From: a virus
Lineage: Duplodnaviria; Caudoviricetes
Strand: one strand, 5' to 3'
IMG/VR virus record: IMGVR_UViG_3300028585_000035
Span: 1 to 44,570 of that record
Length of the DNA: 44,570 bases
The notes beneath the pieces are model-generated. The model was not told where the DNA came from. It worked only from the letters and a program-made list of their open reading frames with translations, and did not search any database. The translations under genes and the position numbers were made by a program. The first letter of the stretch is position 1. Every line of letters begins with the position of its first letter. Below are positions 1-44,570 of the stretch, one piece after another.

Positions 1-209
1 GAAACCTGTCGCTCAAGCCGCATCCGGTGTCGCCACCATGTGGGCCTTCCAAGGCCTGCCGGGCGCGCACGCGCCCGTCGGAGCGGTACCATGCATCGAT
101 GGTGCTGCGATGAGGGAGGAGTAACGAAGGCTTCCGCCAAGGAGATTCTTCATGAACCGCGCAATGGCGGATACTTGGCGAAGTAATGACTGTCCAGAAT
201 GGACGTTGT

Positions 210-259
210 TGGCGCGGCTGGCTGGGATCGAACCAGCGACCCTTGGCTTCGGAGGCCAA
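210..259 (-). repeat. att core: duplicated 3' half of tRNA-Arg(CCG)
   Basis: Minus strand reads TTGGC-CTCCGAA-GCCAA (anticodon arm, CCG), GGGTC, GCTGG-TTCGATC-CCAGC (T arm), CAGCCGC-G-CCA. No D arm or 5' acceptor strand upstream, so it is a fragment, not a tRNA gene. Confidence 0.9.
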
Positions 260-262
260 CGG

Positions 263-392
263 TTTCTCCCCTGCGGACTCGCTTTAACACTGCAACTCAT
301 TGATTTTTCAGGATAACGCACTCGGCAACAGGAAGCAACAAGTAGCAGTGTTAGGAAGAAAATCAGGCCATTTTCTCCCCAGATTTCTCCCC
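263..392. promoter_or_regulatory. att arm region: three TTTCTCCCC direct repeats (putative integrase arm sites) and an IHF-like site
   Basis: TTTCTCCCC at 263, 372 and 384; 293-305 on the minus strand reads AATCAATGAGTTG, matching the IHF consensus WATCAANNNNTTR. Confidence 0.6.
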
Positions 393-429
393 ACAATCAG
401 ACATCCGATTTACAATTAGTCAACTTTTG

Positions 430-1434
430 ATGTTGACGGAGGCGGAATTGGACAAAGAACTTCGGCTCGACTGGAAAGAATTCAGCAAAGGCGCAGGGCA
501 TTGGCTCAAGCTCTTTGACGATTCATTCGCTTTGGATGGTGTGCCCCTGTATGCACGCCCCCTACGCTCGGCAATGAGGATGGTGAACGAGGCAATGCCC
601 GAACTCCCTTACGGAGACTCGAAAGAAGATAGCTATTTCCATAAGGAATGGTTTTCGGCTTTAGTTGTCGCTATACGCCATTGGTACGACGACCGTTATG
701 GAGCTGATGCCCTCACAGCGGCGAAGACGACGCTACCCGGATTGGCGATGCTCTACGGCACGCCTGTACGGCTCGAAATTAGAGAAACCCTAGCTAAGGT
801 TGAAGTTGAAGGAGAGACGTCTTGGTGTATCTGGCCAGATTCCATACATGACACTGAGAGCGTTCTTTCATTCCTCCCTCACAAACCTAATCTGCACGCG
901 TTAGAACCAGACGCACGTGCTAAGTTTGAGGAAGACGTTGGGACTGTCGTGCGACGTACTCGTACTATGAACCTTGCGCTTCAAGCTGCCTCTGGTCTTC
1001 CGGATGAAGGCAGGCAAATGGTGCCCGGCGTTATCCGTCACATCGAGAAAGGCGTGTCTGATATTCTCAGCCTGAGCCCAGCCAACGCAGCAGTTGCCGT
1101 ATGGGAGTTTCATTTGGCAGTCGAGAAAGCGTTCAAAGTGTATCTGCATCAAAACGGTAACATCCGCAAAACCCATGACTTAGCGACCCTTTACGAGCGC
1201 GCACAGGACTGCGGTTTATCCGTAACGGAAGCCGTGCTAAAAAAACTTCCCTTCTGGAAAAAATCAAGCGACTATCGCTACGCTGAAGAAGAAGTGTATA
1301 TCGAGCACGCTGTTGAAATCTATGATGCTGCTCTACAGCTAGTAGACGAAATAACATCTAAATTGCATCGTAGGTTAGTCATCAACAACGGCGCAATCCT
1401 GATGCGGAAACCCAAATGGGTAGGACGTAATTAG
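430..1434 (+). CDS. HEPN-domain-containing protein, candidate anti-phage cargo
   Basis: C-terminal FHLAVEKAFKVYL...KTHDLATLY...DYRY pattern typical of HEPN (PF05168-like); located next to att. Confidence 0.6.
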   Translation: MLTEAELDKELRLDWKEFSKGAGHWLKLFDDSFALDGVPLYARPLRSAMRMVNEAMPELPYGDSKEDSYFHKEWFSALVVAIRHWYDDRYGADALTAAKTTLPGLAMLYGTPVRLEIRETLAKVEVEGETSWCIWPDSIHDTESVLSFLPHKPNLHALEPDARAKFEEDVGTVVRRTRTMNLALQAASGLPDEGRQMVPGVIRHIEKGVSDILSLSPANAAVAVWEFHLAVEKAFKVYLHQNGNIRKTHDLATLYERAQDCGLSVTEAVLKKLPFWKKSSDYRYAEEEVYIEHAVEIYDAALQLVDEITSKLHRRLVINNGAILMRKPKWVGRN

Positions 1435-1475
1435 CCCGGCCAGGGCAGCCGACCGTCGAGCCCCACGGGACAGCG

Positions 1476-1598
1476 CTATAGTGATAGAAGAATCGCTACG
1501 CCGGTAGCGATGACGGCAACCGCCAAGGCTGCCATTCCACAGGACACCAGAAACACCAGTGCCCGCTGCGGGTCCTGCATGATTTCTCGTATCTTCAT
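1476..1598 (-). CDS. 40-aa single-TM membrane peptide
   Basis: Hand translation: MKIREIMQDPQRALVFLVSCGMAALAVAVIATGVAILLSL; below the ORF-track cutoff. Confidence 0.4.
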   Translation of the reverse strand: MKIREIMQDPQRALVFLVSCGMAALAVAVIATGVAILLSL

Positions 1599-1807
1599 GG
1601 CTTACGCAAAGTCTCCGTCGTCGAGGGGTGCAGCGCGGTCGTGCTCAGAAAGCTCGTAGTCGTTGAAGTCCATAGAGTCTCCAGATTGACAAGTCAATAT
1701 TACCGGAAATCGAGCCGGGTTAACAGCCCTCATCCGTGGCATCGTTGGCGACGGCTGGCAGTTGCAATCTTCGAGCCTGTGCTGCTTTAGCCAGTCCGCG
1801 CCGACGT

Positions 1808-2020
1808 TCAAGCCGCCCCGCCATGGCGCAATACGCCACCGTGGTCTTCCCAGTGCTTCACGGCATCCAGGCTGTAATAGACGCGGCCAGCTTGCTTAAC
1901 GAAGGCCGGCCCTCGGTTGATGTATCGCCAGTTTTCGATAGTCCTCTTGTTGTATGGCCGCGGGTAGCGAGCGGCCAAGTAGGCGGCAAGTTCAGCAGCA
2001 GTAAGGTAGGTAGGTTGCAT
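1808..2020 (-). CDS. Excisionase/AlpA-like winged-HTH DNA-binding protein
   Basis: MQPTYLTAAELAAYL...KRTIENWRYINRGPAFVKQAGRVYY is a typical HTH_17/Xis pattern; ATG at 2020. Confidence 0.75.
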   Translation of the reverse strand: MQPTYLTAAELAAYLAARYPRPYNKRTIENWRYINRGPAFVKQAGRVYYSLDAVKHWEDHGGVLRHGGAA

Positions 2021-2137
2021 AGTAAGCACTCCGGTAATCGTTCGTGCTATGTGTAGCAACCGAGTGTTTAGTCGTGCAAGAGCAAGGATTTCAGTCGACG
2101 CCCCCACTGCTGGGCGAAAAACCCGTAAACTATCGGG

Positions 2138-3019
2138 ATGGACAAAATTCTTTCCCTTTTTGACGAGCAACAGGCGCCGACACCGGCGCTGTCTGATATT
2201 TCTAGCAACAAAGCTGAGATTCTCATTGGCGATGTGCGTCAAGTCCTGCAGAGCATTCCAGACAACCACTTCCGGACCTGTGTGACTTCACCACCATATT
2301 GGGGGCTGCGTGACTACGGTATCGAAGGGCAGATTGGCGCTGAGACAGATGTGCGAGAGTACATCAAGGACCTCGTGGCTGTTTTCCGAGAAGTGCGCCG
2401 AACGCTCACGGACGACGGCACACTGTGGCTGAATATTGGCGACAGCTACACCTCAGGCGGCCGGACATGGCGACAGGAAGACTCGAAGAACAAAGGGAGG
2501 GGCATGACCTACCGGGCAGACACGCCGGAAGGCCTGAAGCCGAAAGATTTGATTGGCGTCCCATGGCGCCTGGCGTTTGCCCTCCAAGAGGATGGCTGGT
2601 ATCTGCGCACGGACATCATATGGAACAAACCGAACTGTCAACCAGAAAGCGTCAAAGACCGCCCTACTCGCTCGCATGAGTTTGTGTTCCTGCTCAGCAA
2701 GAGCCCGAAGTACTTCTACGATTGGGAAGCAGTGAAAGAGCCCGCCATCGACCAGAAGCAGGGCTCGAAAAATCGCAGGACGGTTTGGAACATCAATACG
2801 GAGCCGTACAAGGGGGCACACTTTGCCGTGTTCCCCCGAGCGCTCGCACGCCTTTGCATCCAAGCTGGCTCTCAGCCAGGCGACCGCGTGCTCGACCCGT
2901 TCTTCGGCAGCGGCACGACCGGCGTTGTCTGTAATGAACTTGGCCGGATGTGCACAGGCGTTGAGCTCAACGAAGAATACGCCGCCCTGGCGACCCAGCG
3001 TTTAAACCAAGGACGCTGA
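2138..3019 (+). CDS. Beta-class N4-cytosine DNA methyltransferase, M.SmaI/M.Cfr9I-like
   Basis: TSPPYWGLRDY catalytic motif precedes the DPFFGSGTTG SAM-binding motif; convergent with an REase gene. Confidence 0.9.
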   Translation: MDKILSLFDEQQAPTPALSDISSNKAEILIGDVRQVLQSIPDNHFRTCVTSPPYWGLRDYGIEGQIGAETDVREYIKDLVAVFREVRRTLTDDGTLWLNIGDSYTSGGRTWRQEDSKNKGRGMTYRADTPEGLKPKDLIGVPWRLAFALQEDGWYLRTDIIWNKPNCQPESVKDRPTRSHEFVFLLSKSPKYFYDWEAVKEPAIDQKQGSKNRRTVWNINTEPYKGAHFAVFPRALARLCIQAGSQPGDRVLDPFFGSGTTGVVCNELGRMCTGVELNEEYAALATQRLNQGR

Positions 3020-3766
3020 GTCGAACGACCAGGTCGCGTGAACGATGCAGAGGTCCTTACGCAAGCTCTTGATTTGCAGCTTGCGTTCGGTCCCACCATC
3101 GAAGTAGAGCGAGAATTTCAACCGCCCGGCAGTGTCGTACACATGACCGTACCCTGGCTTTGGAGTCTGCTTACTCTCGTTCCGCATTTCTAACGTCGCG
3201 TTAGCGCTTTCACGCAACAGCGTCATTGGAATCTCCACCAGCTCGTAGAGAAAACCCGTGGCGCCCTGCCGGTGGCACCGGAATTGGAACACGCGCTGGT
3301 AGCTATTCATGTGCGCGAGGAATTGGTCACGCAAGAGCGGAAGCTCCCACGCGCCTGAGCCAAGTTCCATAACTTTCGAGATGTGAAGCAAGTCAGCCTT
3401 GATGCTAGCGTCGGCCTGAGTTTTCAGGCTAACAGCTACGCCATCGACGGTAATGTCGTGGCCAGGGTTGCCCCGCTTCGCCAGCGTCGCATCGTGGCCA
3501 GCTCGCCTCAGTGCGCCCTCTAATGCGTGCTCAAAACTTTCTTTCGACAACGGGCGCTGCGCCATGGAGTGGTGCGCTAGCAGCGCGTCGCCAATGTGGC
3601 TCAGGCCTGTATCGGAAATGAAGTCACTCTCGGGATTGCGATAACCGACGGTTGCGGTCGAGAGCTTTGCAACCAAGTTCTTAACCAACAAGATTTGTGA
3701 CGGCGTCAACGCTTCGAGCGCGAGTGCGATGTCTTTGATGATTTCCTGCCGCTGCTGCTCGTCCAT
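3002..3766 (-). CDS. Type II restriction endonuclease, SmaI family (predicted CCCGGG)
   Basis: Segments NPGHDITVD..VSLKT, HISKVMELGSGAW, LVEIP, SKQTPKPGYG and KFSLYFDGGTERKLQIK match my recollection of R.SmaI; convergent overlap with the MTase. Confidence 0.85.
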   Translation of the reverse strand: MDEQQRQEIIKDIALALEALTPSQILLVKNLVAKLSTATVGYRNPESDFISDTGLSHIGDALLAHHSMAQRPLSKESFEHALEGALRRAGHDATLAKRGNPGHDITVDGVAVSLKTQADASIKADLLHISKVMELGSGAWELPLLRDQFLAHMNSYQRVFQFRCHRQGATGFLYELVEIPMTLLRESANATLEMRNESKQTPKPGYGHVYDTAGRLKFSLYFDGGTERKLQIKSLRKDLCIVHATWSFDSASLV

Positions 3767-3832
3767 ACCACTCCAGAAAAAGATGTTTTTACCATCTTTA
3801 TTCTACTATTGTTTTTAGACAATACTAAGTGT

Positions 3833-4306
3833 TTAGGTATCGAGAATAGCTTTGATAGCAAGCTGGACGCGCTCTTCGCTCAGGCCCAATCGGTCATCAG
3901 TGAGTACCAGCCGTTCACGAGCTGATGCTGGCCACCCTGAAGGGTCATTGTCGATGGCGAACCATGACGCAGGCCGGCGCCGCTCTACATCTGCGAGCAC
4001 TTGCGCGCCACGCGCCATAAAGTCGAACTCGAGCTTCTGCGTTTCACGGATATCGAACGTAGCGCCGACCACGCGCGCCTGCAGCGCTGGTGACAGTTTG
4101 CCCTTAGCGGACTCGAGACTTAGCTGACGCACCCAAGTTGTCGCTAACACGATGCGCGTCGCATGCGGTGCGAGCAGCTCTTCAAGGATGGGCATCCATT
4201 CAAACAGCACGCGCCCGGGCGTAGCAATGTGGATGCCCCGCTCGAAGCTGTAGTACACCGCATCATCGTGCAGCACGCCATCGAAGTCGAGGTAGCAAAT
4301 CTCCAT
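3833..4306 (-). CDS. HAD-superfamily protein (HAD_SAK-like phosphatase)
   Basis: YLDFDGVLH motif I, IVLATTW motif II, WFAIDND motif IV. Confidence 0.8.
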   Translation of the reverse strand: MEICYLDFDGVLHDDAVYYSFERGIHIATPGRVLFEWMPILEELLAPHATRIVLATTWVRQLSLESAKGKLSPALQARVVGATFDIRETQKLEFDFMARGAQVLADVERRRPASWFAIDNDPSGWPASARERLVLTDDRLGLSEERVQLAIKAILDT

Positions 4307-4415
4307 CGTTCATTCTACCGCCATCGTCGCGTATGAACATCAGCCTGGTTGCCTAGCGCTGCTATCAAAGATAGCGGCTAGTAAAACTAAGGGGCTCCGC
4401 GGAGCCCCTTCTGCA

Positions 4416-4985
4416 TTATGCAGGCGTCTCGTTGTCGTAGATTTCAAGTGCTTCCAGCAGTTCAGGAGGCACCTTGCCCATGCTCCTCCGAATCTCGAAT
4501 GCCGGCACGAATAGCACCGCTCCGAATTCGGCACCGTCTGCAATCGCCGCCTGGAAGTTCTCGTCGAAAATGCGGAGGATGAGTCGCAGCGAGTTGAAGA
4601 ACCCGCCAATGCCGACCTCGGCGTACCAAGCAGGGAACTCGGCAACCATCAGCTCGAGCGTCTTCAAATCGTAGGACATCTGCGATGCGGCTTTGTCCGC
4701 GCCCAGCTTCACCACGCGAGCGGCCTTTTCCGTTTTTACTCGGGGCAGAATCTCAGGGCCGGTAGCCAGGCGCGCTTCGAGCGCGTCGACAAGCGCCGTG
4801 CGGACAGCTTCTGGGCTTTGGCCAGCGGCTTCAGCCTTGGCTGCGGCTGCGTCGATTTCGCGAATCAGCATCATTACGGCTGAGAACGATGCGTCCAAGC
4901 CCGGCCCCAAGTCTTTCTGCCAAGTGAGCAGTGCGTTGCCGAGGCGGGTAATCCCGCCGAGTTCTCGTTGTTCCAAATCGTTCAT
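4416..4985 (-). CDS. Hypothetical protein
   Basis: Open ORF of about 190 aa, AAGGTG SD-like sequence upstream, hairpin at 4389-4410 downstream. Confidence 0.6.
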   Translation of the reverse strand: MNDLEQRELGGITRLGNALLTWQKDLGPGLDASFSAVMMLIREIDAAAAKAEAAGQSPEAVRTALVDALEARLATGPEILPRVKTEKAARVVKLGADKAASQMSYDLKTLELMVAEFPAWYAEVGIGGFFNSLRLILRIFDENFQAAIADGAEFGAVLFVPAFEIRRSMGKVPPELLEALEIYDNETPA

Positions 4986-5118
4986 ACGCACCTTTAGTTA
5001 TTGAGAGCAACATTCTACGCGGAGACTTTTAGCCAATGGTGGTGCGGTAGCTACACGAGACAACACTCCCTCGAAAGCTACTAATGAAATCCGCCCTACC
5101 ACCCTCGGAGCATCTGTA

Positions 5119-5475
5119 ATGGGTGCCTCCAGCTACCAGCGCGACCGCAAGCGCATCTACGAAGAAGCCCACGGCCGTGGCAAAGGCTTTCGGAAGGCCG
5201 CTCTGAAGCGCCTGGACAGGGAGTACGACGTGGAGCCCATCCGTCGTGGCGGCAAAATAGTTGGAGTTCGCTTCGAAGGCGAGACCATCATGTGCCGCAA
5301 GAAGTCCTTCGCCTCGCGCGACTTGGCGCTGGACTCGCTTCGCCAAATCAAGAACGGCCAAGCGAAAGGCCACGAAGTGCCGCGGCGTATCTATCCATGC
5401 CCGCACTGCTGCCAGTTTCACCTCACGCACCTGGTAAGTCGCGAGCAGCCGGCCGATATCGACTACGAAGATTAG
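5119..5475 (+). CDS. Basic phage protein with Cys/His zinc-binding motif
   Basis: C-terminal RIYPCPHCCQFHLT plus an upstream CRKKSF; GGAG SD. Confidence 0.7.
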   Translation: MGASSYQRDRKRIYEEAHGRGKGFRKAALKRLDREYDVEPIRRGGKIVGVRFEGETIMCRKKSFASRDLALDSLRQIKNGQAKGHEVPRRIYPCPHCCQFHLTHLVSREQPADIDYED

Positions 5476-5598
5476 AGTACTTATTCTAATCTTTCCGGCG
5501 AGACGGGATTCGTGCAGTTTCGTGTAAATGCGAGCGCTATACGATGGAGGAGCTAGCAAAGATAGCCGGCTCCACAACCCACCAAATGGAGCTACACA

Positions 5599-5814
5599 AT
5601 GAAATACGAAATCAACACAGTCGCACAGTTCAAAGCCGCCCTTTTCGATGACCTGAACCAGCACTTCAAAGCCAACGACCCGATTCGCCTTGACTTCAAG
5701 TTGTTCAATCAGTACGTCGACGACTACGCAGCAGGCACAGACGACATCCGCAGCGTCTCGAGCACTCCGGCCACGCGCACCCGCAAAGCCTGGTTCGCCG
5801 AACTGAACGCCTAA
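5599..5814 (+). CDS. Small hypothetical protein
   Basis: GGAG SD; own CTATACG promoter-like motif at 5537. Confidence 0.65.
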   Translation: MKYEINTVAQFKAALFDDLNQHFKANDPIRLDFKLFNQYVDDYAAGTDDIRSVSSTPATRTRKAWFAELNA

Positions 5815-5917
5815 TCACTCTGCCCCGCCACGTGTGGGGCTTATCGCTATACGTGTTTCGGTGGTAGCGCTTACCGATAAACGTGGCCATTCAGTCTTCA
5901 AAACTAGGGGAATCAAA

Positions 5918-6142
5918 ATGAAAAGTACCAATCCGGATTTCGGCATCTACTCCGTTGCATTCGAAAACGGCGACAAGTGTCATGTCGAAGCATTCGAACC
6001 GCGCCATGCAGAAGCTCTGGCATGCGAACTCGCCGGTCAGCGTGCTGCAGCTCATTGCCAGTTTATGCGAAAGCCAACACACGAGGAAATGCAGAGCGAG
6101 CGGCCGTACGCTCGATACATGCCGCATGCAGTAACGCAGTAA
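5918..6142 (+). CDS. Small hypothetical protein
   Basis: AGGGGA SD before ATG 5918, motif at 5847, terminator directly after the stop. Confidence 0.6.
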   Translation: MKSTNPDFGIYSVAFENGDKCHVEAFEPRHAEALACELAGQRAAAHCQFMRKPTHEEMQSERPYARYMPHAVTQ

Positions 6143-6147
6143 TTCCA

Positions 6148-6170
6148 AGGCCCGCGCAAGCGGGCTTTTC
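6148..6170 (+). terminator. Intrinsic terminator
   Basis: GCCCGC-GCAA-GCGGGC followed by TTTT. Confidence 0.75.
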
Positions 6171-6240
6171 TTCGTCTCGTGCAGTGGCGTGTAAAAGCGG
6201 TGCCTATACGTATCAGACCCCTACGAACAAGGACCTGACC

Positions 6241-6453
6241 ATGTGTATCACCCATGCTTTACAAAACCGAGCTACTCACCTGACCGAGCTCATGATGGCT
6301 CTTTCCGAAATGGCCAAGGCAGTACAGCGAGGTGAGCCATTACCGCCTCTGACGCCGGCGCAAGTCGAAGGCATGCTGCTCACCGTCGGCGAATCGCTGC
6401 TAGCTAATCACCGCGCGCTCCGGGCCGCCAAGGAACAGTGCGCAGCTGCTTAA
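6241..6453 (+). CDS. Small hypothetical helical protein
   Basis: AAGGA SD before ATG 6241, motif at 6204, terminator after. Confidence 0.6.
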   Translation: MCITHALQNRATHLTELMMALSEMAKAVQRGEPLPPLTPAQVEGMLLTVGESLLANHRALRAAKEQCAAA

Positions 6454-6475
6454 CTGCGTATATTGCAATGAATTC

Positions 6476-6506
6476 AATAAGGGGGCTTTCGCCCCCTTAT
6501 TCTTTT
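6476..6506. terminator. Probable bidirectional terminator
   Basis: AATAAGGGGGC-TTTC-GCCCCCTTATT hairpin between convergent genes. Confidence 0.75.
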
Positions 6507-6526
6507 GCCTGTGTACCCGTCACACG

Positions 6527-7258
6527 CTACGCTTCGACGCCCAAGGGCAGCAGGCCACGGATGTAGTCAGCCATGCCTGGACGGGTCGCGTCTCGCCACT
6601 TCTGCAGCGTCGGCAAGCGGCTTGGCCGGTCGCAGCAGATGATGAACGCCAGAGGCCCCTTCGCCAGCTTGACGATTTGCTGGCCAGCGATAGCGGTTTG
6701 CGGGTGAGCCAGGTAGACGCCGAGCAGAGGCTTGCACTCTTCATTGAACAGAACCGCGTCGAAGTGCGCCCAGTCGTGTCGGCCCAAGAAGTTCCGGGCG
6801 ACCGCGCGGCGACCAACAGGGGTCCAGCTCACGCCCGTGGTCAGCAGCCTGTGGCACAAGTCGATGACGGGCGCCCGGACATTGTGGTCGGCCAAGCTCA
6901 AGTTGTAGCCGTCGGCAAACCAGGTCTGCGGCGCCTTCCCGGCCGGCCAATCTGTTTCGGCCCAGTCGGTCTCGTACTGCTCGTTGAGCACGGCGGCGCC
7001 CTTGTGCGTAAGCACGTAGCCACGAGGAACGCCGGCCGGCAGCACTTCAGGCACTTTTTCACCAGGCCGCTGGCGCAGGTCGCGGGCCAGGACATAGCCG
7101 TTTTTGGCCAAGGTGCTCAGCATGCTTTGCGCCATCACGTGGGCGCTCCGCTCACCGTGGGAGGGCCAGTTCAGCTTCGCCACGTCCTTTGTGGCGAGGT
7201 AGCCGAAGCTGCCGAGAAACTGCAGAACGAGCATTTGCTGCTCAGTTAGGGTTTTCAT
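6527..7258 (-). CDS. Winged-helix protein resembling the replication-relaxation (Replic_Relax) family
   Basis: N-terminal LTEQQMLVLQFLGSFGYLATKDVAKLNWP...LSTLAKNGYV, then YVLTHKGA and a later His; resemblance by eye only. Confidence 0.4.
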   Translation of the reverse strand: MKTLTEQQMLVLQFLGSFGYLATKDVAKLNWPSHGERSAHVMAQSMLSTLAKNGYVLARDLRQRPGEKVPEVLPAGVPRGYVLTHKGAAVLNEQYETDWAETDWPAGKAPQTWFADGYNLSLADHNVRAPVIDLCHRLLTTGVSWTPVGRRAVARNFLGRHDWAHFDAVLFNEECKPLLGVYLAHPQTAIAGQQIVKLAKGPLAFIICCDRPSRLPTLQKWRDATRPGMADYIRGLLPLGVEA

Positions 7259-7859
7259 TGTAGGACTTTCACAAAAGTTGTTGGAGCCCCTGTTGCATTT
7301 GCACGGGGTTACACGATGTGTAGCTACAAGTGCTCCACGCCTGCATTTCCCCTAGGAAGTAACTCTGCTCTGGCGGCCAGGCTGTCCCCTGACAACGGCC
7401 CAACCCACATACGCCCCGACCGAAGGACAGGGAGCCAGGACTGCTGGCGGGGAATAAGACCCCTCGCTACGCTCGGTACGCCTCTCAGACCTGCAATACC
7501 TACCTACAAGTCCTCCCGAGCCGCAGAACCCCCTCTTGTTTTCAATTTAACCCCGGCCTCCCGCATCACTCGAGCCGCACCCTTGCGCCGGCGCAAGGCG
7601 CCCGGAATGCCGCACTCCTCACACCTTTTGTTTTCAATGCTTTGGTCCTTCCCTTCTCGAGCCGCGGCCCTGGACTGCTGCTCTCTCCAGCAGAGCTCCC
7701 CTATTGTTTTCAAGGCGGTGTGCCTGGACCCTTGCGCCGGCGCAAGGGGCAGGACTCCCCTTTGCTTTCAATGCTGGCGCTGTAGGTTTTTTATGGCTTA
7801 GGGCTCCCGGTCGCAGCATGGCGCAGTACGCTCGAGGGGGCAAAACGATGGAGGATGCG

Positions 7860-8081
7860 ATGGAGTACGAGTTCACACTCAGATACAGCATTGAGAGCAA
7901 TGTCGACGACGCGCTAGAGCGCCTGGCCGCGGCGGGGTGCACAGATGCACTTGTGGGCCTCGGCCGTCTCGGGCAGTTGTGCTTGGAGTTTAGGCGAGCG
8001 GCAGAGTCGGAAGCTGCTGCAATCGAGAGTGCTAAGGCAGACATCGGACGTGCGCTCCCGGAGGCAGTGCTAATGCGTTGA
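7860..8081 (+). CDS. Small protein resembling the N-terminal domain of HicB-like antitoxin/DNA-binding proteins, without the HTH
   Basis: MEYEFTLRY...ERLAAAGCTDALVGLGRLGQLCLEFRRAA...ADIGRALPEA; GGAGG SD. Confidence 0.55.
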   Translation: MEYEFTLRYSIESNVDDALERLAAAGCTDALVGLGRLGQLCLEFRRAAESEAAAIESAKADIGRALPEAVLMR

Positions 8082-8889
8082 CAACAAAGGGGGGGGGGCT
8101 GCGCCCGGCGAGGCCGGGGTGCAGGACTACCCGCATCGCTTCCGCCCGCTACGAGCGGTTGTTGGCAAAAGGCGTACAGGCCTATTGCGCGAAGTCGCCC
8201 ATCTGGAGAACGCGCAGCTAGTTTCCTGGGAGTGCAGCACATCGGTGACGCTGCTTCGCATCGCCCCCGTGTTTTCTCGCCGCTTCGCCGGCGTGAATAC
8301 CCGAGAACACTACAAACCATCGCCGTGAGTCTCCCCGTATATGGCCCCGAGTTCTGGCCCGTCGTACCCGTCCCACGCTGCGCGCTCGACGTCGCGGGTT
8401 GTCAGCTTGGCCGGGCGGAACTGCCGCGATAGCGGCAAGGATTCCTTGTAATCAAAAGGGGGTTTTCGAGGAGCTGGGGCCGGTCTTGCGCCGGCGCAAG
8501 GGTGGTGATAGGGGTCAGCCGGCCAGAGGGGCTTTCAGCCGTGGCAGGGGGCCTTGCGCCGGCGCAAGGGCTGGCGCTGGAGGGAGTGTTGAGCTATTGG
8601 GGGCGCTGGTGGGCAGTATCTAGGGCTGCGCAGCGTGCCCGCAGGTCGCTCGCGCGGGAGGGCGTGGCCCGAGCCCTTTGGGGCGAGGTTTTTTATCGAA
8701 ATCTGCAAAACGTATAAAACTGGACCGTCATTTGTGTAGTCGAGTGCTATACGGTGTATTAGGAACTCAAGCAGAGTGAACGAGATGAAGGTTAGCTGGG
8801 CAGACTAAAGCATCGGTGCCGGTGTTTCAGCCTGCCTAGCTAGCGGGACCGACGGCATCAGCCCCGGTTTAACTTCATGGAGTTTCACT

Positions 8890-9324
8890 ATGTTCGCAAT
8901 TATCTCTGTAATCGTTCTGTGTGCCGTCGCAGTGGTCGTTGTTCAAGCCGAAGCGTACGCACTACTCAAGGGCATCGAGTTCGGTCTGAAGTGCAAGGGA
9001 AATACCGCTGTAGAACGCTGCAACATTGCGTTCAACCGTTACGGGTGGGGTAGCGTGGTGTTTCACCAAGCAGCTTGTGCCCGGCTCGGTAAGAAACCAG
9101 CGTATCGCCTCGAAGTTCCGGTAGCGCTGGTATGGGTGACGGGTGTCGTATACCGCGGCGCTGAATTTCAGGGAACTCCGTTTGCCTTCGCGCTAACTAC
9201 GGCGATGGGTGCAGCCGCAATCGTGGGTATCGGTTTCTTCGCAGCTGCGTATGGCAAAGCGTTCGTCGCAGCACGCTCTGAGGTCTCGACTCACCAAGAA
9301 CAAGGAACTGGGTACGTCTACTGA
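8890..9324 (+). CDS. Membrane protein, about 3 TM segments
   Basis: Hydrophobic N-terminus and two C-terminal hydrophobic stretches; GGAG SD; own promoter motif and terminator. Confidence 0.65.
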   Translation: MFAIISVIVLCAVAVVVVQAEAYALLKGIEFGLKCKGNTAVERCNIAFNRYGWGSVVFHQAACARLGKKPAYRLEVPVALVWVTGVVYRGAEFQGTPFAFALTTAMGAAAIVGIGFFAAAYGKAFVAARSEVSTHQEQGTGYVY

Positions 9325-9336
9325 TTCATTATTCAC

Positions 9337-9362
9337 AAAACCCCGGCATGCCGGGGTTTTTT
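9337..9362. terminator. Bidirectional intrinsic terminator
   Basis: AAAACCCCGGC-AT-GCCGGGGTTTTTT between convergent ORFs. Confidence 0.8.
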
Positions 9363-9514
9363 CATTGCTGACGCACTTCGATTTTGACTGTGGCGAGCAT
9401 CTTCGTGAAGTCGGCTTCAGTCAGCGGCTCGTATTTCGTCCCCGGCTCTACGCCGGTTGGCAGGACTTGTGCCAAGCAGGCACCGAGGGCAATCAGCAAG
9501 AACGTGGTCAGCAT
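9362..9514 (-). CDS. 50-aa protein with hydrophobic, signal-like N-terminus
   Basis: Hand translation MLTTFLLIALGACLAQVLPTGVEPGTKYEPLTEADFTKMLATVKIEVRQQ; AAGGAG SD; ends at a terminator. Confidence 0.5.
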   Translation of the reverse strand: MLTTFLLIALGACLAQVLPTGVEPGTKYEPLTEADFTKMLATVKIEVRQQ

Positions 9515-9718
9515 TTGAATCTCCTTGGATGGATTAGTGCCAGGATAGCATTGCTAGCAAGCAAACAGTAAAGCGCTACTGTTTATCCGTCAGAGACGTT
9601 GTAAACATGCGAAACAATGAGTTTTTCGCCTGGCTGGATGGAGCCTTGCGCCGGCGCAAGGTCTTAGGCGCGGCACAACAAACGGCACCCGCAGGTGCCG
9701 TTTGTGTGTGGGCTTTGG

Positions 9719-10021
9719 TTAGCTCGCCGGTTCCCAGGGCATCTTCGGTACGATTACCTCAGGCAACGTCATTGCCCAGCGCTCGAGGAACTCCTGGTCG
9801 CTCAGCTGGCAAGATTTCGCGGCGGCTTGCAGACGGGCCTTGGCTGCAGGTGTCAGGCGTACGTTGAACTGCTGGAGCTTTGGCGGGGCCTTAGCGACGG
9901 GCACGGGGGCGGCTGGCGCTGGCTGCGCAGCTGGGGCGGCGAGTTGCGTCGCGTGGGCTTTCGCGGCCGCGCGGACGGCGTCGAGCGAAGAAGTGAGGCT
10001 TGGGGATGTCTTGGTTTTCAT
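9719..10021 (-). CDS. ParG-like ribbon-helix-helix partition partner
   Basis: Coupled to parA (stop/start overlap); flexible Ala/Pro N-terminus then QQFNVRLTPAAKARLQAAA...SDQEFLERW. Confidence 0.7.
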   Translation of the reverse strand: MKTKTSPSLTSSLDAVRAAAKAHATQLAAPAAQPAPAAPVPVAKAPPKLQQFNVRLTPAAKARLQAAAKSCQLSDQEFLERWAMTLPEVIVPKMPWEPAS

Positions 10022-10656
10022 TATTTGCTCCGGATGGCGGTGGTGAGAATTTCTACAGAGAGTGCGTCGAGTTCAGCGATGGCGTCATGGTTGGTTCGGC
10101 CCGGCATCTGACGCAGAGCCAGGCCACGCACTGGTGCTTCGCGGTAGACAGTGCGAGCCGCGAGCTGGGCACGGGCCGTTGGCCAAGTCTTGCGGATGTG
10201 ACCAGCCATCTCCGTTGCGAGATTTGTATACGACGCTTGGCTGACAACGACCAGTCGCGGGACCGAGGGCCGGCGCAGTTCGGCAGCGATGTGCATTGCA
10301 TCCGTAGCCCAGTAGTCAAGCGGGCTGCAACCGCATGGGATGACTACCAAGTCGGCTACGTCCAGTGCGGCCAGCGTTTCTGGCGCGGTCGACGACGGTG
10401 GGCAGTCGAGCAGTACGACGTCGTAGTCCTGCAGCTCAGCGAGTACGGCAGCCAGGGTTTCGGCATTGGCGGGCACTACCTTGGCAGGGAACTTACCCTC
10501 CCCAGCGGCAGACCACATGCTGGCGCTGGCCTGCGGGTCGAGGTCGACTACGGCGACCGTGTAGGTTTCGCTGGCCAAGTTGCCGGCAGTGAGCATGCAC
10601 GTCGTCGTTTTCGACGAGCCTCCTTTGTGATTCGCTACAGCGATTTTGAGTTTCAT
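10021..10656 (-). CDS. parA: ParA-family partition ATPase (short, type Ib/ParF-like)
   Basis: NHKGGSSKTT deviant Walker A, VDLDPQAS, LLDCPP; 211 aa with no N-terminal HTH. Confidence 0.92.
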   Translation of the reverse strand: MKLKIAVANHKGGSSKTTTCMLTAGNLASETYTVAVVDLDPQASASMWSAAGEGKFPAKVVPANAETLAAVLAELQDYDVVLLDCPPSSTAPETLAALDVADLVVIPCGCSPLDYWATDAMHIAAELRRPSVPRLVVVSQASYTNLATEMAGHIRKTWPTARAQLAARTVYREAPVRGLALRQMPGRTNHDAIAELDALSVEILTTAIRSK

Positions 10657-10927
10657 TGTGTGTCTCCGGGTTTATAGGTTGTCGATAGCTTTGCTATCAA
10701 TACGTATAGGCACCGCCTACACGCGACTGCATGAATGGTCGGTCGCTAGACAGGCGATTGAGCTTTGCACTCAATAACAGCGACGAAGAAGACTCCGTCA
10801 GCGCGCCGCTAATCGCATATAAAAAATATTTTCGTTCCGGCCTAAAAAACACCCGATTTTTGAAATGGCGGTGACTACACATTGGACAGGCAAGCTTTTT
10901 TGCCTGGGCTACTACGGAACCCGACCA

Positions 10928-11194
10928 ATGAAAAACAACAAAATCGCCCTGTCGCCTTACCTGCGACTGCAACTTGCAGGCTTCGACATCGAAGTTCGCA
11001 ATCACTCCACGAAGTTCAAAGTTCTGCTGAAACGCGGTGCCGAAAACATCGCTATCGCTGAGGCTCCCCGCGGCGGTGGAACTGCTGCCCAAGCGCTCGA
11101 GAAAGCCCGCCTGAATGCCTGGGGTCCCACCAGCGTTTTCTACAACGTGATGGAACGCTTTGCTGACATCGCTGAAACCCTGGCTGCTCGCTAA
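10928..11194 (+). CDS. Hypothetical protein upstream of the helicase
   Basis: 88-aa ORF co-oriented with the helicase. Confidence 0.55.
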   Translation: MKNNKIALSPYLRLQLAGFDIEVRNHSTKFKVLLKRGAENIAIAEAPRGGGTAAQALEKARLNAWGPTSVFYNVMERFADIAETLAAR

Positions 11195-11216
11195 TAACAA
11201 AAACAAAGGACGCAGA

Positions 11217-13250
11217 ATGAATATCGAAAAAATGGCTGCCGCAATCAACGCATGCAACACGCTCGAAGAACTCGAGGTGCTGATGCCGTCGGTTCGTGAC
11301 GACTTCGTGCTGCTGGCGCTGGCTGAAGAGCGCACCGGCGTGCTGCTTGAGCAAGAAGACATCTTCGCTACTGGAAGCGTTGCTGCACCGGCTAAAGCGG
11401 CTAGCATTGATAGCAGTGACGAGGAAGAGGAGTACGTGCCGTCAGCACGCAAGGTGGCGGCCGTGGCTGCTGCTGTAATGGGCACACCTGCTCCATCGGC
11501 CGATGCCGTAGCAGCGTTGGAAGCAAAGAAGGCTCTGCGTGCTGACCTGGTCGCCAAGATTGCCGCATGCAGCGATGCGGATGTGCTGACGACGATGGTC
11601 GTGCCGGAACTTGACCTCGCTACCCGTGCTGCCGACCTGAAGTCTCTGCGTGCCGATATCAAGGCCTATGTACAGAGCCGCCTGAAAGCCCTGGGCTCGG
11701 CAAAGCCAACAGCCGCTGCAATGCGCGAGATGTTTCCAGAATTGACTAAGCGCGCCATGGCAACGGTGGTCAACATGACGCACTACGGTGTTGCTCAGCG
11801 CGTCGTGGCAGGCACTGATGGCGACCTGCGGTACAACATCGACCTCGAGACATGGATGTCTTGGGACGGTCGCCGCTGGGTGACCCTGCGTCCGGCGCAA
11901 GTAGGTGCAATCGCCCGCGCCATGGCTAATCAAGTGAAGACTGAAGCGGCCATGCTGCCAGGCGTAGACCTCGACAAGCTTGACGTCGTCGACAGTGACA
12001 GCTTCCGCCGCGGCGTGATGGGTGAGATGCTGGCCGCCGACACAATGCACATCGAACAGTCTGAACTGGACGTCAACACCCGCTATCTCGCCTGCGGTAA
12101 CGGCTCGGTCGACCTCGAGAGAGGGAAGCTGGTTCACGAGCGTGACCTGTTCGTCACCGTGCGCAACAACACCGAATTCGACCCGGAGGCAAAGTGCCCG
12201 ACCTTCCTGCGAGTGCTGTTCGAAGCGTTCGAAGGCCGCGCTACTGACCTCGAGTACTACGAGCTGGTCATGGGCTATACCCTGATGGGCAATCCGACTG
12301 AGCGTGCGATGTTCTTCCACAAAGGTGAAGGCACGAACGGCAAGTCCCTGCTGCTCGGCGCAATCATGAAGGCACTTGGCGACTACGCGGCTGCTGTGGG
12401 CTACAAAGTCATCGCGGACGGCCCAGGCGTGACGGCCAACACGAGCGCTGACGGCGCCTCACCATCGCTGCGTCGCCTGATGGCCAAGCGCCTGGCGTAC
12501 ATCGACGAACTGCCTATGGGTAGCAACCTGCGCGACGCCGACGTTAAGCTGCTGGCTGGAGGCGGCGGCACTATCTCGGCACGTGGGCTGAAGGAAGGCA
12601 TCGTGGAGTTCGCAGCTACGGCAGTGTTCCACATTGCTTGCAATAATTTGCCAACAGTTCGTGGGGGCCAGAACGCGGTGTGGAAGCGCATCTACCCGGT
12701 TGCGTACACGAAGCAGTTCGTCGAGGACATCACCCTGCCGGAGAAGCTGGCGGCCGAAGCAGAAGGTATCTTGGCTTGGCTGATGCGCTGCGGGGAGAAG
12801 TACACCAAGGTCAAGGCCGAGGGCAAGAAGCTGCGCGACTTCATGCCGCAAAGCGCGCTCGACGAGCTGGCCAGGCTGCAGGAAGACCAGAACCCGTTCA
12901 CCGACTGGATTCAAGAGAACTGCGTAATCGAAGCTGACGCGTTTATGTCGGCACAGGATGGCTGGGAGAGCTTTGTTCGCCACGAGAACCGCGTCAACCT
13001 CGACGGCGCTCGCTCGATTCGCAGTACGAAGGCGTTCACGCAGCGGATGAACGCGCAAAAGGTGGGCAAGCATGTGCCGCAATACGGTCCAGGCCGCAAG
13101 TCGGGATTCCTGGGCATCCGCCTAAAAGATGTTTTCGGCACCAGCAGCGTATCTTCGGCAGTCGCGGTGGTCATCTCAGACGAGTACAAGAACCGCAAGC
13201 CCCTGGCACAGCGTCTGGCGGAAGAGGAAGCACAGCAGCCACTCTGCTGA
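11217..13250 (+). CDS. D5/P4-alpha-type SF3 replicative helicase (D5_N plus ATPase)
   Basis: WMSWDGRRW, LACGNGSVDLERG, Walker A GEGTNGKS, Walker B YIDE, motif C IACNNLP, AVWKRI; AAGGA SD before ATG 11217. Confidence 0.9.
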   Translation: MNIEKMAAAINACNTLEELEVLMPSVRDDFVLLALAEERTGVLLEQEDIFATGSVAAPAKAASIDSSDEEEEYVPSARKVAAVAAAVMGTPAPSADAVAALEAKKALRADLVAKIAACSDADVLTTMVVPELDLATRAADLKSLRADIKAYVQSRLKALGSAKPTAAAMREMFPELTKRAMATVVNMTHYGVAQRVVAGTDGDLRYNIDLETWMSWDGRRWVTLRPAQVGAIARAMANQVKTEAAMLPGVDLDKLDVVDSDSFRRGVMGEMLAADTMHIEQSELDVNTRYLACGNGSVDLERGKLVHERDLFVTVRNNTEFDPEAKCPTFLRVLFEAFEGRATDLEYYELVMGYTLMGNPTERAMFFHKGEGTNGKSLLLGAIMKALGDYAAAVGYKVIADGPGVTANTSADGASPSLRRLMAKRLAYIDELPMGSNLRDADVKLLAGGGGTISARGLKEGIVEFAATAVFHIACNNLPTVRGGQNAVWKRIYPVAYTKQFVEDITLPEKLAAEAEGILAWLMRCGEKYTKVKAEGKKLRDFMPQSALDELARLQEDQNPFTDWIQENCVIEADAFMSAQDGWESFVRHENRVNLDGARSIRSTKAFTQRMNAQKVGKHVPQYGPGRKSGFLGIRLKDVFGTSSVSSAVAVVISDEYKNRKPLAQRLAEEEAQQPLC

Positions 13251-13268
13251 ATCATGTAGGGGGAAGGG

Positions 13269-13291
13269 AGCCGCCGCGAGGCGGCTTTTTT
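13269..13291 (+). terminator. Intrinsic terminator
   Basis: AGCCGCC-GCGA-GGCGGCT followed by a T run. Confidence 0.8.
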
Positions 13292-13324
13292 CGTTGTGGA
13301 GCTGCCAGGTTCAGGTGGTGGCGA

Positions 13325-13690
13325 ATACAGAGATGTTGGCCACGATGTCTGTAGAAACCGGCCAAAAATACAGACTTTGAGCGCGCCCATCTCTGTAAGC
13401 CTGGCCAACTCTGTAGAGCAAGAACGCTCATCTCTGTATGCCGGCCAAGAAAGTTCAGCGCTCTTACAGAGTTCCACAGCCTTTCTACAGACATCTTACA
13501 GACATCTGAAATTTGTAAGTCTTTGATTTTTATAGGAAATACAGAGATTACAGAGATTACAGAGATGTTTAGGAGTATCTTCTATAGGGCACAGAATATT
13601 TATTTCAGAATTGGCTCAAGAAATATTTTATTTTTCTGTAGTGCTCACGGAGGGCCGGAAAACCTCTGTAATCTCTGTAATGTCTGTAAT
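13325..13690. other. Putative replication origin: inverted arrays of 9-bp TACAGAGAT iterons around an AT-rich core
   Basis: TACAGAGAT x3 at 13540-13566 and reverse-complement-like copies x3 at 13662-13688; more TACAGA/TCTGTA copies at 13327-13505; IHF-like site at 13516-13528; directly downstream of the helicase. Confidence 0.75.
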
Positions 13691-13871
13691 GCCATCTCCA
13701 GCTTGGAGGTTTTCACCCTAGAGCTGCGTTACTCCCCCAGCAGTACTCCCCTTCCCTCGGGCGCAACTTTCTCCGCTTGGCCGGTTTTCACCCTAAATCT
13801 GCGCTACTTCACCCTGAATCTGCGTGGCGGTGTCTATACGCCGGATACCCACCTACCACGCGAGATGACCA

Positions 13872-14168
13872 GTGCCAAACCCTCAATCTAACGAAACCCG
13901 TCTGGCTCTGATAGAAGACCGCCAAGACCGCCTCGAGCGCACAATGGAGAGCGTCGCCGAGAGTCTGAAGCTCTTGACGCGCATCGCCGTTCAAAGCGAC
14001 GCCATTGCAAAAGCTCTCGAAGATATCGACGCTCGCGTCGTAAAAATCGAAACCGGATGGCCTCTTGTTGAGCAGATGAAGGCTGGATTTCTCTGGGGCG
14101 TGAAAATCATCCTGGCTGGAGCATTTGTCGCGGTACTCACCGTTGCGGGCTTCAAAGTCTCTCCGTAA
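13872..14168 (+). CDS. Putative holin/antiholin (coiled coil plus C-terminal TM)
   Basis: Directly before the endolysin; heptad pattern then GFLWGVKIILAGAFVAVLTVAG; start codon uncertain. Confidence 0.6.
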   Translation: MPNPQSNETRLALIEDRQDRLERTMESVAESLKLLTRIAVQSDAIAKALEDIDARVVKIETGWPLVEQMKAGFLWGVKIILAGAFVAVLTVAGFKVSP

Positions 14169-14208
14169 TCGGGCATCGCTATACAGGACATCTTAATAGA
14201 GGTGCCCA

Positions 14209-15036
14209 ATGCCCAAAATCAAACTGCCCGACCCATCGCTGCCATGGCCTATTGCCATGAGGGCGGTCGCTCTCATCGCTGAAAAAGAAGGCCTGCGCCT
14301 CACGGCCTATAAATGCCCTGCTGGAAAATGGACTCTCGGCTACGGAGAGACTGACGGCATTGTCGAGGGCATGAAGTGGACTAAGAAGCAAGCCGACGAA
14401 CGCTTCTGCGATGCGCTTATCGAGTACACCGCCAAGGTCTTGGCGATGTGCAAACGCACGCCCAATCAGAACCAGCTCGGCGCCCTCGTTTCGCTCGCTT
14501 ACAACATTGGACTCGGCAGTCCTAAAGTGAAAAGCGGCCTATATCGCTCGTCCGTACTACGCTTGTTCAACGCTGGCAATGACACCGCCGCATCTCGTGC
14601 ATTCGGCAAGTTTGACAATATTACGAACCCAAAGACGAAGAAGCTCGAAGAGGCTCCTGGCCTCGTCATCCGCCGCGCAGCCGAAGCCGCCCTGTATCTC
14701 ACCCCTATCGAGGACAGCGACGCCCCACCTGAGCCAATGCCTCAAGCCGTCGCTGCGGAATCCAGCTTGGCCGCCTCCCCTATCGCCAAAGGCGGTGCTG
14801 CCGCTACTGGCGCGGGCGCCCTGACGCTGCTCTCTGCTGTCAACGAGAACGCCGGCACCGTGGCCGACACCGCCTCGACGCTTGCACCAGTCGCTGCGCA
14901 GGCTCACGCCGCTGTCCAGGGCGTCTCTGGTTTCCTGGGAGTGCCAACCCCTTACCTACTTGGCATCGCCTTGGTTGCTGCTGGTGTGGCCATCGCGGTT
15001 CACCTATACAAGCAACGGCAGGAAGGCCGGGCGTAA
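14209..15036 (+). CDS. Endolysin, GH24 lysozyme with C-terminal hydrophobic extension
   Basis: KEGLRLTAYKCPAGKWTLGYGET, NQLGALVSLAYNIG, GLVIRRAAEAALY. Confidence 0.92.
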   Translation: MPKIKLPDPSLPWPIAMRAVALIAEKEGLRLTAYKCPAGKWTLGYGETDGIVEGMKWTKKQADERFCDALIEYTAKVLAMCKRTPNQNQLGALVSLAYNIGLGSPKVKSGLYRSSVLRLFNAGNDTAASRAFGKFDNITNPKTKKLEEAPGLVIRRAAEAALYLTPIEDSDAPPEPMPQAVAAESSLAASPIAKGGAAATGAGALTLLSAVNENAGTVADTASTLAPVAAQAHAAVQGVSGFLGVPTPYLLGIALVAAGVAIAVHLYKQRQEGRA

Positions 15037-15560
15037 TGCTCACCACGTCCATTGCCATCGCCTCTCGAGTGCTGGATGGTCTGCTTGGGCTCCTCGGGCG
15101 CATCCCTGCCGTCGGCTGGCTGTTGCTGGCGCTGACTGCCTGGGGTTGGTGGGGCCATCACCAGGCCGAGGCTGTACGGAGTGAGAAAGCAGCAGCCGTC
15201 CTGGCTGCTAGCAAGGCTGCTATCACGGCTAGCGAGTCGGCGCGTAAGCGCGAACAGCAGCTGTCTACCACCGTATTGGAGATATCCGATGAACTACAGA
15301 AAGCTCAGTCGCTTCGCGATGCTACCTCTCGTGACGCTGCTCGCCGGCTGCGCCAGTTGGCCGATGCAGAGCGCGCCCGTGCTGTCCGCTCAACTGCCCT
15401 CGCCGCCTGCCGCAGTTATGAAGGCCCCGCCGTCGCAGTCCTTCACGACTCGACTCGAGACGCTCTTGTCGACCTCGCCCAGGATGCGGACGAAGTGACT
15501 GCGCAGCTGCGTGGAGCCCAAGCGTATATCCGGGACGTCTGCCTCGCACCTGGTCGCTAG
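15036..15560 (+). CDS. Inner-membrane spanin (Rz-like)
   Basis: N-terminal TM plus Ala-rich coiled coil, after the endolysin. Confidence 0.75.
   Translation: MLTTSIAIASRVLDGLLGLLGRIPAVGWLLLALTAWGWWGHHQAEAVRSEKAAAVLAASKAAITASESARKREQQLSTTVLEISDELQKAQSLRDATSRDAARRLRQLADAERARAVRSTALAACRSYEGPAVAVLHDSTRDALVDLAQDADEVTAQLRGAQAYIRDVCLAPGR
15289..15498 (+). CDS. Outer-membrane lipoprotein spanin (Rz1-like), embedded in Rz in the +1 frame
   Basis: GGAG SD, MNYRKLSRFAMLPLVTLLAGC lipobox, Pro-rich mature part. Confidence 0.8.
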   Translation: MNYRKLSRFAMLPLVTLLAGCASWPMQSAPVLSAQLPSPPAAVMKAPPSQSFTTRLETLLSTSPRMRTK

Positions 15561-15589
15561 ACCTTAGAACACTCTAATTGGAGGCCGCA

Positions 15590-16174
15590 ATGGCGGACGA
15601 AATCAAAAACAAACCCCTTACACCGCCTCGCTGCGGAGCAGCGAAGAAGCGTGGCGGTGGCATCTGCCAAGCTCCTGCGATGAAGAACGGCCGTTGCCGC
15701 AGCCATGGCGGTGCATCTACTGGCGCGCCCGGCAATAAGAACGGCTACAAGCACGGCTTCTATTACAACGCGCTTTCTCTCGAGGAGCAGGCACAGTGGC
15801 CTGAGGCGATGGCCATGGGCTCAGGCCACACGGCGCTCGAGCATGACTTAGCGCTTATGCGTATCAAGTTGCAGCGCTTGCTGCGCGCAGCGAACGACCC
15901 CGACGTAGCGGCACGAATCGAGCAGGAGGTCGAGGTCATCATCAAAGCTGGCGTTGCACCGCGCGGCGACGCGCTGTCCGGCTACGATAAGCGCGAGCTG
16001 AAGACATCTCTCCCTCGCATCGGCTCACTCATCGTCGAGGCGGTGGAGACCATTCGTAAACTCTCGCTCTCAATCTCGCAGTTGAAGAAAGACGAAAAAG
16101 AACTTCTGGCAGACCAGCAAGACAACGATACCGACATCAATGTCACGATTAGCGTCGTCGGTAGCGCTAGCTAA
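15590..16174 (+). CDS. Probable terminase small subunit with HGGxSTG domain
   Basis: RCGAAKKRGGGICQAPAMKNGRCRSHGGASTGAPGNKNGYKHGFY; GGAGG SD; upstream of TerL. Confidence 0.75.
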   Translation: MADEIKNKPLTPPRCGAAKKRGGGICQAPAMKNGRCRSHGGASTGAPGNKNGYKHGFYYNALSLEEQAQWPEAMAMGSGHTALEHDLALMRIKLQRLLRAANDPDVAARIEQEVEVIIKAGVAPRGDALSGYDKRELKTSLPRIGSLIVEAVETIRKLSLSISQLKKDEKELLADQQDNDTDINVTISVVGSAS

Positions 16175-16191
16175 GCGTCAACTGCTTAGCA

Positions 16192-16213
16192 AGGCCCGCT
16201 TCGGCGGGCTTTT
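16192..16213 (+). terminator. Intrinsic terminator
   Basis: GCCCGC-TTCG-GCGGGC-TTTT. Confidence 0.8.
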
Positions 16214-16398
16214 CTATGTCGCGGGCTGATGCGTAGGGTCTCTCGCTCCTGAAAATTGCTAACGCGACCTCATAGGCTAGCAAATATTGTCTTTTAGAAA
16301 GTTATTGCACAAACGCAACTATGCTCATATTTTAGGCAGATGGGAACTTTGCCTGATTTTTGAGCATTCTAAATAGTTAACACACTTTGCCCTCAATT

Positions 16399-16421
16399 GG
16401 CCCGCCTCGGCGGGCTTTTTT
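16399..16421 (+). terminator. Second, near-identical intrinsic terminator
   Basis: GCCCGC-CTCG-GCGGGC-TTTTTT. Confidence 0.75.
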
Positions 16422-16517
16422 GTTGAAGTTGCATGTTTACAACGCGGTTTGGAGAGTTAGTGCCTATACGAATAAACGGCAAGACGTTCGTTTAATATTT
16501 ACTCAACGGAGAAAACA

Positions 16518-17201
16518 ATGACTGAAAGCAAATACATTTCGTATGTCCGCGCATCGACTCAACAGCAAGGCCGCTCTGGCCTCGGCATGGAGGCTCAACA
16601 GGCTGCGGTCATCGCCTACCTCCAGGGCGCACCGCTGGTAGCCGAATTCGTCGAGGTCGAGACGGGCAAGGGAGCCGACGCGCTGGAAAGGCGCCCGCAG
16701 CTGCGCGCCGCGCTAGCATTGTGCAAAAAGACCGGCGCCACGCTGGTCATCGCAAAGCTCGACCGCCTTGCTCGCAACGTGCATTTCATCTCCGGCCTCA
16801 TCGAGACGGGCGTCGACTTCGTGTGTGCTGACATGCCCCAGGCGAACAAAGTGATGCTCCAGATGTACAGCGTGATGAGCGAGTGGGAGCGTGACCAAAT
16901 TAGCGCCCGCACGAAAGCCGCATTGGCAGCAGCTAAAGCACGTGGCGTTCAACTCGGGGTGAAGGGCGCCGACAACCTGCGACCTAACGTAGAGGCCCGG
17001 CAGCAGGCAGCGGACGACTATGCAATCAAGATGGCTCCTGTCGTCAAGGGACTGCAGGCGCAGGGTATGAGCCAGCGTGCGATGGCTACTGCGCTGACCG
17101 ACCTGGGTGTGAAGACGCCTTCGGGCAAGACTGCCTGGGCACAGCGTCAGGTGGCGCTGCTGCTAGCTCGGATAGCAGAGACCACCGCCGCTCCTCTGTA
17201 A
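16518..17201 (+). CDS. Small serine recombinase (resolvase/invertase family)
   Basis: YVRAST catalytic motif, RPQL, AKLDRLARN, ERDQISARTKAAL, C-terminal HTH-like region. Confidence 0.93.
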   Translation: MTESKYISYVRASTQQQGRSGLGMEAQQAAVIAYLQGAPLVAEFVEVETGKGADALERRPQLRAALALCKKTGATLVIAKLDRLARNVHFISGLIETGVDFVCADMPQANKVMLQMYSVMSEWERDQISARTKAALAAAKARGVQLGVKGADNLRPNVEARQQAADDYAIKMAPVVKGLQAQGMSQRAMATALTDLGVKTPSGKTAWAQRQVALLLARIAETTAAPL

Positions 17202-17221
17202 ACAAAACAATGAACACAATG

Positions 17222-17243
17222 AGCCCTGCCCAGCAGGGCTTTT
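17222..17243 (+). terminator. Intrinsic terminator
   Basis: AGCCCTGC-CCA-GCAGGGCT-TTT. Confidence 0.75.
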
Positions 17244-17601
17244 CTTAGTCTTGATTCCAGCTCATTGCGCACAGTGGACATAAGACAGTGGTCGACGGTG
17301 CTGGTAAAGGCCTGCGCAGGCCCCGTTTACTATGCTTTTCGACGTGCTCCAGAGAGGCCTCTCAAAAAGGCCCTAATTTGGTCCCAAAAGGGGCTGCTTT
17401 TGAAAGGAAATAGGCCTGAAACAGCATGTTTTGAGGGCCCAGGGGGCCTATCCCTACCCCCCACCCCCTCTTGGCAGGCGCGCCCACGCGGGCTTGCCCC
17501 ACCCCAGAGGCGAAAACAAATCAAATTGATAAACGCGCCTCGTGCATGAGCGTGTAAAGCCAGTGCCTATACGAGTTACTTACAACTCGACTGGATACCG
17601 A

Positions 17602-18423
17602 ATGACCTCGCACCACACTTCATACCTCGACGCGGTGAATGCTCTACAGGAAGCAGCCGCCGCTTATTCCCGTAGTGTCACTAAGCAGCTCGACCGCATT
17701 GTCGTCCAAGCCGTCACCGAGTTTAAGGGGCGACCAGTAACGCTGGAAGAATTCCTCAAGCGTGCGACGAAGGATACTTTCGCCAATGGTGCCTACGTCC
17801 TCTACTGGGACAGCACTCCTATCCTGCGTGTGCAGGTCGACTTGCCCGAGCCGGACCTCACGGCGAATGTTCTCCACGCACCACGCATTACAGTCACTCG
17901 CTTCGCTGACTTTCAAAAGCAGCAGCAGGCCGAGATTGCCCACGTGGCGGCCAATTTTGACTACAGCATTTTCGCTGGCGCCAAGGGACGCTTAAGTGGC
18001 ACGGACTCTGGGCCTGCTACTCAACTGGTCGACGTTCAGTGTGAGGACCTCAACGACATCATGGCTTGGACGGTTCGCCGCGCGCTGGACGAGCCTGGAC
18101 TGGTGGTCTTCGTTGCACCCGCCTACCACCATGTTCGAAACATCATGGCTGAGATGGCTGACCTATTCCACCTTTTAGGCATACGGGTTCGTGCGTCCAC
18201 GATGGAGAACCGCATCACATTGGAGACCCATGGCGGCTCCATTAAGTTCTACACCTTCGCCGACGAGCACCGCCTCTATGGGCCTGAATTCAGCGATGCT
18301 GCCATCTACGGTCGCACCCTTGCGCCGGCGCAAGCCTCGGATTGGGTGGCGCCTCGAATGATGACACGCTTGCGCCGGCGCAAGGCCAACGGCGAGCCGA
18401 ATATGGTCGCCTACGCTCACTGA
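17602..18423 (+). CDS. Degenerate paralog of the terminase ATPase domain fused to an unknown N-terminal domain
   Basis: C-terminal about 170 aa align colinearly by eye with TerL residues 5-155; Walker A and Walker B are both disrupted. Confidence 0.7.
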   Translation: MTSHHTSYLDAVNALQEAAAAYSRSVTKQLDRIVVQAVTEFKGRPVTLEEFLKRATKDTFANGAYVLYWDSTPILRVQVDLPEPDLTANVLHAPRITVTRFADFQKQQQAEIAHVAANFDYSIFAGAKGRLSGTDSGPATQLVDVQCEDLNDIMAWTVRRALDEPGLVVFVAPAYHHVRNIMAEMADLFHLLGIRVRASTMENRITLETHGGSIKFYTFADEHRLYGPEFSDAAIYGRTLAPAQASDWVAPRMMTRLRRRKANGEPNMVAYAH

Positions 18424-18438
18424 GTGCGCCGCGCGGAG

Positions 18439-19554
18439 TTAAGAATTTTCCGCGCGGTGTTTCGCCAAGAGCTTCAGAAAATGCTTTTCCATTGCTTCAG
18501 CTTCGGCGACTTTGGCAGCGTGCTCTGCTTTCGTGGCTGGGCGCCGCCCGTACGCATCCTGGAACATGAAACTGCCATCGTTCATTTTGACGAAAATCTC
18601 CCCGCCGCTCTTGAAAGTTCCCATCCGCGGTGGCAGCAGAAAGCGCCCAAGTTTCGGCCACATTCGAGTCTTGATGTGCTTCTCTGGATACAGCCCTTCC
18701 AGCGTACCGGCAGCGATGTACTTGTCTGCACGTTGCTTGATGATGTAGTTGACCTCAGCAACCTGCTCATCAGTCAGTTCTCGGCCGCGAATCGTCTTGT
18801 CGTGCCTAACGAGGGAGTTATCAAAATAGCGGGCATTGGTCCGTGGCTTGCGCGCAGCAGCTGGGACCACCCCTTTTACCCCTTCTAAATGGGTCAGGAT
18901 GAACAAATTGTCTTTGTCGAACGGGAAAATCGTCTGCGTGCCAACCCATTCGAGCTGGGGGTCCTTCGTAGTCTGTCCGGAGCTGCCGACAGGGAAAATG
19001 TGCGGGTTAAAAAAAGTGACGGGGTGGTCGGAAAAGATGAACTTATGCTTGGCGTTCTTAGCGGAGACAATCTCCAACACCCCTTCCATCCACATAAGGC
19101 AGTGCATTTTGCGCAGCTCTTGCATAAAAAACATGAGCTGCATCTGGCTCTTCGTTTTACCGATTTCTTCCAGCCAGCGTAATCCTTTCGGAGTACGAAG
19201 GCGCAGCGCGTCAATGAACTCGAAAACGTTCAAAAACAGGTCGTGAATTTTGTCGTGGTTCTCGGCCAGAAGGGCACCGACTGCTTCGGCGCCCTTGGTG
19301 TCGATTTCGCCGAATAAGTAGCGTTCAATCTCGTCGTTCGACTGCCCAAAAGCTTCGACTGTGTACAGGTGCTTCTCATAGAAAACGGCACCCGGTCCTC
19401 GCTTTTGGACGTCTTTCGCGACCGAGTAGCCCCCGGCCGGGAGCGGGAAACGCTTCGGGTGCTTATCGAGGACGTAAAGCTGCGTCTCCCCTTCTTCGAG
19501 AAATCCTTTCTGGTACCACTGGGGCACGTAGTGATGCTTATGGCTGGTCGACAT
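18439..19554 (-). CDS. DUF4238-domain protein, candidate anti-phage defence
   Basis: N-terminal HKHHYVPQWYQKGF, FYEKHLY, LRTP and FIFSDHPV motifs; antisense to the late operon. Confidence 0.8.
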   Translation of the reverse strand: MSTSHKHHYVPQWYQKGFLEEGETQLYVLDKHPKRFPLPAGGYSVAKDVQKRGPGAVFYEKHLYTVEAFGQSNDEIERYLFGEIDTKGAEAVGALLAENHDKIHDLFLNVFEFIDALRLRTPKGLRWLEEIGKTKSQMQLMFFMQELRKMHCLMWMEGVLEIVSAKNAKHKFIFSDHPVTFFNPHIFPVGSSGQTTKDPQLEWVGTQTIFPFDKDNLFILTHLEGVKGVVPAAARKPRTNARYFDNSLVRHDKTIRGRELTDEQVAEVNYIIKQRADKYIAAGTLEGLYPEKHIKTRMWPKLGRFLLPPRMGTFKSGGEIFVKMNDGSFMFQDAYGRRPATKAEHAAKVAEAEAMEKHFLKLLAKHRAENS

Positions 19555-19637
19555 AGCGAGTCTGGTTGCGAACGATACGTAACTATAGCTCAGTAAACGC
19601 TGCGGAAACACGGTGAGGGAGTTCGCTATACAGGTCG

Positions 19638-20930
19638 ATGAATATCGACCTAAACCTCACCCAACCCCAGCGGGACTTCGTACTCTCCACCGCCAAATAC
19701 CCCGCCTTCGTTGGCGGGTTTGGTGCTGGCAAGTCGGAATCGCTGGTGAACCGGCTGCTGCTCCAGGCGCTCCAGAACCCTCAGGGTCAGGTCGGTTATT
19801 TCGCTCCGACGTTCGACCTGATTCGACTGATTGCCTGGCCGCGCTTCCTGGCCAAGTGCGACGAGTGGGGCTTGCGCGCGACCCTTAACAAAACTGAAAA
19901 CATCCTGACGCTCAAACGCGGCGGCCGCATCGTGTTCCGCACGCTCGACACCCCAGAGCGCATCGTTGGTTTCGAAATCTGCCACGCCGGTATCGACGAG
20001 CTGGACACCCTCAAAGAGGAGCACGCCCTAGCCGCCTGGCGGGCCGTTAACGCGCGTGTGCGTATGAAAACCCGCGACGGCTCCCCGAACACCGTGTCGG
20101 TCGGCACGACGCCTGAGGGCTTCAAACTCGTCTACAAGCTTTGGGAGCAAAACCCGAAGGCCGGCTTCCAGCTGTACCGCGCGCCTACGAGCTCGAACCC
20201 ATTCCTACCTGCAGACTACGTCGCACAGCTGATGACGCAGTACCCGCCGCACCTGCTCCAGGCATACCTGGAGGGCTTGTTCGTCAACCTCGCATCGGGC
20301 TCGGTCTACCCAGCTTTCTCTCGCGTCTTGAACTACACCGACGCCACCGTTACCACGGTCCAGAATCACCACGGCATGCTCCTTGGCCAGCCCGAGGCTC
20401 TGCACATTGGCATGGACTTCAACAAAGGAAACGGCGCCGCGGCCATCGCAGTCATCCGCGACGGCCTGCCTCTTATCGTGGGTGAAGAGTGCAAAACCCG
20501 CGACACCCCCGAGATGATTGAACGGCTGCAGACGCGCTTCCCTGGCCACCACATCACCGTCTACCCAGACGCATCGGGTAGGCACGGCAACAGCACGAAT
20601 GCGTCGGAATCGGACTTGAGCCTGTTGCGGGCCGCAGGCTTTACGGTCTGCACTAGGAACGCCAACCCGCGCGTAGTGGACCGCGTGACGTCTTTAAACG
20701 CAATGATTTTGAATGCCGAGGGCCAGCGCCGTCTTCTCGTAAACACGGCCGCCTGTCCCGAAATCACGCTGTGCCTGGAGCAACAGGTCTACGACAAGGC
20801 CGGCGCCCCCGACAAGTCCGGCGGCAAGGACCACATGAACGACGCCGTGGGCTACCTCATCCACTTCCTATGGCCTGTGGTCAAGCCTGTCGCTACACGT
20901 GAGACACAAATCATTCACGTCGGACGCTAA
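19638..20930 (+). CDS. terL: Terminase large subunit
   Basis: GGFGAGKS Walker A, AGIDE Walker B, TTPEG coupling motif, nuclease IGMDFN...YPDASG...DHMNDA. Confidence 0.95.
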   Translation: MNIDLNLTQPQRDFVLSTAKYPAFVGGFGAGKSESLVNRLLLQALQNPQGQVGYFAPTFDLIRLIAWPRFLAKCDEWGLRATLNKTENILTLKRGGRIVFRTLDTPERIVGFEICHAGIDELDTLKEEHALAAWRAVNARVRMKTRDGSPNTVSVGTTPEGFKLVYKLWEQNPKAGFQLYRAPTSSNPFLPADYVAQLMTQYPPHLLQAYLEGLFVNLASGSVYPAFSRVLNYTDATVTTVQNHHGMLLGQPEALHIGMDFNKGNGAAAIAVIRDGLPLIVGEECKTRDTPEMIERLQTRFPGHHITVYPDASGRHGNSTNASESDLSLLRAAGFTVCTRNANPRVVDRVTSLNAMILNAEGQRRLLVNTAACPEITLCLEQQVYDKAGAPDKSGGKDHMNDAVGYLIHFLWPVVKPVATRETQIIHVGR

Positions 20931-22411
20931 TGTTCAAAACACTCATGGCCACCTGGCCGCAAGACAAAGACCTGCCGCAGCGCGCTTACACGCTCGAGAT
21001 GCGCAACCGCGTCCTGGACGACACGCTTTACGACAAGCTGCCACACGCTTTCTACGAAGAGCGCAACGGCGCGGGGGAATACATCCCTCTGCGCGAGCGC
21101 CGCCCGTCGGCACGCATGAATCTGTGCCGCTCGGTGGTTGAAGACAGCGTTAGCCTCCTGTTCAGCGAAGCCCACTTCCCGGCGTTCCAACATGCTGACG
21201 CAAATACGCGAGCAAAGCTCGCATTGCTAGCAAAAGAACTGTCGCTCAACGAAGTCTATCTGGAAGCCGGCCTCAAAGGCGCTGTCGGTAGTGTCGCAAT
21301 CTTCGTGCGCGTACTTCAAAACCGAGTTTTCGTCGAGGCGCGAAGCACCACGTACTTGACCCCGACCTGGGACCCGAAAGCCCCAGATACGCTGCTGCGC
21401 GTAACGGAGCAATACAAAGTGAAGGGCGCTCAGCTCAAGGATGCCGAATTCACCGGAACGTTTGAGGACAACGCCGACTACTGGCTGCGCACCGTCTGGG
21501 ACAAGAATGCCGAGACAACGTACCAGCCTGTCGAAGTCGGCACCGAAAATCCAACCTGGACGCCAGACCCCGACCGGACCGTTGAACATAAGCTGGGCTT
21601 CGTGCCCGTCGATTGGGTGAAGAACCTGCCAGGGGGAGACAGCATCGACGGTCAGCCTACTTTCCGCTCTGACGCTATCGACATGCAAATCGAGATGGAC
21701 TATCTGCTTTCGCAGAATGGCCGCGCACTCAAGTACAGCATGGACCCGACCTTAGTTATCAAAGAGGCGCCCATGGGCCAGTCGAAAGATACAAGTGGAC
21801 GTCCTGCCCCTCTGGGAGGTGCAGGCCAGGCCATCGTAGTCGACCAAGAAGGCGACGCTAAGCTGCTGGAAGCGAACGGTAGCTCGAGCCAGGCGGTCAT
21901 CGAACACCTTCGCATGCTGCGCGAGCTGGCCCTGGAGAGCCTGAAAGGCAATCGCGCCAGCGCGGAGAAGTTGGCAACGGCGCAGTCGGGCAAGGCCTTG
22001 GAACTGCTGAACCAGACTTTAGTCTGGCTGGCTGACCGCCTTCGCATCGGTTATGGCGAGAAGAGCCTGCGTCGGGTCCTGCAGATGGTCATCACCATGT
22101 CGCAGAAAGTCCCCGGCGGGCTGAAGTTCCAAGATGAGACGGAGGTCGGCACGCTCGCGGCGGGTCCGGTGACACTCGTGTGGCCAGCATGGTACGCCCC
22201 GACGCCGACTGAATCGCAGCAGCGCATGGAGACTGTCGCGCGCGGTGTCGAAGCCGGAATCATTTCCTGGGAAACCGCCATCCGAGTAATCGCTAGCGAG
22301 TACGACATCGAAGACCTCGACGCCGAACGATTTCTTGTCGAAGCCGCGCGTATCCAGCGCGAGAAAACGGCGGCGGCGACCAAGGCTCCGGCCAAGAAGG
22401 AGGACGCGTAA
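20930..22411 (+). CDS. Portal protein
   Basis: Coupled to terL, 493 aa, HKLGFVPV and SGKALELL motifs of SPP1-gp6-like portals. Confidence 0.88.
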   Translation: MFKTLMATWPQDKDLPQRAYTLEMRNRVLDDTLYDKLPHAFYEERNGAGEYIPLRERRPSARMNLCRSVVEDSVSLLFSEAHFPAFQHADANTRAKLALLAKELSLNEVYLEAGLKGAVGSVAIFVRVLQNRVFVEARSTTYLTPTWDPKAPDTLLRVTEQYKVKGAQLKDAEFTGTFEDNADYWLRTVWDKNAETTYQPVEVGTENPTWTPDPDRTVEHKLGFVPVDWVKNLPGGDSIDGQPTFRSDAIDMQIEMDYLLSQNGRALKYSMDPTLVIKEAPMGQSKDTSGRPAPLGGAGQAIVVDQEGDAKLLEANGSSSQAVIEHLRMLRELALESLKGNRASAEKLATAQSGKALELLNQTLVWLADRLRIGYGEKSLRRVLQMVITMSQKVPGGLKFQDETEVGTLAAGPVTLVWPAWYAPTPTESQQRMETVARGVEAGIISWETAIRVIASEYDIEDLDAERFLVEAARIQREKTAAATKAPAKKEDA

Positions 22412-22821
22412 TGGTCCCCAACTACCAGCTCATTCCTTACTGCGACCATGCCAAAGCGATTTACGGCGACTGCATGCGCACCTGTGTAGCGTCGCTCCTT
22501 AACCTCGAGCCGGAAGACGTGCCCCACTTCCTGCACGATAACAGCGACGAGTGGCTGCCGCGGCTAAATGCGTGGCTGGCCCCTCGCAAGCTCGCCTACC
22601 TAGTGTTCGGCGTCGGCGAAGCATCGGTGTGGGTCGACATCATGAAGCGCGCAGGCCAGGACCTGTTCCACCTCATCACTATTGAATCGGCCACGTCGGG
22701 GGTCCTCCACCAAATCATCGGCCGCAATGGCAAGCCGTACTGGTGCCCGATTCTTGGCAACGTCCAAGGCCGCGACTATGAAATGCTGGAGTTCGGATTC
22801 CTGGTCATCACGTCGTTGTAA
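22411..22821 (+). CDS. Papain/C39-like cysteine-protease-fold protein
   Basis: YQ...GDCMRTCVASLL helix and a later LHQIIGRNGKPYWCP strand; sits between portal and scaffold. Confidence 0.5.
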   Translation: MVPNYQLIPYCDHAKAIYGDCMRTCVASLLNLEPEDVPHFLHDNSDEWLPRLNAWLAPRKLAYLVFGVGEASVWVDIMKRAGQDLFHLITIESATSGVLHQIIGRNGKPYWCPILGNVQGRDYEMLEFGFLVITSL

Positions 22822-22882
22822 GCGGGTTGCTATACGTGTTCACTACCCCGGGCAGATGCCCAGAAAACAAACGGAGAGCCTG

Positions 22883-23464
22883 ATGCTCGCAATGAAGAAA
22901 AACACCATGTTCTCGGCTTTGGCTGCTATCGCCCACAAGCCATTTGGCGACGAAGCCCCGCCTGCGGCCGGTGCTCCGGCTCCCGCAGCACAAGAGCCAA
23001 AATCGTTCTCGGCCGAATACGTGCGAGAGCTGCGCGAAGAGGCAAAGTCGTATCGCCTACGCGTGCAGGAAGCCGAAGCTGCCAAGAAGGCTGCCGAGGA
23101 TGCTGTAACCGCTGCAAAAACTGATGCTGACACCCGCATCACTGCTGCCGAAAAGGCCGCCCAGGACCGCCTGCTGCGTGCCGAACTCAAAGCTGCTGCG
23201 GTTAAAGCCGGCATTACCGACCTGGACGGACTGAAGCTGGCCGACACGTCGAAGCTGAAGCTAAACGATGCCGGCGAAATCGACGGACTGGACGAGTTTA
23301 TGACCTCCTTCAAAGAGGCGAAGCCGTACCTGTTCTCTGGCACCGGTGGCAACACCAGTGCTCCGGGCCAAAAGCCCGCTCCGAAAGGCACCGAGCCGCT
23401 CGATGCGACGAAGATGTCCACGGAAGAGTACGCAAAGGCGAAAGCCAAGCTGCTCGGCCGCTAA
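22883..23464 (+). CDS. Head scaffolding protein
   Basis: YVRELREEAKSYR coiled coil, KEAKPYLF motif; between portal and capsid. Confidence 0.85.
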   Translation: MLAMKKNTMFSALAAIAHKPFGDEAPPAAGAPAPAAQEPKSFSAEYVRELREEAKSYRLRVQEAEAAKKAAEDAVTAAKTDADTRITAAEKAAQDRLLRAELKAAAVKAGITDLDGLKLADTSKLKLNDAGEIDGLDEFMTSFKEAKPYLFSGTGGNTSAPGQKPAPKGTEPLDATKMSTEEYAKAKAKLLGR

Positions 23465-23556
23465 CACCTTGAACGCCGGTGCCTATACGTACCGGTAACT
23501 AGCTATCGGGGCAAGACGCCCAGGGCTGAAAACATAACTTCAACCTGGAGGCTTCA

Positions 23557-24918
23557 ATGGCCCAAGTAATTTTCGCGATGCTCGCCATCGCACAAAAACC
23601 GTTCGGTATTTCGGACTTCCCTGCTGAACTGCAACCGGCTGTCCAAGAAAAGTTCCTCGATGTGGAGGTTCAGCACGGCCTGCAGTCGGTCAATGTGTTT
23701 CGTCGGGTCGCAGACCGCGAAATCGTGTCGACCAAACGCGGCGAGACAGTCACCAAGACCCGCACCGGTCTGAAGGCGCCAAAAGAGACGCCAAGCGACC
23801 CGAAGCAGAACACTGGTCTGGATAACGGCATGACTCCGTCCAGTGCAAAACTGGAACAGTACACCCTGTCCATCAATCAGTACGACGACACCCAGGACGT
23901 GAACATCGTGACGTCCGGCGTTGGAATCGTGGACGCCTTCCTGGAAGCCGGCCGCGTCAATGGCGTTCAGGCGGCCCAGTCGGTCGACCGTCTTGCTCGC
24001 AACGCGCTCTACGGCGCCTACCTCGGTGGCAATACCCGCGTGACTACCACGCTAGGCGCTCCTGGCACCTCGGTGGCAGTCGACGACATTCGCGGCTTTA
24101 CCTGGGCCATTCACAACGGCATGCAGCTTCCTGTGAGCCCAGCCAACGGCCTGGCAGCCCTCATCGGTGGCGAGGTTTACACGGTTATCAGCGCTGTTGC
24201 TGATGTCGTGAACGTCTCGACTGCACCAAAAGGCGTGTCGGGTACGTTGCTGTTGTCCACAAACTGCACGGTCCTGAATGGCACCGCAGGTCAACCCGTC
24301 GTTTCAGCTATTGCTCCGGCAATCAAGCGTGCCGGCGAACGCGCCACGACCGCGGAAATCCTGCCAACTGACCGCCTAACCCTCGCTGTGGTCCAGGAAG
24401 CTGTCGCCGACCTGCGTTCCAACAACGTGCCACATGTGAACGGCATGGGTGCATACGTAGCGTACGCTTCGCCTCGCCAACTGCTTGGCCTGTACCGCGA
24501 CCCTGAATTCCAGCTGCTGTACCGCGGCCAGTTTGGAGCAGATGCCATCACCTCGGGCAATGTGACCAAGATGCTGGGCGTGGCCTTCGTCGAAACGACC
24601 GAGGCGCCTCAGCAAACGCTGAATGGGGTGAAGATTCACCGCATGGTCGTCTGCGGCCAGGGTGCCATCATCGAAGGCGACTACGAGGCAACCGGCAAGC
24701 GCGAACTGGCATCGGAAGACGCTGGCTTGGTAACGGTAAAAGACGGCATCTGCCACGTCACTCGCGAGCCGCTCGACCGCCTGAAACAAATCGTTTCGCT
24801 GAGCTGGTACTTCATCGGTGGCTTCGCAGTTCCGACCGACGTAACGTCGGACAGCACCATCATCCCGACTGCCACGTCGAGCGCCTACAAGCGCGCAGTG
24901 GTCATCGAGTCGGCTTAA
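23557..24918 (+). CDS. Major capsid protein
   Basis: 453 aa, after the scaffold, GGAGG SD, strong terminator after; DRLARNAL and REPLDRLKQ..SWY motifs. Confidence 0.85.
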   Translation: MAQVIFAMLAIAQKPFGISDFPAELQPAVQEKFLDVEVQHGLQSVNVFRRVADREIVSTKRGETVTKTRTGLKAPKETPSDPKQNTGLDNGMTPSSAKLEQYTLSINQYDDTQDVNIVTSGVGIVDAFLEAGRVNGVQAAQSVDRLARNALYGAYLGGNTRVTTTLGAPGTSVAVDDIRGFTWAIHNGMQLPVSPANGLAALIGGEVYTVISAVADVVNVSTAPKGVSGTLLLSTNCTVLNGTAGQPVVSAIAPAIKRAGERATTAEILPTDRLTLAVVQEAVADLRSNNVPHVNGMGAYVAYASPRQLLGLYRDPEFQLLYRGQFGADAITSGNVTKMLGVAFVETTEAPQQTLNGVKIHRMVVCGQGAIIEGDYEATGKRELASEDAGLVTVKDGICHVTREPLDRLKQIVSLSWYFIGGFAVPTDVTSDSTIIPTATSSAYKRAVVIESA

Positions 24919-24934
24919 ACCCCGACCGAGCACG

Positions 24935-24957
24935 AGGCCCCGCAAGGGGCCTTTTTT
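24935..24957 (+). terminator. Intrinsic terminator after the capsid gene
   Basis: AGGCCCC-GCAA-GGGGCCT-TTTTT. Confidence 0.85.
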
Positions 24958-25012
24958 CATTGGTGGGCCCAGTCGCTATACGCCACATCGACTACCTAGC
25001 TCCGAGCCCGCA

Positions 25013-25234
25013 ATGACAAAGAAAACCACCAAAGCCCTCCCGACCGCTGACACCGCCCCCACCCTTGCGCCGGCGCAAGACGTTGCGCTACCGGCCCGTA
25101 TTGAGCTCGTCCGACCGCACTCGTTTATCGACGACGCAGGCCTGCACCGCATGTGGAATCAGGGCCAGGCCGTGACCGACCCTGCGGAAATCGCTCTGCT
25201 TGTTGAGCGCAAAGCCTGCATCAAGGAGTTCTAA
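25013..25234 (+). CDS. Small head-associated hypothetical protein
   Basis: Coupled to the next gene; position after capsid. Confidence 0.65.
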   Translation: MTKKTTKALPTADTAPTLAPAQDVALPARIELVRPHSFIDDAGLHRMWNQGQAVTDPAEIALLVERKACIKEF

Positions 25235-25611
25235 TGGCCTATACCGAATCCCAGCGCGTCGCCATTCGGCGGTACTGCGGCTACCCCTCCTTTGGCGGTT
25301 CCGCTGTGCCAGCGCACGGCTATCGCTTCTTCCAGCATTACGGCGCGCTCGAGTTCCGGATGACAAACGGCAGTCCTGAGGAAGAAGCCGAGGTCCTGGT
25401 CATGCTAGCGCGCCTAACTATGCTCGAAGCAGCCGTTCCGACCGCAAGCGACAACCTGGACACCTCCTCCGCCGGCCCATGGGTGCACAACCCTCATGAA
25501 CTGCGCGACCGCCTGCGCCTGTACACATTCCATCGCGAAGAGCTGTGCGCCTTCTTCGGCGTACCTGCCGGCCCGCGCATGCCCACCGCTGGCGTGTTCT
25601 GGAGCCTGTAA
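25234..25611 (+). CDS. Putative head-tail adaptor
   Basis: Size, position and translational coupling. Confidence 0.6.
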   Translation: MAYTESQRVAIRRYCGYPSFGGSAVPAHGYRFFQHYGALEFRMTNGSPEEEAEVLVMLARLTMLEAAVPTASDNLDTSSAGPWVHNPHELRDRLRLYTFHREELCAFFGVPAGPRMPTAGVFWSL

Positions 25612-26255
25612 TGGACGCAGCCGGTATTCAAGCCAAGATTTATGCGGGCTACGGCAAGGCGGCTGCCCGCCTTGGCTATTCCTGCCGCGTCTATCGCGCT
25701 TCCAACCCGTTCGAGCCCCTTTCTGACGGCAACCAGGTCGCTTCGCTGCCGGCGTCATTTAACGCCCGGGACATGCGCTACCAAAAGCCAAACACGTACG
25801 ACGACCCGACCTGGTATTGCGTCGCTGATGGCCGTCAGCTGCGAGTCGGCGACTATCTCGTCAACGACCAGGACGGCACCTTCTTCGTGGCGGCGATGCA
25901 AACCCAGCTGCCCATCGTGGTAGTGCAGACCAACGCCGTGGTGTCGATACTGCGCCTGCCCGAGAGCACCGCTGTGGGCGCCATCGGCTATAGCGGTGGC
26001 ACTGCCGCTGAAGAGGCGCCTCTCATGTCGGGCTGGCCTGCAAGCGTTCTCATTGGCGGCCGTGGCGAGAAGAACCCGGTCGGCCTCCCAGCTGATACCC
26101 GCGCGGGTCACTGGTCAATCCTGCTGCCGCACGCCGGCGTAATGCTGCGAACTTCCGACATCGTGCTCGACGAGCATGGTCGCCGCTACGCGCTGCAGTC
26201 CTGTGAACTTACCGATGCAGGCTGGCGCTTGACCGCCCGCCAGGAGCTTGCCTAA
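25611..26255 (+). CDS. Putative head-closure/neck protein
   Basis: TAATG coupling at 25609-25613; beta-rich; position. Confidence 0.6.
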   Translation: MDAAGIQAKIYAGYGKAAARLGYSCRVYRASNPFEPLSDGNQVASLPASFNARDMRYQKPNTYDDPTWYCVADGRQLRVGDYLVNDQDGTFFVAAMQTQLPIVVVQTNAVVSILRLPESTAVGAIGYSGGTAAEEAPLMSGWPASVLIGGRGEKNPVGLPADTRAGHWSILLPHAGVMLRTSDIVLDEHGRRYALQSCELTDAGWRLTARQELA

Positions 26256-27058
26256 TGGCTGATATTTCCGACGTCCAGGCGGCCTTCGCCTCCCGTATTG
26301 CGGCTGCCCTCTACCCGAACGGCATCGCTCATCCTTCAATCGTGGGCGCGCCAGTGGTCGTCTATCCAGGCTGGCCCCAGCCGGCGCAGTTGGACAAAGA
26401 CATTGCTGCCAAAAAGGTGAACGTCTCCATCTGGGCACGCGGCGACGGTTCGAATACGACTCGATTCCCGTCCCGCACTTGGCAGGAAGCCTCAGCACCG
26501 GTGGCGACGCTAACTTTGCAAACGACGGAGTCCACAGTGACCTTGGGCGGCACCGTATCCGCTCCGCAGGTGGTTGCGGTGAATGGCCAGGCGTACGCAG
26601 TGACTGCAACCGACACGCTCGAAAGCATCATGTCTGCACTGGCAGACATGATGCCTGGCTCGTCGAGCGCTGGCGCGGTGCTGACCTGTCCCGAAGGCGT
26701 CAGGCACGCTGCTATAGCGGCCGATGGGACCGTGGCTCGCATTGTTCGAACCCAAACGGACACCATTCAACTAATCGTCTGGGCGCCAACTCCCGACTTG
26801 CGGTCAAAAGTCGCTTCTGCAATCGACAGCGCGCTGGCGGAGGAGGGGTCTCTCCTCATGCCCGACCACTCCTGCGCTCGGGTCATGTACCAAAGTACGC
26901 GCAGCACTGATGAGAGTGCGAACGCCCTCATTTATCGCCGCGACATCCTCTTTCGCGTCGAGTACGACACGACTGTGAGCGCGGTTGCTACACAGATTGC
27001 GACTCCAGTTTTAGCCGTCGCCCCCATTTCTGCGGTCGATACGACCGTCAACATTTAG
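26255..27058 (+). CDS. Putative tail terminator/neck protein
   Basis: Position before the sheath; coupling; VYPGWP and YRRDILFRVEY. Confidence 0.55.
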   Translation: MADISDVQAAFASRIAAALYPNGIAHPSIVGAPVVVYPGWPQPAQLDKDIAAKKVNVSIWARGDGSNTTRFPSRTWQEASAPVATLTLQTTESTVTLGGTVSAPQVVAVNGQAYAVTATDTLESIMSALADMMPGSSSAGAVLTCPEGVRHAAIAADGTVARIVRTQTDTIQLIVWAPTPDLRSKVASAIDSALAEEGSLLMPDHSCARVMYQSTRSTDESANALIYRRDILFRVEYDTTVSAVATQIATPVLAVAPISAVDTTVNI

Positions 27059-27068
27059 AGAGACCCCG

Positions 27069-28322
27069 ATGCTCGTCGTCATTGAACCATTTTCGCTCTA
27101 CCAACGTGGCGACCGCATCACGGATGCTGGCCTGATTGAAGCTGTGTTGACTACAGAGGATGCGCGCAGTGTCATCGTCGTGGGCACTCCCGGCACGGCT
27201 ACGCCGACTCCAGCGCAGCGTACGCTGCTCGAGATTCTGGCCGACTTGGCGGACAACGACCAAGGCGGTGGCTCGGCGCCGAAACCTCAGCTCATTGACG
27301 CGCTCCCTGACGTGGACGGAAATCCACCTGCTGGCTACGAATGGCTCGCTGGGCACGCTCCGCTGCACAACTATTCTTGCTCGGCGCAAGACTCGATGGG
27401 CGGCATGCCGATGCCAAATCCGATTCCATGTGCAACTGGCTTTGCTGGTTCAATGTGGAATGTTGGGAACCCGACGATGCTCGTCATCGCTAATCGTTCT
27501 GCCACTGACCAGACACTCGTACTGAACGTCGCCACGCCTACCGATGCGCAGCAGGTAATGCTGGTCGGTATCGAGCTCCTGTCAGATGTCAGCGCACTCG
27601 TCATCTACAAACAGCAGGCGGCCGACGGTTCCTGGACTCTTAATTCAGGCATCAGCAACGTTGACGGGTCCTTCAGTAACGCAGCGTCTATCGTTCTCGA
27701 GCAGCCCTTTTTGGTGCAGCCTCAGGCAGTAGCAAACCTGAATGGCTATTTTGTCCAGGCATTCCCTGTCGCCGGTTACGTTTTCATCAACATCGTGACT
27801 GGTGCACTCGCCCTGGGCGCTACCTCGGACCAGCCGTTCGGCGTCATCATTGCCTCCGACTCCTCAGGCGTTTATTGCGCCTACGGGAGTGACCCGGTGC
27901 TGTCGTACATCCCTCTGGTCCTTACTGTTGTCGACGATGTACCAACAATTCAGAACGGACTCCCGGTTGCTGTCATGCCTATTCCAGGTGGCTCAGTCGG
28001 CAACCTTTTCTCGCCGTACTTGCCTATCGGTGCAGCCCGTCTCCCAAGCGGCCAGCTCGCGGTTTGCACTCGCGCAGGATTCTTCGAAATCAAAGCGACG
28101 GTCTTGAACGACGACGCCACGGTATCGGTAAAGCAAACGGCCGGTGTCCATCCACTCGTGAAGCTCGACTTCTCAGGTGCGCAAACCGACGTGCAATGGA
28201 TGCGCCACAACGGGCAGAACGGCATGCTGCACACCCTCTCACTCGCCGGCGAAACGGTCATCGACTACACGACGCTCAAGTCGATGTTCATCCGTAAAGC
28301 TCGTCTCATCACCCCTGCCTAA
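27069..28322 (+). CDS. Hypothetical beta-rich virion-region protein
   Basis: 417-aa ORF inside the structural operon. Confidence 0.7.
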   Translation: MLVVIEPFSLYQRGDRITDAGLIEAVLTTEDARSVIVVGTPGTATPTPAQRTLLEILADLADNDQGGGSAPKPQLIDALPDVDGNPPAGYEWLAGHAPLHNYSCSAQDSMGGMPMPNPIPCATGFAGSMWNVGNPTMLVIANRSATDQTLVLNVATPTDAQQVMLVGIELLSDVSALVIYKQQAADGSWTLNSGISNVDGSFSNAASIVLEQPFLVQPQAVANLNGYFVQAFPVAGYVFINIVTGALALGATSDQPFGVIIASDSSGVYCAYGSDPVLSYIPLVLTVVDDVPTIQNGLPVAVMPIPGGSVGNLFSPYLPIGAARLPSGQLAVCTRAGFFEIKATVLNDDATVSVKQTAGVHPLVKLDFSGAQTDVQWMRHNGQNGMLHTLSLAGETVIDYTTLKSMFIRKARLITPA

Positions 28323-28332
28323 GGAGAAGCAG

Positions 28333-28521
28333 ATGTTTGAAATCAAAAAATCACCCTTCGGCTGCGCGGTCTACCTGAACGGAATTTGCCTGCGCATTTG
28401 CCATTCGGAAGAGTCCGCGGCCAAGTTCATCGCGGACGTGCGCACCGGTAGCTATACGCAAGGAACACGTGTCTCGGCAGCAGCTGCAGAGGCAATCGAA
28501 AAATACACCGGAGCCCTCTAA
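28333..28521 (+). CDS. Small hypothetical protein
   Basis: AAGGAG SD before ATG 28333; stop overlaps the sheath start. Confidence 0.55.
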   Translation: MFEIKKSPFGCAVYLNGICLRICHSEESAAKFIADVRTGSYTQGTRVSAAAAEAIEKYTGAL

Positions 28522-30050
28522 TGCCCGTATCTCAAGCCGGCGCGCTGAACCTGACAGCGCTTAACGTACCAAACATCTATGTGCAAATCCAGGAGCCATC
28601 GGTTCAGGCCATCAATGGTCTGCCGACGGGCATTGCAGGCATCGTAGGCTCCGCCTCCTGGGGGCCAAAGAACGCTCCAGTAACCGTCAGCGGCGCCGCC
28701 GACTACGTCAAAGCATTCGGCCCGCTCCTGGACCGCCAGTACGACGCTGGCACCGCGGTCGCCGTAGCCTCGCTGCAGGGTGCGGCTAACTTCCGCGTTG
28801 TCCGCGTGACGGACGGTACCGACACCGCAGCCAGCGTCTCCGTTGGCGACGACGTCTTGCTGTTCGCTGCAAAGCACACTGGCACCTTGGGTAACAAGCT
28901 CAGCGTCGCCCAGAGCGCCGGCAGCCGCGCTGGCACCGTTCGACTCACTGTCAGCCTGCCGGGCTACCTGCCGGAGGTGTTTGACAACATCGAGCCGTCG
29001 GCCGAAGGCAAGCTCGCCGACGCCATGGAAAAGGCTATCAACCAAGGCACCGGCCCGCTCCGTGGTCCGTCTGACCTGGTCGTAGCTTCGACCGCGGCGC
29101 CAGAGGGCGTAGGCTTCGCTGTTGGGACGGTGACGCTGTCCGGTGGCACCGATGGTCAGCCGACCTCACAATCTGCCCTGGTGGGCACCGACATCGGCCA
29201 GCGCACCGGCATGTACGCTCTGCGCGGGACCGGTGCCTCAGTCGTCATGCTGGCAGACGTCACTGATGCCACCACCTTCACCGTCCAGGCAGCTTTTGGC
29301 CAGGCCGAAGGCGCCTACATGATTGGCACTGGCGCTGCCGGCGAGACGCTCGACGCTGCGATTGCTAGCAAAGCTACCGCTGGTATCGACAGCCCCTGGT
29401 TCAAACTGCTGCTGGGCGACTGGTGCTACTACGCCGACCCGGTCAACCAGACCACACGCCTTGTCTCGCCGCAGGGATTTGTCGTGGGCCGACTGGCGAA
29501 TCTGTCGCCGGAGAACTCGTCGCTCAACAAGCAGCTGTACGGCATCGTGGGAACGCAGCGCAGCATGCAGCAGTCGACCTACAGCAATGCTGAACTCTCG
29601 CAGCTCGCTCATGCCGGTATCGACGTCATTACCAACCCAGTTCCGGGCGGTAGCTATTTCGGCGTGCGCATTGGCCACAACACGAGCTCGAACCCGCTGA
29701 TGAATGGCGATAACTACACGCGCATGACGAACTACATCGCGTTCTCGCTCGACAAGGGCCTTGGCCGCTTCGTCGGCAAGCTGCAGACCTCGATTATCCG
29801 TGCGCAGGCCAAAGGCACGCTCACGATGTTCCTGGAGAACATGGAGCAGCAGGGGATGATTGGCAACGTCAACGGCGGCCCGGCATTTAGCGTGCAGCTG
29901 GACGAACGCAACAACCCGATGAGCCGCGTTTCGCTGGGCTACATGCAGGCCGATGTGCGCGTCACGTTCTTGTCTGTGGTCGAAAAGTTCCTCGTTAATC
30001 TGGAAGGCTCGCAGGCTACAGTCGTGCGCACCTCCACCACAAACCAATAA
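28521..30050 (+). CDS. Tail sheath protein
   Basis: VPNIYVQI, GIVGSASWGPKNAPV, LSGGTDG, NNPMSRVSLGYMQADV. Confidence 0.92.
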   Translation: MPVSQAGALNLTALNVPNIYVQIQEPSVQAINGLPTGIAGIVGSASWGPKNAPVTVSGAADYVKAFGPLLDRQYDAGTAVAVASLQGAANFRVVRVTDGTDTAASVSVGDDVLLFAAKHTGTLGNKLSVAQSAGSRAGTVRLTVSLPGYLPEVFDNIEPSAEGKLADAMEKAINQGTGPLRGPSDLVVASTAAPEGVGFAVGTVTLSGGTDGQPTSQSALVGTDIGQRTGMYALRGTGASVVMLADVTDATTFTVQAAFGQAEGAYMIGTGAAGETLDAAIASKATAGIDSPWFKLLLGDWCYYADPVNQTTRLVSPQGFVVGRLANLSPENSSLNKQLYGIVGTQRSMQQSTYSNAELSQLAHAGIDVITNPVPGGSYFGVRIGHNTSSNPLMNGDNYTRMTNYIAFSLDKGLGRFVGKLQTSIIRAQAKGTLTMFLENMEQQGMIGNVNGGPAFSVQLDERNNPMSRVSLGYMQADVRVTFLSVVEKFLVNLEGSQATVVRTSTTNQ

Positions 30051-30062
30051 CAGGAGGCCGCG

Positions 30063-30494
30063 ATGCCCATGAACAACTTCTCCATCGGTAAGGACATCAC
30101 TCTCGTGGTGACGACTCCTGATGGTCAACTGACGCTGCATACCATTACGAAGTTCAGCCCTAAACAGGACACTACTTCGAACAAGGTGAAACTGCTGGAT
30201 GGTCGCATCATCCACCAGCGCTTCCCTGACGGCTGGTCAGGAACCATGGAAATCGAGCGCGCAGACAGCACGCTGGATGACTACATGGCGGCCGTCGAGG
30301 CTGGCTACTACGCGGGCTTCAATGAGCTTCCGTGCTCCATCACCGAAATCATCCAGGAGCCAAATGGCTCGGTGTCGGAATTCCAGTACACCGGTGTGAT
30401 TTTCTCGTTCAGCGGCGTTGGTGACTGGACGGGCGACGCCACTATCAAGCAATCGCTGAACTGGGTGGCTAGCCGCCGTATCAAGCGCTCGTAA
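30063..30494 (+). CDS. Tail tube protein
   Basis: 143 aa, directly after the sheath, beta-rich. Confidence 0.8.
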   Translation: MPMNNFSIGKDITLVVTTPDGQLTLHTITKFSPKQDTTSNKVKLLDGRIIHQRFPDGWSGTMEIERADSTLDDYMAAVEAGYYAGFNELPCSITEIIQEPNGSVSEFQYTGVIFSFSGVGDWTGDATIKQSLNWVASRRIKRS

Positions 30495-30566
30495 GCTAAT
30501 TTGCAGGTCTCGAAGGGGTGGTGCCTATACAGGGCATCACCCCTTTCTTCTTTAAAGAGAACTTCA

Positions 30567-30932
30567 ATGGCAAAAGTAAAAATGAACCCGACTCCTTCGG
30601 AGCAACTCATCTCGCACGCAAACGAAGAAGTTGAAGTGACTTCACCGCGCGGGCGCCGTATTTTGCTGCGTCAACCAGGCCCCCTGGCGCAGTTCGATTT
30701 GATTGAGGCTTTGGGTAGTGAAACCGCCCAAAACTCGGTCTTCATGCATATGGCCTTCCCGCTGCTCTTCATCGGCAAATTGGACGGCGAAATGATGAGC
30801 CGCGTGCGTACCCGCCTGCAGTTCGATGCATTGGTGACCAAAGTCGGCGCTGATTGGGACTTCGTCGCGGAAGAAGTAATGCGCCAGTACAACGGCACTG
30901 AAGCGGAAGCAGAGGCGACCCTAAAAAACTAA
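30567..30932 (+). CDS. Tail assembly chaperone (G)
   Basis: Between tube and tape measure; ends in slippery A AAA AAC TAA. Confidence 0.8.
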   Translation: MAKVKMNPTPSEQLISHANEEVEVTSPRGRRILLRQPGPLAQFDLIEALGSETAQNSVFMHMAFPLLFIGKLDGEMMSRVRTRLQFDALVTKVGADWDFVAEEVMRQYNGTEAEAEATLKN

Positions 30933-31108
30933 TCAAGGACGAGCCCTCGTATGAGTGCTTGTGGCTCGTCCAAAACGGGGTTCCCTTTGACGTTGCGTTC
31001 TCGCTTTCTCCTCTGACGCGCAAGGCTTGGGGAATCAAGTTCCAGATGATGCAGGGGCGGAAGTTCAATGTAAATACCCTGCAATTTGAAGACCCCAAGG
31101 AGGGCTGA
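30923..31108 (+). CDS. -1 frameshift extension of the tail chaperone (GT)
   Basis: Heptamer AAAAAAC at 30923-30929; the -1 frame is open (LIKDEPSYECLWLVQNGVPFDVAFSL...PKEG) to TGA 31106-31108, which overlaps the next ATG. Confidence 0.85.
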   Translation, partial: KKLIKDEPSYECLWLVQNGVPFDVAFSLSPLTRKAWGIKFQMMQGRKFNVNTLQFEDPKEG

Positions 31109-31590
31109 TGCAGTTCACCTCATTCGAAGCATTTGCTCGGCATCTCGCCACTCTCGCAGAGCAACAAGACCGGGCCCTGAAGAAGGGCTTGGTGGTGGCT
31201 GTCCGCGCCATAGAGAAAACTGCCAAGAGTGAGATTGGGTACTACCAGCCCGCCACCGGTCCTTTCTCTGCCTGGCGCAAGCTCGCGCCAAGCACCCAGG
31301 CTGACCGTGTCGCCAAAGGCTTCGCGCCTAACAAGCCGCTGCTGCGCACGGGGAAGTTGAAGGATTCAATTTCCTACCAGGTAGCTGGCCTGCATGCAGC
31401 GGTTGGCAGTACGTCGGATGTGATGGTGGCCCAGGAGCTTGGCACATCCCGTATCCCTGCGCGTGCCGTCCTCGGGCCAGCAGCTCTGCGCAGCATTCCT
31501 GCGGTCAAAGCCGCAATTGGCCACGCTGCAATGCAAGGCATTCTCCCTGCCGGATACGCCGGCGCGGCCAACTATCGCTTCACGGTGTAA
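31108..31590 (+). CDS. Virion morphogenesis/tail completion protein (Mu gpG/HK97 gp10-like)
   Basis: WRKLAPST, PLLRTGKLKDSI, ELGTSRIPARAVLGP. Confidence 0.75.
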   Translation: MQFTSFEAFARHLATLAEQQDRALKKGLVVAVRAIEKTAKSEIGYYQPATGPFSAWRKLAPSTQADRVAKGFAPNKPLLRTGKLKDSISYQVAGLHAAVGSTSDVMVAQELGTSRIPARAVLGPAALRSIPAVKAAIGHAAMQGILPAGYAGAANYRFTV

Positions 31591-31593
31591 CCA

Positions 31594-33450
31594 ATGTTCG
31601 ACGCATACAAAATCGCCATCCATGTCGGACTTGTCAATAATGCCTCATCTGGCCTTACGACCCTTTCTCGCCAGTTCCAAGGCGCGAGTTCGCACGCCCA
31701 GCAATTCAATCGCCAACTCGCCCGCTCCCATGCGCTGATGCAAGCCGGTTCCACGGCTATGGCTGCTGGAAAAGGTTTGTTCCTGGGCGTCGCTGGTGCG
31801 CTGAAAACTGCGACTACGGAGGCTCTGTCTTGGGAAAAGCAAGTCCTCAAGTTCAAGATGTACGGCTTGGGTGATGAGCTCAACGGCCAGGCTATCAAAT
31901 TTGCGCGTGGCATGAACATCATCGGCACGTCCTATTCCGACAACATGCGTCTGATGACCGAAGCCCAGGGCGTGTTCCGCGAGTCAGCGCTCTCGGGTCC
32001 GGCAGCACTGCGCGGCTCAATGTTGGCGGCGCCTATGCTCGCGAAAATTGAAGCAGCGACTGCAGCCATGGAGGAAGGTGCTGGGGCTAAGCACCGAGCC
32101 TCGTCGATGGCGATGTTGCGTTTCGTCGAGATGGAAGGTGGTCTGGCTTCGCCTGAGAAGTTCATGAAGATTGCGAACTCAGGCTGGAAAGCCATCCAGT
32201 CGTCTGGCGGAAACATCGACTGGGAGCAACTGCGTCAGTTCAAAGCCCGTGCTGGCGTCGCAGGTCAAAACCTCAACGACAACGTCCTGTACGGCAAGCT
32301 CGAACCCATCATTGGCGAGCTCAAGGGTTCGACTGCCGGCTTTGCCCTGCGCACGTCGTATAACCGGCTCATGGGCGTCACCCGCCTGCCGAATCAGGTC
32401 GCGCATATGTTGGCGGACAACGGCATTTGGGATAAGAAGAGAATCGAGTGGAATAGCCAGGGAGGCGTCAAGCGCTTCAACGGAAATCCCCTCATGAATT
32501 CTGAGTTGTTTGCTCGAGACCCAATTGAGTTCTACAAGACCAAGGTTCTGCCGATGTACCAGCGCACCGGCGTGCACTCTCAAGAAGAACGGGCGCGCAA
32601 CAACGCTATGATTTTTGGCTCGACCGGCGGCATGCTGTTCAACCTGATTGACCGGCAGATGAAAGTCCTTGAGAAGTCAGAGAAAGCGTGGGAAAAGGCT
32701 CTCGATGTCGATGCTTCGCACAAAGTCACTAGCGAATCCGGCCCAGGCAAATTCAACGACCTTCACAAAAAGTGGAAAGACACGCTCGTCATCTTGGGCG
32801 AAATTGTGCTGCCCGTTGCAATTCGCGGTGTCGAAAAGCTCATCCAGATTCTGAAGCCGATTGGCGAATTCATGGAGAAGAACCCCGCAGTCGTGACCGG
32901 CGTTATCTACGGTCTCATCGGCCTAGCGGGTGCAATGGCCGTAGGGGGGTTGGCAACTAACATCATGGCCCTGATGGGCCTAGTCCGTTTCCTTCGTCTT
33001 TCCGGTCCCGCTCTAGCCGCAGCCCAAGCCATTGGCGGCGTCGGTGCTGGCGCAGCTGGAGCAGGAGCAGCTGGAGCGGGTGCGGCAGGTGCGGCTGCAG
33101 GTGCTGCGGGGTTAGCTAAAGCGGCGCGGGTCGGACTTTACGGCGCTGCTGCCTGGGGTGCGTGGCAAATCGGCAAGACCGGCCTTGCACTCAAAGACCT
33201 ATACGACATCGAGACACGCGAAGGCGTGCAGCTGTCGCAAGGCGCGCGTGCACGTCTAAGCGGCGCCCCTAACGGCAGCTCGATGGCCACAGGTGGAAGC
33301 ATCAACATCAACCTGAACGTCGACGGCAAGAAGATGGCGTCCGTGGTGACCGACCACATGGGCCGTGACCTGTCTCGCCCTACGGCCAGCACATCGCTGC
33401 CAGACTACTCACATAGCATGCCACGGCCATCTGGAGGCTTTTCGAAATGA
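31594..33450 (+). CDS. Tail tape measure protein
   Basis: 618 aa, Ala/Gly-rich helical with hydrophobic segment, C-terminal INLNVDGKKMA. Confidence 0.8.
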   Translation: MFDAYKIAIHVGLVNNASSGLTTLSRQFQGASSHAQQFNRQLARSHALMQAGSTAMAAGKGLFLGVAGALKTATTEALSWEKQVLKFKMYGLGDELNGQAIKFARGMNIIGTSYSDNMRLMTEAQGVFRESALSGPAALRGSMLAAPMLAKIEAATAAMEEGAGAKHRASSMAMLRFVEMEGGLASPEKFMKIANSGWKAIQSSGGNIDWEQLRQFKARAGVAGQNLNDNVLYGKLEPIIGELKGSTAGFALRTSYNRLMGVTRLPNQVAHMLADNGIWDKKRIEWNSQGGVKRFNGNPLMNSELFARDPIEFYKTKVLPMYQRTGVHSQEERARNNAMIFGSTGGMLFNLIDRQMKVLEKSEKAWEKALDVDASHKVTSESGPGKFNDLHKKWKDTLVILGEIVLPVAIRGVEKLIQILKPIGEFMEKNPAVVTGVIYGLIGLAGAMAVGGLATNIMALMGLVRFLRLSGPALAAAQAIGGVGAGAAGAGAAGAGAAGAAAGAAGLAKAARVGLYGAAAWGAWQIGKTGLALKDLYDIETREGVQLSQGARARLSGAPNGSSMATGGSININLNVDGKKMASVVTDHMGRDLSRPTASTSLPDYSHSMPRPSGGFSK

Positions 33451-34442
33451 CCGCATCTAACATCACTCTCACCCTCGGAGATTTCGAGTTCGCCGATGTT
33501 GAAATTCCAGAGAGCATTCAATTCGGTGGCCGTCAGAATTTGGCAGTGCATGACCTTATCGGCGGTGTACGCATCGTGGACTCGATGGGCGCGTTCTCGG
33601 AGCCCCTCCAGTGGTCCGGCATGTTCCGAGGGCCGGAGGCGCTTGCCCGTGCCCGCTACCTGGACGCTAAACGCGCGGAGGGTCGGCAGCTTACCCTAAC
33701 TTGGTCTGAGTTCCGCTACCAGGTCATCATTCGCGAGTTCCGTGCGACGTTCGAGCGCAGCTACCAGCTCCCCTACAGCATCGCACTGGAAGTCGTCCAA
33801 GACGAGGCGCAGCCGCAGACGACACTGGTCCCGAATTCGGTCGATGCGCTTATTGGGTACGACAGCATCACCCTGGAAGACACGATGGCGTCATTGGAGA
33901 CTCTGCCGGCGATTGACGCTGGCCCGGTCACAACCGGCACCCTGGCAAGCGCTTTCGGAACGCTGCAGCAGTCCATTAAGAAAGTGTCAACTTTCGCCAC
34001 AGCGACTCAGTCTCAGCTGAACAGCGTCCTGCAGCCGCTTGCTGCCTTCCGCTCTCAAGTTAAGTCCCTAACGGCGGCTGTCAACAATACGCTAGCCAAT
34101 GCTACGACGCTCGGAGGCGTGCTGCCAAACAACCCAGTTAGCCAGCAGGTGTCACGCCTTAGCAAGCAGGTCGCTGCGGCACAGCAGTATCCCCTGCTGG
34201 CCAAGCTGGACAGCACTGCAGGCCGGATTGGAGTGAATGCCCAGGCTTCTTACAAAACCGACAAGCGCATCACGCTCGCCGGTGGAGACTTGTTCACTGT
34301 AGCAGCCCAGGAGTACGGCGACCCGCTGGCTTGGACTGTGATTGCCAAGGCCAACGGCCTATCTGACCCACATCTCGTGGGTATCAACACCCTTGTGATT
34401 CCGCCTGCTCCTGCAAAGGGCACCGGCGTGCTGGAGTACTAA
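33447..34442 (+). CDS. Tail tube initiator/baseplate protein with C-terminal LysM-like domain
   Basis: GDLFTVAAQEYGDPLAWTVIAKANGL..LVIP. Confidence 0.75.
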   Translation: MTASNITLTLGDFEFADVEIPESIQFGGRQNLAVHDLIGGVRIVDSMGAFSEPLQWSGMFRGPEALARARYLDAKRAEGRQLTLTWSEFRYQVIIREFRATFERSYQLPYSIALEVVQDEAQPQTTLVPNSVDALIGYDSITLEDTMASLETLPAIDAGPVTTGTLASAFGTLQQSIKKVSTFATATQSQLNSVLQPLAAFRSQVKSLTAAVNNTLANATTLGGVLPNNPVSQQVSRLSKQVAAAQQYPLLAKLDSTAGRIGVNAQASYKTDKRITLAGGDLFTVAAQEYGDPLAWTVIAKANGLSDPHLVGINTLVIPPAPAKGTGVLEY

Positions 34443-35566
34443 TGTTGACTGTTAACCACCTTCCTGTCGTTGCGTCCCAACGCCAACCACGTGGCCAAGT
34501 AAAAGTTGGCGGCGTGCTGGTCCATGCGTGGGAGGAGTGGACCGTCGATAACAATAGCTTCTTCGGGGCGGATACCTTTCGCGTCACGCTGGTCGCCAGT
34601 GCCCTCGAACAGACGAATTCGGTGAACTGGTTCTCGCGCCAGAAATCCCTCGAGGTAGAAATCCTGGCGGGCTTCCCTACATCTCCAGCCAACCCGCAGG
34701 ACGCCGAGATGGAAACCCTAATTGTCGGCAATGTCGACGATATGGACTTCAATCCTGCGAGCGGCACTCTCTCACTGTCGGGCCGCGACCTATCAGCACG
34801 TCTAATTGACAACAAGACGGCCCCGGTAGCGTTTCGCAATCAGACCTCGAGCGACGTCGCAGCGGCCCTGGCGAAGAAATACGGGCTGGGCGCCATCATC
34901 ACGCCGACGAAGACGAAGGTTGGAACGTACTGGGACCAAGACCACATCGGCCTGACCGACCAGCGCAGCGAATGGGACGTGCTGACCTATTTGGCCAGCC
35001 AAGAGGGCTTTGTCGCGCTCGTGAAAGGACGCGACCTCATCTTCGGCCCAAGTCCATTCGAAGAGCCGCCAAAATCGTTCTACGTGCTCGAGTGGGACGC
35101 CACCACTGGCCGGCCGAAGTTCAATGGCTCGAACCTATCCCTTAAGCGCACTTTAACAGTCGCAAAGGGCGTATCAGTGACGGCTAGCAGCTTTCAAACG
35201 AAGAACAAGAAATCAATCACGTCGGTCTATCCCCGCAAAACCAAGGGCGTAGGCATTGGCCAGGCGAAGGCTGAGGTGCAAGAGTACAAGCTGCGCCTTC
35301 CGCCGAATAAGTCGGTGCTCGAGGTAGAGAAAGCGGCGAAACGACGTCACGACGAAATCCTGGCGCACGAGCTCACTCTCTCGGCCATGCTGCCGGCAGA
35401 CCATTCGCTAGACATCAAAACCGCTATCAAGGTGCAGGGCACCGGTACAGCGTTTGACCAGACGTACTACCCGGATGCCATCGTTCGCACGATGTCGATG
35501 GAAGCCGGGTATTCGATGGAAGTCCGTGCTAAGAACCGCGCGCCTGAAAATTCACCGACACTGTAA
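34442..35566 (+). CDS. Baseplate hub (P2 gpD/Mu gp44-like)
   Basis: ADTFRVTL, LSGRDLSARLID, SEWDVLTYLA; position. Confidence 0.8.
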   Translation: MLTVNHLPVVASQRQPRGQVKVGGVLVHAWEEWTVDNNSFFGADTFRVTLVASALEQTNSVNWFSRQKSLEVEILAGFPTSPANPQDAEMETLIVGNVDDMDFNPASGTLSLSGRDLSARLIDNKTAPVAFRNQTSSDVAAALAKKYGLGAIITPTKTKVGTYWDQDHIGLTDQRSEWDVLTYLASQEGFVALVKGRDLIFGPSPFEEPPKSFYVLEWDATTGRPKFNGSNLSLKRTLTVAKGVSVTASSFQTKNKKSITSVYPRKTKGVGIGQAKAEVQEYKLRLPPNKSVLEVEKAAKRRHDEILAHELTLSAMLPADHSLDIKTAIKVQGTGTAFDQTYYPDAIVRTMSMEAGYSMEVRAKNRAPENSPTL

Positions 35567-36205
35567 ATGCGAGCCCTACTCCACACCATCTCTGAACAAG
35601 CGCAGCACGCGGCCGACCGCAAGGCCACCAGCACGCCTGGCATCGTCACGTCCTACAACCCAGCGACGTACAGCGTCAAGGTCACGCTGCAGCCCGACGA
35701 AGTCGAAACTGGCTGGCTGCCGCTTTTGTCTCAGCAGGTCGGCAACGGGTTCGGCCTGTACAGCCCACCAAATCCTGGCGACCTGGTGCATGTGCTGTTC
35801 ACCGACGGAGAGATTGAAGCAGGCGTAGTCGTCGGAGCGTACTACAACAACGTCGACGTGCCCCTGGCGGTGCCAGCCGGCGAGGTCTGGCTCGTCCATG
35901 CTTCAGGCGCATTCGTCAAGCTGACTAATGCTGGCGAGCTGCTCGTGCAAGACAAGGCTGGCAGCATCGTGACCCTTCATGGCGACGGCAAAGGAACCCT
36001 GTCGTTCGCTGCGGGCTTGACCATCAACGCCGACACGCAGCTAAACGGCGACCTGCGCGTGTCCGGCAACGTCTCCGACCTCAACACCGGTCACGGCACC
36101 CTGGCTGACCTGCGTACTACCTACAACGCCCACGACCACGCCGTGCAAAACGTCCGCGCGGGTACCGATACGGTCACGTCACAGCCGCCAGCGGAGACAC
36201 TGTAA
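35567..36205 (+). CDS. Baseplate spike (gpV-like)
   Basis: OB-fold ETGWLP...PNPGDLV, beta-helix repeats, C-terminal HxH (YNAHDH). Confidence 0.88.
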   Translation: MRALLHTISEQAQHAADRKATSTPGIVTSYNPATYSVKVTLQPDEVETGWLPLLSQQVGNGFGLYSPPNPGDLVHVLFTDGEIEAGVVVGAYYNNVDVPLAVPAGEVWLVHASGAFVKLTNAGELLVQDKAGSIVTLHGDGKGTLSFAAGLTINADTQLNGDLRVSGNVSDLNTGHGTLADLRTTYNAHDHAVQNVRAGTDTVTSQPPAETL

Positions 36206-36570
36206 TGAACGAAATCTCTCAACTCGTCGGCGCTGACCTGACCCTGTCCGCCAGCGGAGACCTGGCACTGTCCGATGGTCTCCCTCGCAGCCAAGAACGC
36301 ATCCTTCGCCGCCTTATGACTAACCCGGGCGACTACGTCTTCCATCCCGAGTACGGCGCCGGCCTTCCCCAGTTCATCGGGCGGCCGCTGTCGGTCGCGG
36401 AGGCTCGCGCAGTCATCCGGACTCAAATGCTGCTCGAAGAGGGCGTGGCGCGGGCTCCAGAGCCTCAGGTAGCGGTTGTCGCTATACCTGACGGCCTCAG
36501 TGTTTCGATTACGTACACGGACGCTAGGAGCAACGCCCCAGCTGCGTTGTCGTTCAACGTTACGAACTAA
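36205..36570 (+). CDS. Baseplate wedge gp25/gpW-like protein
   Basis: RRLMTNPGDYVFHPEYGAGL. Confidence 0.85.
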   Translation: MNEISQLVGADLTLSASGDLALSDGLPRSQERILRRLMTNPGDYVFHPEYGAGLPQFIGRPLSVAEARAVIRTQMLLEEGVARAPEPQVAVVAIPDGLSVSITYTDARSNAPAALSFNVTN

Positions 36571-36576
36571 TCGACA

Positions 36577-37701
36577 ATGGCACTGAAAACAAAACCCTTT
36601 ACCCAGCTTGTAACCGAAGCAGCTTCCTCGGCCCAGGGCTACGCCCGTGCAACTCTCGACATGTCGGTGGGCTCCGTGCTGCGCGCGGTCTTCGAAGCGA
36701 GTGCCGCAACCGTGCTTTGGCTGCAGAGCCTCATCTTGCAGCTGCTCTCGACCACCCGAGCGTCTACCTCCTCGGGAACCGACCTCGATTCCTGGATGGC
36801 GGACTTCAGCCTGTCGCGCCTGGCCGCTATCCCGGCCACAGGCTTGGTCTCGTTCTCCCGTTTCACCGCTACCCGGGAGGCTGTGGTGCCGGTCGGTACG
36901 CTGGTACAGACCGCCGATGGCTCCCAGCGTTACGCAGTCGTGGCCGATACCGCCTTGTTGTACTACGTCCCATCCCGAGAAGCGTACGTCCTTCCTGCGA
37001 CCGTTTCCTCAGCAGTCGTAGCCATCCAGGCGGAAGCCGCTGGCAGCCAAGGAAATGCCGTGGAAGGTGCAGTGTCCGTCATCGCGCAGTCCCTGCCGGG
37101 TATTGACACCGTGACTAATGCAGCCGGCCTGGCTAACGGCGCTGACGCTGAATCCGATGAGGCCTTCCGCGCTCGCTTCAAGAACTATCTACAGTCGCTC
37201 TCCAAAGCGACCAAGGGTGCAATTGGCTACGCCATCACGAGCTACCGTGACGGCCTGACGTACACCCTGACCGAGAACCGGAATCCGGATGGCAGCGAGC
37301 ATCTTGGCTGGTTCTACGTCGTCGTCGACGACGGCAGCGGTTCGCCTTCCGATACGCTGCTCGCCGGCGTCTATAACGCCATCGACGCGGTGCGTGCGGC
37401 CACGGTGTCGTTTGCTGTGTTTCGTCCCGATGTCGAGCTGGCGAACGTGTCGCTCACCATTGCAGCAGAGCCAGGCTACGACCACAACACGCTCGCCCGC
37501 CTGGTGCAAGCCGCGGTGACGGACTACATCAACAACCTCCCTCTCGGCGCAAGCCTGAACCACTCGCGCATCGCCCAGGTCGCCTACGATGCCACGCCAG
37601 GCATCTCCAACGTTACCGGAATCCTCATCAACGGCGCCACAACCGACATGCCTGCAACGGCCAGCCAGGTCATCAAAGCGCAGACGGTCGCGGTGGGCTA
37701 A
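36577..37701 (+). CDS. Baseplate J-like protein
   Basis: GTDLD, A..AGSQGN, GADAESDEAFRAR. Confidence 0.9.
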   Translation: MALKTKPFTQLVTEAASSAQGYARATLDMSVGSVLRAVFEASAATVLWLQSLILQLLSTTRASTSSGTDLDSWMADFSLSRLAAIPATGLVSFSRFTATREAVVPVGTLVQTADGSQRYAVVADTALLYYVPSREAYVLPATVSSAVVAIQAEAAGSQGNAVEGAVSVIAQSLPGIDTVTNAAGLANGADAESDEAFRARFKNYLQSLSKATKGAIGYAITSYRDGLTYTLTENRNPDGSEHLGWFYVVVDDGSGSPSDTLLAGVYNAIDAVRAATVSFAVFRPDVELANVSLTIAAEPGYDHNTLARLVQAAVTDYINNLPLGASLNHSRIAQVAYDATPGISNVTGILINGATTDMPATASQVIKAQTVAVG

Positions 37702-38447
37702 TGGAACCGATTTTCTCCCGCATCAAGCGACTCATTCCGGTCCGCGCCTGGTTCGCAGATGAGACTCCCGTTCTGGATGCCCTGATTGGCGGTATCGCGT
37801 CCGGGCTCGAGTACGTCAAAGAGCTCTATGACTACGCACGCCTGCAGACCCGGATTTTGACTGCAACAGATGGCTGGCTGGACGTCATCGCGGCTGACAT
37901 GTTCGGGCAGTCTATGACCCGCAGGCCTGCGCAGTCGGATGCCAGCTTTCGAGCTGAAATCCTGGCCAGCCTGTTTCTGGAAAAGGCCACACGGCGCTCC
38001 CTAACAGGCGTTATCAAAGCGCTTACGGGGCGTGAACCTGTCATCGTCGAGCCCACCCGCCCCCTCGATACAGGAGCCTATGGCGTCGGAATTTGCGGTT
38101 ACGGCGCAGCCGGGGCCTACGGCTCAGTATCGACCCCTTGGCAGCTGTTCATGACCGTCTACCGTCCTGCAGGTACCGGCGTACCGGGCGTAGCCGGTTA
38201 TGGAGTTTCAGTCGGAGGCTACGGTGCGCCCTCGCAGCACCAGTACGCGCCGGCCGCGGTCGCCCTCAGCCAAATTACCGACGAAGACATCTATCGAGCG
38301 ATTGATTCCGCCAAGGCAGCCGGGACCCTGATTTGGGTGCGCATTACATCTGAGGAAGGTCCGAAAGTCGAAGAAAGTGGTCCGCTCATCCTGGACGGCA
38401 GCTGGCAGTTGACCGGTAGCTACACACTCAAAGGAGTGCGTAACTAA
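37701..38447 (+). CDS. Baseplate wedge gpI-like protein
   Basis: TATDGWLDVIAADMFG...SDASFRAEI; follows J. Confidence 0.75.
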   Translation: MEPIFSRIKRLIPVRAWFADETPVLDALIGGIASGLEYVKELYDYARLQTRILTATDGWLDVIAADMFGQSMTRRPAQSDASFRAEILASLFLEKATRRSLTGVIKALTGREPVIVEPTRPLDTGAYGVGICGYGAAGAYGSVSTPWQLFMTVYRPAGTGVPGVAGYGVSVGGYGAPSQHQYAPAAVALSQITDEDIYRAIDSAKAAGTLIWVRITSEEGPKVEESGPLILDGSWQLTGSYTLKGVRN

Positions 38448-39370
38448 TGTCAAATTTCGACGGAAACATCACTGCCGACCCCGACTGGGTCGACGTGCCA
38501 CAGCTGAGTGCTGTGTGTAAGGCCCTGGGCGGCGCAGGCGGCCCGATGAACGCGCAGGCGGTTGCTATCGTTGCGCGCTTGGGCTACCTCGCGACTGCTA
38601 TCGACGCTATCAATGCCGGTTCAGCGCTGCATACGGGCGCCGGCGCGCCTGCCAACGCTCTTGGCGAGAACGGGGACCTGTACATCGACCCCGGTGCTGG
38701 AAAGCTATACGGGCCTAAGGCGGCCGGGAAGTGGCCAGTAGCCAAATCGCTAGTCGGACCTGCCGGTGCGCCTGGCGCTCCGGGAGGCCCTGGGCCAGCG
38801 GGGCCTGCGGGCCCAGGTGGCGGCTTCATGAATCGAGTCATCTTCGACACGCCAGGCATGCACACCTTCACGGCCACCACCAAGCTCATTTTCATCGAGC
38901 AGTGGGGCGGCGGAGAAGGCTCCGAAGGCGGGGGACTAACCCGCGGCGGCGCGTCCGCTGGCTATGCTGAAAAAATTCAAGCCATCTTGATTGGCGACGT
39001 CGTCACCGTGAATGTCGGAGCTGGCGGAACTGGCGGCATTGTTAATTCAATCGGCACCCCTGGTGGCGACACGACTGTCAGCGGCCCAGGTTTCAGCATT
39101 ACGGCCGGCGGAGGCAGCGCTACAAACGGAGGCAGTGCTTACGGCGGCGACGTCAACTTGGTTGGCGAAGGCGCGCGGTGGGGCTCGCAGATGGGCAGCA
39201 GCCGCTACCCGGCAAACGGTTCGGCTGCACCACGTGGCGGCCAAGGCGGCAGGGGAAACACTGCGAACAAAGGCTCCACAGGGCAGCAGCCCGGCGGTGG
39301 CGGCGGCGGCTCGGATGTCGGCTTTGTCGGCGCTCCTGGCGGTAATGGCCTTGTCGTCATCTGGTACTAA
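38447..39370 (+). CDS. Gly-rich tail fibre-like protein with short collagen-like repeat
   Basis: GENGDLYID..LYGPK..W motif, GPAGAPGAPGGPGPAGPAGP, Gly-rich C-terminal domain ending GLVVIWY. Confidence 0.7.
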   Translation: MSNFDGNITADPDWVDVPQLSAVCKALGGAGGPMNAQAVAIVARLGYLATAIDAINAGSALHTGAGAPANALGENGDLYIDPGAGKLYGPKAAGKWPVAKSLVGPAGAPGAPGGPGPAGPAGPGGGFMNRVIFDTPGMHTFTATTKLIFIEQWGGGEGSEGGGLTRGGASAGYAEKIQAILIGDVVTVNVGAGGTGGIVNSIGTPGGDTTVSGPGFSITAGGGSATNGGSAYGGDVNLVGEGARWGSQMGSSRYPANGSAAPRGGQGGRGNTANKGSTGQQPGGGGGGSDVGFVGAPGGNGLVVIWY

Positions 39371-39386
39371 CAACACGAAAGCAAAA

Positions 39387-40460
39387 ATGGACCGCAAAAT
39401 CATCTACCCGGGCGCGATTCCGCTCGAAACCGACCTGCTGCAAACCAACAAGAACGCCATGATGGCGGTAGGCCGCCTGGCCGAAAGCCTGCTTGGTGCA
39501 GAGACGCAGTACGCGGGCCTCGGCGTATCGCCAACCCCGGTGCCCAGCCTTGGCATCATTGTCAGCCCAGGCACTGTCTACGCGAAGATGGCGGCTGATG
39601 TCGGCACGTACAGCTCCCTGCCCGCCGACGCCACCCAAGTACTCAAGCAAGGCGCGCTGGCGACCGCTGTAACGCTCGCAGTCGCTGCTCCGACCACGTC
39701 TGGCTACGCCGTCGACTATCTCATCCAGGTTGCACTATCTGAAGTCGACGTCGAAGGCACCGTCCTCCCCTACTACAATGCCAGCAACCCGTCGCAAGCG
39801 TTTGCCGGCCCGGGCAACAGTGGCGCCGCACAGCCAACGATGCGCAAGTGCATTGCCGTCGTGTCGGCAATTGCAGGAGCTCCGGCTCCAGCAGGTTCGC
39901 AGACGCCTCCAGCGCCGATGGCCGGCGCGGTGGGGATTGCAGTCGTGACCGTGAACTTTGGCGACGCTGTCGTCCTGTCCGGGGCTATCCGGGATGCCGC
40001 GGGAACGCCACGCATCAAGCGCATGACCGGCTTCGCACCGATTGATAGCCCGGAGTTCACCGGTGCGCCGAAAGTCCCGACGCCGGCGCCAGGCGACGCA
40101 ACGAACAAGGCAGCAAGCACTGCCTTCGTCGCCGCTGCTGTAGCCCAAATGGCCACGGTCGGCGACGTCAATGAGGCTGTGGCAGAGGGCTTCGAGGGCT
40201 CCCACCAACTGAACGGCTACCAGAAGCTTCCTGGCGGTTTGATTATGCAGTGGGGCAAGTACGTTGGGGGCACCGACACTGCGACGATTACGTTCCCGAT
40301 TCCGTTTCCAAACGCGTGCTTGAACGTTCAGGGAACGAGTAGCAATACGTCGAGCGACTCTGAGCAGAACGTGAAGGCCTGGAACTACAGCGCTGCCGGT
40401 TTTACCATCCGCGCCTTAGGCAACGAGCGCCCTGCTCACTGGTTCGCCATCGGCCACTGA
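39387..40460 (+). CDS. Tail fibre protein
   Basis: ATG at 39387 (MDRKIIYPG); APIDSPEFTGAPKVPT..ASTAFV repeat; C-terminal NGYQKLPGGLIMQWG..FPIPF..WFAIGH. Confidence 0.88.
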   Translation: MDRKIIYPGAIPLETDLLQTNKNAMMAVGRLAESLLGAETQYAGLGVSPTPVPSLGIIVSPGTVYAKMAADVGTYSSLPADATQVLKQGALATAVTLAVAAPTTSGYAVDYLIQVALSEVDVEGTVLPYYNASNPSQAFAGPGNSGAAQPTMRKCIAVVSAIAGAPAPAGSQTPPAPMAGAVGIAVVTVNFGDAVVLSGAIRDAAGTPRIKRMTGFAPIDSPEFTGAPKVPTPAPGDATNKAASTAFVAAAVAQMATVGDVNEAVAEGFEGSHQLNGYQKLPGGLIMQWGKYVGGTDTATITFPIPFPNACLNVQGTSSNTSSDSEQNVKAWNYSAAGFTIRALGNERPAHWFAIGH

Positions 40461-40491
40461 TACACCTTGCGCCGGCGCAAGTCGGCCTGCC

Positions 40492-40523
40492 CTAAGACCC
40501 TTGCGCCGGCGCAAGGGTCTTAG
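40492..40523. repeat. Perfect 32-bp palindrome between convergent operons
   Basis: CTAAGACCCTTGCGCCGGCGCAAGGGTCTTAG equals its own reverse complement. Confidence 0.95.
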
Positions 40524-40539
40524 CATCGAAGGGTTTGTA

Positions 40540-41964
40540 TCAGCAAGCCATCGCCTCAACGCCGGGTTTCGCCCACGCCATCACTTCGTCTTGTGTAATC
40601 GCCCGGCCCTCGAGACGCTGCAGGCAGAGCTCGTCAACCGTCCCCCGAGCCAAGATGTAGAACTCCCGAACTACGCGGTCATAGCCGCTTTGCAGCTGCC
40701 GAACCGGTCCAACACGCTCGCGCACTTGCTGGAACAGCTCCAGGTCGAAAGCGTGAGCAAAGAAGCAGATGTTCCGGCCGCCATGCTGCAAGTTCAACCC
40801 GTGGCCCGCAGATGCAGGGTGCACCGCCAGCAGTGGAATCGTCCCGTCACCTTTGTTCCAGTCATCCTCGTCCTTTTGCGTCTTCAGCTCGCGTAGCTCA
40901 GGAAAGCGCTTCTTCAATCGGTCTAGGTCCGATTTCAACTGATAGACCACCAGTAGCTGCTCACCCCCCAATTCCTCGATGACGGACTCCAAAGCGTCGA
41001 GTTTCTCATCGTGGAGCACCTCATAGTCAGCCTTGCCCACCTCGCGATATACAGCACCGCTGCACATCTGCAGCAGTCGATTCGACAGGACCGCGCTGTT
41101 GGGTGCTTTCAAGCCGAAGCCGGCGACATGGGTGATGAACTCTGTTTGCAGTTCCTTGTAGCCAACCTGGACTTTCGGGGGCAGGTCCACCCAAACGTGT
41201 GAAATCTGTGGCGCCTTGAGGTCAAAGTAGTCTTCGGGTTTGAGGGTGAGCGCCAGGTCCTTCACCTTGCCCATCACTTGCTCGAGCGCTCCCTTTTTCG
41301 GGCTGTACAGGCTCACGTACTGGTCAAGCTTGAACTCGTTGAAGTAGGTGCCGGTCCAGGCGCTGTAGGTCTTCCCAAGGCGCTCGCCATGGTCGAGGAA
41401 ATAGACTTGGCCAAAGAGGTCCATGAGCCCTTTCGGGGATGGAGTGCCCGTCAGCTGAATGAAACGGGTTCCGGCGGCCTTGGTCGCGTCGTAAAGTGCC
41501 TTGGCTCGCTTCGTGCCTTGGCGCGGGCGGAAGCCACGCAACTTGGAAGCTTCGTCAGCTACTACCGTCGAAAACGGCCACGGCATCTTTAACTTGGCCA
41601 AGTGGTCGAGTAACCAGGGTAGCGACTCGTAATTGATGCACAAGACGTCAGCGTCTTCGCAAATAGCTTCGGTGAACAACTTCTCACGTTTTTTCGGGGT
41701 GTCCCCACAGATGCTGCGCACGTCCAAGCCAGCCAAATGCTCCCATTTCAGCGCCTCTGCGGGCCACGTGCCTCGAGCGACACGGAGTGGCGCAACGACT
41801 AGGGCAATGCCCAATTCTCCGCGCTCTTTAAGCGTCGAGAACGCGCTGAGAGTCGAGACTGTCTTACCCATCCCCATGCCGGCCCACAGGGCGCAGCGCA
41901 CGACCTGCAGCATGTGTTTGATGGCCAGGCGCTGATATTCCCGCGGAGCGAATGGCTTACGCAT
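40540..41964 (-). CDS. SNF2-like SF2 helicase
   Basis: PREYQ, GMGMGKT, VADEAS, LTGTP, HPASAGHGLNLQ; ATG at 41964. Confidence 0.92.
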   Translation of the reverse strand: MRKPFAPREYQRLAIKHMLQVVRCALWAGMGMGKTVSTLSAFSTLKERGELGIALVVAPLRVARGTWPAEALKWEHLAGLDVRSICGDTPKKREKLFTEAICEDADVLCINYESLPWLLDHLAKLKMPWPFSTVVADEASKLRGFRPRQGTKRAKALYDATKAAGTRFIQLTGTPSPKGLMDLFGQVYFLDHGERLGKTYSAWTGTYFNEFKLDQYVSLYSPKKGALEQVMGKVKDLALTLKPEDYFDLKAPQISHVWVDLPPKVQVGYKELQTEFITHVAGFGLKAPNSAVLSNRLLQMCSGAVYREVGKADYEVLHDEKLDALESVIEELGGEQLLVVYQLKSDLDRLKKRFPELRELKTQKDEDDWNKGDGTIPLLAVHPASAGHGLNLQHGGRNICFFAHAFDLELFQQVRERVGPVRQLQSGYDRVVREFYILARGTVDELCLQRLEGRAITQDEVMAWAKPGVEAMAC

Positions 41965-42292
41965 TGGCCGCCTCCGCCATCTGCGCGCACCAGACGTCGA
42001 CCTCATCGCGCGAGGACAGCACGATGACGTCCATGCCCTGCTCGAGCATTTCGTCATGCTCGGCCTTTTGCAGCGGCCTCAGCCCTTCACCGGGCTTCTT
42101 CAGCTCGATAAACCAGACCTTCGCCTTGCGCGGTCCGCTCGCTTTGATGCCAACGATGCGGTCTGGGACCCCACGATGACCGGGGCTTACGAACTTGCGG
42201 CAGTACCAGCCGTGTTCTTTGCAGCGTTTGATGAGTCGCTGCTCGACGTCCTTCTCAATTTCAGGACGGCGAAGTGTTGTTGTTTTTAGCAT
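41957..42292 (-). CDS. VRR-NUC domain nuclease
   Basis: EKDVE, GVPDRI, FIELKKPG..LRPLQ. Confidence 0.9.
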   Translation of the reverse strand: MLKTTTLRRPEIEKDVEQRLIKRCKEHGWYCRKFVSPGHRGVPDRIVGIKASGPRKAKVWFIELKKPGEGLRPLQKAEHDEMLEQGMDVIVLSSRDEVDVWCAQMAEAANA

Positions 42293-42403
42293 TAGAAGGG
42301 CTCATGGCAAATGCACGCACATGCATGCCCTTCGTGTAGCAACCGCCGTTATACGGGGTGAAATCTGGGGATATACTAAGGGGGTGAACCAAAGGAGAAC
42401 CCC

Positions 42404-43090
42404 ATGGCCAACCGCGAACTACCTGACTATCTGCCCTCGGATTGGCCGGAGTACGCCGCCATCCCCACGCGCGCCGAATGGGACCGCGCGATGGAAGAAG
42501 ACCGTATTGCGGAAAGAGCTTTTGAACAGATGAAGCATCCGCGCTCGCAGTCGCCAACACCTGAGTCGATAGCGGCCGGCGAGGCACATTTGGCAGAGGC
42601 CCACGTACGCGCTGCGGAGACTGTGAAGGGGCAAATTGAGAGCAAAGAATTGCTTACTGCAGACGAGTTTTGCGACGTTCTCGAAGTAGATGTCGATTGG
42701 CTTGACGCCGCTTTGGACGAGTACAGGGTGTTTGCAATTACTGGTCCTGGCGGTCGTGCCTACTATCCTGCGTTTTATGCCGACACGGGTATCCGACGTG
42801 AGCACTTGGAGCGAGTCACGCGTACGCTTGCTCTCCTCCATCCACGTTCGCAATTTCTTTTTTATACGACGGTCCGGACGTCGCTCGGCGAGACGCCGCT
42901 TGACGCCCTCCGTGCTGGCCGCCTCGACGACGTGATAACCGCGGCATTACGAGCTGCTGCAGACGCTCCGCAACGGGTGCCGTCGATTGTCGAGGTACTC
43001 AGTGGAGAGTCTTGGCCGCCCAAGGTCGCGCCACGGCATGACCCTAGCCAGTCGTTTGCCGATGTTCTCAAGGGCGCCAAGCCTCGGTGA
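42404..43090 (+). CDS. Hypothetical protein, possibly HTH plus Xre/MbcA-like C-terminus
   Basis: LLTADEFCDVLEV...YYPAFY...SLGETPLDALRAG; AAGGAG SD. Confidence 0.55.
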   Translation: MANRELPDYLPSDWPEYAAIPTRAEWDRAMEEDRIAERAFEQMKHPRSQSPTPESIAAGEAHLAEAHVRAAETVKGQIESKELLTADEFCDVLEVDVDWLDAALDEYRVFAITGPGGRAYYPAFYADTGIRREHLERVTRTLALLHPRSQFLFYTTVRTSLGETPLDALRAGRLDDVITAALRAAADAPQRVPSIVEVLSGESWPPKVAPRHDPSQSFADVLKGAKPR

Positions 43091-43093
43091 CGG

Positions 43094-43324
43094 CTAAACG
43101 AGAATCTTTCTCGGACGGCCCCGTTTGGCGGGTCCTTCTGGCTTGGCAGGTGCAGGGGAAGGCGCCGGAGTTTGTATAAACTGAAAGAGAGTGCTCTTGT
43201 CCCATAACAGCTTGCGTCCGAGCTGCATCGGTCGGGGTAACAGACCCTGCTTCAGGTAGCTGGTGATAGTGCGTACCGACACTCGTAGCAGTGCGGCGAC
43301 TTCGTCTTTCGTGATGTACTCCAT
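43094..43324 (-). CDS. Excisionase-like HTH protein
   Basis: YITKDEVAALLRVSVRTITSYLKQGLLPRP..GRKLLW; next to the integrase; C-terminal KRGRPRK. Confidence 0.8.
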   Translation of the reverse strand: MEYITKDEVAALLRVSVRTITSYLKQGLLPRPMQLGRKLLWDKSTLFQFIQTPAPSPAPAKPEGPAKRGRPRKILV

Positions 43325-43381
43325 AACTCGGGCTCCCCATGGCAAGTAAAGCCGTGTAGAACCCGAGTTTTATTTTCTGCC

Positions 43382-44570
43382 TTACGTTGCCGAAAGAGTT
43401 GCGGACGTCAGCAGGCGGTCGGCACCTTCGCGCGTGGCCAGGGTGCCAACAAGGACGGCAGGCCGCAGTTTGACGTAGTGCTGCTGGAGAATCTTGGTAT
43501 CAGAGTGTCCTGAAAACGCGACGACAGTCTCAAGAGGAGCTTCAACCAGCTCAATCAGGCGGCTAATGCCTTCACGGCGCATATCGTGCAGTCGAACGTC
43601 AGGACACCCAGCTTTGTCCGCAGCGCGGCGCCAAGCCTGCGAATAGCCGCCAGCGGTCATGCTGAAGATTCGACCAGATTTCCTCGGCCCGAGTTTTTTC
43701 AGCACAGCGACTGCGGCCGGCATTAGTGGGACAGCCCGCGGCTTAACTTTCGTCTTCGAATAGTGTCCAGGCGCCCGAAGCTTGATTTCGTTCTTTTCGA
43801 GGTTGACGTCTTCCCACATCAACGTACACAGCTCGCCACGGCGCAGAGTTGTCGAAATTGCCAGCAAGACGTAGCACTGATGCTCTCGGTTGTTCATTGC
43901 ACGCAGAACGGCTTCGAGAGGCTCATCCGCCAGACGCGTTTCTCGGGGGTCCGGACGCTCCGGAAGTTCCACGGTCATGATTGCGAGTGAAGTCAACCAG
44001 CCGCCATGCGCATGGAGAAGCTGTTTCTCCTTGAAGTAGTCCGTTATAGCTCTTCGTAAAAGCACCAGCTCGTGACGGACTGTTTGCGGCGAGACCTCGG
44101 CAATTTGTTCCGGAGGCGGTGGAGATGCATCGCTCGCAGAGTGATGCTTCCGGTAATGACGCTGATGCTTCGTCATGTCAGTTTTTCGGACACGCCCAGA
44201 ACCCAGTAAGCCGGCCAGCCGCTTACTTTTCCAGTCTTCGATGAAACTCGGAGGAAGTTGTCCAAGCTTGAGGTGCCCGAACCATCGCTCTAAGTTCTTA
44301 AGGCGTGACTTTTCTTCGGCCGAGCCGGCAAGCTTTTCCACGCGGTGCTGGCGATAGTTGTCGAGAACATCTTGGATAAGGATGTCGCCAGGCAGGAAGG
44401 CTTCACGAGGGCTCGCCTCGGGGATGACCGGCGCCGCACTTGGCGACTTCCCTTTCTTGACATCCCGAAAGGCGTCGCGTTCCTTACGCGCCCAGACGAG
44501 CGCTCGCTCATAAGCCTCATCGTCGTTAGAGACGGTGATAGATTTTTTCGGGAAGGGGGATACTTGTACA
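43382..44570 (-). CDS. int: Tyrosine integrase, 5' end beyond the window
   Basis: Catalytic R (TLRRGEL), K (KTK), HDMRR, GH and Y (QQHY); the frame stays open from 44341 to the window edge. Confidence 0.93.
   Translation of the reverse strand, partial: VQVSPFPKKSITVSNDDEAYERALVWARKERDAFRDVKKGKSPSAAPVIPEASPREAFLPGDILIQDVLDNYRQHRVEKLAGSAEEKSRLKNLERWFGHLKLGQLPPSFIEDWKSKRLAGLLGSGRVRKTDMTKHQRHYRKHHSASDASPPPPEQIAEVSPQTVRHELVLLRRAITDYFKEKQLLHAHGGWLTSLAIMTVELPERPDPRETRLADEPLEAVLRAMNNREHQCYVLLAISTTLRRGELCTLMWEDVNLEKNEIKLRAPGHYSKTKVKPRAVPLMPAAVAVLKKLGPRKSGRIFSMTAGGYSQAWRRAADKAGCPDVRLHDMRREGISRLIELVEAPLETVVAFSGHSDTKILQQHYVKLRPAVLVGTLATREGADRLLTSATLSAT

Follow-up and report, generated by a model that had tools for sequence, protein, structure and literature searches.

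Locus and phage setting

The window, that is, the whole stretch of DNA analysed, is a complete virus record of 44,570 bp from a temperate myophage, whose genes include those for an integrase, an excisionase-like protein, tail sheath, baseplate, primase and lysis. Its accessory genes, a SmaI-type restriction-modification pair, a HEPN gene and a DUF4238 gene, are defence-like. The packaging region runs from a terS-like gene through a serine recombinase gene, an open reading frame (ORF) and a reverse-strand DUF4238 gene to terL and the portal gene (Table 1). The position between terS and terL that an earlier note on this DNA gave for the ORF holds, with the recombinase gene intervening on the terS side and the DUF4238 gene on the terL side. 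The intact frame described there is also borne out, as the ORF is open over 273 aa and the frames of its relatives are intact.

Table 1. Features of the packaging region and other elements of the phage.
Feature	Coordinates	Strand	Remarks
HEPN-like gene	427..1434		accessory block 427-3766, 74-89% with G005
N4/N6 methyltransferase gene	2138..3019		same block
SmaI-family endonuclease gene	3002..3766	-	same block
Palindrome CTTGCGCCGGCGCAAG, ten exact copies	7582, 7731, 8485, 8553, 9645, 18319, 18369, 25064, 40466, 40500		16 bp
100-aa ORF of no known family	9719..10021	-	
parA	10024..10656	-	
Inverted arrays of short ACAGAGATT repeat	13530..13693		3' of primase gene
Likely TerS	15578..16174	+	PHROG terminase small subunit, E 1.4e-6
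Serine recombinase (resolvase family)	16518..17201	+	own motif copy at 16460; syntenic in G001
Phage promoter-like motif (TCGTGCA..CGTGTAAA..GTGCCTATAC)	17539..17573	+	29 nt 5' of ATG
Whole ORF, 273 aa (P0001)	17602..18423	+	N-terminal part of no assigned family fused to degenerate TerL ATPase core
Lineage-specific N-terminal ~141 aa	17602..18024	+	no confident family; absent from orthologues; purifying selection among close relatives
Conserved mini-terminase core, residues 142-273	18025..18423	+	TerL Walker A position to just before TTP coupling motif
Palindrome copy inside core 3' end	18319..18334	.	perfect, 16 bp; one of the ten exact copies
R256-L257-R258	18367..18375	+	invariant in 5/5 aligned family members; matches TerL R140-x-R142
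Second palindrome copy in ORF	18369..18384	.	16 bp; overlaps R-L-R codons
DUF4238 gene	18439..19611	-	convergent with ORF; two short forward ORFs in its place in G001
Shorter motif variant ending CTATAC	19618..19635		immediately 5' of terL, also in G001
Intact TerL, 430 aa (Terminase_6N + Terminase_6C)	19638..20930	+	putative parent of core
SNF2-like helicase gene and 228-aa ORF of no known family	40540..43090		helicase on - strand; between tail fibre and integrase genes; weak DpdE/DrmD/ZorD helicase matches

A TerL-based search found the phage G001 (L002; TerL 85%), classed as a provirus, and a fragment, G002 (L001); IMG/VR gave only these two, and no loci of the ORF were seen in the genome contigs searched. 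A further genome, G005, has early, restriction-modification and lysis genes in common with this phage but carries a different terS-terL pair, in which the two genes are adjacent; we take its terminase to be lambda GpA-like, judging by its motifs. This one genome gave no match to the core described below or to the serine recombinase, the gene for which is kept between terS and terL in G001 (84%).

The DUF4238 gene is a reverse insertion of lower GC that is absent from G001 and has no PADLOC match; it is a possible defence moron. One gene separates the ORF from terL here, and two do so in G001. Since the CTATAC-ending motif variant precedes terL in both phages, the arrangement suggests that terL has had a start signal of its own since its separation from terS. 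The ACAGAGATT arrays are likely the replication origin.

Kinship with the terminase large subunit

Sequence comparison and predicted structures together confirm residues ~142-273 of the ORF product as a paralogue of the ATPase domain of this phage's own TerL, without the motifs for binding and splitting ATP. BLASTP matches residues 160-270 with TerL 43-154 (31% identity, E=7e-6). The Smith-Waterman score of the ORF product against TerL is 75, compared with 34.0 ± 5.1 for shuffled sequences, and 0 of 1000 shuffles scored as high. In a structure search of the ESM Atlas, each of the 10 best rows was a terminase large subunit, aligned over residues ~117-273. The agreement of these results supports the catalytically dead terminase ATPase copy proposed in the earlier note. 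The block-by-block match to TerL described there is upheld for residues 160-270, but its first block, YSIFAGAKG, finds no support: against TerL, residues 1-140 score 28, a value reached by 766 of 1000 shuffles, and the block is absent from the short orthologues. Fusion to an unrelated N-terminal domain likewise stands, with a length of ~141 aa instead of ~100.

The fold assignment is based on Atlas models of P0001 and of P0009, the short orthologue in G001, and on a single AF2 model for the latter. In superpositions on terminase ATPases, P0009 as modelled in the Atlas (pTM 0.81) reaches TM-scores of 0.82-0.89, and the AF2 model, built from a five-member alignment, displays an alternating helix-strand core (pLDDT 73, pTM 0.71). 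The core is thus likened to the phage TerL ATPase domain (Pfam Terminase_6N / Terminase_3; ASCE fold) by homology to TerL 43-154 and by a predicted fold with a TM-score of up to 0.89. It differs from an active TerL in having no Walker A, Walker B DE, coupling motif, lid or nuclease, and it falls below all profile thresholds. The earlier note would have counted the lack of any profile or structure match to terminases against its proposal; a structure match was found in the Atlas, and the profile libraries were silent, with no terminase match for P0001, P0009 or P0013 (a member of a third lineage) in Pfam, PHROGs, NCBIfam or PADLOC. A PDB sequence search with the core profile gave nothing credible. 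The N-terminal domain had no match in plasmids, and a weak pPIWI_RE_Y match of residues 9-61 (E 0.004-0.008, below the cut-off) is not trusted.

Relatives and origin of the core

Word-index searches with the ORF gave near-identical 273-aa proteins only, and its relatives of the same length are P0003 (97%) and P0004 (90%, full length). At the same place in G001 lies the gene for P0009, a stand-alone protein of 131 aa that is 40% identical to ORF residues 145-272 and is preceded by the same recombinase, the same motif and a GAGG ribosome site; the two phages are 81% identical over 17442-17573. A phmmer search with P0009 against 1.84 billion representatives gave five hits, namely P0009, P0003, P0013 and two repeat proteins, which were rejected as relatives. 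P0013 (130 aa, 35%, E 3e-12) represents the third lineage, found together with its cluster mate P0016 (132 aa) on contigs of 42 kb and 15 kb. The core family is rare, with three clusters among these representatives, and in 50,697 phage records tblastn gave nothing credible for P0001, P0009 or P0013. Because the two other lineages encode the core as a stand-alone protein (130-132 aa, 35-40% identity), the alignments indicate that the ~130-aa core is the conserved unit and the ~141-aa N-terminal part an addition of this lineage. An Atlas search with P0009 also gave 30 unnamed look-alike clusters, the three shown being mostly viral, of 118-150 aa and with scores of 0.94-0.95; these clusters, which could be gene fragments, count as leads only.

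Among the 12 TerLs tested, the core-family profile scored that of this phage highest (26.7 bits), followed by those of G001 (25.8) and Caulobacter phage DMCA (24.6), with the remaining nine below 12 bits. This is consistent with an origin of the core by duplication of the clade's own terL. With a TerL profile, a second TerL-like ORF at E<1e-3 was found only in this clade among 134 loci, most of which have distant TerLs, making this a weak test of generality. In G001, P0009 is followed by a 107-aa ORF (L002 9381-9704; a singleton cluster) whose first ~25 residues match TerL ~181-204, in the lid region (score 85, 0 of 1000 shuffles), ahead of an unrelated tail. As this next ORF starts with a further piece of TerL, the duplication was evidently once longer.

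Residues lost and residues kept

The anatomy of the core was read from an alignment of family members with six TerLs. All members begin at the Walker A position, and the motif itself (GxxxxGK[ST]) is absent from every one of them, C-x-D standing in place of the G-K-S of TerL. The earlier note had seen the GKS as replaced by an insertion; since the first block is unsupported and the short orthologues are without it, the P-loop is better read from these sequences as deleted than as interrupted by an insertion. The change of the Walker B DE to YG is confirmed, with TerL D120/E121 aligned to Y236/G237 in the ORF and YG or HG across the family. All members end just before the TerL coupling motif T157-T158-P159. 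The N-terminal TerL segment, the lid subdomain and the RNase H-like nuclease are missing; the absence of the nuclease had been noted before and agrees with the lack of a Terminase_6C match. The core boundaries are identical in three lineages and coincide with the loss of the cis-acting motifs.

Across the three lineages, 27 columns are invariant. The family keeps P-T/A, G-G-x-I, G and R-L-R, and it has specific residues without a TerL counterpart (C-x-D, W-x-V, F-x-D-A-A-x-x-G and L-x-P). The R-L-R motif corresponds to R114-L115-R116 in P0009 numbering and is invariant in 5/5 aligned members; the TerL counterpart of its first arginine, R140, is invariant in 6/6 aligned TerLs. A second arginine candidate (TerL R108, R224 in the ORF) is lost in P0013. 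In the D6E TerL, the proven trans-arginine finger is R158, located after Walker B on the loop that connects alpha3 and beta4; P74-26 uses an arginine of a different loop, R139 (PMC5727402). By position against D6E R158 only, R-L-R is a candidate trans-arginine-finger loop, a match that is uncertain because it is positional and the P74-26 finger sits elsewhere. In the lineage of this phage, a repeated palindrome (18369..18384) overlaps the R-L-R codons, so that some of the conservation seen there could be due to the DNA sequence itself.

Selection on the gene

There is no DNA-level BLAST match between the ORF and its G001 orthologue, with pN of 0.38, saturated pS of 0.76 and identities of 0.59/0.67/0.33 at the three codon positions; both frames are intact. 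Between the two phages the core is 41% identical, whereas the matching TerL segment is 96% identical. Variants of the gene also lie on the metagenome contigs X2 (groundwater), X8 (soil) and X12 (surface). The listed substitutions in X2 comprise 13 synonymous and 8 nonsynonymous changes in the N-terminal part and 3 and 1 in the core; those in X8 comprise 16 and 10, and 6 and 2, respectively. For the core of X12, 18 synonymous and 14 nonsynonymous changes were counted from the 35 of 50 differences listed, and its frame carries one compensated +1/-1 pair, four bases apart. With 106/318 sites for the N-terminal part and 98/298 for the core, pN/pS is about 0.2-0.26 among close relatives, from the substitutions listed, and that of X12 is at most about 0.5 if all unlisted changes are nonsynonymous (hand arithmetic).

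Because the frames are intact and the changes mostly synonymous, the gene appears from these comparisons to be constrained yet fast-evolving, and not a decaying duplicate. Frameshifted orthologues with dN/dS near 1, by which the earlier note would have recognised decay, were not what was found, the frames being intact and pN/pS about 0.2-0.5; the excess of synonymous changes supports its catalytically dead paralogue kept by selection. That the ORF is nevertheless a slowly decaying, functionless leftover of a partial terL duplication could be argued from its high divergence, from the rarity of the family and from the further TerL piece in G001, as if a longer duplication had broken up. However, frame, length, start signals and the 27 invariant columns persist in three lineages with synonymous sites saturated, and even when every unlisted change is counted as nonsynonymous, pN/pS between close relatives stays at about 0.5 or less. 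This explanation is largely refuted, and we regard it as very improbable.

Upstream motif and palindromes

The motif GTGCCTATAC has 7 matches phage-wide at ≤1 mismatch, compared with 1.17 expected. It also precedes structural and lysis genes (13830, 23479, 30521), including lysis, capsid and tail genes, and is kept 5' of the orthologue in G001. The full promoter motif announced in the earlier note is thereby supported as a repeated phage motif but not as a sigma-70 consensus, of which 0 sites were found; we infer its promoter function.

The two palindromes within the ORF belong to a set of ten exact copies of CTTGCGCCGGCGCAAG, with 0.07 expected at ≤2 mismatches. Five copies cluster just downstream of parA and the adjoining 100-aa ORF. 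We take them to resemble parS sites, and from their distribution they are likely dispersed parS-type centromere sites, which would imply a plasmid-like state besides the integrase. The palindrome is absent from G001 at ≤2 mismatches and from G005 at ≤3; single copies were seen in 23 viral stretches. It was not found in 401 sampled bacterial genomes of one class, and a host repeat was rejected on that basis.

Possible binding to TerL and alternative roles

A complex model of G001 TerL 1-225 and ATP with the G001 orthologue scored 0.59, compared with 0.00 for the best of 3 controls. The mark applied is reached by 116/157 solved complexes and 2/215 mismatched pairs, and scores passing it at 0.60 or under include only 18/157 solved complexes and both passing mismatches. 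Contact agreement between runs is at least 75% and the partner pLDDT is at least 85; the interface is not given. The controls included no TerL-TerL pair, and the pass may reflect likeness to terminase oligomers. Among the functions suggested in the earlier note, the model (0.59 against 0.00) lends weak support to those that involve binding of the core to TerL.

Every cis motif is lost from the core while a candidate trans face is kept, which leads us to consider it a one-faced subunit. In our preferred but tentative interpretation, the core product would bind real TerL subunits as a one-faced cap and brake ring assembly, perhaps also hiding the ATP pocket read by Avs. In terminase rings, one subunit lends an arginine finger to the ATP pocket of its neighbour. 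The core would keep the lending face and offer the next subunit neither pocket nor lid, so that it could dock on TerL and end the ring. Capped TerL would neither cut nor pump until the core is driven off by proheads or by excess TerL, and the separate promoter-like motif would let the dose and timing of the core differ from those of terL. As a side effect, the core would cover the ATP pocket read by the Avs2/Avs3 sensors. The absence of the core gene from G005, which has another terminase, supports capping, in one genome. On the other side, the fast divergence of the core (41%, against 96% for TerL) fits poorly with a rigid interface to the phage's own TerL.

The fold could instead have been co-opted away from the motor, for example to bind DNA by way of its basic R-L-R-R-x-K end or to contact some other protein of phage or host. 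Within this segment, terminase ATPase domains have a basic patch with which they hold DNA (10.1101/080440), the family-specific residues may be a sign of new constraint, and one lineage gained a 141-aa domain. Co-option nevertheless appears doubtful, since the core gene stays by terL in both lineages of known context and the model weakly supports TerL binding.

A role against rival phages would have the core made by a lysogen and poison the packaging rings of superinfecting phages with related terminases. The phage is temperate, G001 is a provirus and the accessory genes are defence-like; fast divergence, the gene's own promoter-like motif and the cross-match to other terminases (DMCA, 24.6 bits) would also suit this role. 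However, the same motif precedes structural and lysis genes, which points to lytic expression, and the phage would have to shield its own TerL. We therefore consider such an outward role unlikely.

Capping can also be set against a direct decoy, in which the core would fill the TPR sensor of Avs without triggering tetramerisation, since it would hold no ATP. According to a recent report, Avs2 reads the terminase ATPase domain alone, via the ATP that Walker A and the catalytic Glu hold in place, and mutations of the ATP bridge weaken activation (10.64898/2026.08.25.746987). A decoy would draw on this recognition through the kept core sheet of the ATPase fold, and its fast divergence would suit an arms race. 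Without the ATP bridge, however, binding should be weaker too, making the core a poor competitor against TerL, and Ksap2, a small phage protein with weak likeness to the TerL ATPase, activates KpAvs2 instead of blocking it (PMC11564622). Avs sensors also appear to target monomers (PMC13581612). Because Avs2 reads bound ATP, Ksap2 activates and the sensors appear to target monomers, the direct decoy is weakened and is the less likely role, to which we give a low probability, while shielding of TerL by capping is plausible.

Relation to known systems and significance

A second, incomplete terminase-domain gene near terL is shared with Rak2-like jumbo phages and the Sinorhizobium phages phiM12 and phiN3, where the truncated large terminase, CBB_274, lies beside terL and is described as unusual and unexplained (PMC5259590). 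These copies derive from T4 gp17-type terminases of jumbo or T4-like phages and still match the gp17 domain model (PMC5259590). In contrast to the CBB_274 kind, the core studied here has a TerL of 430 aa as its parent, belongs to a temperate myophage of 44 kb, spans ~130 aa and has lost the P-loop outright; set apart by these descriptions, its origin is likely independent of the Rak2-like and phiM12 truncated terminases. Ksap2 of phage Bas60 is likewise a small phage protein structurally like the TerL ATPase domain (PMC11564622).

Satellite interference offers a further comparison. The PICI interference proteins Ppi and Rpp target TerS and are not known to be TerL paralogues. Like them, the core would act on terminase subunits; its gene instead sits in a complete phage. 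In the open-access literature searched, no paper was found on such a core family or on a function for it. It would be a long step, and in our estimate an unlikely one, to conclude that ATPase-dead mini-terminases have arisen in tailed phages several times independently, and that they cap the TerL pocket, time assembly and cloak monomeric TerL from Avs, with the 130-aa family as the minimal form and the 30 Atlas clusters maybe as further cases.

Truncated terminases adjacent to terL have been noted as unusual since 2017, with no function assigned in the papers found. Trimmed to 130 residues, with borders that coincide with the loss of every cis-acting ATPase motif, the core offers a small and cleanly testable reagent. 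It could show whether phages regulate the packaging ring by a dead subunit, poison the motors of rivals or hide TerL from Avs, and it would lend itself naturally to use in trapping the assembly states of terminase.
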